This document shows positions 1 to 64,000 of a DNA stretch of 64,000 nt, piece after piece. The translations under genes were made by a program, and so were the position numbers. Source of the DNA: Verrucomicrobiota bacterium (lineage in GTDB: Bacteria; Verrucomicrobiota; Verrucomicrobiia; Opitutales; Cerasicoccaceae); NCBI GenBank assembly GCA_039818205.1, contig JBCBUK010000009.1, positions 96,001-160,000 of the forward strand, given 5' to 3'. The notes under the pieces are model-generated. The model was not told the origin of the DNA and made no database searches. It worked only from the letters and a program-made list of their open reading frames with translations. The stretch's first letter is position 1; the number at the start of each line of letters is the position of its first letter.

Positions 1-672
1 AACGGCATCGGCGTCTTGCAGGGCTTCCCGTAGGTCGTGTTTCACCTCGACGCCAAATTGTTTGAGCTCGGAGGGAACGAGGGTCTTGGGTCCGGCCAGA
101 GTGACCTTGGCTCCGAGCTTGCGGAGGGCCCAGATATTGGACCGGGCAACCCGGCTGAAGAGGATGTCTCCGAGAATTGTTACCTTTTTCCCGGTTAGGT
201 CCGGCCCGAGTTTTTCCCGTAAGGTAAAGGTATCGAGCAGTGCCTGGGTCGGGTGTTCATGGGCCCCGTCACCCGCATTGATGACTGGGATGTCGATGAC
301 TTTAGAAAGGTAACGCGCTGATCCGGCCGCCGAGTGCCGCATGATGATGATGTCGGCGTTCAAGGCCTGGATGTTCATTGCGGTGTCCCGCAAGCTCTCG
401 CCTTTAACCAGACTACTCGCATTGCCTGAGACCGTAATGACGTCGGCACTCAAACGGGTGGCGGCAATCTCGAAGGCAAGCCGAGTCCGGGTGGATGGCT
501 CCATGAAGAGGTTGACGACGGTATATCCACGCAGAATGGGTTGTTTTTTCTGCGATCGCTGAAGCGTCGGTTTGAACTCACTGGCGACGGAATAAATCGT
601 CTCCAACTCGTCGCGGCTGAGTTCTTCAATGCCGACGAGGTCTTTGCGATTCCAATTGGCAGGAGGCGTCAT
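1..672 (-). CDS. pyrB: Aspartate carbamoyltransferase catalytic subunit (3' end runs off the window)
   Basis: Manual translation: MTPPANWNRKDLVGIEEL...FMEPSTRTRLAFE...KGESLRDT...NAGDGAHEHPTQALLD. The start overlaps the pyrR stop (ATGA). Confidence 0.95.
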   Translation of the reverse strand, partial: MTPPANWNRKDLVGIEELSRDELETIYSVASEFKPTLQRSQKKQPILRGYTVVNLFMEPSTRTRLAFEIAATRLSADVITVSGNASSLVKGESLRDTAMNIQALNADIIIMRHSAAGSARYLSKVIDIPVINAGDGAHEHPTQALLDTFTLREKLGPDLTGKKVTILGDILFSRVARSNIWALRKLGAKVTLAGPKTLVPSELKQFGVEVKHDLREALQDADAV

Positions 673-1205
673 TGAGGAGAAATGGTGATGGCGTTGTTGT
701 CGGGTTGATCAAGATCCAGTTCGACTGTCACCCGTTGGTCCGACTCGATTGGTTGGAAGAATCCGCGAACATCGGGTTGGATGGGCAGCATGCGCCCGCC
801 GCGATCAAACAGTGTGACTAGCCGTACGCGTTTGGGGCGGCCGAGGTCAAAGAGCTCAGCGAGGGCGGCGCGAGCACTACGCCCGCTGAAAATGACGTCG
901 TCGGCCAGAATGACGATCGCGTCGTTTGGCGAGCTTTCAAAGTCGGTGCGGAACTTCTCACCTGGAATTGGGTTTTTCCCCAGATCGTCGCGATGAAACG
1001 TAATATTCAGGCGCCCTTCGTCCACGGTGCTGCCGTAGGCGTCCGAGAGCTTGGCCGCAAGTAGCTGCCCAAACGGAACCCCACCGTTGGCAATCCCAGC
1101 AACGATCACGCCTTCCGGGGAGGGCTCGAGGGCTAAAATGTGGGTGACGATACGATCAATGGCCTCAACGATCTCTTCGGGGCCAATGCGGGTTTGTGCT
1201 TCCAT
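669..1205 (-). CDS. pyrR: PyrR pyrimidine operon regulator / uracil phosphoribosyltransferase
   Basis: ITFHRDD, PRPP motif VILADDVIFSGRSARAAL, LFDRGGRMLPIQPD; directly upstream of pyrB. Confidence 0.9.
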   Translation of the reverse strand: MEAQTRIGPEEIVEAIDRIVTHILALEPSPEGVIVAGIANGGVPFGQLLAAKLSDAYGSTVDEGRLNITFHRDDLGKNPIPGEKFRTDFESSPNDAIVILADDVIFSGRSARAALAELFDLGRPKRVRLVTLFDRGGRMLPIQPDVRGFFQPIESDQRVTVELDLDQPDNNAITISPQ

Positions 1206-1329
1206 TGCGGGAGGAGTTTGTTGTCGTACGCGTGACGCGCAACGGCATTTTCGGGCTGTCGCTAAATTTTCAAACCGCCGTTTCCGCGAAAGGCGCACTC
1301 CCAGGGTTGCGTTTTCAGGGAGATTTGAA

Positions 1330-1839
1330 ATGGTGCCCGCATTGACGAGGAGAAACCATCTACTAATTGACGGCTACAATGTCATCCACCAGTGGCCCGA
1401 GTTCGCCAGCCGGTTCCATAAGGACCCAGCGGGGACTTGCGATCAATTGGTCGAGACCGTACGGGTGGTTCACGATGTCGACAATTATCAGGTGACGGTG
1501 GTGTTTGATGGCCGCGGAGCCACCGTGGATATCCAGCACCCGGGAGAGGTTGCGACCTTTGCCGTATTATATTCACCATCCGATCTGTCGGCGGACGGCC
1601 TGATCGAGCAGATCGTTAAAAACGCCAAGGACCCCTCCCGGTTTACGGTCATCAGCCGTGACAACCTGATTGCGGAGTCGATCCGTGCCTCTGGCGGATA
1701 TGCGCTGCGGCCCGATGACCTCGCAGAGTGGGTTCGGCGCTGCGATGAGCGTTCCCGGCAATCCATTAACAAACACCAGCGCCGGGTCAAAAAGCAGTGG
1801 AAGCAGTCGAGCCCGTGGGATGCCTTGGATGATCTGTAG
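1330..1839 (+). CDS. NYN/YacP-like PIN-domain RNase family protein
   Basis: LLIDGYNVIH...VVFDG...SADGLIE...VISRD motif pattern. Confidence 0.85.
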   Translation: MVPALTRRNHLLIDGYNVIHQWPEFASRFHKDPAGTCDQLVETVRVVHDVDNYQVTVVFDGRGATVDIQHPGEVATFAVLYSPSDLSADGLIEQIVKNAKDPSRFTVISRDNLIAESIRASGGYALRPDDLAEWVRRCDERSRQSINKHQRRVKKQWKQSSPWDALDDL

Positions 1840-1928
1840 TTGCGCCCGGTAGTTCTGGGCAAAAAATTAGGGCCTTCGCAATGAAGGCCCCCGAAATGAT
1901 AGTGGGACTAGTTCCCGGCGATGGCAGG

Positions 1929-2306
1929 CTAGGCAGATACCTTATCCTTGCTCCAGAAGAAGCAAGTACCTCGATTTTCGAGTTGGAATACTGCCGCCTG
2001 GTAAAGCGGAAGGATGATTTCATGGACGATCTCCATGAGAACTTCCTTGCTGTCCGCCTCGACTTCGTAAGTTTCGATGTCGATAGTCGCGTTCAACGGC
2101 TTGAAGTTGTCGGCCAACAGGATCCAACGAGCGTTGAATTCGTCGGGCTCACTGATTACTATATTCAGGGGTACGTTGGATTCATCACACTTGGTGATGG
2201 GGAGCTCTCCCAGGTCGTCAATCTTCTCAATTAACGCTCTGAGGTGGGCTGATGCTTCTTTCTTTGGCGCACGATACGCCTTCGGCTTGTCTAATGTTGC
2301 TGGCAT
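1929..2306 (-). CDS. Hypothetical protein (125 aa)
   Basis: Protein-like ORF with a GGAGGA-type RBS-like sequence upstream and its own intergenic region; no recognised motif. Confidence 0.6.
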   Translation of the reverse strand: MPATLDKPKAYRAPKKEASAHLRALIEKIDDLGELPITKCDESNVPLNIVISEPDEFNARWILLADNFKPLNATIDIETYEVEADSKEVLMEIVHEIILPLYQAAVFQLENRGTCFFWSKDKVSA

Positions 2307-2631
2307 TAATTATAATTGTTTTGCGTTAGTTCCTCCCCGGCGAAGCCGCCGTTACTCTGACACTTGTGACATTCCGCGCATTGGTCAAACTGAAATTGGT
2401 CAAGAATACGTAAATTACTTGAGGGGATCCCTAGATGTAGTTCCTTATTGGCAATAAGGCCCAACATATAGTTGGAGTGAGAAAACTTAATCATTTTCCG
2501 GGTTCGTCAAAAATGTCAAAATTTGTGAGCTTATTCCATGCCGAATTAGGCTAAAAACCCCTCTGTAAAGAAATCTTATCTGAACGCTTGTGCTAGAGTA
2601 GGGTGGCACTATGGTGGGTGTCTACATTGCC

Positions 2632-3798
2632 ATGAGTGACGCCCTCGAAGCTGCGAAAAAAGATTTCAAGATTAAAGTCCTGATGGTCGACGACCAGGGA
2701 ATGGTTTGTGAGGCAGTTCGCCGCATGTTGGTGGACGAGCCTGATATCGAATTCCATTTTCAGACGGAGCCGACCAAGGCGATTGACACTGCCTTGCACA
2801 TTTGCCCAACGGTGATCCTGCAGGATCTGGTTATGCCCGAGGTTGATGGCCTGACATTGGTCAAATTTTTCCGGGCAAAGCCGGAATTGAAGGATGTGCC
2901 CATAATTGTCCTCTCCTCCAAGGAGGAAGCGGAGACGAAAAAGAAGGCGTTTGAGCTCGGGGCCAACGATTACATGGTCAAGTTGCCCGACAAGCTCGAG
3001 GTCATTGCCCGGATTCGGTATCACTCCACCGGCTACATTCGATTGCTGGAGAGGAATGCGGCCCAGGCTGCGCTGCAGGCTGAGCTCGACGAAGCCGCCC
3101 GATATGTGCAGTCGCTGTTTCCGGCGAAGCATGAAGACGACCACGTGAAGACAGATTGGGTGTTTATCGCCTCAACGGATCTGGCGGGTGACACTTTTGG
3201 CTATCACTGGTTGGACGACGACCACTTCGCGATTTACCTGCTGGACGTTTGCGGTCACGGCGTTGGCGCCGCCTTGCATTCGGTTTCTGCGATCAATGTG
3301 ATGCGTGCACAGTCCTTGCCTGGAGTTGATTTCCATGATCCTGGCGCTGTGCTTGAGGGACTGAATGATGCCTTCGACATGGAGAAGCATAACGACATGT
3401 ATTTTACCATGTGGTACGGCGTTTATAACAAGTCGACCCGTGAAATGGTCTACAGTTCGGGTGGCCACCCGGCTTCGGTGCTGCTGCGTGAGGGCGGCGG
3501 GATTGAGCGATTGGCGACCCCATGTATGATTGTTGGTGGGATGCCTGGCTTGTCCTACGCGACAGAAACCGTCAAAGTGAACTCGGGCGACCGCCTCTAC
3601 GTTTTCAGTGATGGTGTCTACGAGGTTGATTACAAGGACGGTTCCGGGATGATGACTGACGACGAGTTTGCGGAGCAACTGGCCGTGGATACTGGTGATC
3701 AGTCCAAGGCTGAGGCCATGGTCGACTGGGTTCGAGAGCAGCAAGGCCGCGATGGTTTTGAGGACGACTACTCCCTCGTCGAGGTGATCTTTAAGTGA
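2632..3798 (+). CDS. Response regulator receiver + SpoIIE/RsbU-type PP2C phosphatase
   Basis: REC (LMVDD, ILQDLVMP, DYMVK) followed by GDTF, DVCGHG, FSDG, DD phosphatase motifs. Confidence 0.92.
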   Translation: MSDALEAAKKDFKIKVLMVDDQGMVCEAVRRMLVDEPDIEFHFQTEPTKAIDTALHICPTVILQDLVMPEVDGLTLVKFFRAKPELKDVPIIVLSSKEEAETKKKAFELGANDYMVKLPDKLEVIARIRYHSTGYIRLLERNAAQAALQAELDEAARYVQSLFPAKHEDDHVKTDWVFIASTDLAGDTFGYHWLDDDHFAIYLLDVCGHGVGAALHSVSAINVMRAQSLPGVDFHDPGAVLEGLNDAFDMEKHNDMYFTMWYGVYNKSTREMVYSSGGHPASVLLREGGGIERLATPCMIVGGMPGLSYATETVKVNSGDRLYVFSDGVYEVDYKDGSGMMTDDEFAEQLAVDTGDQSKAEAMVDWVREQQGRDGFEDDYSLVEVIFK

Positions 3799-3846
3799 TC
3801 AGTTTTAATTTAACCCATCGGCCCCCACGACGATACTTTGACTGGC

Positions 3847-4266
3847 ATGCGTTTTACTTATTCCAACGATCTTTCTGAGCTTAATGAACTCGCAGAGAAT
3901 CTCGAAACATTTGGCGACGAGCACGATATCAACCCGGCGGTTGTGCACGCTTTTAACCTCTGCCTCGACGAGATTGTTACGAACATAATCTCCTATGGCT
4001 TCGAGGACGGAGCCGACCACACGATCACTTTGGATATGAGCGTCGAGGGAGAGTTGATCTGTGCCGTGGTGAAGGACAGTGGAAAGCCCTTCAATCCGTT
4101 GGAAGATGCGAAAGATCCCGATTTAGAATCCGCGCTTGAGGAGCGGGAAATTGGTGGTTTGGGGATCTTTTTCCTCAAGCAAATGATGGACGAGCTTGAT
4201 TACCAGCGTGTTGAGGGCTGCAATTGCTTGACCATGCGCAAGAAGAACGTCGCGCTACCTGAATAG
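3847..4266 (+). CDS. RsbW-like anti-sigma factor / Ser-Thr kinase (HATPase_c_2)
   Basis: LDEIVTNIISYG, KDSGKPFNP, GGLGIFFL. Confidence 0.9.
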   Translation: MRFTYSNDLSELNELAENLETFGDEHDINPAVVHAFNLCLDEIVTNIISYGFEDGADHTITLDMSVEGELICAVVKDSGKPFNPLEDAKDPDLESALEEREIGGLGIFFLKQMMDELDYQRVEGCNCLTMRKKNVALPE

Positions 4267-4272
4267 TTTATC

Positions 4273-5070
4273 ATGTCGTTTCTAGATTTCGACAAACGTC
4301 GATACCTCGTGTTTGGTGTCGCCAATCGTAAAAGTGTTGCCTGGGCAATCGGTAAAACGCTCGAAGCTGAGGGGGCCACGGTTGTCTACAGCGTTCGTTC
4401 AGCGGCTCGAGCCGAGTCGCTCACCAAGCTCATGGGCGAGCGTGAAATGCATATTTGTGATGTTGAACGAACCGAGGAAATCGATGCCTTGGCAGAGACA
4501 CTGAAGGGTTCCGAGCCCTTCGATGGCATTGTCCACTCGATTGCATTTGCCAACTACAGCGAGGGAATCAAGCCATTCCATGAAACCAAACGAGAGGATT
4601 TTCTGCAGGCAACGGCAATTTCCAGTTTCTCGCTGGTCGAAATCTCGCGCGCTTTCAAGCCACTGCTCAAGCCCGATGCATCTGTGGTTTCGATCGGGAT
4701 TTCCAGCCAAGTACTGGCGGAGAATTATGGCTACATGTCTCCGATTAAGGCTGCGCTAGAGAGCACCTCGCGCTTCCTGGCGAAATCGTTCAGTGTCGAT
4801 ACAAACATTCGGTTCAATACGGTGAATTCTGGTCCACTCAAAACGAGTGCGAGTGCCGGAATTCCAGGATATTTGGAGAACTACCTTTATGCAGAGAAGC
4901 TGACTCTGCGTGGCAAAGCAATCACGACCCAGGAAGTTGCCAATACGGCGATTTTCTTGCTCAGCCCGGCCAGTAGCGGGATCAATGCGCAGGGGATTGT
5001 GGTGAATCAGGGAATGGACCTAAACTACTTCGAGAAGTCGGTTGTCAACGCTGCGACGAAGATCGACTAG
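4273..5070 (+). CDS. fabI: Enoyl-ACP reductase (FabI-like SDR)
   Basis: GVANRKSVAWAI, HSIAFA, YGYMSPIKAALE, GPLKTSASAGI. Confidence 0.85.
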   Translation: MSFLDFDKRRYLVFGVANRKSVAWAIGKTLEAEGATVVYSVRSAARAESLTKLMGEREMHICDVERTEEIDALAETLKGSEPFDGIVHSIAFANYSEGIKPFHETKREDFLQATAISSFSLVEISRAFKPLLKPDASVVSIGISSQVLAENYGYMSPIKAALESTSRFLAKSFSVDTNIRFNTVNSGPLKTSASAGIPGYLENYLYAEKLTLRGKAITTQEVANTAIFLLSPASSGINAQGIVVNQGMDLNYFEKSVVNAATKID

Positions 5071-5149
5071 ATCGGTTTTTGATAGGTCTGATTCAACAAA
5101 CGGACTTCCAAGACTTTTTTTGATAACTTGTCGGCAATTGGATTGTCGG

Positions 5150-5167
5150 TTGGCGCAGAATTCGCTA
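5150..5167 (+). promoter_or_regulatory. Putative sigma54 (-24/-12) promoter
   Basis: TTGGCGCAGAATTCGCTA: GG-N10-GC spacing, just upstream of ATG 5178. Confidence 0.55.
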
Positions 5168-5177
5168 ACTGGCATGC

Positions 5178-5975
5178 ATGATCACTACGAAGCGCTTCGA
5201 CTACATTGCTATCAACAAAATCCAGTTCCACCCGACGGTCGTTAATCACCGCCCATTGAACGAGCCCAAGGTCGAGCACCTGGCGCAGGACATCCTGGTC
5301 AATGGGCTCTTGGAGCCCCTGATCGTTTGGGAAAAAGCAGCCGGAGAATTTTACCTGATCGGTGGCTACCACCGCTTGAATGCGATTTTGAAAATTCGGG
5401 AAGACAACCCGGGTTATTTCGATCGGATTGATGTACGGGTCGTGACCGGTTCGGCCGATGAAATGCGGGCGCTTAACTTGAAACTCAATGCTGACCGCGT
5501 CGATCTGAAGATTACGGATTACTTCGACACGGTGATCTACCTGAACAACGTTAACTGGCCCTCATCGCGAATCGCGGATTTCCTCGACCGCAGCGTTGGT
5601 TGGGTAGAAGACATTTTGCGGTATGCACCGGTAATGCCGCCCAAGATCAAAGCCATGCTGGCCGAGGGGAAGACGAGTTGGAACAAGGCTAAGGCTGCCT
5701 GTCAGAAGCTCGTCCAAGCGCCCGCGGGAGAGGAAGACGCGGTTGCCAAGAATGTGGAAGAGGAATTAGAGAAGGCCCCAGCCAAAGCCGTGAAACCGTT
5801 GAATTTTCGTTCCGCAAAGTCGCGCCTGGGTAAGATTGCGGAGAAGGCTCCGGAGGCAAATTACTCGCTGAAGACGGGCGATGTCATGTCGCTCATTCTC
5901 GTACTGGAGGGCAAAAAATTCACCGACGAAGACCTACAGCGCGTTAAGGCCAGTCTACCCGGATTGATTGAGTAG
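5178..5975 (+). CDS. Orphan ParB/Srx N-terminal domain protein with HTH-like region
   Basis: LAQDILVNGLLEPLIV...LIGGYHRLNA (GxxR box); SRIADFLDRSVGWV HTH-like segment. Confidence 0.8.
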   Translation: MITTKRFDYIAINKIQFHPTVVNHRPLNEPKVEHLAQDILVNGLLEPLIVWEKAAGEFYLIGGYHRLNAILKIREDNPGYFDRIDVRVVTGSADEMRALNLKLNADRVDLKITDYFDTVIYLNNVNWPSSRIADFLDRSVGWVEDILRYAPVMPPKIKAMLAEGKTSWNKAKAACQKLVQAPAGEEDAVAKNVEEELEKAPAKAVKPLNFRSAKSRLGKIAEKAPEANYSLKTGDVMSLILVLEGKKFTDEDLQRVKASLPGLIE

Positions 5976-6833
5976 GCTTCGGATCACCTGTTCCGCCTGG
6001 CTGCGGTAGCCACCGCCAAAGAGGTTGGCGTGGTTCACGATATGGTAGAGGTTGTAGAGTGACTTTCGGCGCTCGTAGCCGGCTGCCAGTGGCCAGGTGT
6101 CTTGGTAGGATTGGTAGAAGCTGCGCGGGAACCCGCCGAACATCTCGGTAAACGCTAGGTCGGTCTCCCGATCTCCGAAATAGCATGCTGGGTCGAAAAT
6201 GACGGGCTCTCCGGAATCGTTCCAGCCGGCATTGCCCGACCACAGATCCCCGTGCAACAACGACGGCTGCGGTGAATGACCAGCGAGTAAAGCTTCAATT
6301 GAGTCGAGTAGTTCGTTGGCGCCGGCGATTGCGATACCTTGTTCAATTGCCAGTTCGAATTGCGGGCTCATGCGTTCTTCGCGGAAAAACGTGCTCCATT
6401 CGATATTCGCACGGTTGGATTGAGGAGTCGAACCAATGTAGTTATCTCGGTGCCAGCCAAATGTTGAATGCGTCGTGCGATGGAGTGTCGCGAGTTGTTT
6501 TCCCATCGACGTCCAATCTCCAGGTGGCCGCCCGAAATCAATCGCTTCGAGGACTAGAAAGGCTTGGTTGTCGGCAGTTCCAATGGCTAAGGGACGGGGT
6601 GCTGCCATCGCATTGCTTCCACGCAAGCACTCGAGGCCCGCGGCCTCCGCTTGGAACATGTCAATACGCTCCAGCGTGTTGAGCTTTACGAAATAGGTTT
6701 CCGTTGTGCCCCGCGCGAGGTAGGTCTCATTGATGCAGCCACCCCCGCATGGCGACAAACTTTGCACAGCAAAGTCTTTTCCGATGGCATCCGAAATCGA
6801 TCTAGCTAGCGCTGTTGTCAGTCGGTTGGGCAT
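5955..6833 (-). CDS. Fructosamine kinase family protein
   Basis: [38 protein letters not shown]. Confidence 0.93.
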
Positions 6834-7296
6834 CTTGAGTCATTGCTTCGAGCAGCCCTTGGCAACCATCTTCAACCATGTCGAGCACGTGCTCGAATCC
6901 ATGATCGCCGCCGTAGTAGGGATCAGGGACTTCTGGAAATGCGTGGTTGTGGCAGAAGTCGGTAAACAGACGAACCTTCTTGAATTGTGCGTCGGTGCGA
7001 GAGAGACGCCGGGCATCGGCTAGGTTTGCGTGATCCATGGCCAGAATCAGGTCAAAGGTTCTGAGGTCCTGAACCGTTAAGGGTCGCGAATGACCAATGA
7101 CGGGAATTTGGCGACTTCGAAGTGCTTTTTGCATTCGGCTATCAGGGGGAGCACCTTCGTGGTATCCGATGGTGCCAGCGGAATCGATTTCAAATTTGTC
7201 GCTGACGCCAGCTTCATCCACGAGGTGCTGGAAGACACAATGGGCTGCAGGAGACCGGCAGATATTACCCATGCAAAGGAAGAGGATTTTTTTCAT
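6802..7296 (-). CDS. Low-molecular-weight protein-tyrosine phosphatase
   Basis: [10 protein letters not shown]-loop, DSAGT, VPDPYYG. Confidence 0.95.
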
Positions 7297-7311
7297 GGCG
7301 GATCGTAACAG

Positions 7312-8142
7312 TTAAAGCGTAGTAGGAAGGGCGCGCCAACCAGGTAGCGGTATCGCCTCTGGGCGCGTGGTTTCTGCGATATCGAGTTGAGCCAGCGCCT
7401 CGAGCCAGGGCTGTAGTGTCTCCCTTTGGGGGCACTTGCGAACGAGGCTACCGATTTGCTTGCGGCGCTGAGTAAAGAAATGACGGATCAAATTTCGCTG
7501 GCCTTCCGTAAAGGCAAATGGCTCGGGGAGGCGCTCCAGATGGAGAAGTGTTGAATCCACATCAGGCACGGGATGAAAACACTGTCGAGACACCGCATGG
7601 CCCGGGCGGCGCTGGTAGGTTGCCTCAATCAAAACCGAAATCGCCCCATAGCTTTTTGTGCCCGATTTGGCAGTGAAACGATCGGCTGCTTCTTTTTGAA
7701 GCATGAGGACCATGCGTTCGGGGAGGGGACCCGTTAGCAGTTTTTCCATCCACGGAGTTGAGATGGCATAGGGTAGATTGGCAACGACTTTGAAGTCCTT
7801 ACTCTTTGATGCAAAGTTAGCAAGTGGATGATCAACCGCGTCGCCATGGATCAAATCGAGCTTTCCCGGCCATTGCGGCAGCAGCGCGTTGACTAGGTTT
7901 TCGAAAAGGCGTCGATCGTATTCAATTGCCCAAACCTGGGCTCCCGCTTCGAGCAGGGCAGAAGTCAATGAGCCGAGTCCGGGACCAATTTCCACGACGA
8001 GCTCACCCGACTTCACCTGGGCCAGGTCGAGCGACTTGTCGACGATGTTTCCATCAACCAGGAAGTTCTGCCCAAGCTTCTTGCTCGGGCGATGTCCAAG
8101 TTGGTCTAAAAGCGACCGGGTGCTGGACGGCGTTAACGGCAT
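7312..8142 (-). CDS. rsmA: 16S rRNA m6,2A dimethyltransferase
   Basis: LGQNFL, EIGPGLGSLT, ANLPYAIS, FHPVPDVDS. Confidence 0.95.
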   Translation of the reverse strand: MPLTPSSTRSLLDQLGHRPSKKLGQNFLVDGNIVDKSLDLAQVKSGELVVEIGPGLGSLTSALLEAGAQVWAIEYDRRLFENLVNALLPQWPGKLDLIHGDAVDHPLANFASKSKDFKVVANLPYAISTPWMEKLLTGPLPERMVLMLQKEAADRFTAKSGTKSYGAISVLIEATYQRRPGHAVSRQCFHPVPDVDSTLLHLERLPEPFAFTEGQRNLIRHFFTQRRKQIGSLVRKCPQRETLQPWLEALAQLDIAETTRPEAIPLPGWRALPTTL

Positions 8143-8144
8143 GG

Positions 8145-8936
8145 TCAGGCTTCATGGAAGACTTTTACAAGATCCGTGGGGTCGTCTTCGCGCATTAAAG
8201 CTTCGCCGACTAGAATGGCCTTGGCGCCGCAGGCCCGTGCACGCTCAGCGTCTGCTTGAGTAAAGATGCCGCTTTCGCTGACGGCGATAACGTCGTCGGG
8301 CATCTGCGGGATCAATAACTCAGAGATGGCTAGGTCGGTCACGAAACGGCTCAGGTCTCGGTTGTTCACGCCCAGTATTTTGGGTCCAAACTCAAGCGCA
8401 CGGTCGAGCTCACGCTCGGTGTGGACTTCAAACAGCGCATCCATACCAGCGGCTTGGGCGGAGTCGTAGAGGCGTGCAATTTCATCGTCCTCAAGAGCGC
8501 GCACAATGATCAAAATACAGCGTGCTCCAGCTTCGGCGGCTTCGACGATCTGGACTGGGTGCACAAAAAAATCTTTCCTCAGGCATGGAATATCGCGGCG
8601 ATGGTCATTGAGGAAGTCCGTGACTCCCCAGAGATCTTTTAGGCTGCCACCAAAATACTTCTCATCCGTGAGGACCGAGAGGCAATCAACCGCGGCATTC
8701 TGGTATTTGCGCGCCTGTTCATTGGCGTCAGGTAATTCGGCAATCTGACCCGCCGAGGGCGAGCGACGTTTGATCTCAGCAATCACCGACAAGCCATCCG
8801 GGGCCGTCAGCGCTTCACGAAAACGTTTGCCAGATCGGGTCTGCGACAGGCGTTCGAGCTCGCTCTCGCGGATCGGCCGGAGGCGAGGTTCAATCTCGAG
8901 GCGCTTATGCGCCATGATTTCAGCAAGTTTGTCCAT
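8145..8936 (-). CDS. trpC: Indole-3-glycerol phosphate synthase
   Basis: IAEIKRRSPS, SVLTDEKYFGG, LRKDF, GVNNRDL, VSESGI. Confidence 0.95.
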   Translation of the reverse strand: MDKLAEIMAHKRLEIEPRLRPIRESELERLSQTRSGKRFREALTAPDGLSVIAEIKRRSPSAGQIAELPDANEQARKYQNAAVDCLSVLTDEKYFGGSLKDLWGVTDFLNDHRRDIPCLRKDFFVHPVQIVEAAEAGARCILIIVRALEDDEIARLYDSAQAAGMDALFEVHTERELDRALEFGPKILGVNNRDLSRFVTDLAISELLIPQMPDDVIAVSESGIFTQADAERARACGAKAILVGEALMREDDPTDLVKVFHEA

Positions 8937-9170
8937 GGATGTAAGCGGCAAGGGGATCGAATCTTTGCGCCGATGTCAAAGCGTGAGATGGCGGAATACC
9001 CAAAAGCCAATCCGATTTACAATTTGCGACGAAACCCCGACAGATTGCGCAGAGCGCGGCCAGGAGACACTCATATGGTCGCCCAAGTTGGGTTCGGTCA
9101 CGCGACCGTCGCCGGTAGATTCACCCGCTTGGCGCTACTGGCAAACAGGGGAGTCTAGTCCTCGCCAATC

Positions 9171-10103
9171 CTAGCTGTAGGACAGAACATTGCGCCCCAA
9201 AAGGCGCTCCTTGCCTTCCAGGCAAAGCCCAATGAAGGTTTCTTCAAACAGGGTGAGCTCGTGTTGCCGTGCCCAGTAAAATTTCCATTCCCGATTGGGA
9301 CCGCCCTCGGAGAGTGGTCGCATCGCAAGACTGCCGCGTTCCAGGTCGGCGCTGGCAACCCAAGGTGGCGCAAATGCAACCCCCTGACCAATTTTTACCA
9401 TCTCAAGGATCGCTTCCATGCTTCCAACCTCAATCAACTCTGCGGGGCGCACGCCCTGGCTATGCAGTTTGTCCTTGATCACATCGTCCGATGGATTACC
9501 GCCACCGTAGAGGTGAAGGGTCTCTCCGCTCAGGTCGTTGAGGTTGAGCTCGGACTTCGTTGCAAGGTGGTGGAAGGGCGGCATCAGAATCCGCAGCTCA
9601 TCCTGAAACCATTCGAGGGAGTCGAGATCGTTCGCATCCGAACCAATGTTGAACGCGAGTACAAGATCGATTTCGTTTCGGCGAAGTCGTTCTAAGTTTA
9701 ACTTGCCTGGGCTTGGGCTGATGCTGATCGAGCAGCCCGGAAAACTTTGCTTAAATTCGCGGATGACTTCGGGTAGAACCAAGTGGGCGCATGCTGGAGT
9801 TGCGCCAACCCGGAGGCGGCCGCGTCCCCAGCCATCGAAGTTCCCAATACGCTCGCGCATCGACTCCAGACGGGCCAGAATCTCAGTCGCTTCGCGGATG
9901 ATGAATTCACCGGGTTCGGTTGGTCGTATCCGGCGACCCTCGCGCTCAAACAAACGATGCCCGATGTCTGTCTCCATTGCTTTAACTGCATGGCTAACAG
10001 CCGATTGGGTTAGGTGCAGTGATTTCGCGGCCTCGGTAAAGCTACGAGTTCTGGCGACCGCAACTACGGTCATCAACTGTCTTGTGTCGAGTGGAGCAAA
10101 CAT
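9171..10103 (-). CDS. LysR family transcriptional regulator
   Basis: SFTEAAKSLHLTQSAVSHAVKAME HTH plus substrate-binding domain. Confidence 0.95.
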   Translation of the reverse strand: MFAPLDTRQLMTVVAVARTRSFTEAAKSLHLTQSAVSHAVKAMETDIGHRLFEREGRRIRPTEPGEFIIREATEILARLESMRERIGNFDGWGRGRLRVGATPACAHLVLPEVIREFKQSFPGCSISISPSPGKLNLERLRRNEIDLVLAFNIGSDANDLDSLEWFQDELRILMPPFHHLATKSELNLNDLSGETLHLYGGGNPSDDVIKDKLHSQGVRPAELIEVGSMEAILEMVKIGQGVAFAPPWVASADLERGSLAMRPLSEGGPNREWKFYWARQHELTLFEETFIGLCLEGKERLLGRNVLSYS

Positions 10104-10107
10104 ATCT

Positions 10108-10125
10108 TTGGCACAGAACTAGCTA
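10108..10125 (+). promoter_or_regulatory. Putative sigma54 (-24/-12) promoter
   Basis: TTGGCACAGAACTAGCTA: TGGCAC-N7-GC (GG-N10-GC), 18 nt upstream of ATG 10144. Confidence 0.6.
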
Positions 10126-10143
10126 GCATTTCTCATACCATAC

Positions 10144-11154
10144 ATGTCTTCTACTCGAGAAAATGGACGTTCCCTCAAAGTTGGGTTGGTGCGGCTGCTT
10201 GATGCCGCACCCTATGTTTTGGCGGGTGAACTAGGATACTTTGCCGAAGCGGGATTGCGCGTCGATTTAAGTTGGGAACTCGGTTGGGCAACCGTGAAAC
10301 ATAAGGTTGCCTATGGGGAGTTGGATGCCGCCCAGGCCTTGTCGCCTTCGGCACTCAGCGTTGCGGCTGGCTTTGGTGTCGCACCGACTCCCGTTACTGC
10401 GCTCATGGTTACGAGCCGACTGGGTAATGCGATTACCTTGTCGACCCGCGTGCGGGATCGAGGCGTGACCAGCGCTGAAGACTTTCGATCCGAGGTGCGC
10501 TCCTCTAAAGGGCAACGCCTTTATAAGCTCGGTGTTGTTTCCCTGGATTCCTCACACAACTTTTTAATGCGTCAATGGTTGACCAGTATCCGCATTGATC
10601 CCGATCACGACGTTAAGATTGTCGTCATCCCGCCGGGACAGGCAGTGCGAAATCTACGAGCTGGCACGCTCGATGGTTTTTGCGTGGGAGAGCCGTGGAA
10701 CAGTGTCGCAGTGCGTGAAGGTCATGGATGGTGTCCCGTTTTGAGCCATGAGCTTGCTCCTGATCATCCGGAGAAGGTCCTAATGGCGCGCAACGATTTT
10801 GTTGCCGACCGTAAGCCGGAGTTTGACGGTTTGGTGAAAGCGCTGACTCGAGCTTGCCAGTTTTGCGATGACCCAGAGAACATCTCTCGAATCGCGCGGC
10901 AGATGCGGCGAACGGGAATTCTCGGGCCCTCGGCCCAGGGAATGGAGAAAGTATTGAGAGGAGAGTTTGATCGCGGAACGGGTGACGGAGAAGTATCCGA
11001 ACCGATGATCCGATTCACCCACGAGGGGAAAACCAATGTTCGTGCCTCCGATGTGGCTTGGATTCTCAGCGGCGCAAAAGGATCCGGTTGGGAGGGGATT
11101 GATTCAGATCACCTCACCGAAATTGCATCGATTTCCTACTCCTCGGGACTCTAG
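10144..11154 (+). CDS. CmpA/NrtA/NasS-family nitrate/nitrite-binding protein, no signal peptide
   Basis: GLVRLLDAAP, GNAITLS, SSHNFLMRQWL, VIPP, DGFCVGEPWN, HPEKVL. Confidence 0.88.
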   Translation: MSSTRENGRSLKVGLVRLLDAAPYVLAGELGYFAEAGLRVDLSWELGWATVKHKVAYGELDAAQALSPSALSVAAGFGVAPTPVTALMVTSRLGNAITLSTRVRDRGVTSAEDFRSEVRSSKGQRLYKLGVVSLDSSHNFLMRQWLTSIRIDPDHDVKIVVIPPGQAVRNLRAGTLDGFCVGEPWNSVAVREGHGWCPVLSHELAPDHPEKVLMARNDFVADRKPEFDGLVKALTRACQFCDDPENISRIARQMRRTGILGPSAQGMEKVLRGEFDRGTGDGEVSEPMIRFTHEGKTNVRASDVAWILSGAKGSGWEGIDSDHLTEIASISYSSGL

Positions 11155-12282
11155 CTAACGGGCAATTGCCAAGCCCGTTTCCGAATCGAAGAAGGTTATC
11201 CGATCCTCATCGAACGTCATGAACACCGAGTCACCGACCTTCTCGTTTACCATAGTCGAGGTTCGGCAAATGATGGTCTGACCGCTGTTCGTTTTCAGGT
11301 AAACGTAGGTTTCGGATCCAAGTGGTTCGACGAGGTCGATCGTGACTGGGATCTTGCCGTTGTCTTGGATTGAATAGGAGATGAACTCTGGACGAATCCC
11401 TAGATGGACTGGCTTTCCTTGGTGCCCTTCGACAAGGCTTTTTACCGAAGAGCCAAGTAAGACGGTTGCCGGATCGGAATTCGCCGTTTCGAGGTCCTCT
11501 AAGAATGTGTTTTCGTTCCCGGAAGTAACGATTTTTCCCGGAAGAAAATTCATGGGTGGGCTGCCGATGAATCCCGCGACGAACATATTGGCCGGGTGAT
11601 TGTAGACGGTCATGGGCGTGGCAACCTGCATGATTTCTCCGTCCTTCATCACGCAAATCCGGTCTCCCATCGTCATGGCTTCGACTTGGTCATGGGTGAC
11701 GTAGATCATCGTCGTCCCGAGGTGACTATGCAGGCGGGAAATTTCGGTCCGCATCTGAACCCGCATCTTCGCGTCGAGATTTGAAAGTGGTTCGTCGAAC
11801 AAGAACACCTTTGGCTGGCGAACAATCGCTCGGCCAACGGCGACCCGCTGACGCTGTCCGCCCGAGAGCGCCTTCGGCTTTCGTTCGAGCAATGCGTCAA
11901 GCCCGAGAATTTCAGCGGCTTGTTCAACGCGTGTTTTGATCTCCTCCTTCGAAAGCTTCAGTAGTTTCAAGGCGAAGGCCATATTGTCATACACGCTCAT
12001 GTGGGGGTATAGGCCATAGTTTTGGAAAACCATCGCGATACCACGATTCTTTGGCAGGACATCATTCATCACTATGTCACCAATTTGAAGCGTGCCGCTT
12101 GTGATCTCCTCCAAGCCCGCGATCATGCGCAGGGTCGTTGTCTTGCCACATCCCGACGGCCCAACCAAGACCATGAACTCCCCATCCTCGATCTCGAGAT
12201 CGATCTGTTTAACGGCCTGGAAGGCGTCCTTCTTTCCGTGGTTGTAGGTCTTGTCGAGTTCGTTGAGTGTGACGGCGGCCAT
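11155..12282 (-). CDS. Sugar ABC transporter ATP-binding protein (MalK/UgpC/MsmK type)
   Basis: [28 protein letters not shown]-like C-terminus; no permease genes adjacent. Confidence 0.95.
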
Positions 12283-12441
12283 TCGAGCGAGTGGGGTTTC
12301 TCCAGTGAAAGTTCCTCGTGTCTAGTGGTTTACTGACCGTGCTGCCAAACTATTTGCGAAAAAAATTCCACAAAATGGGGGGTCTATTGGTTCAAGAATT
12401 AGTTTGTAGGCGTCTCGGAGATTCAATTGAATTGTCCCGCC

Positions 12442-12756
12442 ATGATCGAATTCATCAAAAAAGGTATGCTTGCAAGCGTGGGGGCTGCGGTCGTCACAAA
12501 GGAGAACGCGGAGAAGGCTTTGGGCGAACTTGTGGAGAAAGGAAAAATTTCGACCACCGAAGCCAGCGAACTGGCGGGTAAAATCGTTGAAGAAGGCAAA
12601 GCTGAGTACGAGAAGTCTCTTGAGGAAGCTCAGGGATGGTTTGAAGGAATGCTTCGCAAGGCCAACGTTGCTAGCGAGTCGCAGGTAGCCGCTCTCGAAG
12701 CACGGGTTGCCGTTTTGGAGGCTAAAGTGGCCGAGTGTGACAAGCCCGCCGAATAA
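12442..12756 (+). CDS. Phasin-like (poly-granule-associated) small helical protein
   Basis: KKGMLASVGAAVVTKE...ELVEKGKIS...LEARVAVLE pattern; directly upstream of the ABC1 kinase. Confidence 0.75.
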   Translation: MIEFIKKGMLASVGAAVVTKENAEKALGELVEKGKISTTEASELAGKIVEEGKAEYEKSLEEAQGWFEGMLRKANVASESQVAALEARVAVLEAKVAECDKPAE

Positions 12757-12764
12757 GCGCTGCT

Positions 12765-14450
12765 TTGGCCAATCCACTCAAGACGCTTGATTTATTTTCC
12801 AACGCCGTCCGCGCCAAAGAGATTTTCACGGTTTTGGCGCGGCATGGTTTTGGCGACCTGTTGGAGACCGCCCGTGTCCCGAAGGGCCTGATCGAGAAGA
12901 TCGTTCCGCCCACGGATCTGAATCTCAATGTATGGCAGCGGCTCCGACATACCCTGGAGGACCTGGGGCCGACTTTTGTAAAGTTTGGCCAGGTGATGAG
13001 CACCCGGCCGGATGTCTTGCCGGAACCACTCATCGAAGAGTTTAAGAATCTGCGGAGCAAAGTCCGGCCACTATCCTTTGAGGAAATGAAACCGGTGCTG
13101 TGCTCGGAGCTGCGCTGTGAGGATGTTGCGGAATTCTTTGATGATTTCAATACGACACCGATTGCCACCGGCTCCATTGGCCAGGTTTACAAGGCGCGAC
13201 TGAAGGGCGAAGAAACGCTGGTTGCGGTCAAAGTCCAGAAGCCAAATCTGAAAAAGGCGATCAAGTCGGATATCGAAATCATTGGGTGGTTGGTGAAATT
13301 GCTTCACGACAAGGTCGAGGAGCTTCGCCCTTACGATTTACCGTCGGTTGTTGAGTCAACGGGGCAGGGGATTTTCCAGGAGCTCGATTTTGCGATTGAG
13401 GCGAATAACGCAGCCTTGTTCAACCACCTGAACCCCTATGACGTGGTTTTTGCGCCCAAGGTCTACGATCAGTTCACCTCCGAGCGCCTGACCGTATTTG
13501 AGTGGATTGAGGGAAAGCCGCCTGGTGATCCGAGTATCCCTGAGGATGTGAGCCATAAGCTAGCAACAGCCGGTGGCCGCAGTGTTTTTGAGCAGATTGT
13601 GATCAGCGGTTTCTTTCACGCCGATCCGCACGGAGGCAATATCCTCATCACGAACGATGGACGTCTTTGCTTTATCGATTGGGGCCTAGCGGGTCAGTTG
13701 ACCCGCGAGATGCGCTACTTCTTGGCCGATCTGTTTGGCGCGATTGGAAAGGGGGACCCCGAGCGGGTTGTCCGCGTGGCAACGAGCATGGCCACTGCCA
13801 AGGTTCGCATTGATCGCATCAAGCTAGAACAAGAAGTCGGATTTGTGCTGCGGCAGTACCGGTCGAAGTTTGATCAAAACGAGGCGATTGGTAAAATCGT
13901 AATCGAACTCCTCTACGTCTTTGGATCGAACGGTATTCAACTGGCTCGTGATTACTCTCTGCTCGCCAAAGCGGTGATTTCGATTGAAGAGGTTGGTCAG
14001 ACGATGGACCCCAAGTTCGATATCCGTTTGGTGGGGGCGCCGTTCCTGAAAAAGCTGGAGTGGGAACGTATCAATCCATCAACTGCCATCCCTCGTGCCT
14101 GGTGGAACCTTCAGGGGCATATGATGCGGCTGCGTGAGTTGCCGGCAGACATCCAGCGGTTCTTCCGTCATCTTGAAGACGGTGAGATCAAGATCAACAT
14201 GCGCCACGAGGGCCTAACCGAGGTCGGCGACGTGTTCGATTCCGGGGTAAATCGCCTCACGATTGCGATTATCACGGCGTCGATTTTGCTCTCATCGGCA
14301 ATTTTGGTATCATCGACGACTCCTTCAGACCCGTCATGGGACGACCTTTACAAAATGCCAACCTTCTTTGGGACTTGGGGCTTTAAACTCGGTATCATAT
14401 TTGGCGTCTGGATCATTTGGGACATCATCCGCCACGGACGCCACAAATAA
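12765..14450 (+). CDS. AarF/UbiB (ABC1) family atypical kinase
   Basis: LGPTFVKFGQ, ATGSIGQVY, VAVKVQ, FFHADPHGGN, IDWG; C-terminal TM helices. Confidence 0.93.
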   Translation: MANPLKTLDLFSNAVRAKEIFTVLARHGFGDLLETARVPKGLIEKIVPPTDLNLNVWQRLRHTLEDLGPTFVKFGQVMSTRPDVLPEPLIEEFKNLRSKVRPLSFEEMKPVLCSELRCEDVAEFFDDFNTTPIATGSIGQVYKARLKGEETLVAVKVQKPNLKKAIKSDIEIIGWLVKLLHDKVEELRPYDLPSVVESTGQGIFQELDFAIEANNAALFNHLNPYDVVFAPKVYDQFTSERLTVFEWIEGKPPGDPSIPEDVSHKLATAGGRSVFEQIVISGFFHADPHGGNILITNDGRLCFIDWGLAGQLTREMRYFLADLFGAIGKGDPERVVRVATSMATAKVRIDRIKLEQEVGFVLRQYRSKFDQNEAIGKIVIELLYVFGSNGIQLARDYSLLAKAVISIEEVGQTMDPKFDIRLVGAPFLKKLEWERINPSTAIPRAWWNLQGHMMRLRELPADIQRFFRHLEDGEIKINMRHEGLTEVGDVFDSGVNRLTIAIITASILLSSAILVSSTTPSDPSWDDLYKMPTFFGTWGFKLGIIFGVWIIWDIIRHGRHK

Positions 14451-14504
14451 TGCTCGAAAGAGCAGTACGAGATTGAAGCGTAGTTAATTCGAGTGGCTGG
14501 CTGG

Positions 14505-15047
14505 CTACTTCGAAAAGAGGCGCGTGAGCCCCTTCTTCTTTTTGGGCTCTTCAGGAGCTCCCGGCGGAGGCGGCATGCCTTCAGGGCGTTTCGACGCTTC
14601 TTCGCGTGCCGCCAAGAGGCCTTTCGTCCCACCTTTCGGAGGTTCCGGAATATTGATGGGCGGTTGAGTGGGGCGCTTGCGCCGTTTGTCCGGAGAAAGG
14701 TAGGGCCGCACCACTTGATCGAGGAGGATGGGCTTTTTCATCACGTTGATCCCGCACATATCCAGTTGATTGAACTCGGAACGCAAAATTGCTGGGGTCA
14801 AAACGACAACGTGTAAATCCGGGTCTTTTGCCTTGGCCCCCATGATGAATGTCATGCCATTCTTTTCGTCGATCGAGTGATCCGCAATGAAGAGATCTAC
14901 GGGATTTTCTTCGTCGTCCAGGGCAGCTTTGCAGTCATCGATCGTCCTGGCCATCACTGGTTTATGCTGAAGCTTAGTCAGCTTGCGACTAACGCTTTCG
15001 AGCACGGTATCCGAATCATCCCAATATAGAATTCTCACATATGACAC
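14505..15047 (-). CDS. Receiver-domain protein with Pro-rich tail and basic amphipathic C-terminus
   Basis: ILYWDD, DLFIAD, VVVLT, KKP REC pattern; tail ends KKKKGLTRLFSK. Confidence 0.75.
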   Translation of the reverse strand: MSYVRILYWDDSDTVLESVSRKLTKLQHKPVMARTIDDCKAALDDEENPVDLFIADHSIDEKNGMTFIMGAKAKDPDLHVVVLTPAILRSEFNQLDMCGINVMKKPILLDQVVRPYLSPDKRRKRPTQPPINIPEPPKGGTKGLLAAREEASKRPEGMPPPPGAPEEPKKKKGLTRLFSK

Positions 15048-15185
15048 TGTAGTAAGATTCTAGCGTAAATCAAGTAGCCTTTTGCCCCTATCGAAACTTT
15101 TGAAACTGGCATCGATTGGCCCTGCTCAACGTTTGTAAGCCGTTGATAAGTAGGGTAATCGTAGGTTCGTCCTGATTTTTTGGCG

Positions 15186-15590
15186 CTATGTTTTGGCCGG
15201 AATCTCTGGGGGGAGAAAGCGGTTAATCGCTTCCCTTACTTGATCGAACGTTACCGGTTTGTGGAGGTAGTGGTTCGCTCCGGCAGTGAGACACTTTTGG
15301 GCAGTCTTCTGTTCGGCATACCCGGAAATCACAATGATGGGGATTTCACGGGTTCGCCAATTCGACCGAAGAATGCGCAAGTCCGTGTAGCCATCGATGT
15401 CTGGCATGAGCAGATCAAGTAGGATCAGGTCGGGCCGATGCACATTGGCTTGCTCGATGACTTCTTTGCCGTTGCTTACGCCAATGGTTTCATGCCCCAG
15501 CTTTCGAGCGGTCGCTTCAAGGAACATGACCGTCGTTTCATCGTCGTCCGCAATTAACACAGTTTTTGCCGGTGTCTGAGGCTCACTCAT
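15186..15590 (-). CDS. Single-domain response regulator
   Basis: VLIADDD, DLILLDLLMPDIDG, YLHKP. Confidence 0.92.
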   Translation of the reverse strand: MSEPQTPAKTVLIADDDETTVMFLEATARKLGHETIGVSNGKEVIEQANVHRPDLILLDLLMPDIDGYTDLRILRSNWRTREIPIIVISGYAEQKTAQKCLTAGANHYLHKPVTFDQVREAINRFLPPEIPAKT

Positions 15591-15705
15591 GGCACGTAGA
15601 TAGTAGCTGATATGAAATAATGCCCGATTCGGGCCTGCCTTGCAAATGCAAATTGCGAGGAACGAATATGCGTGAACTTTGGTTTCAGCGACTTATACAA
15701 ACACT

Positions 15706-16548
15706 ATGGAGGTAATAAATTCCGTTGAGGAAATGCAGTCGACGGCGATTCGCTTGCGTGGGCAGGGGCGTCTGCTGGGCTTCGTGCCGACGATGGGCGC
15801 TTTACATGAGGGGCACCTTTCGCTGATTGACGCCGCCCGAGAAAGAACGGATGCCGTCGTGGTTTCCATATTTGTGAACCCAACCCAGTTTGGTCTCAAC
15901 GAGGATTTCGAACGATACCCAAAGCAGCTCGAGGACGATCTCGAGCAATGCAAGGCCCGAGGAGCAGACATTGTTTTCGTCCCCGAACGGTCCGATATCT
16001 TGCCGCCGGAGTTTTCGACCTATGTTGAGGAGGAAGACTACTCGCAGGGTATGTGCGGTATTTCTCGGCCAGGACACTTTCGGGGCGTGGCAACAATTGT
16101 CGCAGCATTGTTCAATGTCTGTCGGCCAGATGTGGCGGTCTTTGGCCAAAAGGATGCCCAGCAAGCCGCAGTCATCAAAAAGATGGTCAAAGACCTATGG
16201 TTCCCGATTGAAGTCGTCGTCGCCCCGACGGCCCGTGAGCCCGATGGCTTGGCGATGAGTTCGCGCAACCGCTACCTGGAAACGGGGGAGCGCACCGATG
16301 CCGTTCGGCTCTCGGAGGCATTGTCCATTGCCAAAGGAATTGTCGAACAAGGGAATCTCAGCGTGGATCGGATTAAGGCCGAGGTCAGCCACCACCTTAG
16401 CCAGTCTCGCCGTATTCGAATCATCTATGTCGAGGTCGTTGATGCTGACACCATGAAACCCGAGCGCGAGGTGCGTCCGGGATATAGTCTCTTGACGGTT
16501 GCCATTTGGTTGGAACAAACTCGTCTGATCGATAACGTGACACTATAA
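15706..16548 (+). CDS. panC: Pantoate--beta-alanine ligase
   Basis: VPTMGALHEGH, SIFVNPTQF, FGQKDAQQ, AMSSRN, RLIDN. Confidence 0.97.
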   Translation: MEVINSVEEMQSTAIRLRGQGRLLGFVPTMGALHEGHLSLIDAARERTDAVVVSIFVNPTQFGLNEDFERYPKQLEDDLEQCKARGADIVFVPERSDILPPEFSTYVEEEDYSQGMCGISRPGHFRGVATIVAALFNVCRPDVAVFGQKDAQQAAVIKKMVKDLWFPIEVVVAPTAREPDGLAMSSRNRYLETGERTDAVRLSEALSIAKGIVEQGNLSVDRIKAEVSHHLSQSRRIRIIYVEVVDADTMKPEREVRPGYSLLTVAIWLEQTRLIDNVTL

Positions 16549-16558
16549 CTTTTCGGAC

Positions 16559-17056
16559 ATGAGATACTTGTTTACCTTAGGCCTAGCGCTACTTTCCCTA
16601 AGCTTCATCGGTTGCGGCGAAGAAGAAACAGTGAAGCCAATGCGCTTCTACCTCGAAGCGAGCGCTTCGGGAACGACTGGAGACATTGGTCGCACCATGG
16701 TGCTTCCTAAGAGCGGCTTGAGCTACAACGTTCGCGGCCAACCGATTTTCACGGAAGCAGACATCACGAATGTGCAACTGGTCAAGGTTGCCAACGGTGA
16801 GCACGCATTGCTTTTCCACCTGAATGAGCCTGGTGCCCGCAAACTCTACCGGCACTCGGTGGCGGACAATGGACGGGTCATTATTTTTGAATACGGTGGC
16901 GCTGCCATTGGAGCTCGCCAACTCGACGGCGCAATCTCCGATGGTCGCTATTTTACCTTCGTCGAAATGGACCAAGAGGATCTCGAGGAAATGGTAATGG
17001 AGATGCAGGGTGACACTCGAGTCATGAATGAAAAGCTGCGCGAAGCCCGTTTCTAG
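16559..17056 (+). CDS. Lipoprotein resembling the SecDF P1 head subdomain
   Basis: Lipobox FIGC; PIFTEADITNV...FHLNEPGARKL...AISDG resembles the SecD head. Confidence 0.55.
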   Translation: MRYLFTLGLALLSLSFIGCGEEETVKPMRFYLEASASGTTGDIGRTMVLPKSGLSYNVRGQPIFTEADITNVQLVKVANGEHALLFHLNEPGARKLYRHSVADNGRVIIFEYGGAAIGARQLDGAISDGRYFTFVEMDQEDLEEMVMEMQGDTRVMNEKLREARF

Positions 17057-17061
17057 AGCTG

Positions 17062-18093
17062 ATGCTGCGTTACTATTGGCGGATCCTTCTGGCGGCTTCC
17101 CTGGCGCTCCTGACGGCGCGGGCAGAGGAATTGCCGATCTATTGGCCGACTCCGGATTCGTCGTTTTTTGAAGGGGCAGACTGGGCTGAGGTTGGGCAAC
17201 CTACGGCCTCGGGCCGAGCTGAATCTGCCTACTTTGGATGTGTCCGCAACGGTGGTCGTCGTTTCCATGAAGGGCTTGATCTCAAGCCAATTGGTCGCGA
17301 CCGGCACAATGAGGCAACGGATGGTATTTTCGCTGCAATGCCGGGGCGAGTTGCCTACATCAATAAAGTTGCTGGCAATAGCAGTTATGGCCGCTACGTG
17401 GTGATCAATCACGAGTCGGCCGACGTGCCGGTCTACACACTGTATGCGCACCTCGCTTCGATTGAAAACGGCCTGGGGGTCGGTGACTTGGTTGCCGGTG
17501 GTCAGCGCTTGGGCACGATGGGGCGATCAGCCGGTGGTTATACGATCCCACGTCAACGCGCCCACTTGCACTTCGAGATTGGGGTGATGAAGAGCAACAA
17601 CTTCAACCGCTGGTATCGGAAGGCGGGTTACACCGGCAAGAATCATCACGGCAATTACAATGGAATCAACCTGATGGGCGCTGATCCCTTGCACTTCTGG
17701 GAAACTGTTAGGGACGGTAAGTTTAAGAATTTCGAAGATTATTTTGCGAGTCTTCCCACTGCGTACACCTTACGGATTGGTACGGACAAAGTCCCGGAGT
17801 TCATCAATCGATACCCGCACCTATTGACGCAGCCCGTGCCTAAAGAAGGCATAGCCGGCTGGGACATTGAATACACCTGGTATGGGCTACCGAAGCGGTG
17901 GACGCCTCTTCAGGCCGATGCCTTTCCCTACGGTGCTAAGGATGGCGACATTGCCTTGCTCGAATTTAATCCCGATGTGTTTGACGGCCAGTGCCGAGAC
18001 ACGCTCGTGTTTTCCAAGTCGAACCCCCAAGGTACCGTCAAACTCGGAAAAAACCTGAAGGGCGACCTGAAGATGCTCTTCGGGTTCAAGTAG
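17062..18093 (+). CDS. M23 family metallopeptidase, exported
   Basis: Signal peptide; HEGLD, YTLYAHL, HLHFE. Confidence 0.92.
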   Translation: MLRYYWRILLAASLALLTARAEELPIYWPTPDSSFFEGADWAEVGQPTASGRAESAYFGCVRNGGRRFHEGLDLKPIGRDRHNEATDGIFAAMPGRVAYINKVAGNSSYGRYVVINHESADVPVYTLYAHLASIENGLGVGDLVAGGQRLGTMGRSAGGYTIPRQRAHLHFEIGVMKSNNFNRWYRKAGYTGKNHHGNYNGINLMGADPLHFWETVRDGKFKNFEDYFASLPTAYTLRIGTDKVPEFINRYPHLLTQPVPKEGIAGWDIEYTWYGLPKRWTPLQADAFPYGAKDGDIALLEFNPDVFDGQCRDTLVFSKSNPQGTVKLGKNLKGDLKMLFGFK

Positions 18094-18640
18094 GGTTGGT
18101 CATGCGATCGATATCGATCGCCTCCAGGTAAAACTTCAACTCACCGATCGATTCTCGAATATCATCCAATGCGCGATGGGTACCTTGCTTGGCAAACCTC
18201 TGGTCGTAGCGTTCCTGGAAAACAATTTTGAAGCTGCTCACATCCAGCATTCGGTAATGTAGGCGCGATGAAAAACGGGGAAGGTAGCGGTCGACGAACT
18301 TCCGATCCTGCCCGATCGAATTGCCGCACAGAATCACGGTTTGCTTACCCCAGAACTGTTCCGCGAAGCCGGATAACTTGGCGTCGAGCTCTTGCTCGGA
18401 GATGCCGTTTGGAACCCGTTCGGTCAGGCCGCTCTCTCCGTGGGTTTTCTGGCACCATTCATTCATGCCCGCGAGCACTTCGGGCGGTTGGAAAACAGCG
18501 GACTCCCACTCGGCGAGCACTTCGTTAAAGTCTGGAGATGTGATGATGATGGCGGCCTCGAGGATGCGATCCTTGGCCGGATCAAGCCCCGTCATTTCCA
18601 GGTCGAGCCAGCACCATGCCGGTTGTTTTTCTTCAGCCAT
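18086..18640 (-). CDS. orn: Oligoribonuclease
   Basis: WLDLEMTGLD, CGNSIGQDRKF, YRMLDVSS, HRALDDIRESI. Confidence 0.95.
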   Translation of the reverse strand: MAEEKQPAWCWLDLEMTGLDPAKDRILEAAIIITSPDFNEVLAEWESAVFQPPEVLAGMNEWCQKTHGESGLTERVPNGISEQELDAKLSGFAEQFWGKQTVILCGNSIGQDRKFVDRYLPRFSSRLHYRMLDVSSFKIVFQERYDQRFAKQGTHRALDDIRESIGELKFYLEAIDIDRMTNPT

Positions 18641-18646
18641 TGGCCG

Positions 18647-19186
18647 CTACTCGGTTTCGTTGAATTCGACGACGGTGAAGCAGTCGATGTTGGCGTCTTT
18701 GAGGGCTTGGCGGCCGGGAAGCTCGACTAGGTCAATGATAGCGGCGAATGAGACGCTGGTGGCGTTGAGTCGGCGCATGAGTTTAGCAGTCGCCAGTGCG
18801 GTGCCACCCGTGGCCAGCAAGTCGTCGATAATCAGCACCCGTTTGCCGTCGATCAAAGGCGTGTCGTGGGTTTCGATCGTCGCGGTTCCATACTCGAGTG
18901 AGTAGTCTTCGCAAATAGTGTTGAACGGCAGCTTACCCTTCTTGCGAGCGAGGACCAGGGGGAGGTGAAGTTGATAGGCCAATACCCCGGATAGAATGAA
19001 GCCCCGGGCATCTACGCCAACAACAAGGTCGAACTCCTGATCAGTCGCCCAGCCGGAGAGGCGGTTGAGAACTGCCCGAAACGCGGTGGGATCTTCGAAG
19101 AGCGTCGTTACGTCGCGAAAATTAATTCCCTCTTTTGGCCAGCCGCGGACGGTGCGAATGCTTGCTTTAATTTTATCAACGTTCAT
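18647..19186 (-). CDS. apt: Adenine phosphoribosyltransferase
   Basis: WPKEGINFRDVT, RKKGKLP, YSLEYG, IIDDLLATGGT. Confidence 0.96.
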   Translation of the reverse strand: MNVDKIKASIRTVRGWPKEGINFRDVTTLFEDPTAFRAVLNRLSGWATDQEFDLVVGVDARGFILSGVLAYQLHLPLVLARKKGKLPFNTICEDYSLEYGTATIETHDTPLIDGKRVLIIDDLLATGGTALATAKLMRRLNATSVSFAAIIDLVELPGRQALKDANIDCFTVVEFNETE

Positions 19187-19238
19187 TGTGTGAAATGAAC
19201 GTCTAATTCGTACTAGGCGACAAGATCTTTCTACCACC

Positions 19239-19811
19239 ATGCCCTCGAAAGCTGCCCTCCGCCGCATTGCCCTCGCTCGCCGTAGCTCGCTACAACCCCA
19301 AGAGCGCCAGGATCGCAATGCTCAAATCCGTCATCGATTGACAGCCGTCCCCGAGTTTGCGTCGGCCAAAAGTATCCTTTTCTACGTCTCGTTTGGCGAA
19401 GAAGTAGATACCCACGAGTTGATGAAGGGGTGCTTTGGTCGGAAAACGGTTTTGGTTCCACGCGTTGAAGGCGATGTGCTGCATGTGCATGAAATGCAAA
19501 GCCTTGACGATTTACAGCCCGGCTCATTCGGCATCCTGGAGCCGGCGCCGAACACCCCAGAAGTCGATCCCTCGATTGCCGAAATCGTCGTCGTTCCCGG
19601 GGCCGCCTTCGACCTGCGCGGGAATCGAATTGGCTATGGTAAAGGCTACTACGATCGCCTGCTCGAGGGTGTTTCGGCGGTGAAGATCGGCCTGGCCTTC
19701 GACCGCCAGATGATGGAGACCATCCCGGTCGAAGATCACGACATTCCGATGGATATTCTGGTGACCAACGAGCGCCTGCTGGATTTTCGCTCTCAGCGCG
19801 CTGCCTCGTAG
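19239..19811 (+). CDS. 5-formyltetrahydrofolate cyclo-ligase
   Basis: VPGAAFDLRGNRIGYGKGYYDR, HDIPMD. Confidence 0.95.
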   Translation: MPSKAALRRIALARRSSLQPQERQDRNAQIRHRLTAVPEFASAKSILFYVSFGEEVDTHELMKGCFGRKTVLVPRVEGDVLHVHEMQSLDDLQPGSFGILEPAPNTPEVDPSIAEIVVVPGAAFDLRGNRIGYGKGYYDRLLEGVSAVKIGLAFDRQMMETIPVEDHDIPMDILVTNERLLDFRSQRAAS

Positions 19812-19913
19812 CCAAACGACCGCAAATTTCCGAACAAAATCCCGGGTAAAACGCCGTTGACGATGAACTAATGGACGCTCAGGGTGTCCTATTCGAAAAA
19901 TCGGCCGTTTGCC

Positions 19914-22900
19914 ATGTTAGGATCTATTTTAAAGAAGTTTTCAGGAAGCCATTACCGCAAGTTCTACAAGCGGGCGAAACCGCTTGTTGATCAGATCAAC
20001 AAGCTGGAAGAAGGGTATCAATCGCTCACGGAGGATGCGCTCAAGGCAAAGACGCAGGAGTTCATGGACCGCTTCCAAAAGGAGTGGGCCGCTGGTAAAG
20101 AGCGTCTCGGGGGGGACAAGGCGGATCACGAGAAGTTGATCGCGCTGAATAAGGAAATCCTCGATGGCTTGCTTCCCGAGGCTTTCGCAGTGGCTAAGAA
20201 TGCGGCGCGCCGACTCTGCGGGCAGGAGATTGAATACACCGGCACCATGGACGTCTGGCGCATGGTTCACTATGACGTCCAGTTGATGGGCGGTATGGCG
20301 CTCCACGACAACAAGATCGCGGAAATGGCGACCGGTGAGGGTAAAACGCTCGTTTCAACACTCCCGCTCTACCTGAACGCACTTTCTGGCCGCAATTGCC
20401 AACTCGTTACCGTCAACGAATACCTGGCGCAGCGTGATGCTGAGTGGATGGGCCACCTTTTCAAATACCTGGGATTGACCGTTGGTGTTATCCGAAATCA
20501 GCAGCCTAACGATGAAAAGCGCGCCGCCTACGAGTGTAATCTCACCTACGGCACCGCGTCAGAATTTGGTTTTGATTATCTGCGCGACAACGGCATGGCT
20601 TCCAGCGCCTCTCAGCAGGTGCAAAAAGACCACTATTACTGTATCGTCGACGAAATTGACTCCATCCTGATTGACGAAGCGCGGACGCCGCTAATCATTT
20701 CGGGCCCTGTCAACGAGGACCGTGAGGCACCTTTCCAAGAGCACAAAGCTGGGATTCAGAAGCTGGTTTCTTCCCAAACGCGCCTGTGTAATAAGCTCAT
20801 CCAAGAGGCTAAGGCAGAGATCGAGAAGGAAGACGGCGACTTCGATGCGGCATTCCATAAGATGCTTCAGGTGAAGCTCGGCATGCCTAAGAACAAGGTT
20901 TTCATGCGCTTGCTTGAGCGCGGCGATGTTCGCATGCCTTTCGAGAAGTTTGACCTCGAAATGCACTCGGACTTCAACAAGCAGCAACTCTACTCGATCA
21001 AGGAGGAGTTGTTCTTTGTGATCGACGAGAAGCAACACCAAGCGGACTTGACCGAAGCGGGCCGCGGCACCTTGCGCCCGGGTGACCCGGATGCGTTCGT
21101 GATGCCGGATTTGCCATCGGAATTTATCGAGATCGACCGCGATGCTGACCTCGACGACGAGGGCAAGCTCAAGGCCAAGCAGGAGGCCGAAGAGCGTTTT
21201 GCGCAGCAAAGCGAAGACCTTCACTGCATTAGTCAGCTGCTGCGCGCCTATTCACTCTACGAGCGCGATAAAGAATACGTCGTTTCGGAAGAGGGCAAGG
21301 TCGTCATCATTGACGAAAACACCGGTCGTCCAATGCCGGGTCGTCGCTGGTCAGAAGGACTTCACCAAGCAGTTGAAGCCAAGGAAAATGTGAAGATCGA
21401 GAAGGAGTCGAAGACCTTCGCAACGATCACGATTCAAAACTATTTCCGTTTGTATGAGAAGCTTGCCGGGATGACCGGAACGGCGGAGACCGAGGTCCAA
21501 GAGTTTCACGATATCTACAACCTGGATGTCATGATTATCCCGACCAACAAGCCGGGTATCCGGGTGGATGATAATGATGTCATCTACAAGACACGCCGCG
21601 AGAAATTCAATGCAGTAGTCGACGATGTGGTCGAAGCCCACAAGCGCGGCCAGCCTGTGCTGCTCGGAACGACTTCGGTTCAAGCCTCTGAGGTCATTGG
21701 CAAAATGCTCCAGCGCAAAAAGGTGACGCACGCCGTCCTGAATGCGAAGTTCCACCAGCAGGAGGCGGAAATCGTTGCGCGTGCGGGTCAGCGGGGCGCG
21801 ATTACGGTGGCTACCAACATGGCGGGCCGTGGTACGGACATCAAGCTCGGTGAGGGCGTTCATGATCTGGGTGGTTTGCTCGTTCTGGGAACGGAGCGTC
21901 ACGAGTCCCGCCGGATTGACCGACAGTTGCGTGGTCGTTGTGCGCGTCAGGGTGACCCGGGTCATACCAAATTCTATATCTCGCTGGAAGACGACTTGAT
22001 GCGATTGTTCGCCAACGCAGGGCCGATCTCCAAGATTTTGCAAAGCTCGTTCCAAGAGGGCGAGATGCTCGAACACCCACTGCTCAATCGCTCGATTGAA
22101 ACTGCGCAGAAGAAGGTTGAGCAACAGCATTACTCGGTCCGCAAGCGCCTGCTCCAATATGACGACGTTTTGAACCGTCAACGTGAGGTCGTTTACGGCA
22201 TCCGCAATGATGCGCTCCATAGCGACACGCCGAAAGAGATTATTTTTGAAATGATCGAGGAAGAGCTCGAAGAGCGCCTCGATGCCATCGCGCCGGGTGA
22301 CAAAGAACCGTCGAGCGATGATCTAGAAAATCTGCTTTCCTGGCTCAATAGTCACTTCCCGCTTTCGCTGAAGATCGAGGAACTAGCCATCCCCAATAGC
22401 GAGATCGTTCACTTCGTGCTCGATCGCATTAACAATGCCTACGGGGAAAAGGAGAAGGTTGAGCAAGATAACGCGATCAAGAACCTCGAGCGTTACGTTG
22501 TGATTCGCGCCGTTGATAAGAACTGGCAGGATCACCTGACGGAGATGGATGACCTCCGCCGTGCAGTCGGTTTGCGTGGTTACGGTCAGAAAGATCCATT
22601 GATCGAATACAAAACCGAGGCCTTCACTTACTTCCAGGAGATGATGGGACGCGTGCGCAACGAGATCTGTGTCGGTCTCTTCCGCAGCACGACGAACATC
22701 GATGCGTTCCGGAACATGCTAGCACGCCTCCAACAGAATGCTCAAACCACGGGTCCGGACGAAGGTGCGGTTGCCCAGGGAGAGGGTGTTGGCGCGGGTG
22801 GTCTATCGGTTGCCTCGGGTGGCGACCAAGGCAAGCCAGCAAAGTTGCCCACGGTTAAGAAGGCACAGCCCAAGGTCACCTTACCCAAGATCGGCCGGAA

Positions 22901-23012
22901 CGAGGTCGTTACGATTCGGCGAGGCCCGCAGACGCAGACCATGAAGTTCAAGAAAGCCGAACCGCTGATCCTGAACGAGGGCTGGGTCTTGGTTGAGCCG
23001 GTAAAGAAGTAA
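19914..23012 (+). CDS. secA: Preprotein translocase ATPase SecA
   Basis: [49 protein letters not shown]. Confidence 0.98.
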
Positions 23013-23036
23013 TCGATACTTCTTTACCGATTCCGA

Positions 23037-24074
23037 CTATCCATCATTCGAGGCGACCTTGATGTCGTCCTTGGACTCGATCAGCTGAAACTTTCCGCCT
23101 GTTCGGCGTGCGATTGAGCGCATGCCTTCAGCGGCTTTTGGTTCACCGAGGGCGATTGTATTGATACGCAGATCACGGTTCTTGCGGCGCCATTCGCTCA
23201 CGAGCTTAAAAGCGCGGCTGGCGTCTTCGTCGGTCGTTGAACCGTCGGTCAGGAAGAAGATCAACTCCGGTGCAGGGTCCAATTTTTTCGCAATGTAGAA
23301 TGGATTACTCCACACGGTTCCACCGCTCATTGAGAGATTGTTGACCTCGGCTACGAGCTTGCGCTTCTCGCTCATGGTCATCCGCTTCCAGGAAGGGTCG
23401 GAGATGTTCTTTAAATCCTTGGGGTGATAAGTGTGCCAGTTGTTCTTCGTGGTCTTGTCCCAGTTGTAATTTTGGCGCTGGCTCCCGTCGCGTTCGCCAG
23501 AAACCCAGGCTGGACCCGAAAAGTAAATCATCTCCACAAAAATGTTCGCAGAGAGCGAACCTACGGCGGCATTCAGCTGTTGTTTGAGCAGCTCGAACCG
23601 TGTCTCGCCCGTGGGCACTTGCGCGGACATCGAACCCGAGCAATCGATGATGAATAGCACTCGCTCGCCCTTGTCCTTGATGTTGAAGAAATTCACGTTG
23701 CTAACCGCGAAATCGATCATGCCGTTGCCGCCGCCGAAGCCACCTCCAGCGCCGCCACCGCCAACGGCCACGCGGCCATCAACTTTGGGCAAATTGATAT
23801 CCACGACGGGCACTGGCACATCCTGAGGAACCGTGACTGAGACCACCTTGGTCGGCGGAGCACTTTTCTTCTGCAGGGTTTTTACCCGGACCTTCTGTTC
23901 CTCGACTTCATCGGGGGGCGGGATCGGCGGGGCCTCGGCAACCGGATCCTCTGGCGCGATCGATTGCCATACCGTAATGCCACCGAGAACCAGGAGTCCG
24001 ACGACATGGATTACAAGACTGATGATGACTACCTCGATAAGAGGTAGGTTTAGTTTTCTTTTTTTGGGCAGCAT
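23037..24074 (-). CDS. Membrane-anchored vWA-domain protein
   Basis: N-terminal TM, Pro-rich stalk, Gly-rich linker, MIDAS DCSGSM ... FLTDG. Confidence 0.85.
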   Translation of the reverse strand: MLPKKRKLNLPLIEVVIISLVIHVVGLLVLGGITVWQSIAPEDPVAEAPPIPPPDEVEEQKVRVKTLQKKSAPPTKVVSVTVPQDVPVPVVDINLPKVDGRVAVGGGGAGGGFGGGNGMIDFAVSNVNFFNIKDKGERVLFIIDCSGSMSAQVPTGETRFELLKQQLNAAVGSLSANIFVEMIYFSGPAWVSGERDGSQRQNYNWDKTTKNNWHTYHPKDLKNISDPSWKRMTMSEKRKLVAEVNNLSMSGGTVWSNPFYIAKKLDPAPELIFFLTDGSTTDEDASRAFKLVSEWRRKNRDLRINTIALGEPKAAEGMRSIARRTGGKFQLIESKDDIKVASNDG

Positions 24075-24253
24075 GAGATGGGGACCCAAAAATATAACCT
24101 CCGGCCAAAATTTGCACGTTTGTGACCAGAATCTGTATATTCTAATGCTGTCCGTTTTGCGGAATAAATGCGCCTTATTCCCCAGGTAATTCATATCTGA
24201 GCCATTTGGTGAAGTTCAAAACACCAGACTGGCCTGATACCAAAATGACCAAA

Positions 24254-26503
24254 CTAGATCGCTTTTTCCAATTTTGGGCGGACACTGGCGTCGATCGCCG
24301 CGACCGCATCATAGGCGCTTGTCGACGCGCTTTCGATCGTTGCTGGCAGCCCAGTTTGAATCCAATCTCCGGCCAGCCATACGTTCTCCCAAGGCGCGTC
24401 ATCGGTCTTCGGCCGATAGCTTGCCACGGTTGGCCGAGCGGCAAATGTCGCATCTTTGCTTTTGTAAACTAGCGAGCGCTCAATCGTCATTTTGGTGGAC
24501 TTATCGAAGAAACGGTTCAGCTCACCTCGTAGTCGCTCAATGATCTCTTCGCTTTTCTGCGGCAGCCAATCGTCAGCGGCGCTCACAATAACTGCGTAGA
24601 GAAATTTGCCTGCGTGCTCCTCTTCCAAAGTATGCGTGCGGTCAAAAACCCAATGAATGGGGGAATCAAGGAGGCCAACAAAGCCCGTTGGATGCTCAAA
24701 TAGCTGAGTATCGCTCAGCAGGTGAATGCTTAAAATCGAGGAGGATGTGATTGCTGAGACGCGGTTTTTTACCGCCGATCCAGATGGCAGCAGGCTCCGC
24801 AGTCCGGTCCAGGGCAGGGCGCTGATGTGGACATCTGCGGCGATACGTTCGCCCTTGTTGGTGACCACGGCTACGACATTTTCGCCGTCGCACTCCACCG
24901 ATTTGATCTGAGCTTTACGGCGTATTTCTCCGCCAATAGATCGCAGGTAGAGTTCCGTTTCCGGCTCAAAGACCTCCGTTAAACCAACCTTGGCCAGGTA
25001 GATGGCCGAGTCTTCGCTAGATCCAAAAAGAGATCGTTTCAGCGTCTCAAAAAGCAGGCGGGCACAAGCGGTATCCAGCGGTTCGTTGAGTGCTGCAACG
25101 CAAAAGGGTTCCCAAAGTGCGCGAATGGCACCATCAGTTTGACTATGTTCCCGCAGCCAGCTGAGCGCAGTTTGATGGTCGGCCGGTTCGGCACCCAGCT
25201 GCATCTTGGCCCCGAAGGTAATGATACCCAGGCGGTCCTTCGTGCTCAGCGCACCAAATCCAAGCAGCCCGCTGAGTAGGTGAAATGGAGGTGGCGAGCT
25301 GGTGGCTGCAAGCTCGGACCATTCACCTCCGGGGCTGACATAAGGCACGCTGAGGCGGTCCTGCCGGTCAAACTTGTGCTCAATTCCCAATCGATCGACC
25401 AGTTGGAGAAATGCATGGTAGCAGCCCATAACGATGTGTTGACCGTTATCGAGCTTTAGGCCGCTGGGGGCATCTGTGAGGCTGTGCGATCGACCGCCCA
25501 AGTATGCCTTTGATTCCAGGATGACCGGCGTGAAGCCTTGTTCTCCGAGTTCGATGGCTGCTGTGATGCCGGAGATTCCGCCGCCCCAAACCGCTGCGTG
25601 GCCCGGCAAGTGTCGTTTGGACAATGGTCGGTTCATCCCGCGAAGCGTTTGCAAGACCAGCTGTATTTTTCGTTGCTTAGGTAGGCGAACGCGCTCACCC
25701 GTCAGGCGAAAGTCACGGGCAGCGATTTGATCCAAGATGTCTTCATAGAAGGCTCCCATGATGAGAGCCGCCTTCAGATTCTTGCGATCGTCTGCGGGAA
25801 GTAAGCGCCGGGCCTTGTTGAAAAAATGCTTGCAGCGATAATGGCAGAGGCGAAAGAGGCGCCGGCAGTTCTCATTATTTGCCGGATCTTGAAAGTCTGC
25901 TTCGGTTACGCCGAAGGCTCGCATTTCTTCCTGCGGAAGGTAGACGCGTCCCATGTCCCGATAGTCCTCGACGACGTCGCGCAAAATGTTCGTGAATTGC
26001 AGCGCATATCCGAGCGTTTCTGCGTATTCGTCGATTTTGGGATCCTTGCAGCCGAAGATACGAACCGATACAAGGCCGACGGCTGAGGCAACACCATAGC
26101 AGTAATGTCGCAGGTCTTCGAAGGTCTCGAAGCGCCGTTCACCAATATCCATCGAGACGCCATCGATGATCGCAAGGAGATCGGCTTCGCGAATGTTGAA
26201 CTGTCGGATCACCGGGGCCATTTCGGCCGCGAGGGTCAATGACTTCGATCCGCGGTAGCAGGCGAGGATGTCTTCCCGCCAAGCGCCGAGCTCCTGGGCC
26301 TTTTGGTGGTCGGGCTTGTCGGTGTTGTCGGCGATATCATCAACAATCCGGCAAAAGTCGTAAAACACGCTCATCGCGTCGCGTTGAACACGGTCAAGCG
26401 AGACAAAGGTGTAGGCGAGATTGGATTGTTTTCTCGCTTGTTTGGCCTCGGCGGAATCCACAGAGGGAGCCGGCGGCAATGTGTCTACAGTCGTATCAGC
26501 CAT
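24254..26503 (-). CDS. hpnD-hpnE: Fused HpnD (presqualene diphosphate synthase) - HpnE (hydroxysqualene dehydroxylase, FAD)
   Basis: aa 1-~295: FCRIVDDIAD, LQFTNILRDVVED, GRVYLP. From aa ~302: GGGISG Rossmann fold, DNGQH, AGDWIQTGLPATIESA. One continuous ORF. Confidence 0.88.
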   Translation of the reverse strand: MADTTVDTLPPAPSVDSAEAKQARKQSNLAYTFVSLDRVQRDAMSVFYDFCRIVDDIADNTDKPDHQKAQELGAWREDILACYRGSKSLTLAAEMAPVIRQFNIREADLLAIIDGVSMDIGERRFETFEDLRHYCYGVASAVGLVSVRIFGCKDPKIDEYAETLGYALQFTNILRDVVEDYRDMGRVYLPQEEMRAFGVTEADFQDPANNENCRRLFRLCHYRCKHFFNKARRLLPADDRKNLKAALIMGAFYEDILDQIAARDFRLTGERVRLPKQRKIQLVLQTLRGMNRPLSKRHLPGHAAVWGGGISGITAAIELGEQGFTPVILESKAYLGGRSHSLTDAPSGLKLDNGQHIVMGCYHAFLQLVDRLGIEHKFDRQDRLSVPYVSPGGEWSELAATSSPPPFHLLSGLLGFGALSTKDRLGIITFGAKMQLGAEPADHQTALSWLREHSQTDGAIRALWEPFCVAALNEPLDTACARLLFETLKRSLFGSSEDSAIYLAKVGLTEVFEPETELYLRSIGGEIRRKAQIKSVECDGENVVAVVTNKGERIAADVHISALPWTGLRSLLPSGSAVKNRVSAITSSSILSIHLLSDTQLFEHPTGFVGLLDSPIHWVFDRTHTLEEEHAGKFLYAVIVSAADDWLPQKSEEIIERLRGELNRFFDKSTKMTIERSLVYKSKDATFAARPTVASYRPKTDDAPWENVWLAGDWIQTGLPATIESASTSAYDAVAAIDASVRPKLEKAI

Positions 26504-26527
26504 TAACAGGTGGGAAAATCAGTAGGA

Positions 26528-27469
26528 CTAGGCTTCCTGATTTCCGCTTTCTCGATTCAGTGCACTGACCATGGCATCACTGATATCTTCCGTTGTCAAT
26601 TTCAGCTGTTCGGCAATCTCGTGGATGGTCACGGACTCGATATGGCGAATCACTTCGTCGGCGCGCGACACATCGATTAAGGCGCCCAAAGCATCCATGC
26701 GGTCCTTTCGGGTAGTTACGTCGTAAAATTCACGGGCAAGGCGGAGTAGGTCGACGCCCTGGGCTTCCTCGGAGAAAACAACCTGAGTCAAAAACTCAGC
26801 TTCTTTATCGGACAGATTCCATCGTTCGCCGACGGCTTTCTCAATCACGGTAACCTCAGATTGGGCTACTTCGTCATCGCTATTGGCGACACGCGCAAGG
26901 AGGCAGCCAAAGAGGATCAATCGCTGCTTTTCCTGTTGGGTGATATCTAAATTCAGGTCCTGTTCGGCAAAGCGATTTTCCAGCACCATGAGCAATTGCA
27001 GGCGATCGCCTTGGCCCAGGTCGATTACTTCATCGGGGCGGAGAGTCTGGCGCAGCGCGCTATCGCGGCGCTTGAGGGAGCCACGAATTGCCTCAGACAG
27101 ACCATCCAGGCTCTTGTCGGCTTCTTTGCGGAGGAGATAGGCAACCTCACGGATCGCTTCCTGCTCTTCGGTGGTGATCACACCATCCGCCATAAATACG
27201 CGGTTGGTAGCCTGGGTGATGAAATCTCGGTCCGCATCGCTGTTGATCAGGTCTTGGAGCTCTGTCAGCACCGCCCGGCGTTCCTCGCGGGTGATCTGCG
27301 ACTCCATGTAGGTTTCGAGTTCGCTCCATGCGTCCTCATCGATCCCTGGTAGGTGAAAAATGATGTCCTTTAGGCAATCAATCTCTTGGGGCTGGATTTT
27401 ACCATCGGCCCAAGCGGCCGCGAAAAGGGTCTTGCCGAGAATCAGGGAGAGTTGGTTTTGATGACTCAT
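26528..27469 (-). CDS. TerB-family protein with tandem TerB-like domains
   Basis: Repeated AWADGKIQPQE / MADGVITTEE / ANSDDEVAQSE / RADEVIRHIE motifs. Confidence 0.85.
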   Translation of the reverse strand: MSHQNQLSLILGKTLFAAAWADGKIQPQEIDCLKDIIFHLPGIDEDAWSELETYMESQITREERRAVLTELQDLINSDADRDFITQATNRVFMADGVITTEEQEAIREVAYLLRKEADKSLDGLSEAIRGSLKRRDSALRQTLRPDEVIDLGQGDRLQLLMVLENRFAEQDLNLDITQQEKQRLILFGCLLARVANSDDEVAQSEVTVIEKAVGERWNLSDKEAEFLTQVVFSEEAQGVDLLRLAREFYDVTTRKDRMDALGALIDVSRADEVIRHIESVTIHEIAEQLKLTTEDISDAMVSALNRESGNQEA

Positions 27470-27591
27470 GATGCGCTACGTCCGACGATGGAACAGAAAA
27501 AAGGTGAATGCAACAGTAACAACCCTGCCTCTATCGGTGAAGCATATTCTTTCCCCGAGAAATAAGAGGCGATCGGCAAATTCCCGCAGAA

Positions 27592-28464
27592 TTAACGGGT
27601 GAACAGCGCCTTGGTCAACAGCCAGAGCTTATCCGGGGTTTTGATTTTCGGACGTTGGGCGAGCGTATCGAATTTAAGTTCACGAATTTTTGATAAGATT
27701 TCGTTGCCGCCGAGCCAAGTTAGGCGGATCTCCAGGCTAAGCGGGAAGGGGAGCTCCTTCGACAAGGGGCGTCCTACATCGAACAGTGCTTGGGCACGTT
27801 TTACCTGGAGGTCGATACAAGCCCGCAGCTCAGGTGAGGCTGATTCGGCATCGAACATTTCCCGGGTGACCCCAAATTCGTCGCAGTCCTCCTCTGGGAT
27901 GTAAATTCGGCCCTCTTTACGAATATCGACGCCGATATCCTGCCAGAAATTGGCCAATTGCAGACCGGTGCATATGGCATCTGACCACTCAAAACGTTGT
28001 TCGTCGTGATGGTCGTGCAAGATTAAGACAAGCCGGCCGACAGGATTTGCGCTGCGGCGGCAATAGTCGAGCACGTCCAGGAATGTATCGTAGCTCAGGG
28101 TCTCGCAGTCCTGTTTGAAAGCGCTGAGTAGGTCGGTGAACAGTTCAACGGGAGCCTGAGTTCTGTCGATCGTGTCGGCTACCGCGGTAAAAATCCACTC
28201 GGTCTCCGGCTTCAGAGGGCCGCCCTCGACGGCATTCAGCAACTCTTCTTCGTAGGCATCCAACTGCGCAACGCGTTCCTCGGGGGTCGGGGCACCGTCT
28301 TCGCCCCAGCCCTCATCCGCGATATCGTCGGCGGTCCGGGCAAAGGCGTAGACTGCGGCCACAAAGGGGCGAATCCGGGCAGGGACGAGCCGCGCTACGG
28401 GAAAGTTTTCGTAGTGCGTGCGGGTCAATTCCAAGCAGCGGCGATAGGATTCCTCAACGGTCAT
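27592..28464 (-). CDS. hpnC: Squalene synthase HpnC
   Basis: HYENFPVA, YAFARTADDIADE, SANPVGRLVL, LQLANFWQD. Confidence 0.95.
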   Translation of the reverse strand: MTVEESYRRCLELTRTHYENFPVARLVPARIRPFVAAVYAFARTADDIADEGWGEDGAPTPEERVAQLDAYEEELLNAVEGGPLKPETEWIFTAVADTIDRTQAPVELFTDLLSAFKQDCETLSYDTFLDVLDYCRRSANPVGRLVLILHDHHDEQRFEWSDAICTGLQLANFWQDIGVDIRKEGRIYIPEEDCDEFGVTREMFDAESASPELRACIDLQVKRAQALFDVGRPLSKELPFPLSLEIRLTWLGGNEILSKIRELKFDTLAQRPKIKTPDKLWLLTKALFTR

Positions 28465-28774
28465 GAGCAGCAGTCAAACATCGCGGATAAAAGCGTTGTT
28501 GGGCAAAAACTCAAAGGGAAAATCCAAGCGAATTTCCTGATAGCGGTGAATCGCGGAGGTGTCTAGATGGCGAAGTCTCGCTGATATTCGCGTTGTTAGC
28601 CAAGACGAAACAGAGCAAGAAAAGGCAGCTTAGTTTGGTTTCGGCGAAATAAGCTAGGTCTAGCTGGAGTTCGTTAAGTTAGTCTTTGGGCAGCTGCTGT
28701 GGAGCGAGCTGCAACAGCGGCGTGCAGGTGCCAAACTGCAAAACTCTGGAATCAAGATTATACTTTCAGGTGCT

Positions 28775-29422
28775 CTATTGTTCGTCTTCTACTACGTTGT
28801 ACCTGTGATACTTTCCGAACAGTAGTGCCTGTATCCTCAGATCTGGTCGCAGCTTTGATTGGAAATTGGCTAGTTCATTTCTAGTTATCCTTCCGAAGAA
28901 TTCGTCGAGACTTACGCCGGCTCCGAGATCACTCGTTTGAAAAAAACGGAAACCTAGTTGTTTGTAAAACTTCTCCGTTCCGTTCCCCGCGCTGGTCATC
29001 CGAACTAACCAACTGCTTCGCTCGAGTGTTAGAAGCGAAAGCCGAAACGCGACGGACAAAGTTCCGAATCCATTGCCTTGCCATTTCGAATCGATGAGTC
29101 CGTATATGAGCCAAGCATTGTCGAAAGAATACTCTCCCACTTTAACTGTTTCAATATCAATCCCGCAGGTTCCGATAGTCTCACCTTCAGATTCTATCAC
29201 CAACTTTAGTGCGACATCTTCCTTTAGATATTTTTGGAACTCGCCTAGGCCATTGGGCGGAAAACGCCCCTGATCGACATTTTCGTAGATTTCGGAGCAT
29301 CTATCGAAATCAGTTTCACAGTATAAACGGAATCTTGCTTCCGGGAACGGCTTGCGAAAGCGCCTTTTGCTAAGCGTTCCGGTTCCGTGAAAAAATGATC
29401 GAAAACCCAATTCCCATTCCAT
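28775..29422 (-). CDS. GNAT family N-acetyltransferase (AT-richer than its neighbours)
   Basis: WQGNGFGT acetyl-CoA motif, KFYKQLGF. Confidence 0.8.
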   Translation of the reverse strand: MEWELGFRSFFHGTGTLSKRRFRKPFPEARFRLYCETDFDRCSEIYENVDQGRFPPNGLGEFQKYLKEDVALKLVIESEGETIGTCGIDIETVKVGEYSFDNAWLIYGLIDSKWQGNGFGTLSVAFRLSLLTLERSSWLVRMTSAGNGTEKFYKQLGFRFFQTSDLGAGVSLDEFFGRITRNELANFQSKLRPDLRIQALLFGKYHRYNVVEDEQ

Positions 29423-29547
29423 CTCGGAGGAATTTAAAGCCGATTTGCGGAATGTCTACCCGGCATTTTGCGACTACGGTGGGTCTTTATGCGCTCAAAT
29501 ATTGCTGTGGACATTATGGCCGGGATTGCTACTTTCCTACGTTTTTC

Positions 29548-30030
29548 ATGAGTCCCGTACTAAAGTTGATCCTCGAAGGCGAGCCGCTGTCCACCGCGCA
29601 AATGGGCAAGGTTCTGAATATGTCGCGCGATGAAATCGAGGCGGAGCTGGAGCAGTTGAAGGAAGATGGCGTTCTCCTGGGATGGCGTCCGATCTTCAAC
29701 CCAGACTATGCGGGACCTGAAGAAGTACGAGCAGTGATCGAAGTGAAAATCAGCCCCGAGCGTGAGGGTGGTTTTGATCGTATTGCCGAGCGCATCAGCA
29801 AATTTGATCGAGTTGAGAGCTGCTATTTGATGTCGGGGGCCTACGACCTGCTCGTCGTGATTCGCTCTCAATCGCTTCAACGAGTCGCCTCCTTTGTGTT
29901 TGAAAAACTTGCGCCGATCGAAGGTGTGAATTCCACCGCGACTCATTTTATGCTCCGGGCATACAAAGAGCAAGGGCACCTTCTTTTGCGGCCCGCGGAA
30001 GCGGAGGCGAAGCCAGCAGTCAGTCCTTAA
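29548..30030 (+). CDS. Lrp/AsnC family transcriptional regulator (YugG-like)
   Basis: N-terminal HTH; GFDRIAERI, CYLMSGAYDL, TATHFML. Confidence 0.92.
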   Translation: MSPVLKLILEGEPLSTAQMGKVLNMSRDEIEAELEQLKEDGVLLGWRPIFNPDYAGPEEVRAVIEVKISPEREGGFDRIAERISKFDRVESCYLMSGAYDLLVVIRSQSLQRVASFVFEKLAPIEGVNSTATHFMLRAYKEQGHLLLRPAEAEAKPAVSP

Positions 30031-30061
30031 TCCGACAACTCAACTCAATGAGAAATCTAAG

Positions 30062-30101
30062 GACTGGCGAAGGATCAACGATTCCGCCGGTCTTCTTTTT
30101 T
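30062..30101 (+). terminator. Rho-independent terminator-like hairpin between lrp and the aminotransferase
   Basis: GACTGGCG...CGCCGGTC followed by TTCTTTTTT. Confidence 0.5.
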
Positions 30102-30132
30102 ATGTATTCTGATTTTTAACCGTATAAATACC

Positions 30133-31326
30133 ATGAACTCCTCCTCTCAAAGATTCGTCGCCGATCACGTCGCCGGGCTGCCAAAGTCTGGAATACGTGA
30201 CTTTTTTGCGATCGTGTCACAGATGAAGGACGCCATTTCTCTCGGGATTGGCGAACCAGACTTTGTGACCCCATGGCATATTCGCGAGGCGGCGATCTAC
30301 GCGTTGGAGCAAGGGAAGACGAGTTATACGGACAACAAAGGACTGATTTCGCTCCGTCGGGAGATTTCCACTTACGTCCAGCGGTTTTTCGGGATCGAAT
30401 ACAACCCGGAGAATGAAGTGTTGGTGGCTGTCGGCGTGAGTGAGGCCTTGGACATTGCGTTGCGGGCGATTTTGAATCCGGGCGAAGCCGTTATCTACCA
30501 CGAGCCATGCTACGTGAGCTATAGCCCAAGCGTGAAGCTTTGCCACGCCCGAGCCATTCCGGTTGCTACGAGCGCTGATGATGATTTCGCCATCGATCCC
30601 GATCGCTTGATTGCTGCTTGGGAACCAGGCGTTAAGGCGATCCTCTTGAACTTCCCGACGAACCCGACCGGTGGCGTTACCGAACGAAAAAAACTGGAGC
30701 GGATTGCTAAGTTTGCGGAAGAGAAGGACCTGGTGGTCCTGGCCGACGAAATCTACGCTGAGCTCACCTACGACGGAGAACATGTCTCAATCGCCTCTTT
30801 CCCAGGTATGCGAGAGCGGACGATTTTTCTCCACGGCTTTTCCAAGGCATTTGCTATGACGGGATTCCGCATTGGCTATGCTTGTTCGACGCCGGAGCTA
30901 ATTGAGGCCATGATGAAAGTGCACCAGTATTCGATGATGTGTGCACCCATCTTGTCTCAAGAAGCTGCGTTGGAAGCACTCCGTAATGGCGAAGAGTCGG
31001 TCCTGCAGATGAAGGAACAATACCAGCAGCGTCGCGACTTCGTCTGCCGTCGGTTTAACGAAATCGGTCTTAAGTGCCACGTTCCCGCCGCGACTTTTTA
31101 TGCATTCCCGTCGGTTGAGGCAACCGGTTTGCAATCCATGGAATTTTGCCAGCAACTCCTCGATTCTGAAAAAGTCGCCGTCGTGCCAGGCACCGCTTTT
31201 GGGCCGAGTGGCGAGGGTTTCTTCCGCGCAAGCTTTTCGAACAGCTATGAGCAGTTGATCAAGGCTACCGACGCCATTGACCGGTTCGTGAATACGAAGG
31301 TTGCGTCCGAGACGGTGGCGAATTAA
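30133..31326 (+). CDS. Class I/II PLP aminotransferase (YugH-like)
   Basis: SLGIGEPDF, PTNPTG, DEIYAEL, FSKAFAMTGFRIG. Confidence 0.95.
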   Translation: MNSSSQRFVADHVAGLPKSGIRDFFAIVSQMKDAISLGIGEPDFVTPWHIREAAIYALEQGKTSYTDNKGLISLRREISTYVQRFFGIEYNPENEVLVAVGVSEALDIALRAILNPGEAVIYHEPCYVSYSPSVKLCHARAIPVATSADDDFAIDPDRLIAAWEPGVKAILLNFPTNPTGGVTERKKLERIAKFAEEKDLVVLADEIYAELTYDGEHVSIASFPGMRERTIFLHGFSKAFAMTGFRIGYACSTPELIEAMMKVHQYSMMCAPILSQEAALEALRNGEESVLQMKEQYQQRRDFVCRRFNEIGLKCHVPAATFYAFPSVEATGLQSMEFCQQLLDSEKVAVVPGTAFGPSGEGFFRASFSNSYEQLIKATDAIDRFVNTKVASETVAN

Positions 31327-31356
31327 GATAAAAGTCCATAAAATCAATCAGAGGAC

Positions 31357-32103
31357 ATGAAGGACAAAACCATATTTATCACCGGTGGTAACGCTGGCCT
31401 TGGATTGGCAACCGCCAAACTATTTGCTCAAAATGGTGCCAATGTCGCCATCGTTGCGCGTCGGGTGGAGCAAAATGAAATCGCGGTAAAAGCAGTCAAA
31501 GAATTTGGTGTTGGATGCATTTCCTTTGCTGGCGACGTGACGGATGAAGCTTTTATCCGTAATGCGGTAGCAACCACCAAAAATGAGTTCGGTGGTCTTC
31601 ATTACGTATTTAACAATGCTGGCGTTGAGCAGCTATCGACTCCGCTGCCCGAGCAGACTGTTGAGGACTATCGGCGTATCATGGATGTGAATGTTATGGG
31701 CGTTTGGCTCGTGATGCGTGAAACTGCGCCGGTCATCAAGGAGTCCGGTGGTGGTTGTATCGTAAACACATCCTCGATCCTCGGCCATATTGGTTTTGCA
31801 ATGGTTCCACTCTACAATGCCTCGAAACACGCGGTTATTGGTCTCACAAAATCGGTCGCTTTGGAATACGCACAACAAGGAGTTCGCGTAAATTCCGTTA
31901 GCCCGGCCGTTGTGAGAACTGACCTCTTCGACCGCTTTGCTGGGGGCGATGCCGAATTGGTGCAGGCCATGGAAGCGATGCATCCGATGGGCAGAAGCGG
32001 CGCTCCGGAAGAAGTGGCGTCGGCTGTGCTCTACCTGTGTCGCGATGCCACCTGGACGACCGGCCAGAGCTTGGTGATGGATGGCGGATTTACCGTGCAG
32101 TAA
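31357..32103 (+). CDS. Classical SDR oxidoreductase
   Basis: [20 protein letters not shown]. Confidence 0.95.
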
Positions 32104-32138
32104 TGCTCGGTCAGCGAAGATAATAAAGGAATATTTAA

Positions 32139-33623
32139 ATGACACCCACACGCACAGTAGCGCTGGTCGGAAGACCCAACGTCGGCAAGAGCCGTTTGTT
32201 TAATCGGATTCTCGGACGGCGCGTGGCCATCGTGCACGACATGCCCGGCGTTACCCGGGATTTGGCGATGGCCGAGGTCGACAACGACTTCTTGCTCGTG
32301 GACACTGGAGGAATTGGCATCAAGCCGGAGATGACTCCAGCGGCCATCCATGATGCGACCGAAGAGCAGGTCGACCTCGCTATTCAAGCAGCGAATCTCA
32401 TTTTGTTCGTTGTGGAGGGGCCCAGTGGGGTTACCGCGATTGATTTCGAGATCGCCGATAAACTCCGACGTTCCGGCAAGGAAGTCCTAACTGTCGTCAA
32501 CAAGATTGATTGCCAGCGCAGCGGCAACCTTCCGACCGAGGATTTCAAAAGACTCGGGTTTCGCGACACGATGTATGTGTCTGCGGAGCATGGAACGGGC
32601 TCGCGTGAGCTTTTTCAGGAGATTCTAAATGCACTTGGCCCCAAGCCGCCAGTTGAAGAGGTCGACGAAGATCGCCGAATCAAAATCTGCCTCTGTGGGC
32701 GCCCGAATGTTGGGAAATCATCGCTAGGGAACGCCCTCCTGAAAGCCCCGCGTTTGATCGTCAGTGATATCTCAGGAACTACTCGAGACGCCATTGAGCA
32801 CGACTTGGACTACACTTCAAGAACGGGTGATGAGTGGAAGTTTCGCCTGATTGATACCGCCGGGATGCTGCCCAAACGCAAACTGGGCACCTCGCTGGAT
32901 TACTTCTCGAACCTCCGTTCATCGAGTGCGATTGGGCGGGCTGATGTTGCCTTTCTGATCCTCGATGCACTCACCGGTGTTGCCAAACACGACAAGAAAA
33001 TTGCCGGTGAGATTGCCGAAGCTGGAGTCGGTCTGGTTGTTGTTGTCAACAAGTGGGATTTGGCGCTTGAGAGTTTCCGTAGTCAGCCGATGCAGGGCTA
33101 TAGCAGTGAAAAAGAATTTCGTGCAGCCTTCGCCGAAGCGGTCCGGGAAGAACTCTTCTTCTTGCCGAACTCGCCGATCCTGTTTACCTCCGCAACAACC
33201 GGTTTCCACGTGGAAGATATTCTCAGCGCGGCGGTCACGGTGGATACAACGATGGATCTCGAGTTGCCAACGGCGAAGGTAAATAAGACCTTGCTCGATC
33301 TGATGGAGCGCCAACGCCCGAAGATCGTCGGTGGTCGCCGGTTCAAGGTCTATTACGGACTGCAGGTGGCCAAGCGTCCATTTCGTATTCGACTCTTCTG
33401 CAATAGGGAGGAGAAACTCGATGACAGTTATTTCCGCTATTTGCAAAATGGATTCCACAAGGAGTTCCGCTTGGAGGGGTGTCCGGTTCGATTCGACCTG
33501 CGTGGCAAACCGCAGGAGAACCCGTACTACTCACCAAACACCTCGCAAAACAAGGGTAACAACACCTTGAACAAGCACGGTATGGGCACTCCACGCCGTA
33601 CTGCCCGTAGGGGAAAAAAGTAG
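32139..33623 (+). CDS. der: Ribosome biogenesis GTPase Der
   Basis: Two GRPNVGKS G1 motifs, DTGG/DTAG, NKID/NKWD, KH-like C-terminus. Confidence 0.97.
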   Translation: MTPTRTVALVGRPNVGKSRLFNRILGRRVAIVHDMPGVTRDLAMAEVDNDFLLVDTGGIGIKPEMTPAAIHDATEEQVDLAIQAANLILFVVEGPSGVTAIDFEIADKLRRSGKEVLTVVNKIDCQRSGNLPTEDFKRLGFRDTMYVSAEHGTGSRELFQEILNALGPKPPVEEVDEDRRIKICLCGRPNVGKSSLGNALLKAPRLIVSDISGTTRDAIEHDLDYTSRTGDEWKFRLIDTAGMLPKRKLGTSLDYFSNLRSSSAIGRADVAFLILDALTGVAKHDKKIAGEIAEAGVGLVVVVNKWDLALESFRSQPMQGYSSEKEFRAAFAEAVREELFFLPNSPILFTSATTGFHVEDILSAAVTVDTTMDLELPTAKVNKTLLDLMERQRPKIVGGRRFKVYYGLQVAKRPFRIRLFCNREEKLDDSYFRYLQNGFHKEFRLEGCPVRFDLRGKPQENPYYSPNTSQNKGNNTLNKHGMGTPRRTARRGKK

Positions 33624-33684
33624 AGGTCCATTGGCAAATGCTCTTTAATCGGGTAGTGTCTAGATCACCAACTAGACAATTGCC

Positions 33685-34539
33685 ATGAGTGAGCTGATTA
33701 TGCCTGAAGAGCGGCATTTCGAATGGTCGTTGAAGACTATACCGACGACACATTTCGAAATCGTTAAAAAGGAAAACGGACAATTCTGCGTTGTCCTTAA
33801 CCATTCGCTGTTACGTGGATGCACGTCGGAAATGATTCATTGGTGGTTTCTTCATTTTGCCAAAATGAAGGTGAAACTCATCGATATTCCTGGCTATGAA
33901 TCGAAGACGGTTCCCGCCTACTATCTTTGGCACCCTTCCGATCATTATGGCGTGTCGTTGAGCGGGGAGCTAGGGCCTGGGGATACCGCTAAAGCCGGAG
34001 CGTCCATTCATATCCAGGAGGCGATGCAATATCTGAAACACGGGTGGAAGTATCCGGTAGATAACAAACTGAAGATTTTTTATTGTGGGCCGGATGGCTG
34101 GGCGATGGGAAAGGCAATCCCGTTTCTGGGTAAGGTGATGGTTTTGCGGATTCACTATAAAGATGTGTACGACGCTCAGACCGTTGTTGGCGTTCATTAT
34201 CACTACGAGATTGTGATCGGTGCGCCTGGCAATCATGCTCTGGTAAGATTTGTGAACCAAAAGATCGGGTCTCACTTTTCGACGGAGTTTTTCGAAGCCT
34301 GGCATCTACACAACGTCATCGAAGTGGGAACCTTTGAGAATTTTCTTCCCGCGCTTTTTGCCCAACGGGATGATCGACAAAATCTAGCGTATTCGAAGGA
34401 CATGAATCCAATTGGGCCGGATGCGAATGAGCAGGTGGGCTTTGATCAAGCGCTCTTTGAAAAACGGGTCCAGGGCTACCGAGATTCGGTCGATGCCCAT
34501 GAGTTCCAAGGTTGGGAGCAGCCAACGTTTTTGGTTTAG
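33685..34539 (+). CDS. PhlG/DAPG-hydrolase-like Zn hydrolase (Bet v1-like fold)
   Basis: GCTSEMIHWWF, YYLWHPSDH, IQE, HNVIE...FLPALF pattern. Confidence 0.65.
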   Translation: MSELIMPEERHFEWSLKTIPTTHFEIVKKENGQFCVVLNHSLLRGCTSEMIHWWFLHFAKMKVKLIDIPGYESKTVPAYYLWHPSDHYGVSLSGELGPGDTAKAGASIHIQEAMQYLKHGWKYPVDNKLKIFYCGPDGWAMGKAIPFLGKVMVLRIHYKDVYDAQTVVGVHYHYEIVIGAPGNHALVRFVNQKIGSHFSTEFFEAWHLHNVIEVGTFENFLPALFAQRDDRQNLAYSKDMNPIGPDANEQVGFDQALFEKRVQGYRDSVDAHEFQGWEQPTFLV

Positions 34540-34551
34540 CTGAAGCGGTGC

Positions 34552-34582
34552 AAAAAAAAGCGGCCTCCCATGGAAGCCGCTT
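34552..34582 (-). terminator. Rho-independent terminator downstream of the FKBP gene
   Basis: AAGCGGC...GCCGCTT stem with A-tract on + strand (U-tract on - strand). Confidence 0.75.
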
Positions 34583-34605
34583 AGAAATTGGATTTAAGAG
34601 ATCTT

Positions 34606-35283
34606 CTAGCTCTCTGGGTTGATCTCGATCATCTCAACCTCGAAAATCAACGTACCGTTTGGTGGGATACCGCTGCCTGGAGGAGGGGTTGGACCGTAAC
34701 CGAGGTTGCCAGGGATGTAGAGCTTCACCTTGCCACCTTTGCCAACGAGCTGAACACCTTCACCAAAGCCTTTGACGACGCCGCCGACTGGGAATGTTGC
34801 TGGCTCGCCACGCTTGTAGGAGCTGTCGAATTCGGTGCCATCTACGAGGCTACCTGCGTAGTGAACCTTGACGGAATCGTCCGCACTGGCACGGCCTTCT
34901 TCACCTTCTTCGATGATCTCATAGTAAAGACCGGTTGGGCTCTTCTTGACGTCTGGGTTCTTTGCCAAGTCTTCGAAGAACGATGCCGACTTCTTTTCCT
35001 GGATCTTGGTCACACGCTCTTGGAGGTAAGCTTGGACCTGCTGAGCCATGGCTTGCTTGTCCTCAGGGCCTTCGTCGCCAGCCAAAGCTGATTTGACGCC
35101 CTTGATGAAAGCTTCTTGCTCTTCCGCATTCAGGTCGAGGGCGTTAACATTTTGGGCGAGGAACCAGCCGTAATTTTCTAACATAACATCAGGTGAGGAA
35201 TCCTGTTCAGATTGAGCCTGAACAGCGAAAGGGATTGCCAGCAGGGCTGCAACTGCGAGGTTTCTGAGGTGGTATTTCATCAT
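34606..35283 (-). CDS. FKBP-type peptidyl-prolyl isomerase (FkpA/Mip-like), exported
   Basis: Signal peptide; VHYAGSLVDGTEFDSS, LYIPGNLGYG, IPPNGTLIFEVE. Confidence 0.95.
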   Translation of the reverse strand: MMKYHLRNLAVAALLAIPFAVQAQSEQDSSPDVMLENYGWFLAQNVNALDLNAEEQEAFIKGVKSALAGDEGPEDKQAMAQQVQAYLQERVTKIQEKKSASFFEDLAKNPDVKKSPTGLYYEIIEEGEEGRASADDSVKVHYAGSLVDGTEFDSSYKRGEPATFPVGGVVKGFGEGVQLVGKGGKVKLYIPGNLGYGPTPPPGSGIPPNGTLIFEVEMIEINPES

Positions 35284-35445
35284 AAGCGGGCGATACTTAG
35301 TGTTGTGGCCGGAAGGTCAACGGAATTTCCGCGCCTCGGACCGGTCGGTTTCGGTTTCGTGTTTTAGAGACACCCGATCCGGATTTGTTCCCGGAAAAGG
35401 TGCATTTACGATCATTTAACGCCGCCCCGCGGAAGATTATTCAAA

Positions 35446-36102
35446 TTATTCGCCAATTAATGCCAACATCGCGCTGTAATCGAGATCGCTGAGGCGGTTG
35501 ACCTTCATATGGGCGCCCTCAAGGTCGTCAATTGGGTGGGTTGTGGCGACGCCGACCACCTGCATGCCGCCTCGGAGACCAGCCTCGATTCCGTAGTGCG
35601 CGTCCTCGAATACGATGCAGCGCGCTGGCTCGCGATTGATTTTCTGGGCTGCAATTAGAAACACCTCGGGGTCCGGCTTGCCGTGGTGAACGTCTTCGGC
35701 TGCCGTGATGTCGGCGAAATACTCCCGCACACCGAGGACATCCATGACGGTCTCGGCGTTGATGCGTGGAGTCGACGTGCCAACCACGCAGGGGATCTCT
35801 TTCTCTTGGAAAAATTTTAGGAGCTCGCGGATGCCCGGTAGCGCCTCAATGCCCTCGGCCTTGATAATTTCGCGATAGAGCGCTTCTTTGCGGGCGCCGA
35901 GTTCTTCGATTTCCTCGGGATCCTGGGTCCAGTTGAGCAGATTCGGGATGATGTATTGATTCTTTCGACCAAAGCCTTTTTTGAAGTGATCGTCGGGAAG
36001 AAACAACTTTCGTTCCTCCGCCAACATTTCCCAGCTGCGCTCGTGCGCAGCGGAGGAATCAATCACGACGCCATCCCAATCAAAAATTGCTCCAATATTC
36101 AT
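35446..36102 (-). CDS. HAD family phosphatase (beta-PGM-like)
   Basis: FDWDGVVIDS, GKPDPEVF, VFEDAHYG. Confidence 0.93.
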   Translation of the reverse strand: MNIGAIFDWDGVVIDSSAAHERSWEMLAEERKLFLPDDHFKKGFGRKNQYIIPNLLNWTQDPEEIEELGARKEALYREIIKAEGIEALPGIRELLKFFQEKEIPCVVGTSTPRINAETVMDVLGVREYFADITAAEDVHHGKPDPEVFLIAAQKINREPARCIVFEDAHYGIEAGLRGGMQVVGVATTHPIDDLEGAHMKVNRLSDLDYSAMLALIGE

Positions 36103-36164
36103 GGCGCAATGGGCTAACGAAGCGCGGTGTCGGGGGCTAGATTAAAATGCGATGAAGCCGAAAT

Positions 36165-36782
36165 CTACTCAAACTGTCGGGCATAATCCAACTGCGAGGC
36201 TTCGTGGGGTAAGCCGTTTTTCTCTGCAAAATTGACGGATGCCTCGAGGTATTCCACGAATTGATCGCGGGGCAAATTGGCCCGTGCTGAGCCCGCATCG
36301 GTAACCGCCACCATCAGGCCCTTGGTCGGGTGTTCGTAAAAATACCAGAGAATTGGGAGACCGATGGTGCGGCTTTCGTCAATGTGATAGCCGAACTGCT
36401 TTGAATCGTTCTCACCCCTTGGGCCCAGGTGTGATAACCACAATCGCAAACTGGGAACGCCGCCGCTTCCGTCAAACTTCGTCTTGGGGAGGAACTTCAT
36501 GTTGCTAACGATATTAACGCTCTGGTTCCCCAAAAACTCCGGTTGATTTGACCAATAGAGCATCGCAACGTCGCCAGCTGGAAGCGCCTGGTTTTCTTCG
36601 AAATAGGCATCTAGAGCCGTAGTCATTGAATCGGAGATGATCTGGATCCGCTCCTCGTAGCCGTTCCCGACATAGTCATCCATCCAGTTCATGAATAGAC
36701 TGCCAGCGATAAATACGATCACCACGATGATGATTGCGAGGACGATTTGGCGGCGGCTGAATCTGGATGCGGTGTCGGACAT
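36165..36782 (-). CDS. Hypothetical membrane-anchored protein, weakly pseudopilin-like
   Basis: N-terminal hydrophobic helix, then ALDAYFEENQALP. Confidence 0.6.
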   Translation of the reverse strand: MSDTASRFSRRQIVLAIIIVVIVFIAGSLFMNWMDDYVGNGYEERIQIISDSMTTALDAYFEENQALPAGDVAMLYWSNQPEFLGNQSVNIVSNMKFLPKTKFDGSGGVPSLRLWLSHLGPRGENDSKQFGYHIDESRTIGLPILWYFYEHPTKGLMVAVTDAGSARANLPRDQFVEYLEASVNFAEKNGLPHEASQLDYARQFE

Positions 36783-36853
36783 GGTGATAAATCGGTTGCG
36801 TTAGACAAACCGATGAGCGTAGAATCAAATTTCGAATCTCAACCACTACCGTC

Positions 36854-37336
36854 ATGCGCTACATGATCAAAGAAAAATTCTGGTCGATGGGAGACGACTT
36901 CGACATTTTGGACGCCGCCGGCCAGCCAGCCTTCCATGTTGATGGCAAAGCGTTTTCTTGGGGAGACAAGCTCTCGTTCCAGGATATGTATGGGCAGGAG
37001 CTCGCTTTCATCAGCCAGAAAATGTTTTCCTTTAAGCCGCGTTATGAGATCCATCGCGGCGGCGAGTTGTTTGCCGAGGTCACAAAAGAATTCTCTTGGT
37101 TCAATCAAGAGTTCACCCTCGATGTCCCCGGGCCCAATGATTATTCCATCAATGGGAAATTCTGGGCGCACGCCTACGAGTTCTTCCGCGGAGGCAACCC
37201 CGTCGCTCACGTATCCAAAACCTGGGCGTGGACGGATTGCTACGGAGTCGACATAATCGACGGTGAGGACGACATCGCGATTCTCTGCGCCGCCATCGTA
37301 ATCGACCAAGTCCTCCACGACGAGAAAGACGATTAG
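36854..37336 (+). CDS. LURP-one/scramblase (YxjI-like, tubby C-terminal) protein
   Basis: KEKFWSMGDDFDI, VDGKAFSWG, TDCYGVDI. Confidence 0.88.
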   Translation: MRYMIKEKFWSMGDDFDILDAAGQPAFHVDGKAFSWGDKLSFQDMYGQELAFISQKMFSFKPRYEIHRGGELFAEVTKEFSWFNQEFTLDVPGPNDYSINGKFWAHAYEFFRGGNPVAHVSKTWAWTDCYGVDIIDGEDDIAILCAAIVIDQVLHDEKDD

Positions 37337-37513
37337 GCACTTTAGGTTCGAGCAGTTCCTTCGATTTTCCGTCCGGGAGCGCTGCGGGAATTTGTGGTGA
37401 TGCCCTGGGATCGCTAGCCAAACGCAACCATTGGGTTTCGATTGGAGAATATCGTTGCCTCGATTCGGCGGGCTCTTATCACCTGAGGCTCCTCAAATTT
37501 GATGCTATTCTAT

Positions 37514-38113
37514 ATGTTTTCCTCACGTAGTTTCTACCTGTCTTTGCTTGCTGGATTCTCTCTAGTCTTCGCTGGCTGCACAACGCCGACTATTCCTGAC
37601 CAACAGCGCACGGCATTGGAGCAATTGGTCAATTCGACTGCGGTCGACAAATCGATCGAGCAGTTCTCAATTCCAGAGGTCGACGGCCGCAAAGTCTATT
37701 TCGATGGCCGATACATCGAGGGCTATGACGAGGGCTACGTGATCGCGTCGTTGCGCGATCTGCTGAGTCGGAGTGGTGCCCACTTGGTCGAGTATCGTGA
37801 ACAGGCCGACATGGTCGTCGAAGGCCGTAGCGGCGCACTTGGCTTCGACTTGAGTGATGCCCTTGTTGGTATCCCGTCGCTCGCTATGGCATTTCCTGGC
37901 CTGGGTGGCTTCCAGACGCCTGAACTGGCCCTCTATAAGAACGTCAACGCCGACGGCGTCGCCAAATTGGCGCTGCTTGGTTACGAGCGCGAGGGTGGGG
38001 CACCTGTCTTTTCAACTGGCGCCATCGCTGGTGATTCCTATTTCTACCACTACAGCTTCCTGTTGATTATCGATATCAACTTCACCGATATTCCCGAGCG
38101 CGACGATTACTAG
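37514..38113 (+). CDS. Conserved hypothetical lipoprotein (possibly DUF6655-like)
   Basis: Lipobox FAGC; RTALEQLVNSTAVD, VVEGRSGALG. Confidence 0.7.
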   Translation: MFSSRSFYLSLLAGFSLVFAGCTTPTIPDQQRTALEQLVNSTAVDKSIEQFSIPEVDGRKVYFDGRYIEGYDEGYVIASLRDLLSRSGAHLVEYREQADMVVEGRSGALGFDLSDALVGIPSLAMAFPGLGGFQTPELALYKNVNADGVAKLALLGYEREGGAPVFSTGAIAGDSYFYHYSFLLIIDINFTDIPERDDY

Positions 38114-38160
38114 TCTCAGCAGCCATAAACGTGGCCCGCTGATCATCGATGCGAGAATAC

Positions 38161-38793
38161 CTATTTCCCCTCGCGGGCGAATCGGCGAATCGTGTCGCCA
38201 ACGGTGTCAGGGATCGCGATGGGAATCTCTTGCTGGGCGAAGGTCTCGCGGATGTTTTCGTCGAAGTTGCGCATGTATGGGACGCAGAGAATCACCGCAT
38301 CAATCATGGGCAGGCTGCGGAGAATGATTAGTTGGCCCAAGGTGACGTTGTAGCGGCCTTGGAGCTTGTGTTTACACTCCAGGGCAATCTGGACCTCACG
38401 CCCGGACTCAGGATCGGTATATTTGACGAGGAAATCTGTCCGTAGGTTGGCCACGGTCGAGTAGCGGGTGAATGCAAGGCCTTCCTCTTCAAGGATCTGC
38501 TCGATGTCGTCCTCGAAATCAATCGAAGCTGCCTTGGCGGCGGAATATTGCCCGCCCGCGTTGATGGCCGACTGCAAGTTGACGTCCTGTACCTGTGGAG
38601 TGGGGACCGTGGGAGTCGCAATTCCATCGCTCAAAAGCTCAGATTTTTGCCCATTCAGTTCAGCCTCAACACATAGCGTAACGTAACGACTGAATGACAA
38701 TCCAATACCGCGCGCACGTTCACTAGCTCGGCTGCGCAAGTCAGGATGGAAGGAAACGCCTACCGTTTTATGTTTTTGTGTGTCTTGCGGCAT
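38161..38793 (-). CDS. RHH DNA-binding domain fused to PD-(D/E)XK nuclease-like domain
   Basis: N-terminus KTVGVSFHPDLRSRASERARGIGLSFSRYV (RHH); C-terminus FEDDIEQIL...RTDFLV...IALECK...GQL. Confidence 0.65.
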   Translation of the reverse strand: MPQDTQKHKTVGVSFHPDLRSRASERARGIGLSFSRYVTLCVEAELNGQKSELLSDGIATPTVPTPQVQDVNLQSAINAGGQYSAAKAASIDFEDDIEQILEEEGLAFTRYSTVANLRTDFLVKYTDPESGREVQIALECKHKLQGRYNVTLGQLIILRSLPMIDAVILCVPYMRNFDENIRETFAQQEIPIAIPDTVGDTIRRFAREGK

Positions 38794-38812
38794 ATTTTTT
38801 CGATTTTCAGTG

Positions 38813-38917
38813 AATTTATTATCCATAAAGCGTTGATTTATATGGACTTAATTAAAATAATAAATTTTAGATAATTAATAAATTATTGTTGCGTTTAGTG
38901 CAGAAACTTGGGACTAT
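38813..38917. promoter_or_regulatory. AT-rich divergent control region with IHF-consensus site, three TAATAAATT boxes and a putative sigma70 promoter
   Basis: AATCAACGCTTTA on - strand (38826-38838) fits WATCAANNNNTTR; perfect 10-bp inverted repeat 38813-38822/38857-38866; third box 38876-38884; TTGCGT-N17-GACTAT at 38889-38917. Confidence 0.55.
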
Positions 38918-38926
38918 TTGTTCACC

Positions 38927-39118
38927 ATGAAAACAGTAAAAAACCACACTGTCAACGTTTCGATTTCACTACCCAAGAAGCTCCGTGACGGGGCGAAAAT
39001 CGCGGCTCGCTGTGAGCATCGCACGGTCTCTGGGTTAGTTGCCTTTTTGCTGGAACATCACCTTTCGGACAACGGCTATATCCCGGCCAACAAGCGCACC
39101 ACCTCGCTTTCCCGCTAA
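38927..39118 (+). CDS. Small ribbon-helix-helix (CopG/Arc-like) protein
   Basis: TVNVSISLPKKLRDGAKIAARCEHRTVSGLVAFLL. Confidence 0.75.
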   Translation: MKTVKNHTVNVSISLPKKLRDGAKIAARCEHRTVSGLVAFLLEHHLSDNGYIPANKRTTSLSR

Positions 39119-39143
39119 CCATTTTTCCGACCTGATTTTTGCT

Positions 39144-39503
39144 ATGATGCTCATCCCACAAACCCATTTTCATTCCCTGATCGACGAGGACAAGGAATGG
39201 TATTCCGTTCAGGATGTTGCGGCCATCATTGGTCGCACCGATCAGTATGTCCGCGACTGTTTTGACAACGGTCACCTGCTTGGCCACCGCTTAGTTGGTC
39301 GCAGTCGGAATGGAGCCAGCGGTCGTCGCTCTTACCAAGTGCATCGTGATGGCCTGGTACTTTACCTCCTGGAAACCGCTAACTACGAACCGGAGGATTT
39401 TATGGAGCGCGTCGCAAGTATACTCAGCAAGCGCCACCCGGATGAGATCCAGGCAATTGCTGAGCAAGCCATTTCGACGGGGCGCCGGCGTCGGCGTTTC
39501 TGA
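39144..39503 (+). CDS. Excisionase/MerR-like winged HTH protein
   Basis: WYSVQDVAAIIGRTDQYVRDCFDNGHLLG...SYQVHRDGL. Confidence 0.65.
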   Translation: MMLIPQTHFHSLIDEDKEWYSVQDVAAIIGRTDQYVRDCFDNGHLLGHRLVGRSRNGASGRRSYQVHRDGLVLYLLETANYEPEDFMERVASILSKRHPDEIQAIAEQAISTGRRRRRF

Positions 39504-39558
39504 GCTTTTGAAACACTCAGACGCCATACTTACGACTACGCCTGATCATTCCTATTCT

Positions 39559-39921
39559 TTAAGGGCTCCAGTAGGAGAAATAGAAAAGATTTCCTTTCTT
39601 TTCGATCGTAGCTTCTTCACTGGACTCACTTGTATATCTATCCTTGAGCTGGCTCTGGATCAGCGCACTATCCTCTTCTGAGGCAGAGAAGGTGATCTCC
39701 ATCCAATCACCAGTCATGCTTGTCATGCCCTTCACATCGTGGATCTGAACGCTTACAGGCTTCGGATCCAAAATAAAGGCTGTGAAAGCCCGGTTGGCAT
39801 CATTAATTGTCCAAGATTTAGTCGTGCCTGGATAGATAAAAAAAGTGAAGGCGAAGAAAGCGAAAAAAGCAGCTCCGCAAATCAGCGCAGAAACAAATAA
39901 CCTCTTCAGGATTTTATTCAC
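39559..39921 (-). CDS. Hypothetical membrane-anchored protein
   Basis: N-terminal Phe-rich TM helix; directly downstream of carA. Confidence 0.55.
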   Translation of the reverse strand: MNKILKRLFVSALICGAAFFAFFAFTFFIYPGTTKSWTINDANRAFTAFILDPKPVSVQIHDVKGMTSMTGDWMEITFSASEEDSALIQSQLKDRYTSESSEEATIEKKGNLFYFSYWSP

Positions 39922-39937
39922 TTTCCAGCCGTGCCGC

Positions 39938-41095
39938 TTAGGCCTTGGATTTGGCAACTAGCTCGTAGAACTGCTGGAAGAGTGGATCGGCGTCGTTGGG
40001 CCCGGGAGCGGCTTCGGGGTGATACTGTACACTGAAAATGGGCAGATCCTTATGCCGAAGGCCTTCAACGGTGTCGTCGTTCAGATTGATTTCCGTCACG
40101 ACGGCTCCACGGTTTTCCAGGTCTTCGCGCTTCGCCGCGAATCCGTGATTCTGAGCAGTGATTGCGACCGTTCCAGTTTCCAAATTCTTGACGGGCTGAT
40201 TCCCACCGCGGTGACCAAACTTGAGCTTATAAGTCGGGGCGCCGAGGGCGTGAGTGATGACCTGGTGCCCGAAACAGATACCGAAGGTTGGGTAATCTTG
40301 CATGACCTTTGCCACCGTCTTGTGGGCATAGGTTACGGCGGCCGGGTCTCCAGGACCGTTGCTGAGGAAGAGGCCATCTGGGTTCAGCTCAGCAATTTGT
40401 TCTGGGCTGGCATCGGCCGGGAGAACCCAGACATCGAAGCCGTGCATCTTCAATTTGCGATAAATGGAACGCTTGGCGCCAAAATCGAGCGCGACTGCCT
40501 TGAAGACGGGGCCGTCCTGCGGCGCGGGATATAGTTTGGTGCCCGGAACCGTAAATTGTTCAATTTTCGTGTCGGGCTCGAAATGGTAGGGCTCCTTGGC
40601 GGTCACGGCTTTCACGTAGTCAACACCGACGAGGCCGGTCCAATCCTTGGCCTTAGAAACGGCCTCCTCATCGCTCAAGCCTTCGGTGGAGAGGCAGGCG
40701 CTCATCGCCCCGGCGACGCGCAGGCGCTTGGTGATTGCGCGGGTGTCGACGCCTTCTAGACCTGGAATGTCGTTACGGCTTAAATACTCGGGCAAGGACT
40801 CCACGCTGCGCCAGTTGCTAACAACCGGGCTGAGGTCGCGGACGACAAATCCAGCTGCCTTCGGGCCATCGGATTCTTCATCCTCCGGGTTCACGCCATA
40901 GTTGCCGATTTGGACGGCTGTCATGGTGACGATCTGTGCGTAGTAGGATGGATCCGTGAGGATTTCCTGATAGCCAGTCATCGAGGTATTAAAAACGGCT
41001 TCGCCAACCACGGTGCGCGAGGCACCGAAGGCGCGTCCACGAAAAATAGTCCCATCTTCCAGGGCGAGTACAGCGTTGTGTGAGTCGTCTGACAT
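39938..41095 (-). CDS. carA: Carbamoyl-phosphate synthase small subunit
   Basis: FNTSMTGYQEILTDPSY, SNGPGDP, GICFGHQ, QYHPEAAPGP. Confidence 0.97.
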   Translation of the reverse strand: MSDDSHNAVLALEDGTIFRGRAFGASRTVVGEAVFNTSMTGYQEILTDPSYYAQIVTMTAVQIGNYGVNPEDEESDGPKAAGFVVRDLSPVVSNWRSVESLPEYLSRNDIPGLEGVDTRAITKRLRVAGAMSACLSTEGLSDEEAVSKAKDWTGLVGVDYVKAVTAKEPYHFEPDTKIEQFTVPGTKLYPAPQDGPVFKAVALDFGAKRSIYRKLKMHGFDVWVLPADASPEQIAELNPDGLFLSNGPGDPAAVTYAHKTVAKVMQDYPTFGICFGHQVITHALGAPTYKLKFGHRGGNQPVKNLETGTVAITAQNHGFAAKREDLENRGAVVTEINLNDDTVEGLRHKDLPIFSVQYHPEAAPGPNDADPLFQQFYELVAKSKA

Positions 41096-41186
41096 TAACC
41101 GGCAGACAAAAGACCCCAGCCGCATTTCGCGCAAGCGGAAAAGGTGCGAACTAGACTTATTTCCATTTTCAGGCTAACGAGAGGGG

Positions 41187-42152
41187 ATGACAGTCGGTCA
41201 ACAGATCCAACAATCGCTCTCGAGAAGCGCAATTTTCTTCGGCTATCTGGGGATTCTGGCGAGTTTGATGGGCTTCCTCTCGCAGTTGCATTGGTTCCTG
41301 GCCTTGGCTTCTCATTTCCGCATCCAGTATGCGCTGGGTTTGGCTATTCTTGGATTGTTGTTACTGATTTTTCGGCGTTGGGTGAATGCGGCGATCATCC
41401 TGGTTTTTGCGGTGATCAACGGCTTTCTGTTGGTCCCGCTGTTTGTGGGAGGAAGTTTTGAATCAACACACGATGGGCCGATCCTGCGGGTGATGGCCTA
41501 CAACGTAAACACCTCGCAAGGAAAGCCACAGGAGGCAAAGCAGGTCATCGAAAGCTTTGATCCCGATGTGCTCGTATTAGCCGAAGTGAGTGCTCGTTGG
41601 TTGGGAGAGCTTAAGCCGCTGCTCGAGAAATATCCCTACTCGCGAGCGGTTCCGCGGGATGACAATTTTGGCATCGGGCTTTACAGCAAGTTTCCATTGG
41701 AGGAGATCGCGGTGGAATATCTGGCGGCGGCGAGTGTGCCAACCATCATGGCCGACGTTGAATGGGCAGGCGATAAGGTGCGCGTGATTGCCACGCATCC
41801 TTTGCCGCCAATCGGTGGTCAGTATTCTTGGAACCGCAATCAGCAGATCCTTGAGCTCTCTTCGATGGTTCCGCAATCGGGACCCACACTCGTAGTCGGG
41901 GATTTGAACATCACGCGTTGGGATGCGAATTTTGCGCCGTTGTTGAAGCATCCGCGCCTCAACGACAGTTCGGTCGGGCAGGGCTGGCAACCCACTTGGC
42001 CGGCGGGTGTGTGGCCGTTGATGATACCGATTGACCATGCGTTCTATAGTGACGAGCTGGTTCTTGTGAACCGCGAGGTGGGTCCGGCGGGTGGTTCAGA
42101 TCACTTGCCAGTGATCATTGATGTCGGGCTGAAAGCGCCGACTGTCGATTGA
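41187..42152 (+). CDS. Membrane-anchored endonuclease/exonuclease/phosphatase family protein
   Basis: N-terminal TMs; AYNV, GDLN, IDH, GSDH. Confidence 0.9.
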   Translation: MTVGQQIQQSLSRSAIFFGYLGILASLMGFLSQLHWFLALASHFRIQYALGLAILGLLLLIFRRWVNAAIILVFAVINGFLLVPLFVGGSFESTHDGPILRVMAYNVNTSQGKPQEAKQVIESFDPDVLVLAEVSARWLGELKPLLEKYPYSRAVPRDDNFGIGLYSKFPLEEIAVEYLAAASVPTIMADVEWAGDKVRVIATHPLPPIGGQYSWNRNQQILELSSMVPQSGPTLVVGDLNITRWDANFAPLLKHPRLNDSSVGQGWQPTWPAGVWPLMIPIDHAFYSDELVLVNREVGPAGGSDHLPVIIDVGLKAPTVD

Positions 42153-42192
42153 GCGCTTGCACTGGCGCGGGTGCGCACATTGCATGGTTCCG

Positions 42193-43095
42193 ATGGAGCC
42201 TATCCAGTTCTACAATCGCTATACTCAACAAATCGAAACCGAGCAGGTGTTTGGTGAATCCTGGCTAGCCTGGGCGTATGAGTCACCCATGGGAAAGCTA
42301 ACGGTTGAGCTCGCCGCGAAGCGGGCTTGGTTTTCGCGTTGGTATGGGTGGAAAATGAATCGGCGTTCCAGTGCTGCTCAAATTTTTCCGTTTATTGAAG
42401 ACTACGGCTTGGACATCGCAGAGTTTTTGAAGCCGCCGGATGCCTTTGACTGCTTCAACGATTTTTTCTTTCGGCAACTCAAGCCCGAGGCGCGCCCGAT
42501 CGATGAGGATCCCGCCAGTGTGGTTTTCCCGGCCGATGGTCGACACTTTGGCTGGGCGGATTCCTCCAAGATCGATCAGGTATTTGTGAAGGGACAAACC
42601 TTTGATCTTGAGGCCCTGTTGGCTGACGCGGAATTGGCGGAACGATTCCGGGGTGGGGCGATGGTGCTGTCTCGATTGTGCCCGGTTGACTATCATCGAT
42701 TTCATTTTCCAGCCGCTGGCGTGCCCGGTGCTCCCCGGGAGGTCACCCGCCGGATTGAGGGCCCGCTCTATTCCGTTAACCCCGTCGCGTTGCGGCAGCG
42801 TCTATCGATCATGTGGACGAATTTGCGTGAGGTCACGATTCTCCATTCCGACGAGCACGGAGACGTAGCCTTGGTTGAGGTCGGTGCAACCTGCGTTGGC
42901 AGCATTGTCCAAACACACGTGCCTGGTCAATGGGTTGGGAAGGGCGGTGAAAAGGGATACTTCGCGTTTGGTGGCTCAAGCACGATCACGCTGTTTGAGC
43001 CGGGGCGGGTTCGCTTGGCAGACGACTTGTTAGAGCAAACGACTGCTGGTCGAGAACTTTATGCGCGCATGGGCGATCAGATGGGCTCTCAATAA
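42193..43095 (+). CDS. psd: Phosphatidylserine decarboxylase
   Basis: FNDFFFR, PADG, RLCPVDYHRFHFP, VGATCVGSI, FGGSS self-cleavage motif. Confidence 0.93.
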   Translation: MEPIQFYNRYTQQIETEQVFGESWLAWAYESPMGKLTVELAAKRAWFSRWYGWKMNRRSSAAQIFPFIEDYGLDIAEFLKPPDAFDCFNDFFFRQLKPEARPIDEDPASVVFPADGRHFGWADSSKIDQVFVKGQTFDLEALLADAELAERFRGGAMVLSRLCPVDYHRFHFPAAGVPGAPREVTRRIEGPLYSVNPVALRQRLSIMWTNLREVTILHSDEHGDVALVEVGATCVGSIVQTHVPGQWVGKGGEKGYFAFGGSSTITLFEPGRVRLADDLLEQTTAGRELYARMGDQMGSQ

Positions 43096-43156
43096 AGTTT
43101 TCGGTGATCGTTTATTAGCGGGAATAGGTCGCCGAGTAGGCGCTCTTATTGTTGTC

Positions 43157-43711
43157 ATGAACGATGTAGTTACAATCGCGGCCCTGAAGCGTGAGCGGGA
43201 AGTCAATCACCTGAGGGATTGCTATTATTTATCTCGCAACGGCAAGATGGTTGACCGACCCCTGTCGTTGACCTCCGTTGAACTCTCGCTTCAAGCGGAT
43301 CCGAAATCGACCTACACGGTAATCCATGCCGATCAGGTAAATGCGCCGATGCAAAAATGGCGCAAGCTAACCCTTCGCAGCGGTATTCGACTGCCTTCGA
43401 AAGGGAACACCTCGTTTTATGTGGCGAACAAGAAATCCAGCCATGAACCCAGTGAGAAAACGACGCAGGAAGCGTCACTGTGCATGCTTGAGCAACGTGT
43501 TGAGGCGTGTGAGGAGCACCAGTCAGCAATGATTGATTCAATCCAACGTCTGCAGTCGGCGATCGACACCTTGAGCCGACAGGATGAATCGGGCGTGTTG
43601 AGCTCGGAGATTCATGCCGCGCGGAGTCACTTGAATGAGCTCCACACGGCGCTTTGGCGCGACCGGCAAGAACTGGAAGAGCTGGGCTCAGACGTTCGTG
43701 GTGTCGCCTGA
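43157..43711 (+). CDS. Hypothetical protein with C-terminal coiled coil
   Basis: ORF filling the gap; heptad-like C-terminal half. Confidence 0.55.
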   Translation: MNDVVTIAALKREREVNHLRDCYYLSRNGKMVDRPLSLTSVELSLQADPKSTYTVIHADQVNAPMQKWRKLTLRSGIRLPSKGNTSFYVANKKSSHEPSEKTTQEASLCMLEQRVEACEEHQSAMIDSIQRLQSAIDTLSRQDESGVLSSEIHAARSHLNELHTALWRDRQELEELGSDVRGVA

Positions 43712-43864
43712 AAAAGTTTTTTTGATAGATTAGGATAAAGTAGGATAGCATACGTGAGGCCTGCCGGACAGAGGACGGCAGGCCTCGTTTTCGGGGAACT
43801 GTTTTCGGTGATGCAATTTTTTCGTGCATTGGCGGGAAAAAATTGCTGGAAACTAGGGTTGAGG

Positions 43865-44602
43865 ATGAAAGTTTCCCAAGCACAACATTACTTTCAGCAA
43901 CCCGAGGTCGTGCAGAACTATGCGTTGGCCGTTTCGCGGGTGGGCTTATGGATTAGCGAAGAACGGATTTTCCAGCGGGTATTTTCCGCAGAGCAGTCGA
44001 TCCTGGAACTGGGATGTGGCGCTGGCCGAATAGCCTTTGGTTTGTGGGAACTTGGCTATAAAAAGGTCTTAGCCACCGATTACTGCAAGGAGATGGTCGC
44101 GGAGGCGCGCCGGCTGAACAAAATCCTGGAGTATGGCGTACCCGTCCAGCAGGCCGATGCGATTCGGTTGGAATTCGAGGATGGATCCTTTGACGGCGCA
44201 ATTTTTGGATTTAACGGCTTGATGCAGATCCCTGGTCGGGAAAATCGTCTGCAAGCCATGAAAGAAGTTTCTCGGGTGCTCAAACCTGAGAGTTGGTTTG
44301 TCTTCACGGGCCACGATCGTAACCGCCATGGCCGCAAGAGCTTCTGGAAGGAAGAACGTAAGACCTGGATGAAGGGGCGGCAGCATCCGCAAATCGAGGA
44401 ATTCGGCGATCTCTACTACGAAGGAGACGAAGGCCACTGGATGTTTATCCACGCCGCGGACTCCCGCGAGGTAAAAGCTGACCTTGCTGAGGCGGGGTTC
44501 CGAGTCGAGGTTTCGGCCCTGCGTTCGGAAATTTGTATGGAACCACCTGAGGTCCGGGATTTCTCAGATGATACACGCTTTTGGGTTGTCCAAAAAACTT
44601 GA
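43865..44602 (+). CDS. Class I SAM-dependent methyltransferase
   Basis: ILELGCGAGR, FEDGSFDG, RVLKP. Confidence 0.9.
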   Translation: MKVSQAQHYFQQPEVVQNYALAVSRVGLWISEERIFQRVFSAEQSILELGCGAGRIAFGLWELGYKKVLATDYCKEMVAEARRLNKILEYGVPVQQADAIRLEFEDGSFDGAIFGFNGLMQIPGRENRLQAMKEVSRVLKPESWFVFTGHDRNRHGRKSFWKEERKTWMKGRQHPQIEEFGDLYYEGDEGHWMFIHAADSREVKADLAEAGFRVEVSALRSEICMEPPEVRDFSDDTRFWVVQKT

Positions 44603-44701
44603 TCGAAGTCCGGCATGAAACCTCAACAAATCCGGGCTTCACATTTACTCGTTTGCCTTTAAGTTTCCCACCTTCGCTTGTTGACCATCAAATTTATACA
44701 C

Positions 44702-45427
44702 ATGAGACACTCCACAATTGCCGTAATTGCTATGACCATGCTTTGTTCGCTGACTTTGTCGGCGGAATCTGTTGACGCGTTCATCCAGAAGGTGCGGTCG
44801 CAATTGGGCACTGAAGACGCGCTCAACTCGGTCAAATCGATTCACTATAAGGGCAAGGTGATCTCGCCAACCGGTGAGGAGTCCTCTGAGCTGGAGCTGA
44901 TATTTCAGGCACCGAACTATCAGCTTCTGCGCGAGACCAATGAGAAGGCAGTGAACCAAACTGCGGTGAATGGATATGAAGGTTATGTGATGTCTTACTC
45001 CGTTGCTGACCCAAACCAGAAGGTGATCCGCGTTTTGGCTCCCGCGCAAGTGAAGCGGCTCATGGCGAATGCGGTGGAAAATTTGAATTTTTTCAATGGT
45101 CCTAAGAAGATGCGCAAAGCGATTATTGAGGACGGTGGCCAGGTTGACTACAACGGGCAAACCGTCCGTAAGCTTGTTTTTGATTATCCCGTGTCGGGCC
45201 TTTCCTATACTCGCTATTTTGATCCAAAATCGGGCAAGCTCCTGGCAACAACCAGCAGCGATGGACTGACCATGGTAGAAAAGAGCTCATTGGTTGTCGA
45301 CGGCGTTAAGTTTCCAAAATCCGTCGATACCTATGATGACACGGGTGCTCTGCTGCGCACGGTCGAGTTTGATACGGTGATTGTTAACGGCGATATTGCA
45401 CCGGACGCCTTTGATTTCCCCAACTGA
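44702..45427 (+). CDS. Exported LolA-like / outer-membrane lipoprotein-sorting-like protein
   Basis: Signal peptide; LGTEDALNSVKSI, YFDPKSGKL, VDGVKFP, C-terminal F. Confidence 0.65.
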   Translation: MRHSTIAVIAMTMLCSLTLSAESVDAFIQKVRSQLGTEDALNSVKSIHYKGKVISPTGEESSELELIFQAPNYQLLRETNEKAVNQTAVNGYEGYVMSYSVADPNQKVIRVLAPAQVKRLMANAVENLNFFNGPKKMRKAIIEDGGQVDYNGQTVRKLVFDYPVSGLSYTRYFDPKSGKLLATTSSDGLTMVEKSSLVVDGVKFPKSVDTYDDTGALLRTVEFDTVIVNGDIAPDAFDFPN

Positions 45428-45505
45428 GCCTGAAGCTTAGAGAAATCGGCAGTTTCTTGTTTTCCCGGTTGCGCGTATTCCGGGTCGTGATCATCGTATG
45501 GGTCA

Positions 45506-46801
45506 ATGAAAGTATTGGAATACGGTCAACGGGGATTTCAGTCGAAGCTCAACAAAGCTTGCCCGGCCTTTAAGGCGTCGGACGACATTGCTGAAACCGT
45601 TCGTCAAATTATTGCGGAGGTCGCTCAGGAAGGTGACCGGGCGGTGTTTCGCTACACCGCAAAGTTTGACCAAGCAACGATTAGCCCACGCACGCTGAAG
45701 GTTCAAGAAAACGAACTGGCCGAGGCACCCAAGTCGCTTACCGCCGCGCAGCGCAAGGCAATCCGCGAGTCAATCAAGTGTGTTCGTGATTTTCACAAGA
45801 AGACGCTACCGAAGAGCTGGCAGGATAAGAACCCGCACGGTGCCACGGTTGGCGAAGCATTTTACCCAATCCAGAGAGTCGGCCTTTACGTTCCTGGTGG
45901 GCAGGTTCCACTCGTATCCACGGTGATCATGAGCGCGGTACTGGCCAAACTTGCTGGCTGTCCGGAGATCGTCGTTTGCACGCCTCCACAGGCGGATGGT
46001 ACGGTCAACCCCAGCCTCTTGGCTGCTTTGCAGCTATGTGGCGTTGAGGAAGTCTACAAGATTGGTGGGGTGCAGGCGATTGCTGCGATGGCGCTGGGAA
46101 CAAAACTGGTGCCAGCCGTCGACAAAGTATTTGGCCCGGGCAATGCCTACGTGATGGAGGCCAAGCGCGCGCTATTTGGCCAGGTCGGTGTTGATCTTTT
46201 GCCGGGTCCAAGTGAGGTGCTTGTCATTGGCGATGAGACTGCTGATCCCGCCTACATTGCCGCAGACTTGTTGGCGCAGGCGGAACACGGTACCGGCAAG
46301 GAGAAGGTTTATTTGATCGTCACGGACCGGGCTCAATATGACGCCGTCGCGGCCGAGGTGAAAGAGCAGGCCAAGACACTTAGCCATCGTGATGCGGCGC
46401 TTGGAGTTCTTAAAACGCATGGCTTGTGCGTCATCGCGGATGACTTGGATGCCATCGCGGAGGTTGCGAATTTTATCGCACCCGAGCACATGGAACTTCA
46501 GGTGAAGCCAGCTTGGCAGAAAGCGTTGATGAAATCCATTACCACCGCTGGCGCGATGTTGATGGGTAGTGATACACCGACGGTGCTTGGCGATTTCACC
46601 GCGGGCCCAAGTCACACTTTACCAACCGATCGCACGGGCCGCTTTTTTGGCGGTATGCAGGTAACTGATTACATGCGGCGAACTAGCATCGTTAAGTACG
46701 ATCGAAAATCGGCTGCTCAAGCCTTACCGATTGTCCAGGCCTTCGCGGATATGGAACAGTTGGACGCCCACGGCCGCAGCCTCGAGATTCGCGTCAAATA
46801 G
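45506..46801 (+). CDS. hisD: Histidinol dehydrogenase
   Basis: GLYVPGG, GPGNAYV, GPSE, AQAEH, APEH, GPSHTLPT. Confidence 0.97.
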   Translation: MKVLEYGQRGFQSKLNKACPAFKASDDIAETVRQIIAEVAQEGDRAVFRYTAKFDQATISPRTLKVQENELAEAPKSLTAAQRKAIRESIKCVRDFHKKTLPKSWQDKNPHGATVGEAFYPIQRVGLYVPGGQVPLVSTVIMSAVLAKLAGCPEIVVCTPPQADGTVNPSLLAALQLCGVEEVYKIGGVQAIAAMALGTKLVPAVDKVFGPGNAYVMEAKRALFGQVGVDLLPGPSEVLVIGDETADPAYIAADLLAQAEHGTGKEKVYLIVTDRAQYDAVAAEVKEQAKTLSHRDAALGVLKTHGLCVIADDLDAIAEVANFIAPEHMELQVKPAWQKALMKSITTAGAMLMGSDTPTVLGDFTAGPSHTLPTDRTGRFFGGMQVTDYMRRTSIVKYDRKSAAQALPIVQAFADMEQLDAHGRSLEIRVK

Positions 46802-46809
46802 GACAAACC

Positions 46810-47781
46810 ATGACCTCCCGCCACCCGTCACTTCGTCTGCTCTTTTTGCTTGGAATCGCGAGTTGTGGTTTGCTCGTAGCAGATGATAAAGCGCCCGTTG
46901 GAAACGGTGGGCCTGGCATCCAGATTCAGTTCCTCGAGCCTGAAGCCGAGGAAGCAGCTGTTGAGGAGGAGCGCGAGCTGGATACCGAGCTGATCCCGGA
47001 CCGCGACTATGTCTTTTCTCTGCTGCGGTATCTCTATCGATGGCATATCGATGCTCCGATGCTCGAGGAGGATCTGGAAACGATTGATCACGTCACCATT
47101 GGTTACCGTGAACTTTATCCGGAGACTGACGAAACTGACCATAGCCGGTTTGCGGAAATTGTCGTTCCACTCGCTCGGACGCGGGTCACGCTCAAACGCG
47201 CGGATTATTCCATTGAGGAGCTGGACCTCGAGGTCACGAATCAGGACTTTAACGTGGTCGACGTTCTCTATGATCGCGACTTTGAATGGGACCCTGAAGA
47301 CTATGCGATCCAAGTCTATACCCGCGAGGAGATGTTCGATTGGCTCCATGAAACGCGCAATGATCGACTCTTCCCGGGGAAAGATCTGTTGAAGCTCATT
47401 CGGGCGGAGGTTCGGCGAGAGGTTCAGGCTGAACGCCCGGATTTGGTTAATCCCGACGCACCTCAGGTTGTATTTTTGGCTCCGGCGTCACCTGTTATCA
47501 ATGAGGTTTGGATTTACTGGGAGAGCGGTCATCACCTGGTGCACTTTACCTCCGATGACGACCTGGCAGATATTGATACCTGGAACAATCGCCTACACCG
47601 CGTTGAGCTTCTGGATCTCCGGGAGGATGTTGTGGTCTCCGCGTTGGAGAAGCCCGGTAGCAATGCCTACATTACCAAAGACTGGGCGGGCCGGGTGTTG
47701 TTCAACTGCATCGTGTTGGGAGCAAAACTGATTTTGCCGCCGATCGACTCGGACGACCAGACTGCCATCGTGGTCGACTAG
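46810..47781 (+). CDS. Hypothetical exported acidic protein
   Basis: Signal-peptide-like N-terminus; long ORF directly after hisD. Confidence 0.7.
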   Translation: MTSRHPSLRLLFLLGIASCGLLVADDKAPVGNGGPGIQIQFLEPEAEEAAVEEERELDTELIPDRDYVFSLLRYLYRWHIDAPMLEEDLETIDHVTIGYRELYPETDETDHSRFAEIVVPLARTRVTLKRADYSIEELDLEVTNQDFNVVDVLYDRDFEWDPEDYAIQVYTREEMFDWLHETRNDRLFPGKDLLKLIRAEVRREVQAERPDLVNPDAPQVVFLAPASPVINEVWIYWESGHHLVHFTSDDDLADIDTWNNRLHRVELLDLREDVVVSALEKPGSNAYITKDWAGRVLFNCIVLGAKLILPPIDSDDQTAIVVD

Positions 47782-48234
47782 TTACGCAGTTTCCGCTTGT
47801 TTGACGGGCGGTTTACTCTTGGGCTTGGAGGGAGTCCGCTCTTCGTCGACTTCGGCCACAGCGGTCAAGGCAGACATCACAGCCAGCGTTAGATCGCCCG
47901 CCAGCTTTTTCGCGAGGATCTCGATACCTGGTAGATTGGCTTTCTTGCGGGCGGCGACCGCAACCGCACCTTCACGTCCGCGAATCATGTGGATTGCCAG
48001 GCTTCCGCGACTATGGGTATCCAGCTTTTCCAAGCTGATCGACTCGCGTTTGTCCTGGTAATATTTGAGCACGTACTTGCCCGCATCTTCGGCCTCGGTG
48101 AGTCCGGGGTAGGTCATACTGGCGAAGGTGTCGCCGTTGATGTCCATCACAAACACCCCAATCACGTCGGAGACGTCAAATAGGGTTCGCACGCGCTTTT
48201 CCACTTTGGAAATTGCTGACACGCCTTCCAGCAA
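47782..48234 (-). CDS. Hypothetical protein with Roadblock/LC7 (MglB-like) pattern
   Basis: DVSDVIGVFVMDINGDTFAS...GAVAVAARKKANLPGI. Confidence 0.5.
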   Translation of the reverse strand: MLEGVSAISKVEKRVRTLFDVSDVIGVFVMDINGDTFASMTYPGLTEAEDAGKYVLKYYQDKRESISLEKLDTHSRGSLAIHMIRGREGAVAVAARKKANLPGIEILAKKLAGDLTLAVMSALTAVAEVDEERTPSKPKSKPPVKQAETA

Positions 48235-48258
48235 AGCTAAATTCGTGCCACTAGGGGG

Positions 48259-49794
48259 CTATCCAGCCTCATGTATTTCTGGTTGGATCGAATCATTAAG
48301 CAGGCGCTCAAGTTCGACCAAGGCTTGCTCCCGGCTGCGTGCGTTGTAGACGAACAATTCAAACTTGATTTTACCTTCCTTCCGCTCACCAAGCCAGGCG
48401 TCACGAAAGCGGTCTGGAACCTCGCGACCCACCTTCTTGTGATAGGGAAATGCTGTCCGATCCCATTGACAGTAAAAGACATAGAGTTTGGTGCTGCCGT
48501 GAACAAACTCGTAGGTGTTGAATATTAAGTCGAGACCATCTGGGCTTTTCCAGGTGTAGTCGTCCCCCTTTTTGACCAGTCGCCAACCGACATAGGGAAG
48601 GCAGGCCTCGGGGTTGTGGATGCCCCCTAGTTGGGCGGAGCGGGCATCGTCCCAGCGGAGAAAATAGGCAACCCAGCGGGTTTGGTCGGGCCCGGCCCAT
48701 TTGGCCAATTGGCCATCCTCGAAGTGCAGTATATCTTTGACCCGTTGCTCGATGGGGAAAAAGTCGACCTGGCTATTGGCTCCGTCCCAGTCGACGTTCC
48801 AGCCGTGGAAGGCCGAGCGTTGCTCGCGGGCGGAATACCAGGCGCCAACCGCTGGAATGCTCAGAATCATGGCCACAATCGCAATTATTAGCGGAATTGG
48901 GCGCGTGTAGCGGGGCTGCGATTTATCACTCGCGGGGATCATACCATCCACTGCTCGCTCCTCGATCGGGCGCAGTTTCTGCAGAATTGCCACGATTAAC
49001 AACAAGCCAACAACGCTCATGACGAAGACCAGGTATCCCGCTGGGTCGTGCCACCGGTCCTGCATGACTTCGCCGCCCTCACGCGCGGTTACAATAGTGA
49101 GCGTCAACGTGCGGACGAAATTGAACAGGATCGCGAGTAGACAGCCGGCAATGATCATCCCGATTCGCAGCGGCCAGCTAAAGCGGAGAAGCTCGCCGAG
49201 GAAATAGGCAGCCATGAGGGTCGACTGGAGTGAGCGAACGCCGCTACAGGCTTCCTGCACGCTCACGGTCCCGTTTGACAATACGATGATGTTGCCGCTG
49301 CGTTCGGCAAAGATACCGAGGAGGTTGCTCGAAACTACCACCCATCCGGCGACCAGGCTCATGAGATTGTCCACGACGGGATTTTCAATCCCGGTGGGCC
49401 AGGGAATCGCAAACAACCAATAGGCGAGGGCGGGGAGGAAATAGAATACCCAAGGTCTTCCACCCCAATGAAATATGAAAGCCAAGGTTACCAGCATGGC
49501 ACAACCACCTTGGGTCCAGCTGACCATGCGCCAGTCGGCGTTGGCATCGAATATGATCTTGAGCGGGTAGAGCGCAATAATCGACCCGACGAGCAAGACA
49601 CCAATGATCAGCGCCGATCCACGCTTGGGTGGCACGGCATCCGGGCGATCTTCCCACCGGCGAAAGAGCAGATAGGCGCCCAGGAAGGGCACGAAAAGTG
49701 CATAGCCGTATTGATCGTTAACCATCCACTCGTGGGCGAGTTGGGTCCATAACAAGACCCAAAGAAGCAGCGGGGCCGCAAGGTTTGCGGCCAT
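48259..49794 (-). CDS. Exosortase with EpsI-like C-terminal domain
   Basis: Multi-TM; VQEACSGVRSL, NFVR, WHD catalytic triad; HNPEACLPYVGW. Confidence 0.92.
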   Translation of the reverse strand: MAANLAAPLLLWVLLWTQLAHEWMVNDQYGYALFVPFLGAYLLFRRWEDRPDAVPPKRGSALIIGVLLVGSIIALYPLKIIFDANADWRMVSWTQGGCAMLVTLAFIFHWGGRPWVFYFLPALAYWLFAIPWPTGIENPVVDNLMSLVAGWVVVSSNLLGIFAERSGNIIVLSNGTVSVQEACSGVRSLQSTLMAAYFLGELLRFSWPLRIGMIIAGCLLAILFNFVRTLTLTIVTAREGGEVMQDRWHDPAGYLVFVMSVVGLLLIVAILQKLRPIEERAVDGMIPASDKSQPRYTRPIPLIIAIVAMILSIPAVGAWYSAREQRSAFHGWNVDWDGANSQVDFFPIEQRVKDILHFEDGQLAKWAGPDQTRWVAYFLRWDDARSAQLGGIHNPEACLPYVGWRLVKKGDDYTWKSPDGLDLIFNTYEFVHGSTKLYVFYCQWDRTAFPYHKKVGREVPDRFRDAWLGERKEGKIKFELFVYNARSREQALVELERLLNDSIQPEIHEAG

Positions 49795-49955
49795 TTTGAG
49801 AGAACCTGATGGTAGACTTTGCTTCAAACGTGAGTGATTTTTGGTCCTAACAGGACAGCTTCTAAATTTTTATACGAAAATTTGAGTTGGAAATTTGCTC
49901 GTCTATTTCCTTAAATGATTGGTTTTATTCCTAACTGGCTGCAACTCAACTCATC

Positions 49956-50759
49956 ATGGAACCGAAAAAAGCGCCTCTCAAGCAGAACCGAAACACCTTC
50001 GATAAAGTCTTTGACGCCCTAATTGATTGGGTCGAAGCCCGAAACGTCCAATTTTCCGAGGTTGGAAACCCGCCAATCTATGAATCATCCGTATTCCCAT
50101 GGGCGAAAGAGATTGAAAAGGATTGGGAGAATATCCGCGAAGAACTTGAGGATGTCCTCAAGGACCGCGAACAGCTCCCAAGTTTTCATGAGATCACCAA
50201 GGAAGTCGAGACCATTACCACCGATAACAATTGGAAGACCTTCTTCCTGGCTGGATATGGCATCGAGTGCGAAGAAAACCGTCGCCGCTGTCCAAACACC
50301 GTAATGGCTCTGGAAAAGATTCCGGGTATGAAGACGGCGATGTTCTCCATTTTATCGCCAGGTAAGCACATCCCAGCGCACCGTGGGCCTTACAATGGCG
50401 TGCTACGCTACCACTTGGGATTGGTGATTCCTGAACCGCGTGAGCAGTGCAAGATCCGCGTGCACGATCAATATTACTCCTGGGCTGAAGGCGAGGGCGT
50501 TATTTTTGACGACTCTTTTGATCACGAAGTTTGGAACGACACCGATGGTGTTCGCGTTGTTTTGTTCGTCGACTTCGAGCGCCCGCTGAAGAACCCTGGT
50601 AAGATGATCAACTCACTCGTGATTAACCTGGCCAAGCACACGCCTTATTTGAAAGAGGCGAATGACAACCAGAAGAAGTGGGAAGAAAAATTCTACGCTG
50701 AGAAGAAGAAAAAGGCTGCGGAAGAGAAGGAACGTGAAACCGTCGGCGCCGATAAGTAG
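49956..50759 (+). CDS. Aspartyl/asparaginyl beta-hydroxylase family Fe/2OG dioxygenase (LpxO-like)
   Basis: AMFSILSPGKHIPAHRG, LRYHLGL, FDDSFDHEVWN, RVVLFVD. Confidence 0.92.
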   Translation: MEPKKAPLKQNRNTFDKVFDALIDWVEARNVQFSEVGNPPIYESSVFPWAKEIEKDWENIREELEDVLKDREQLPSFHEITKEVETITTDNNWKTFFLAGYGIECEENRRRCPNTVMALEKIPGMKTAMFSILSPGKHIPAHRGPYNGVLRYHLGLVIPEPREQCKIRVHDQYYSWAEGEGVIFDDSFDHEVWNDTDGVRVVLFVDFERPLKNPGKMINSLVINLAKHTPYLKEANDNQKKWEEKFYAEKKKKAAEEKERETVGADK

Positions 50760-50868
50760 ACAACCGGCTCGAGCGTGCCGCTGACCGAACCTTTGGTCAT
50801 CGCGCCTTTGGATCAATCCTGAGTTATTTTAGCTCGATCGCGTGTTTGATTTTAGGCGAATGCCAACC

Positions 50869-50899
50869 AAAAGAAAGCACCCATAGCGGGTGCTTTTCT
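50869..50899. terminator. Bidirectional rho-independent terminator
   Basis: AAAGCACCC-ATAGC-GGGTGCTTT between convergent genes. Confidence 0.75.
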
Positions 50900-50922
50900 A
50901 TTGGTCAAATTCTTGGTCTAAA

Positions 50923-52914
50923 TTAGCTCTCCTGATTCGCGACCTGCTTGACTAGGTTGCGGTATTTGGCCAGGGCATAGAGCGGCCAGCTCCATTGATA
51001 GCTGTCATACTTCAGGTAGAAGACGCGGGGGAAACCCGTGCCGGTGAAGTGTTCATAACGCCAGGAGCCATCGGCTTGTTGGGTGTTGAGTAGATACTCG
51101 ATACCGCGCTGGATCGACGGACGTTCGGGATTGTCAAAGGTGAGGAGGCCAAGAAGGGCCCAGGCGGTTTGAGATGCGGTTGAAGGCCCATTGCCCTTGG
51201 TGGCGACGTCGTGGTAGGTCCATACGCTCTCGCCCCATCCACCATCGTCATTTTGGCAGTTCTCGAGGAAATTGCGGGCCTTCTGAACATAGCCTTGGCT
51301 CATGTCTTCACCGATGGCGTGCAAGCCTCGTAGGGCATGGCCGGTTCCGTAGATGTAGTTGACGCCCCAGCGTCCGAACCAGGAGCCGTCTTCGAGTTGG
51401 GTGTCCGTCAGAAACTTCTTAGCGCGAATGACGACGTCATCAGCTTTGTCGAAGCCCATCAGCGCAAGAGTCTCGAGTGCGCGACCGGTGATATCGGAGC
51501 AGGGTGGGTCGAGGATTGCATTGTGGTCGGCAAACGGAACCTCTTCGAGCCACTGGTCATTGATATCTTTGTCGAAAGCGGCAAATCCGCCTTCCTTACA
51601 CTGCATAGCGCGGCACCAGCGGATCGCGCGGTCCAGAGTCTGCTCTTGCTCGCGGGTGTTCGAGGCAAGCAAGGGCTTTAGGCCGAGGACTACCTGGAAG
51701 GTGTCATCGACGTCGGGGTACCAATCGTTGTTAAATTCAAACGCCCAACCAGCAGCCTCAGGGAAGTCGCAATTTTCCTTCCAGTCACCCCGGATTTTGA
51801 TCTCGCGCTCGAGGAGCCAGTCAGCCGCTTTCTGTAAGCGTGCGTCGGCTGGGTCCATACCGCTTTCAGCCATGGCCATGGTGATGATTGCCGTGTCCCA
51901 AACCGGAGAGAAACAGGGAGCGATGCGCCAGTCCTCGGGGCCATCCGTGGAGTTGCCCTTGGTCTTGCCGTAGGTTGGCCACCAGGCGCTGTCCTGAGTC
52001 AGTTCTTCAAAGTGCCGAAGGTTCTTTTCAAAGATCCAGTGGTCCTTCTTGTAGCCCAGACATTCGAGGGCGACGAGGACGTTCATGATGGCCGGAAAGA
52101 TGGCTCCCATGCCATCGGATCCATGGGAAATGCGATCGCACATCCAGCCTTCCGCTTGCTGCAAGGCACGCTTGCGGAACAGACCCTCGGGAAGATGATT
52201 TACGATACGACCCAGCTTATCCAGGGTTAGGAAAAAGTTTTTCCAAGAAATCTTCTTCTCGCTCCACTGGACGCTGTAATCGCCGTCCATCTTGCCGTCA
52301 GGATAAAGTTCATTGAGGTCCGGGCAGTGCTCAATCTTGCGGGTGGGTTTGAAGTGGTTGATGACCGCCAGCGGCACGAGCATGTTACGCGTCCAACTGG
52401 ATACCCGATAGATATGAATCGGCGACCATTTCGGTAGCAGCATGACCTCGACCGGGATGAGTGGGCAGTCTTTCCAGGGGAAGCAACCAACGAGGGCCAG
52501 ATAGAGTTTGTGCCAAGTGCACATGGCGGGAATGCCGCCGAGTTCCAAAGCCTTGTCGCGCGCCTTGATCATGATCTCGGCGTTTGGGCTTTCACCGGCT
52601 AACTTGAGAGCGTGGTATCCTTTAACCGTGGCGTTGATTTCGCTGGGGCCACCCGGAAATTGAGGCCAGCCACCGTCTTCGTTCTGCCGGCTCTTGATGA
52701 ATTTAACGATACGGTCCTGCGGAATGCGATCGACATCATCTGCCCAATAAAAATACAGGAGATAATCACAGGCGACCGTTGAGTCGATCGGGAGTTCGCA
52801 ATTCCAGTATCCGCCTTCTTCCTGGATCGAGAAGAGATACTCGCGGATGCGTTCAATCGCCTTGTCGACGTTGTTCGAGGAAATACTATCTGCCATCGGG
52901 ATGGATTCCGCCAT
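50923..52914 (-). CDS. shc: Squalene-hopene cyclase
   Basis: QW repeats, SPVWDT, YPDVDDT catalytic motif, GRWGVNYIYG, TGTGFPRVFYL. Confidence 0.97.
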   Translation of the reverse strand: MAESIPMADSISSNNVDKAIERIREYLFSIQEEGGYWNCELPIDSTVACDYLLYFYWADDVDRIPQDRIVKFIKSRQNEDGGWPQFPGGPSEINATVKGYHALKLAGESPNAEIMIKARDKALELGGIPAMCTWHKLYLALVGCFPWKDCPLIPVEVMLLPKWSPIHIYRVSSWTRNMLVPLAVINHFKPTRKIEHCPDLNELYPDGKMDGDYSVQWSEKKISWKNFFLTLDKLGRIVNHLPEGLFRKRALQQAEGWMCDRISHGSDGMGAIFPAIMNVLVALECLGYKKDHWIFEKNLRHFEELTQDSAWWPTYGKTKGNSTDGPEDWRIAPCFSPVWDTAIITMAMAESGMDPADARLQKAADWLLEREIKIRGDWKENCDFPEAAGWAFEFNNDWYPDVDDTFQVVLGLKPLLASNTREQEQTLDRAIRWCRAMQCKEGGFAAFDKDINDQWLEEVPFADHNAILDPPCSDITGRALETLALMGFDKADDVVIRAKKFLTDTQLEDGSWFGRWGVNYIYGTGHALRGLHAIGEDMSQGYVQKARNFLENCQNDDGGWGESVWTYHDVATKGNGPSTASQTAWALLGLLTFDNPERPSIQRGIEYLLNTQQADGSWRYEHFTGTGFPRVFYLKYDSYQWSWPLYALAKYRNLVKQVANQES

Positions 52915-52964
52915 GGTCGCTGGAGATAGACGATTTTACGCCGAAACCAAGCAAAATCGTTCCG

Positions 52965-53639
52965 TTAGCTTCTGCGTCGACGCCGCAAACCGATCGCTAG
53001 ACTGACGATCGCCCCAAATCCTAGAGCATAGTGGCTGGGCTCTGGAATAGGCGTTGCGGAGACAGTCACATTGTCGATTTGGACAACGTCAACGAGTTCA
53101 AGCAACTCAACGAATTGTAATCGGAGTCCGCCGGTGCTGATGTTGTTGAGCGCGGTGATGCTGCTCAGGTCCAAATCAAGTGTTGTATAGATCGGGGCTG
53201 GTTCTCCGATGAATGAAAACGCAACCCAATTCCCGCCATTGTTAGTCGAATACTGAATCTCGTAGCTTTGGAGGTTTGCGCCGATAACATCGCGACTCAG
53301 ATCGAAGCTGAAGTGGATGTCTTGCATGCCAGTAAAATCGAGACCAGTGATTTCCATTGTTCCGGTCTCAGCGGCAACACCCAGGCTAAAATATTGCAGG
53401 GCGTCTCCGGCCGGCTGACCAAACTGAGCGTTGAGCGAGGTGCCCGTTCCCAGCTGATTAACATTAGACGCTATTGCCAGCGGCTGTAGGTCAACGGTCA
53501 TCGTGCCACTCGAGTTGGCAGATGGAAAACGACTCAGATCATTGGAATTGAAATCCCAATAGCCAATAATGTCGGCTGAGGCTAGGTTGACAACGATTGC
53601 ACCGGAGATGGCCAGTGAGAGAAGTCTGGGAGATTTCAT
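52965..53639 (-). CDS. PEP-CTERM sorting domain protein
   Basis: Signal peptide; IPEPSHYAL + TM + RRRRRS. Confidence 0.92.
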   Translation of the reverse strand: MKSPRLLSLAISGAIVVNLASADIIGYWDFNSNDLSRFPSANSSGTMTVDLQPLAIASNVNQLGTGTSLNAQFGQPAGDALQYFSLGVAAETGTMEITGLDFTGMQDIHFSFDLSRDVIGANLQSYEIQYSTNNGGNWVAFSFIGEPAPIYTTLDLDLSSITALNNISTGGLRLQFVELLELVDVVQIDNVTVSATPIPEPSHYALGFGAIVSLAIGLRRRRRS

Positions 53640-53669
53640 GGCAGTAAATGGTTGGTCGCCGCGGTTCTT

Positions 53670-54554
53670 TTATTGAGGCAAGCGATCTTCTTTTTCTTGG
53701 CGAGACTGTTCGATTTCCTGTTGGTAATTCTCAATGAAGTCCTGGTATTGGCCCATGATCTCGTTGTAAGGATCGGCAATTGGACTGGTTGCAAAGCTAG
53801 AAAATGTCGTTGGTGTAATGATAGCGGCGATTCCAACCACAACTAGCACGAAAGATTTGCCAGCATTCTTAAGGTCAACGACGAGGTAGATGAGGGCTGC
53901 AAGCGGTGAAAGTAAAAATACCGCAATGCCCCACGCCCAGTGTTTCATGAAAGCGCGTACGAGCCAGGCAATTTGGCCTGCTAGGACCATAAGAACTCCA
54001 GCACCCATTACGATGGCATGCCAATACTCCATCTTTATCACTGAACCAATCCCAGCGAGAACAAGCATCACCGCGAAAAAGGCCGATTCAAAAGAGCCCA
54101 AACCGATACTCTCGAAGAAGCCTACTTTCGGTTTGCTCAGGAGTTTACTTTGGGCACTGATCGACTTCGCGCTTTGGCCATCTTCTCCGCCTTCGGAAAG
54201 CATCTCCTGAATATCGACTGCGCCCGCGGGATCTTCCTCCTTGAGGTTGATCTTATCAAACTCTTTGGCGCCGCCAAGCTTGAGGCCACCCGATGGGCGA
54301 TCACTCTCAAAGGGCTCGGGGGTTCTGTCTTTGGGTGGAGCGGTCGTCGTCGGTGGCGGTGCGGCAACTTTCACGACGGCAAGTTCCGGAATCGCGCTTA
54401 TGGCGAGCCATTCGGCCATGCCGCTTTTCCATACCGGTGTCTCCGGGCTAACGCGGCCCGTTTCGACGAATTGTTTGACTTGTTCCGCGGTGAAGGGGCC
54501 GACTTGCTGGCCAGAGTCCGCGTAGTACCAAATACTGTCTGTTTGTTCAGCCAT
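53670..54554 (-). CDS. GYF_2 (DUF4339) domain membrane protein
   Basis: WYYADSGQQVGPF...TPVWKSGMAEW; C-terminal TMs. Confidence 0.85.
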   Translation of the reverse strand: MAEQTDSIWYYADSGQQVGPFTAEQVKQFVETGRVSPETPVWKSGMAEWLAISAIPELAVVKVAAPPPTTTAPPKDRTPEPFESDRPSGGLKLGGAKEFDKINLKEEDPAGAVDIQEMLSEGGEDGQSAKSISAQSKLLSKPKVGFFESIGLGSFESAFFAVMLVLAGIGSVIKMEYWHAIVMGAGVLMVLAGQIAWLVRAFMKHWAWGIAVFLLSPLAALIYLVVDLKNAGKSFVLVVVGIAAIITPTTFSSFATSPIADPYNEIMGQYQDFIENYQQEIEQSRQEKEDRLPQ

Positions 54555-54670
54555 AGATGGGTTAATGGGTTTACTAAAAACACATTAGGCATGACTTGGC
54601 GAGCATTGAACCTTAAGTTTAATGTGAAACTGTAGTTGCCCTCCCGGAGCGACCTCGCCAGAACTCACGG

Positions 54671-55339
54671 ATGATTGGAATCGTCTTTCCCAGCCACTTT
54701 GAAGGGGCTGAATTCATTGCTCGGATGGATAATAAGGCCGGAGCCCGCCTGCAGCCAAACCTACCCAGTTGGCGGGGCAGTATCCAAGGGCAGGATATTG
54801 CCGTCGGCGTCATCGGAATGGGCCCGCCACATTGTGCCAGTCGGGCGGATTACTTTATCGGATTCTATCAGCCCAAGGTGGTCGTTTTGGCTGGCTTTGC
54901 GGGTGCACTGGATCCGGCGTTGAAACGAGGCGAGGTCATTATCAATCGCGGGACAGGCAATATCCATACGGCCAATGAGGTGATCGCAACGGTCGCCGAT
55001 AAGTCTCGTCTCCTTGAGCAGACCGGGTCACCACTAGTTGATATGGAAAGCGACCATGTGGCGGAAGTCGCCCAAAAGCGCGATGTTTCGCTAATTGTCA
55101 TCCGCGCGGTTAGTGATTTGGCAACGGAGGATGTGCCAGTTGATATTCTCGGTCGCAGTTATGATCAAGAGCGCGGGGTGACCACACCCTTAAAGCTCGC
55201 CGCCTATTTGGCGTTCCACTGGGGCGATATTGGGCGACTGATGCGGTTTTTGAAGCCGTTGTCGGATGTTAGACGGGGACTGACCAGCGTTGTATTGTCG
55301 GAGGTGTTGAAAGTCGCGGATCAATCAAAGGAGACATGA
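54671..55339 (+). CDS. Nucleoside phosphorylase family protein (HpnG-like candidate)
   Basis: IGMG, AGFAGALDPAL, VDMES, IRAVSD; near shc. Confidence 0.75.
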   Translation: MIGIVFPSHFEGAEFIARMDNKAGARLQPNLPSWRGSIQGQDIAVGVIGMGPPHCASRADYFIGFYQPKVVVLAGFAGALDPALKRGEVIINRGTGNIHTANEVIATVADKSRLLEQTGSPLVDMESDHVAEVAQKRDVSLIVIRAVSDLATEDVPVDILGRSYDQERGVTTPLKLAAYLAFHWGDIGRLMRFLKPLSDVRRGLTSVVLSEVLKVADQSKET

Positions 55340-55383
55340 GTTTCCGCTGGCCAATAAATGGCTGGCTTACATAGTTTAAAGGC

Positions 55384-55827
55384 ATGCGCGGTGACAAGAG
55401 TACGAAACAGGCCCAGGTTCGGGTCGGCTACGATGGCCTGGTCCGAAAGACCTTCCTTGGGCCAATGGCGAAGGAGCGTTTTGAGAATGAGCTTCGGGTA
55501 CTCACTTACCTGCAAGAGCGCGGTTGCGAATTCGTGCCCAAGATCATTGATAACGAACCAGAACGCCTCTACATGGTGACCACGAATTGTGGCAAGGTTG
55601 TGGAAAAGATCAGTGATGATAAGCTGGAGAAAATCTTCACCGAGCTGGAAACATACGGTGTTCGGCACGAGGATCGGTTTGCGCGCAATGTCACTTACAA
55701 TCCACAGCTCGGGCGCTTTTGCCTGATCGATTTTGAGTTCTCGACGATCCTGGAAACAGGCGAAGGACTAACCGTGGACGAGGTCACGCATTATCGCCTA
55801 GAACAACAGCGAGGCCAGGTTGATTAG
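55384..55827 (+). CDS. Minimal protein-kinase-like protein (RIO/Bud32-like core)
   Basis: VRK, FENE, VPKII, HED-x4-N catalytic loop, LIDFE. Confidence 0.75.
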   Translation: MRGDKSTKQAQVRVGYDGLVRKTFLGPMAKERFENELRVLTYLQERGCEFVPKIIDNEPERLYMVTTNCGKVVEKISDDKLEKIFTELETYGVRHEDRFARNVTYNPQLGRFCLIDFEFSTILETGEGLTVDEVTHYRLEQQRGQVD

Positions 55828-55829
55828 TT

Positions 55830-56663
55830 ATGTCCGGGCCGATTTTGACACCTCCAAAGGGTCTGCGTTGGTGGGGCATGACCGACAAGGGACGTTTTCG
55901 AAAGAACAACGAAGATGCCTTCCTTGGGCTAAAGGTCGATGGTCGGGAGATTTTTCGCCTCGGCAAAGTTGGTGAATCGCACTTTTCCGATGGCGATTTT
56001 GTCTTTGCGGTCAGCGATGGCATGGGCGGCGCGAACGCAGGTGAGTTTGCTAGCCGCATTGCAGTCGATAAAATCACTCATTTGTTTCCGCAGGCCTTCA
56101 AAATGCGGGCTGCTGGATTGACCAGCGGTGGTGATGATTTAATCGCCGAGACCATTGATCTCATTCACCGGGAAATGAAGTTACAGGGTGCCGCCTACGA
56201 GGAAACCCACGGGATGGGGGCCACCTTGAGCCTTTGCTGGTTTACGCCGGAGCGGGCCTACTTCGGCCACGTGGGTGATAGCCGCATCTACCACTTGGCT
56301 AAGGACGACGGATACCTGCAGATCACCCATGATCACACCCACGTTGGGTGGTTGTTGCGCCAGGGCAAAATCACCGAGGTCGAAGCCCGGCATCATCCCG
56401 GCAAATCGGCCCTGCAGATGGCGCTCGGCGGACGCATCGAGAATGTCGAACCTCAGATTGGTGACGTACTCTTTGAAGCCGGGGACTGGTTCGTGTTTTG
56501 CACGGACGGCATCTCGGATGGGGTGAGCTCCCGTAAGATTGATGACTTGATCCGCACGCCGTCACCGATCGCGGAAAAGCTGCTTCCAGCCGAACGGCTC
56601 ATCCGGGAGGCCTGGGACCTTTCCCGCGACAACATGACCGCGATGGTGGTCGAGGTGTTTTAG
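55830..56663 (+). CDS. PP2C-family Ser/Thr phosphatase (PrpC-like)
   Basis: RKNNED, VSDGMGG, HVGDSRIY, CTDG, DNMT. Confidence 0.95.
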   Translation: MSGPILTPPKGLRWWGMTDKGRFRKNNEDAFLGLKVDGREIFRLGKVGESHFSDGDFVFAVSDGMGGANAGEFASRIAVDKITHLFPQAFKMRAAGLTSGGDDLIAETIDLIHREMKLQGAAYEETHGMGATLSLCWFTPERAYFGHVGDSRIYHLAKDDGYLQITHDHTHVGWLLRQGKITEVEARHHPGKSALQMALGGRIENVEPQIGDVLFEAGDWFVFCTDGISDGVSSRKIDDLIRTPSPIAEKLLPAERLIREAWDLSRDNMTAMVVEVF

Positions 56664-56923
56664 TGTCGTAAGATTGACCTCTGCGACGCCGTTTTCCGAT
56701 GGCTGCTCATGGCCAATCTATTTGCCGTGGCAGCACTCCTCTTTTCATCGGTTTTCATCCTGGTAGCGGCATGGCGTTGGCATTGTTGACTGCGCTCAAC
56801 ACAGGCACGCCTTGGACCACGGTTTGCGGGACGTGAATGAGGATGTCATGGTGATCAAAGAAAAACCGCTGACGGTGAAGAAACGTTAGACTTGTTTCCG
56901 GTCGATCGCTTACGGTCACCAAT

Positions 56924-57907
56924 ATGCAGAACCTCGTCTTCTTTGGATCAGATCCGATATCATTGCCTTTGCTGGATTGGCTGCGGGAGTATTCCGGGCA
57001 GGGCTATCGTCTGGTCGGAGTTGTTAGCCAGCCGGATCGCCCGAAGGGCCGAGGCAAGAAGCTTGCGCCCAATGAGATTTCTGCCTGGGCGTTGGCCAAT
57101 GACATCGAGCTGCACCGTCCAGAGAAACCGGGTCCTGAGCTCGAAGCTTGGCTGCGGGAGCAGCGGGTTGAGTTGGCGTTGGTGATGGCCTATGGACACA
57201 TCTTGAAGAAGTCGCTTTTGGCGATTCCGCCGCTGGGGTTCGTGAACTTTCATGCCTCGCTCTTACCGTCTTATCGTGGAGCTTCGCCGATTGAATCGGC
57301 TATTGCCAACGGCGAAACTGAAACCGGTGTTTCGTTGATGCGCATCATACCCAAAATGGATGCCGGTGCGGTATGTGACGTGGAGAAAGTGGCGGTGGCA
57401 CCCAATGATTCGGGTGGGTCGGTGCGCGAAAAGTTGGCCGATGCTTGCGTCCCACTCTTGTCCCGAGGCCTCCCAAGCTTGCTTAATCGATCGGCGACTT
57501 TCACGGAGCAGGATGAAGCCGCAGTTTCATACTGCCGCAAGTTGGTAAAGACGGATGGTGAGTTGGACTTCGAGGCCTCCGCAAAGGTGCTTGCAGCACG
57601 GGTCAACGGATTATTTCCGTGGCCTGGGTGCTATTTGGATTACGACGGTGTCCGTATCAAGGTTAAGGACGCCTCCTGTGAGACGGGTCATGGCGCTCCG
57701 GGTGAGGTGCTTTCCTCCGATCGCAATGGCTTGGTTATTGCTTGTGGGGAAGGGGCACTGCGGGTGCATGAGTTGCAGCGCCCTGGTGGAAAAATGCTTC
57801 CTGCGGATGACTTTTTCCGGGGTTTTAGCATTGCTCCGGGAACTTTTGTGCAAGGGGGCGAACTCAGCAATTTAGTGTCAAAAACTCCATTTTTACGGAA
57901 AGCTTAG
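56924..57907 (+). CDS. fmt: Methionyl-tRNA formyltransferase
   Basis: QPDRPKGRG, NFHASLLPSYRGASPI, MDAG, PWPG. Confidence 0.96.
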   Translation: MQNLVFFGSDPISLPLLDWLREYSGQGYRLVGVVSQPDRPKGRGKKLAPNEISAWALANDIELHRPEKPGPELEAWLREQRVELALVMAYGHILKKSLLAIPPLGFVNFHASLLPSYRGASPIESAIANGETETGVSLMRIIPKMDAGAVCDVEKVAVAPNDSGGSVREKLADACVPLLSRGLPSLLNRSATFTEQDEAAVSYCRKLVKTDGELDFEASAKVLAARVNGLFPWPGCYLDYDGVRIKVKDASCETGHGAPGEVLSSDRNGLVIACGEGALRVHELQRPGGKMLPADDFFRGFSIAPGTFVQGGELSNLVSKTPFLRKA

Positions 57908-57950
57908 TGCGATCATCTGATTTTTCTTTCTCTCAACGGACCCACTTTTT

Positions 57951-58553
57951 ATGACCAAAGATATGTTTCGACGAATTTACATTTTTTGCTTCTTTGCCAT
58001 CACACCGCTCGCTGTGTTCGGGCAATCCAGCAGCCAGGTCGCCCGCCTGACCCAAGATGTCCAATTGATGAACGAACAGTTGGGTAAGATGAGATTGCAG
58101 GTGGAATCCTTGCAGCGCACTCAGAATCAATTGCTCGATTCGTTTGATCGGATCATGAAGCGGCAGAATGATCTGGTTGCCAACTATCAGACCTTGGTTG
58201 CAGATACCGAATCGAAGATCAATGAGCTACCCGAACGCGAGGCCGCGATGAAGCGTGAGATCATCACCGAGGTCTCCAAGCAGATCAATGCGCTTGCCGC
58301 CGAAACTCAGAAAGCGATCGACACATTGGCAAAAGCCAACTCGGCGAAGCCACAGGTCCAGGTGAAAACTAATTTCAGCGATGACTATCCAGAAACCGGT
58401 ATTGTCCACGTGGTAAAGCGCGGCGAAACAATATCTGGGATTGCGCGCCAGCATGGGTCGACGATTCAGGATATCATGAATGCCAACCGGATTGCGAATG
58501 CTACTGGCCTGAAGGCTGGAGAGACGATTTTCGTTCCCGTGAACGACGAGTAA
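57951..58553 (+). CDS. Exported coiled-coil protein with C-terminal LysM domain
   Basis: Signal peptide; HVVKRGETISGIARQHG...LKAGETIFVP. Confidence 0.9.
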   Translation: MTKDMFRRIYIFCFFAITPLAVFGQSSSQVARLTQDVQLMNEQLGKMRLQVESLQRTQNQLLDSFDRIMKRQNDLVANYQTLVADTESKINELPEREAAMKREIITEVSKQINALAAETQKAIDTLAKANSAKPQVQVKTNFSDDYPETGIVHVVKRGETISGIARQHGSTIQDIMNANRIANATGLKAGETIFVPVNDE

Positions 58554-58603
58554 TGATTGAAAAAGTCTTTGTGTTTCGAGGCGCAAGTATGCTCAACTAG
58601 ATT

Positions 58604-59554
58604 ATGGCATCTCCAAAGAGTAGGTTAGGTCGCGGTTTAGGCGGCATTATTTCGGGCGGTGGAGCGAAGAAGGGTGCGGCAAAGAAAGCGACTGCTAAGC
58701 CCGCCGTATCGGCGTCCAAAAAAGCCGAACCGGCACCTCCGAAGAAAAAAGAAGAACCTGCTGGTCCCTACCGGGAAATCGCCGTTAGCGCGATCGAGCC
58801 CAATCCGTATCAGCCGCGCCGCGAAATGGATCCTGAGCATGTTGCGGAACTCGCTGCCAGTATCGCTTCTGAAGGGCTGCTTCAGCCAATTGTTGTTCGT
58901 GAGTCTTCCAAAGGGAAATATGAATTGATCGCGGGTGAACGTCGTTGGCGGGCGCACCAGAAGTTGGGTTTGAAAGCCATATCGGCCCGGGTTATGGCCG
59001 CTTCCGACACGTCGTCGGCTGTCATTTCATTGATCGAAAATTTGCAGCGTGAGGGGTTGAATCCGATTGAAGAGGCGCTTGGTTATGCGAGCCTCATGAA
59101 AGATTTCGATCTGACCCAGGAGGCGGTGTCGCAACGCATTGGCCGCCCGCGTGCTTCGATTGCGAACACCCTTCGACTATTGGCACTCGATCGCGAGATT
59201 CAGGGATACCTTGCGAAGGGAATGCTGTCGACCGGTCATGCTAAGGTACTCCTTGGAGTCGAAGATCCGAGTCAACGCCTCCTGCTGGCTCGCCGTATCT
59301 TGGAGTCCGGGATGAGTGTCCGCGACGCCGAGCGCCAGGTGAAACGCATTAAGAGTGAAGCCTCGCTGCGCGGGGAGAATCGCGATGCGCAGGGGGCTGA
59401 GGACACTGTTGTCCGCGATCTGGAGAAGCAGCTTTCCAGTCAATTGAACACGAAAGTCCACCTGAAGCATACACCGAAAAAGGGGCGTATCATCATCGAA
59501 TATTTCGGAAACGAGGATTTGCAACGGATTCTGGAACGGACCGGCCTGCAATAG
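58604..59554 (+). CDS. parB: Chromosome partitioning protein ParB/Spo0J
   Basis: LGRGL, NPYQPR, GLLQPI, AGERRWRA, ENLQRE, HTH RASIANTLRLL. Confidence 0.96.
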   Translation: MASPKSRLGRGLGGIISGGGAKKGAAKKATAKPAVSASKKAEPAPPKKKEEPAGPYREIAVSAIEPNPYQPRREMDPEHVAELAASIASEGLLQPIVVRESSKGKYELIAGERRWRAHQKLGLKAISARVMAASDTSSAVISLIENLQREGLNPIEEALGYASLMKDFDLTQEAVSQRIGRPRASIANTLRLLALDREIQGYLAKGMLSTGHAKVLLGVEDPSQRLLLARRILESGMSVRDAERQVKRIKSEASLRGENRDAQGAEDTVVRDLEKQLSSQLNTKVHLKHTPKKGRIIIEYFGNEDLQRILERTGLQ

Positions 59555-59655
59555 GTCTATATGTCTTGGATTGAGTTGGAATTTCCGTTGGATTTTATCC
59601 TTGAAGCGACTGGGCTGACGGGTCAATCTGCGCGGTTTCCCATTTTCTTACCGAT

Positions 59656-60612
59656 ATGAGCGCAATCATTTATGGCCTTCTTTCCGTCTTGCTGATTTTA
59701 GTCAGCGGTTATCTTCTGCTGATTATTCTCATGCAGCGTGCGAGCAGCAATTCTGGCTTGGGCTCGGCTCTTGGCGGTGGCGCCGCTGAATCCGCATTAG
59801 GCGCAGGCGCTGGCAATGTTTTGACCCAAGGAACGATCTGGGGAAGTGCCGCGTTCTTCGTCATTTCGTTCGCTTTGTATCTAGGATACCTCGCCCAAGC
59901 TGAGGACACCGGACCGAGCAACACTTTGCCAACCGAGATTAGCGCGCCAGAGTCCGAAACCACTGCGACCGAGCCGGTCACTACGCCGTTGGTTCAGTTA
60001 CCCGAAGGCATGGAATTTACCGCAACTAGCCAGCAGCTAGACGGCGACACCACGACGGTAACGACTGATCAAGGAACTTCGACGGTAACTATTCCGCAGG
60101 ACGTTCAAGATGCAGTCAACGAGGTGAAGTCTGGTGCTGATTCAGCTGCTAGTGACGTTAAGGACGCGGCCGAGTCGACAGCTACGAGCATCCAGGAAGG
60201 TGCTCAAAACGCTGGTAGCGAGATCCAAGAAGGCGCTGACAAAGCTGGAACCGCTATTAAGGAAGGATCGGAATCCACTTCGAAATCGATTCAAGAGGGT
60301 GCTGATAAGGCCGGGGCTGCGATTCAAGAAGGCGCAGACAAGGCTGGCGCTGCCATTAAGGAAGGATCGGAATCAACCGCGAAATCGATTCAAAAGGGTG
60401 CTGATACGACCGGAGCTGCGATTCAAGAAGGCGCAGACAAGGCTGGCGCTGCTATCCAAGAGGGCGCTGAAGCCGTTGCGAATGAAGCCCAAAAGGGTGC
60501 CGAAGAGGTATCTAATCAATTTGACGCTTTGAAGAAGCAGGCCACTGATGCGGCCGATGACACTGCGGCCGCTGCTGAATCGGCGACTTCAGAAGAAACA
60601 AAAGCAGAGTAA
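59656..60612 (+). CDS. secG: Preprotein translocase subunit SecG with long repetitive C-terminal extension
   Basis: Two TMs flanking ILMQR...GLGSALGGGAAESALG...NVLT; about 240 extra C-terminal residues. Confidence 0.85.
   Translation: MSAIIYGLLSVLLILVSGYLLLIILMQRASSNSGLGSALGGGAAESALGAGAGNVLTQGTIWGSAAFFVISFALYLGYLAQAEDTGPSNTLPTEISAPESETTATEPVTTPLVQLPEGMEFTATSQQLDGDTTTVTTDQGTSTVTIPQDVQDAVNEVKSGADSAASDVKDAAESTATSIQEGAQNAGSEIQEGADKAGTAIKEGSESTSKSIQEGADKAGAAIQEGADKAGAAIKEGSESTAKSIQKGADTTGAAIQEGADKAGAAIQEGAEAVANEAQKGAEEVSNQFDALKKQATDAADDTAAAAESATSEETKAE
60190..60519 (+). repeat. 33-bp (11-aa) tandem repeat, about 10 units, with a 99-bp higher-order period, inside secG
   Basis: IQEGADKAGAA / IKEGSESTSKS units; ATTCAAGAAGGCGCAGACAAGGCTGGCGCTGC recurs 99 bp apart. 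Confidence 0.9.
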
Positions 60613-60645
60613 AGTTGTCTCCTAGGTAAGCCGATAGGCTTTCTC

Positions 60646-61503
60646 ATGCGACACATTGCCATCCTCTTAATTTCCCTGCTCGGCCTGAGCGCGACACTTG
60701 TTGCGCAGCGGCCAGGCGAACGCGCACACGGCCCAAAGAAGGTTGAGCCGATTGATCAATCCGAGGCAGATGCTTTTGTTGAGGACTTTCGCAATCAGCG
60801 ACTGCGCGGAGATTATATCTTCCTATTTAATCTCAACCATTTCGAGCGCCGAGGAGGCGAGGTCCCCTATGAAGGTATTTTGTGGGGAACCTGGAATGTA
60901 GAAGGACCCGTCAATCGTGTGTCGGTTTGGCCTCGCGGACAGCGTAAGACGCATTCCCGCGACTTTATTGTCCAAGGAGGCGCCGAGCCGAAGATTTGGT
61001 CCTTAGAGGACGGAGAGGTGGTCGAATTAAAGGCCAAGGATCAAGGCAAGCCGTTTTTCAAAGGGATGGTGTATACGCCATACGATGTGGTTATGCCCTT
61101 TGCCTACTGGGAGATGTTTGACTACACCGGTTCGAAGCGTGTGCGGGGACGTCCTGCCCACCAATTTGTATTCTACGCTCCAGGCGATGTTACTCAGCGC
61201 ATGCCCGACCTAGCAGCAGTCGAACTTGTCTTGGATGCAGATTTCAATGCTCCGATCAAAGCGGCCATGCTAGACGTCAATGGCGAGGACCTCCGGACGA
61301 TGGACTTTAGTGGTTTTAAGGAGATCAACGAACAGTACATCGTGAAAGAGATCGACTTGATCGACGAGCGTACCCGTGACTATACCCGCTTTCGGGTGAC
61401 GGATGCAGCGCTGGGACTCGACTTACCGGCCGAAGTTTTCGAACCCAGAGACTTATCGGAAGGTGTGCCCAGTTTGACTCGGGTGATCTTCGAGCCAGTT
61501 TAG
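60646..61503 (+). CDS. Outer membrane lipoprotein-sorting (LolA-like) protein
   Basis: Signal peptide; FKGMVYTPYD, FKEINEQYIVKEIDL, LPAEVF. Confidence 0.65.
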   Translation: MRHIAILLISLLGLSATLVAQRPGERAHGPKKVEPIDQSEADAFVEDFRNQRLRGDYIFLFNLNHFERRGGEVPYEGILWGTWNVEGPVNRVSVWPRGQRKTHSRDFIVQGGAEPKIWSLEDGEVVELKAKDQGKPFFKGMVYTPYDVVMPFAYWEMFDYTGSKRVRGRPAHQFVFYAPGDVTQRMPDLAAVELVLDADFNAPIKAAMLDVNGEDLRTMDFSGFKEINEQYIVKEIDLIDERTRDYTRFRVTDAALGLDLPAEVFEPRDLSEGVPSLTRVIFEPV

Positions 61504-61600
61504 TTATTAAACGAGGACCAAAGCGCGATTTGCGCAATTTTGGTGCTGATAGTCGCTTAAGGCACTTGAGGCTAAGGGACATTTTTGATAACATGAACCC

Positions 61601-62206
61601 ATGCGAAATTATCTTCTCCCCCTAATAGCATTTCTCGCCGGTTCGGCAGTTTCTTCAGCTCAACTCGTCACCTGGGATTTGACCAGCGGCGGGGATACTC
61701 CTAACACCTTTAGCAATATGATCGGTGCTGAGGAGACCGCGACCATCGGAGCCAACGTCCTCACAGCAACTTTGATATCAACCACTGGTAGCGGTGGATT
61801 GGGTGACAACGGTTCTCGATTTTATATCGGCAACGCCGGTGTCGCGCCTGTAACGACGGTTGTCGACATTACCATCGTCAACGGTGGTTTGGATCAGGAA
61901 TTTACTTTTGAAGGTATCTCGTCGATGTCCTTGAATGGTGATGACGGAGGCGTGGACTCTTTTGTTGGTATGCTTGGAGTAGCTGAGGTCTGGAATATCA
62001 GCACGGCTGGCTCGGATATCACTAGTATCGCCGCGCAAGCAGGAACAATCGATAGGATTGTGTGGACCGCTAGTGGTGGTGAGTTCGGGCACTTCTTTCA
62101 GGACCTTTCGGCCAACGTTAGCGTTGTGCCTGAGCCGTCATCCTATGCTCTCACGGTTGGACTTGGCGCTCTTTGCTTCCTCGCGTGGCGACGGCGCCGT
62201 GGGTGA
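61601..62206 (+). CDS. PEP-CTERM sorting domain protein
   Basis: Signal peptide; VPEPSSYAL + TM + RRRRG. Confidence 0.92.
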   Translation: MRNYLLPLIAFLAGSAVSSAQLVTWDLTSGGDTPNTFSNMIGAEETATIGANVLTATLISTTGSGGLGDNGSRFYIGNAGVAPVTTVVDITIVNGGLDQEFTFEGISSMSLNGDDGGVDSFVGMLGVAEVWNISTAGSDITSIAAQAGTIDRIVWTASGGEFGHFFQDLSANVSVVPEPSSYALTVGLGALCFLAWRRRRG

Positions 62207-62253
62207 TTACTAAGCCCCGGAATACTGGGCCCGGGCATATTTAGTTTTAACTG

Positions 62254-62289
62254 AGGCACAGGCGCAAAGTCTGGGCCTTTTTATTTTAT
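62254..62289 (+). terminator. Rho-independent terminator
   Basis: AGGCACAGGC-GCAAA-GTCTGGGCCT followed by TTTTATTTT. Confidence 0.55.
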
Positions 62290-62375
62290 ATAGCGCCATG
62301 CGCAACCTGCCAACACCGGCATTTGTATTGGAAGCTGTATTGGCTGAGAGTATTCGAACGATGAATGACTCTGGA

Positions 62376-63017
62376 CTATTGAACTCCCCGCAGGTTCTCA
62401 AAAAACGATTTGAGTTTTGCGGGGTCTTTCTTGCCGGGCTCACTTTCGATACCGCTGTTCACATCAACGATCTCCGTGCCGGTTGCCTCGACGGCAGCGA
62501 CAACGTTGTCGGGAGATAGCCCGCCCGCCAGGACAAACTGCTTGTGTGGGTACAGCGTTTTCCATTCGGCGAATTTCTCCCAATTGCCGGTCTGACCCGA
62601 GCCGCCATATTTATCCTTGTGGTAGGTGTCGACGAGGATTGTATCCGCAAACTCAAGAATGCTTTGGGGAAAGGGTTCGTTAGGCGGAATTTTTGGAGCA
62701 AGCCACAAACGTTCCCGACCGACAATCCCGCACCAGGCGGCGAGCGTTGCGTAGTTGGTCTCGAGGTCGCAATGGATCTGAAAAAAGTCGTAGCCGAGAT
62801 CAGCCCAGTTCTCGAGCTCGTCGGTTCCGGTATTGACATCCACCATGACCCGTTTGCCAGCGGGGATTCGCTGGCAGAGATCGAAGGCTTGATCGCGGGT
62901 GACGGCGCGGGGAGATTTCGGATAGACTATGGTGCCACAATAATCGGCTCCGAGGTCGATCACCGCGCTAACATCCGTCCATCGGGTAAGCCCGCAGACT
63001 TTGATTTTCGGAGTCAT
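62376..63017 (-). CDS. trpF: Phosphoribosylanthranilate isomerase
   Basis: KIKVCGLT, KSPR, YGGSG, LAGGLSPDNV, DVNSGIESEPGKKD. Confidence 0.95.
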   Translation of the reverse strand: MTPKIKVCGLTRWTDVSAVIDLGADYCGTIVYPKSPRAVTRDQAFDLCQRIPAGKRVMVDVNTGTDELENWADLGYDFFQIHCDLETNYATLAAWCGIVGRERLWLAPKIPPNEPFPQSILEFADTILVDTYHKDKYGGSGQTGNWEKFAEWKTLYPHKQFVLAGGLSPDNVVAAVEATGTEIVDVNSGIESEPGKKDPAKLKSFFENLRGVQ

Positions 63018-63030
63018 ATCTCCTAACTCA

Positions 63031-64000
63031 TTAAAACGCGTTCCAGATGGCGTCAATGTCGACGTTATCTAGAATCAGATTTTGAATAATTGGAATCTTG
63101 TCCGTGTCCTGAGGCTGAGTCTTGACCGTCATGGAATTGATGCGGCTGGCCACGGAGTAACTCTCTTCGCTGCAAATGACGCAAGGGATCTTGGTTTGCG
63201 CGAGCATTTCCATGAGCTTCGGATGCGGCAGGATATTGCGAGTCAGCACGATGCCGCTCACAACCTTTTTGCCAGAGATACCGGCGCTTGCGATCGCGGA
63301 GAAAATTATGTCATCCCGGTCGCCCGGTGTAATGATCAGCACGCCTGGCTGCAGGTAGTCGATGACTCCCTTTGCGGTCATCGCACCGATGACGACGCGC
63401 AGAATACGTTCGTTGGCGGCTTGTTCGCGTCCATTGATCCAGCGACCACCAATCTCGTCGACGATTTGAGAAAGGTTCGGCGCGGCGAGCTGCTTTGCGA
63501 GTGGAAGCACGCCGAGCAGGGGAACGCCGAGTCGCTTGAGACCTGCGCCTGCGTAGGTGCGAATCGTGTCGATTTTTTCTGGGAGCACCTTGTTCAAGAT
63601 GGCTCCGATGACTTCAACGCCGTGCTTGTCGAAGAGTGCCTTGTTGATCGCAATCTCATCAACGGGTCGCCCGATTCCACCTTGGGCGACGACGATTGCT
63701 TTGGCCCCGAGGAGTTTGGCGACTTGGGCGTTAGAAAGGTCAAATACGGCTCCGACACCAGCGTGTCCACTGCCTTCGATGATACAGACTTCCTTCTCAT
63801 AGGCTGCGCGGTCGAACGCGCGGCTGATCCGGTCCTGCAAAATGCCGAGGTTCTCTTCCGGGTTGTCGAGGAAGCGCCGGGTAAACGTGCCGTCAACGGC
63901 AACGGGGCTCATCGCATCGATCGGCGTTTGGACGTCATAGATGGAATCGAGGAGGACGGAATCCTCATCGACCCGATGGCCGTCTTTTTCCACGAAACGC
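63031..64000 (-). CDS. BioD-like/DRTGG protein (Pta N-terminal-like, no Pta catalytic domain); 5' end outside the window
   Basis: IIEGSGHAGVG, GGIGRPVDE, ILNKV, ITPGDRDD; the ORF stops after the DRTGG domain. Confidence 0.85.
   Translation of the reverse strand, partial: RFVEKDGHRVDEDSVLLDSIYDVQTPIDAMSPVAVDGTFTRRFLDNPEENLGILQDRISRAFDRAAYEKEVCIIEGSGHAGVGAVFDLSNAQVAKLLGAKAIVVAQGGIGRPVDEIAINKALFDKHGVEVIGAILNKVLPEKIDTIRTYAGAGLKRLGVPLLGVLPLAKQLAAPNLSQIVDEIGGRWINGREQAANERILRVVIGAMTAKGVIDYLQPGVLIITPGDRDDIIFSAIASAGISGKKVVSGIVLTRNILPHPKLMEMLAQTKIPCVICSEESYSVASRINSMTVKTQPQDTDKIPIIQNLILDNVDIDAIWNAF

Follow-up and report, generated by a model that had tools for sequence, protein, structure and literature searches.

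A divergent RHH-nuclease/RHH/winged-HTH cassette of Opitutales as the proposed switch of a domesticated Mu-type GTA-like head cluster

The analysed window, a stretch of 64,000 nucleotides from an Opitutales bacterium of the phylum Verrucomicrobiota (genome G000), carries three genes, named P1, P2 and P3 here, around a divergent control region (Table 1). The leftward gene encodes an RHH-nuclease fusion, and the two rightward genes encode a small RHH protein and an Xis/Cox-like HTH protein, so the three-gene layout described in a first-pass annotation is real. As that annotation stated, no integrase or tRNA gene was found near the trio, and the cassette is flanked by unrelated chromosomal genes that differ between genera. 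For the cassette and its relatives, we computed folds, linkage, selection, co-occurrence, the prophage ancestry of the layout and a conserved promoter motif. Elsewhere in the window, sequence inspection alone pointed to a squalene/phytoene synthase-like gene (27592-28464) and an aspartyl beta-hydroxylase-like gene (49956-50759), and a seven-tRNA array lies within ~1 kb on another contig of the genome (G000:C16:13079-14107).

Table 1. Features of the cassette and of the head cluster in the same genome. Positions are those of the window unless a contig of G000 is named.
Feature	Position	Strand	Description
P1, 210 aa	38161..38793	-	N-terminal RHH, long helix (73-103), C-terminal PD-(D/E)XK-fold domain
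P1 RHH DNA-binding domain (residues 7-46)	38656..38775	-	profile match
P1 PD-(D/E)XK-fold domain (residues 89-208)	38170..38529	-	restriction-endonuclease fold
Divergent control region, AT-rich	38794..38926	.	motifs conserved across 15 aligned cassettes
IHF-like site	38826..38838	-	exact match to WATCAAnnnnTTR
Conserved TAAAATAnTAAA element	38853..38864	+	within ~9-bp periodic AT repeats; candidate operator/UP element
Candidate rightward promoter	38889..38925	+	invariant TTG at -35-like position; conserved TGTTCAC abutting P2 start
P2, 63-aa RHH protein	38927..39118	+	Arc/Cro-like slot
P3, 119 aa	39144..39503	+	Xis/Cox/BldC-like winged HTH, conserved C-terminal helical part
Head/packaging operon, G000 (L110)	C13:2048-11315	-	compact; among housekeeping genes; contig other than the window's; only such cluster in G000
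G000 cluster promoter	C13:11382-11443	-	9-bp direct repeats before extended -10

P1 possesses the PD-(D/E)XK core fold, and the restriction-endonuclease fold suspected in the C-terminal part of this protein is thus genuine. The strand-helix-helix of its RHH domain was recognized by profile match only, with no domain passing the Pfam cut-off, and an alternative ATG start at 38826 could yield a longer protein. Among 42 homologues, E94 is present in 37, D120 in 41, E139 in 40 and K141 in 24 (with R instead in 12), and the P1 of the window has all four catalytic positions (E-D-ExK). Retention of K141 in just 24 homologues, against near-invariance of the acidic residues, would favour binding or sensing over obligatory cleavage as the role of this domain, with activity still possible. 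P1 is likely a maintenance repressor with a sensor domain, and its dN/dS was 0.06-0.27 in 8/8 genome pairs. Matches to P1 were found in 33 of the 201 genomes of the order, including 20 of full length, six to the RHH part alone and seven to the nuclease-fold part alone. In family f2, solo proteins of ~100 aa (L021-L026) match the RHH part alone and are unlinked to P3. Scans of genome contigs and metagenome contigs with P1 patterns, which demanded exact matches and had low sensitivity, gave no match.

The nuclease-fold domain of P1 is also joined to an XRE HTH, at 31 genome loci and on two viral contigs. The next gene was scanned at ten such loci, and nine of them stand before BREX, R-M, Hma-like or Lamassu-like genes. 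In Verrucomicrobiota, proteins of this composition head BREX, type I/II R-M and Hma-like operons (L183-L215, L050, L027-L030), and they possibly represent an unrecognized class of defence-island regulators. As the domain is fused to XRE at operon heads and to RHH in phage repressor slots, it belongs to regulators, and repressors with a C-terminal restriction-endonuclease fold look like a regulator class shared by phages, defence islands and the cassette of the window. A literature search combining RHH, restriction endonuclease-like fold and repressor returned only a toxin-antitoxin survey, the available text of which does not include this fusion.

P2 has the strand-helix-helix domain of RHH proteins. 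In the control region between P1 and P2, the sequence at 38826..38838 agrees exactly with the IHF consensus. Such a site is perfect in 4 of 15 control regions against 0.3 expected, a comparison in which the relatives are not independent, and all four perfect sites lie 94-105 bp upstream of the GTTCA box. Two HU/IHF-family genes are present in the genome. A generic sigma-70 scan gave no match at the candidate rightward promoter, and the TGTTCAC directly before the P2 start may indicate a leaderless mRNA or an operator. GTTCAC was also considered as a LexA box, and this reading was dropped because only one half-site is conserved.

P3 passes no Pfam cut-off and resembles Cox. It was found in 90 of the 201 genomes of the order (88 at E<1e-10), and in 6 of 301 genomes in a phylum-wide sample, all six within the order. 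P3 is kept even in genomes of 0.8-1.1 Mb, namely in 9/10 genomes of family f4, 10/10 of f8 and 8/9 of f19, and the head cluster described below is likewise retained at this genome size. The gene opposite P3 varies: the RHH-nuclease is present in 20 genomes, and an XRE-type repressor occurs in 33 genomes, in 31 of which it is divergent from P3 within ~1.3 kb; four genomes carry both repressor types, and neither type was detected in 41 of the 88. Because the repressor slot is interchangeable and P3 is constant, the emphasis of the first-pass annotation on the RHH-nuclease as the core of the system is not supported. In genus g2, three genomes carry both cassette types, and there the window-type cassette could serve another target.

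A role of P3 as an excisionase or recombination directionality factor found no counterpart at the locus, where tRNAs and att-like repeats were absent and no integrase family was common to the flanks. A complex prediction of P3 with sigma-70 region 4 was uninformative (score 0.02), and IMG/VR scans with patterns from the P3, P4 and P1 alignments, which needed exact patterns and had low sensitivity, gave no match. No clear CCAAC-type repeat array was seen at window-type cassettes, and autoactivation by P3 is therefore unsupported there. Near XRE-type or solo P3 genes, runs of 9-bp repeats occur on the P3 strand (L056, L057, L059 and L066, downstream of the XRE gene, and L099:7656), and these are possibly a P3 feedback promoter. 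In four small genomes (L081, L083, L085, L086), a radC-like gene follows P3 convergently, as judged by sequence inspection.

The trio is linked in 16 of the 20 genomes with a full-length RHH-nuclease. Of the 19 full-length loci other than that of the window, 15 have the linked trio, two lack P2, one breaks off at a contig edge after P2, and in one P1 stands alone. The cassette is single copy and present in 9/9 genomes of its own family. Wherever a comparison within 8 genome pairs was unsaturated, its genes gave dN/dS of 0.06-0.31, and trees of P3 and portal grouped by host family, with dN/dS of 0.02-0.31 overall; the cassette is inherited vertically and under purifying selection in Opitutales. 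No transposase match was found in 19/19 cassette loci or in G000, and head genes are adjacent in 2/19, which is not the picture of an intact Mu-like prophage. The trio is linked elsewhere, as the first-pass annotation had left to be checked, and its proposal of a phage-derived head-to-head RHH switch stands, located outside prophages in the relatives examined, and its option of a decaying remnant is not supported. Moreover, a gene named P4 (~100 aa, unknown family) lies between P2 and P3 in 11 loci, all outside the window's own genus, and has no PHROG or Pfam match. P4 was considered as an antirepressor of the XRE repressor, which is absent from 8/12 P4 genomes, and as a homologue of a 94-aa prophage gene (probability 0.4%), and both ideas were rejected.

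The layout of the cassette has relatives in prophages of the order. In the intact Mu-like prophage L141, the late genes and a repressor are followed, divergently, by a small HTH gene, a 94-aa gene, a P3 homologue (38%), a 228-aa gene and the transposase, and the four-gene form of the cassette fills the corresponding positions, the first two of them with RHH proteins. P3 homologues (35-36%) lie directly before a long ORF and a TniB-type ATPase gene in L227 and L228, and a more distant HTH occupies a similar position in L108 and L234. As well, two IMG/VR phage contigs carry relatives of the RHH-nuclease (E 1e-17 and 1e-14 to the P1 profile) in the repressor slot at the divergence point, facing a 120-aa gene and replication genes. 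The 120-aa genes look RHH-like by eye, with E>=0.11 against RHH profiles and no Pfam match.

The retention of P3 in tiny genomes led us to suspect a useful phage-derived function and to search for terminases, and the Terminase_6N family matched in 4/5 genomes and the TerL_ATPase family in 0/5. In G000 the terminase belongs to a head and packaging operon, which begins with what we read from its sequence as a holin-like membrane protein and continues with two small genes, TerL, Portal_Mu, a Mu-like protease, a decoration protein, the major capsid protein, an adaptor-like gene and a fibre gene. The fibre at the end of the cluster is a laminin-G lectin, the stub-tail genes of other families are absent, and no tail genes were detected. 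Five queries for Mu-type transposase, MuB-like and gpF proteins had no match in G000. The head and packaging genes thus occur without replication or mobility genes of their own, as expected of a GTA, and the terminase and portal genes have stayed intact under selection (dN/dS 0.05-0.17). Gene order is conserved in the chromosomal clusters examined, several of which have added stub-tail genes, while some are split or truncated; gene calls in GC-rich loci were checked by tblastn, since the greedy ORF caller often chose shadow frames.

Several variants of the cluster were observed. Adaptor and fibre genes are not beside the capsid gene in three g1 genomes, and some g1 genomes have a long inverted repeat in the leader of the matching operon, a possible terminator or antitermination target. 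In L177, L178, L109 and L159 (families f3 and f2), the cluster is split: a separate promoter-like site, which contains repeats, belongs to the portal-first part, and the terminase lies elsewhere. In G047, an apparent internal deletion, possibly an assembly artefact, fuses the 5' part of the capsid gene with a distal tail gene (L147:11815-13054), and two P3 copies are intact despite it. G000 additionally contains separate lambda-like prophage pieces (C22, C24, C32), where the holin-like and the fibre gene have distant paralogues.

A conserved motif precedes these clusters. Of 16 upstream regions inspected, 13 gave an anchored training site, chosen with a pattern that required the repeat, in which tandem 9-bp YCAACnRA repeats end ~23 bp before an extended -10 and a canonical -35 is absent. 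A matrix built without G000 gave the G000 cluster site the top score of the whole 4.85-Mb genome (24.6 vs 20.3 bits). In held-out loci of ~9 kb, the best same-strand match lay at most 450 bp upstream of the first recognized cluster gene in 13/19, and among further untrained clusters, two scored 25-29 bits and two had no such score. A repeat-only model was far weaker, placing the best window in 3/19 and one of the top five of 27 windows in 12/19, so that a large share of the signal resides in the -10 and the A-tract. The motif was also found before prophage late genes in L108 (27 bits) and weakly in L234 (11 bits), and the matrix had no match in L233 or in L141 (0.7 bits), which holds the closest P3 homologue. 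BldC was reported to bind 9-bp direct repeats head-to-tail (PMC11963761), and Cox of phage P2 to activate the phage P4 late promoter (PMC3936717). By analogy, repeats upstream of the core promoter would suit a direct-repeat-binding activator of the BldC/Cox type.

P3 and the head cluster are distributed alike in the order. Among the 201 genomes, 80 have both, 8 only P3, 10 only the cluster and 103 neither, and the cluster is present in 17 of the 20 genomes with a full-length RHH-nuclease; portal orthologues of at least 45% identity were found in 87/201 genomes and capsid orthologues in 79/201. Of the P3-only genomes, two have copies of prophage type, and the terminase is present in one. On re-search, portal, capsid and terminase were absent from G006 (92% complete, 310 contigs) and G027 (96%, 200 contigs), which have cassettes, and P3 was absent from G186 and G137 (96%), which have head genes. 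In trees of P3 and portal (53 and 49 rows), the backbones of which were unresolved, sequences of one host family grouped together and prophage copies stood apart, and P3 and portal distances were correlated in 26 genomes (Mantel rho 0.59, 0/2000 permutations). This pattern demonstrates co-inheritance rather than regulation, and shared descent alone would give it, since the relatives are not independent and any two genes of the clade would co-occur with congruent trees. In addition, P3 and portal share a contig in 11 genomes, in four of which, from four families, P3 lies within ~12 kb of the cluster, including two (G134 and G047) with the cassette type of the window. In six of the 11, a distance of 80 kb to 1.1 Mb separates the two loci, and short distances are over-represented when assemblies are fragmented.

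P3 is proposed as the activator of the head cluster, and the cassette is, on balance, probably the detached switch of a domesticated Mu-type GTA-like particle of Opitutales. Among the options of the first-pass annotation, a domesticated regulator of dispersed phage-derived genes is thus the one favoured, with the head cluster as its likely target. In this model, where we infer which protein binds which site, the way regulation runs, the nature of the signal, and that particles form and transfer genes, P1 bound to the intergenic region would hold the rightward promoter off. Its C-terminal domain would stand in place of the sensor domain of CI, and a signal, most likely nucleic acid or DNA damage, would lift repression. 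P2 would tune the on state or lock it, like Arc or Cro, and P3 would accumulate and assemble head-to-tail on the 9-bp repeats that directly precede the -35 position in the cluster promoter. P3 could then switch on the holin-like, terminase, portal, protease, decoration, capsid, adaptor and fibre genes, the products of which would package chromosomal DNA, and the particles may bring the cell's own DNA to other cells.

P3 and the cluster could also have been domesticated together and be functionally apart today, with P3 acting as a host regulator or a BldC-like nucleoid protein and another factor driving the cluster. We consider this unlikely. It would account for the discordant genomes (G006, G027, G137, G186), for the cassettes of G047, which stay intact and selected despite the deleted cluster, for the many P3 genomes with no detected repressor, and for the missing promoter match in L141. 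However, P3 is the one gene kept with the cluster among the early-region genes tested, the promoter architecture fits a direct-repeat-binding HTH, and close linkage of P3 and cluster was seen in four independent cases. It is improbable that P3 is mainly a Cox/Apl-like repressor of the leftward promoter, or that the cassette confers immunity to related Mu-like phages by silencing head genes, although P3 resembles Cox, which represses Pc (PMC3936717), the control region holds periodic AT repeats, and the hosts also carry related prophages. If immunity were the function, the repressor should be the part that is kept, yet its slot is variable and P3 is constant, and the repeats sit upstream of the core promoter, where activators bind.

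The remaining alternatives concern the product of the cluster and the nature of the cassette itself. There is a slim chance that the switch controls the cluster and the particle is no GTA, serving instead in killing or adhesion, as a DNA store or as a decoy; the lectin fibre end and missing stub-tail genes of the G000 cluster, and the displaced adaptor and fibre genes of the three g1 genomes, would suit such a particle, whereas the intact and selected terminase and portal imply DNA packaging. A toxin-antitoxin or defence module, another option of the first-pass annotation, in which P1 would be the toxin, an active nuclease, and P2 the antitoxin, is very improbable. The intact E-D-ExK motif of P1 and the position of the XRE-fused domain at the head of BREX, R-M and Hma-like operons speak for it. 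Nevertheless, the genes are divergent, unlike a type II toxin-antitoxin pair, the cassette is single copy and vertically inherited, K141 is replaced in 18/42 homologues, P1 occurs without P2 in 3/20 loci, PADLOC found no match, and in defence islands the domain occupies the regulator gene.

If the detached-switch model is correct, this would be a Mu-derived GTA, retained even where the genome is very small, in a phylum for which our searches returned no described one. Demonstrated GTAs are few, and a candidate is difficult to distinguish from a dead prophage as long as no way of inducing it is known. The cassette names P3, P1 and a promoter, and the group has named cultured genera, which makes the Opitutales candidate directly testable. 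Our literature search returned nothing specific on a described GTA or domesticated cluster in Verrucomicrobiota or Opitutales, and supplementary survey tables could list such clusters; the new part would be the proposed link of the switch to the cluster via P3 and the promoter motif. A more far-reaching version, to which we hold only tentatively, is that of an independently tamed Mu-derived GTA whose master switch moved away from the particle genes. In it, a Cox/BldC-like activator, kept even in 0.8-Mb genomes, would be gated by an undescribed nucleic-acid-sensing repressor of REase fold in place of a self-cleaving peptidase, and its sensor domain would likewise stand at the head of defence operons and of phage switches throughout Verrucomicrobiota.

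The immI region of phage P22 (Mnt/Arc/Ant) has two head-to-head RHH repressors, the smaller of which is co-transcribed with a downstream effector. A head-to-head RHH switch is hence not unprecedented, contrary to what the first-pass annotation implied, and the cassette shares with immI the two RHH genes and an effector gene after the smaller one. Unlike in immI, the large RHH protein of the cassette carries a PD-(D/E)XK domain, the locus is chromosomal and vertically inherited, and the third gene encodes a DNA-binding winged HTH, whereas the immI effector is an antirepressor.

The early region of Mu is ordered c / ner / A / B, with Pe regulated by IHF (PMC3820752). The prophages L141, L108, L227 and L228 have this layout in common, with the P3 homologue before the transposase, while in the window RHH proteins replace the HTH repressors of a Mu-like immunity region and G000 has no match to transposase, MuB-like or gpF queries. 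P3 shares its fold class with Cox of phage P2, RdfS and BldC, winged HTHs which, according to the accessible parts of the reports, bind short direct repeats as head-to-tail filaments and can activate promoters (PMC3936717, PMC11963761). P3 differs from them in an extra conserved helical C-terminal part and in the absence of an integrase partner. Inactive REase domains have been proposed as sensors rather than nucleases (10.1101/2025.10.09.681413), which agrees with the role suggested for P1; in the excerpts of that study these domains are paired with NTPases, whereas here the domain is fused to RHH or XRE repressors and keeps most catalytic acids.

In the CcGTA of Caulobacter, RogA represses gafYZ and GafY with IHF activates the GTA cluster, and GafA of RcGTA is comparable, as stated in the available text (PMC11150451). 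Unlike CcGTA, the system proposed here has a Mu-type head rather than one of RcGTA type, a putative repressor of RHH-nuclease fold and, as candidate activator, a single small Xis/Cox-like protein. The proposed control of the head cluster nevertheless resembles that of CcGTA and RcGTA (PMC11150451) in a putative repressor-activator module apart from the structural cluster, a putative activator-dependent promoter and an IHF-like site.
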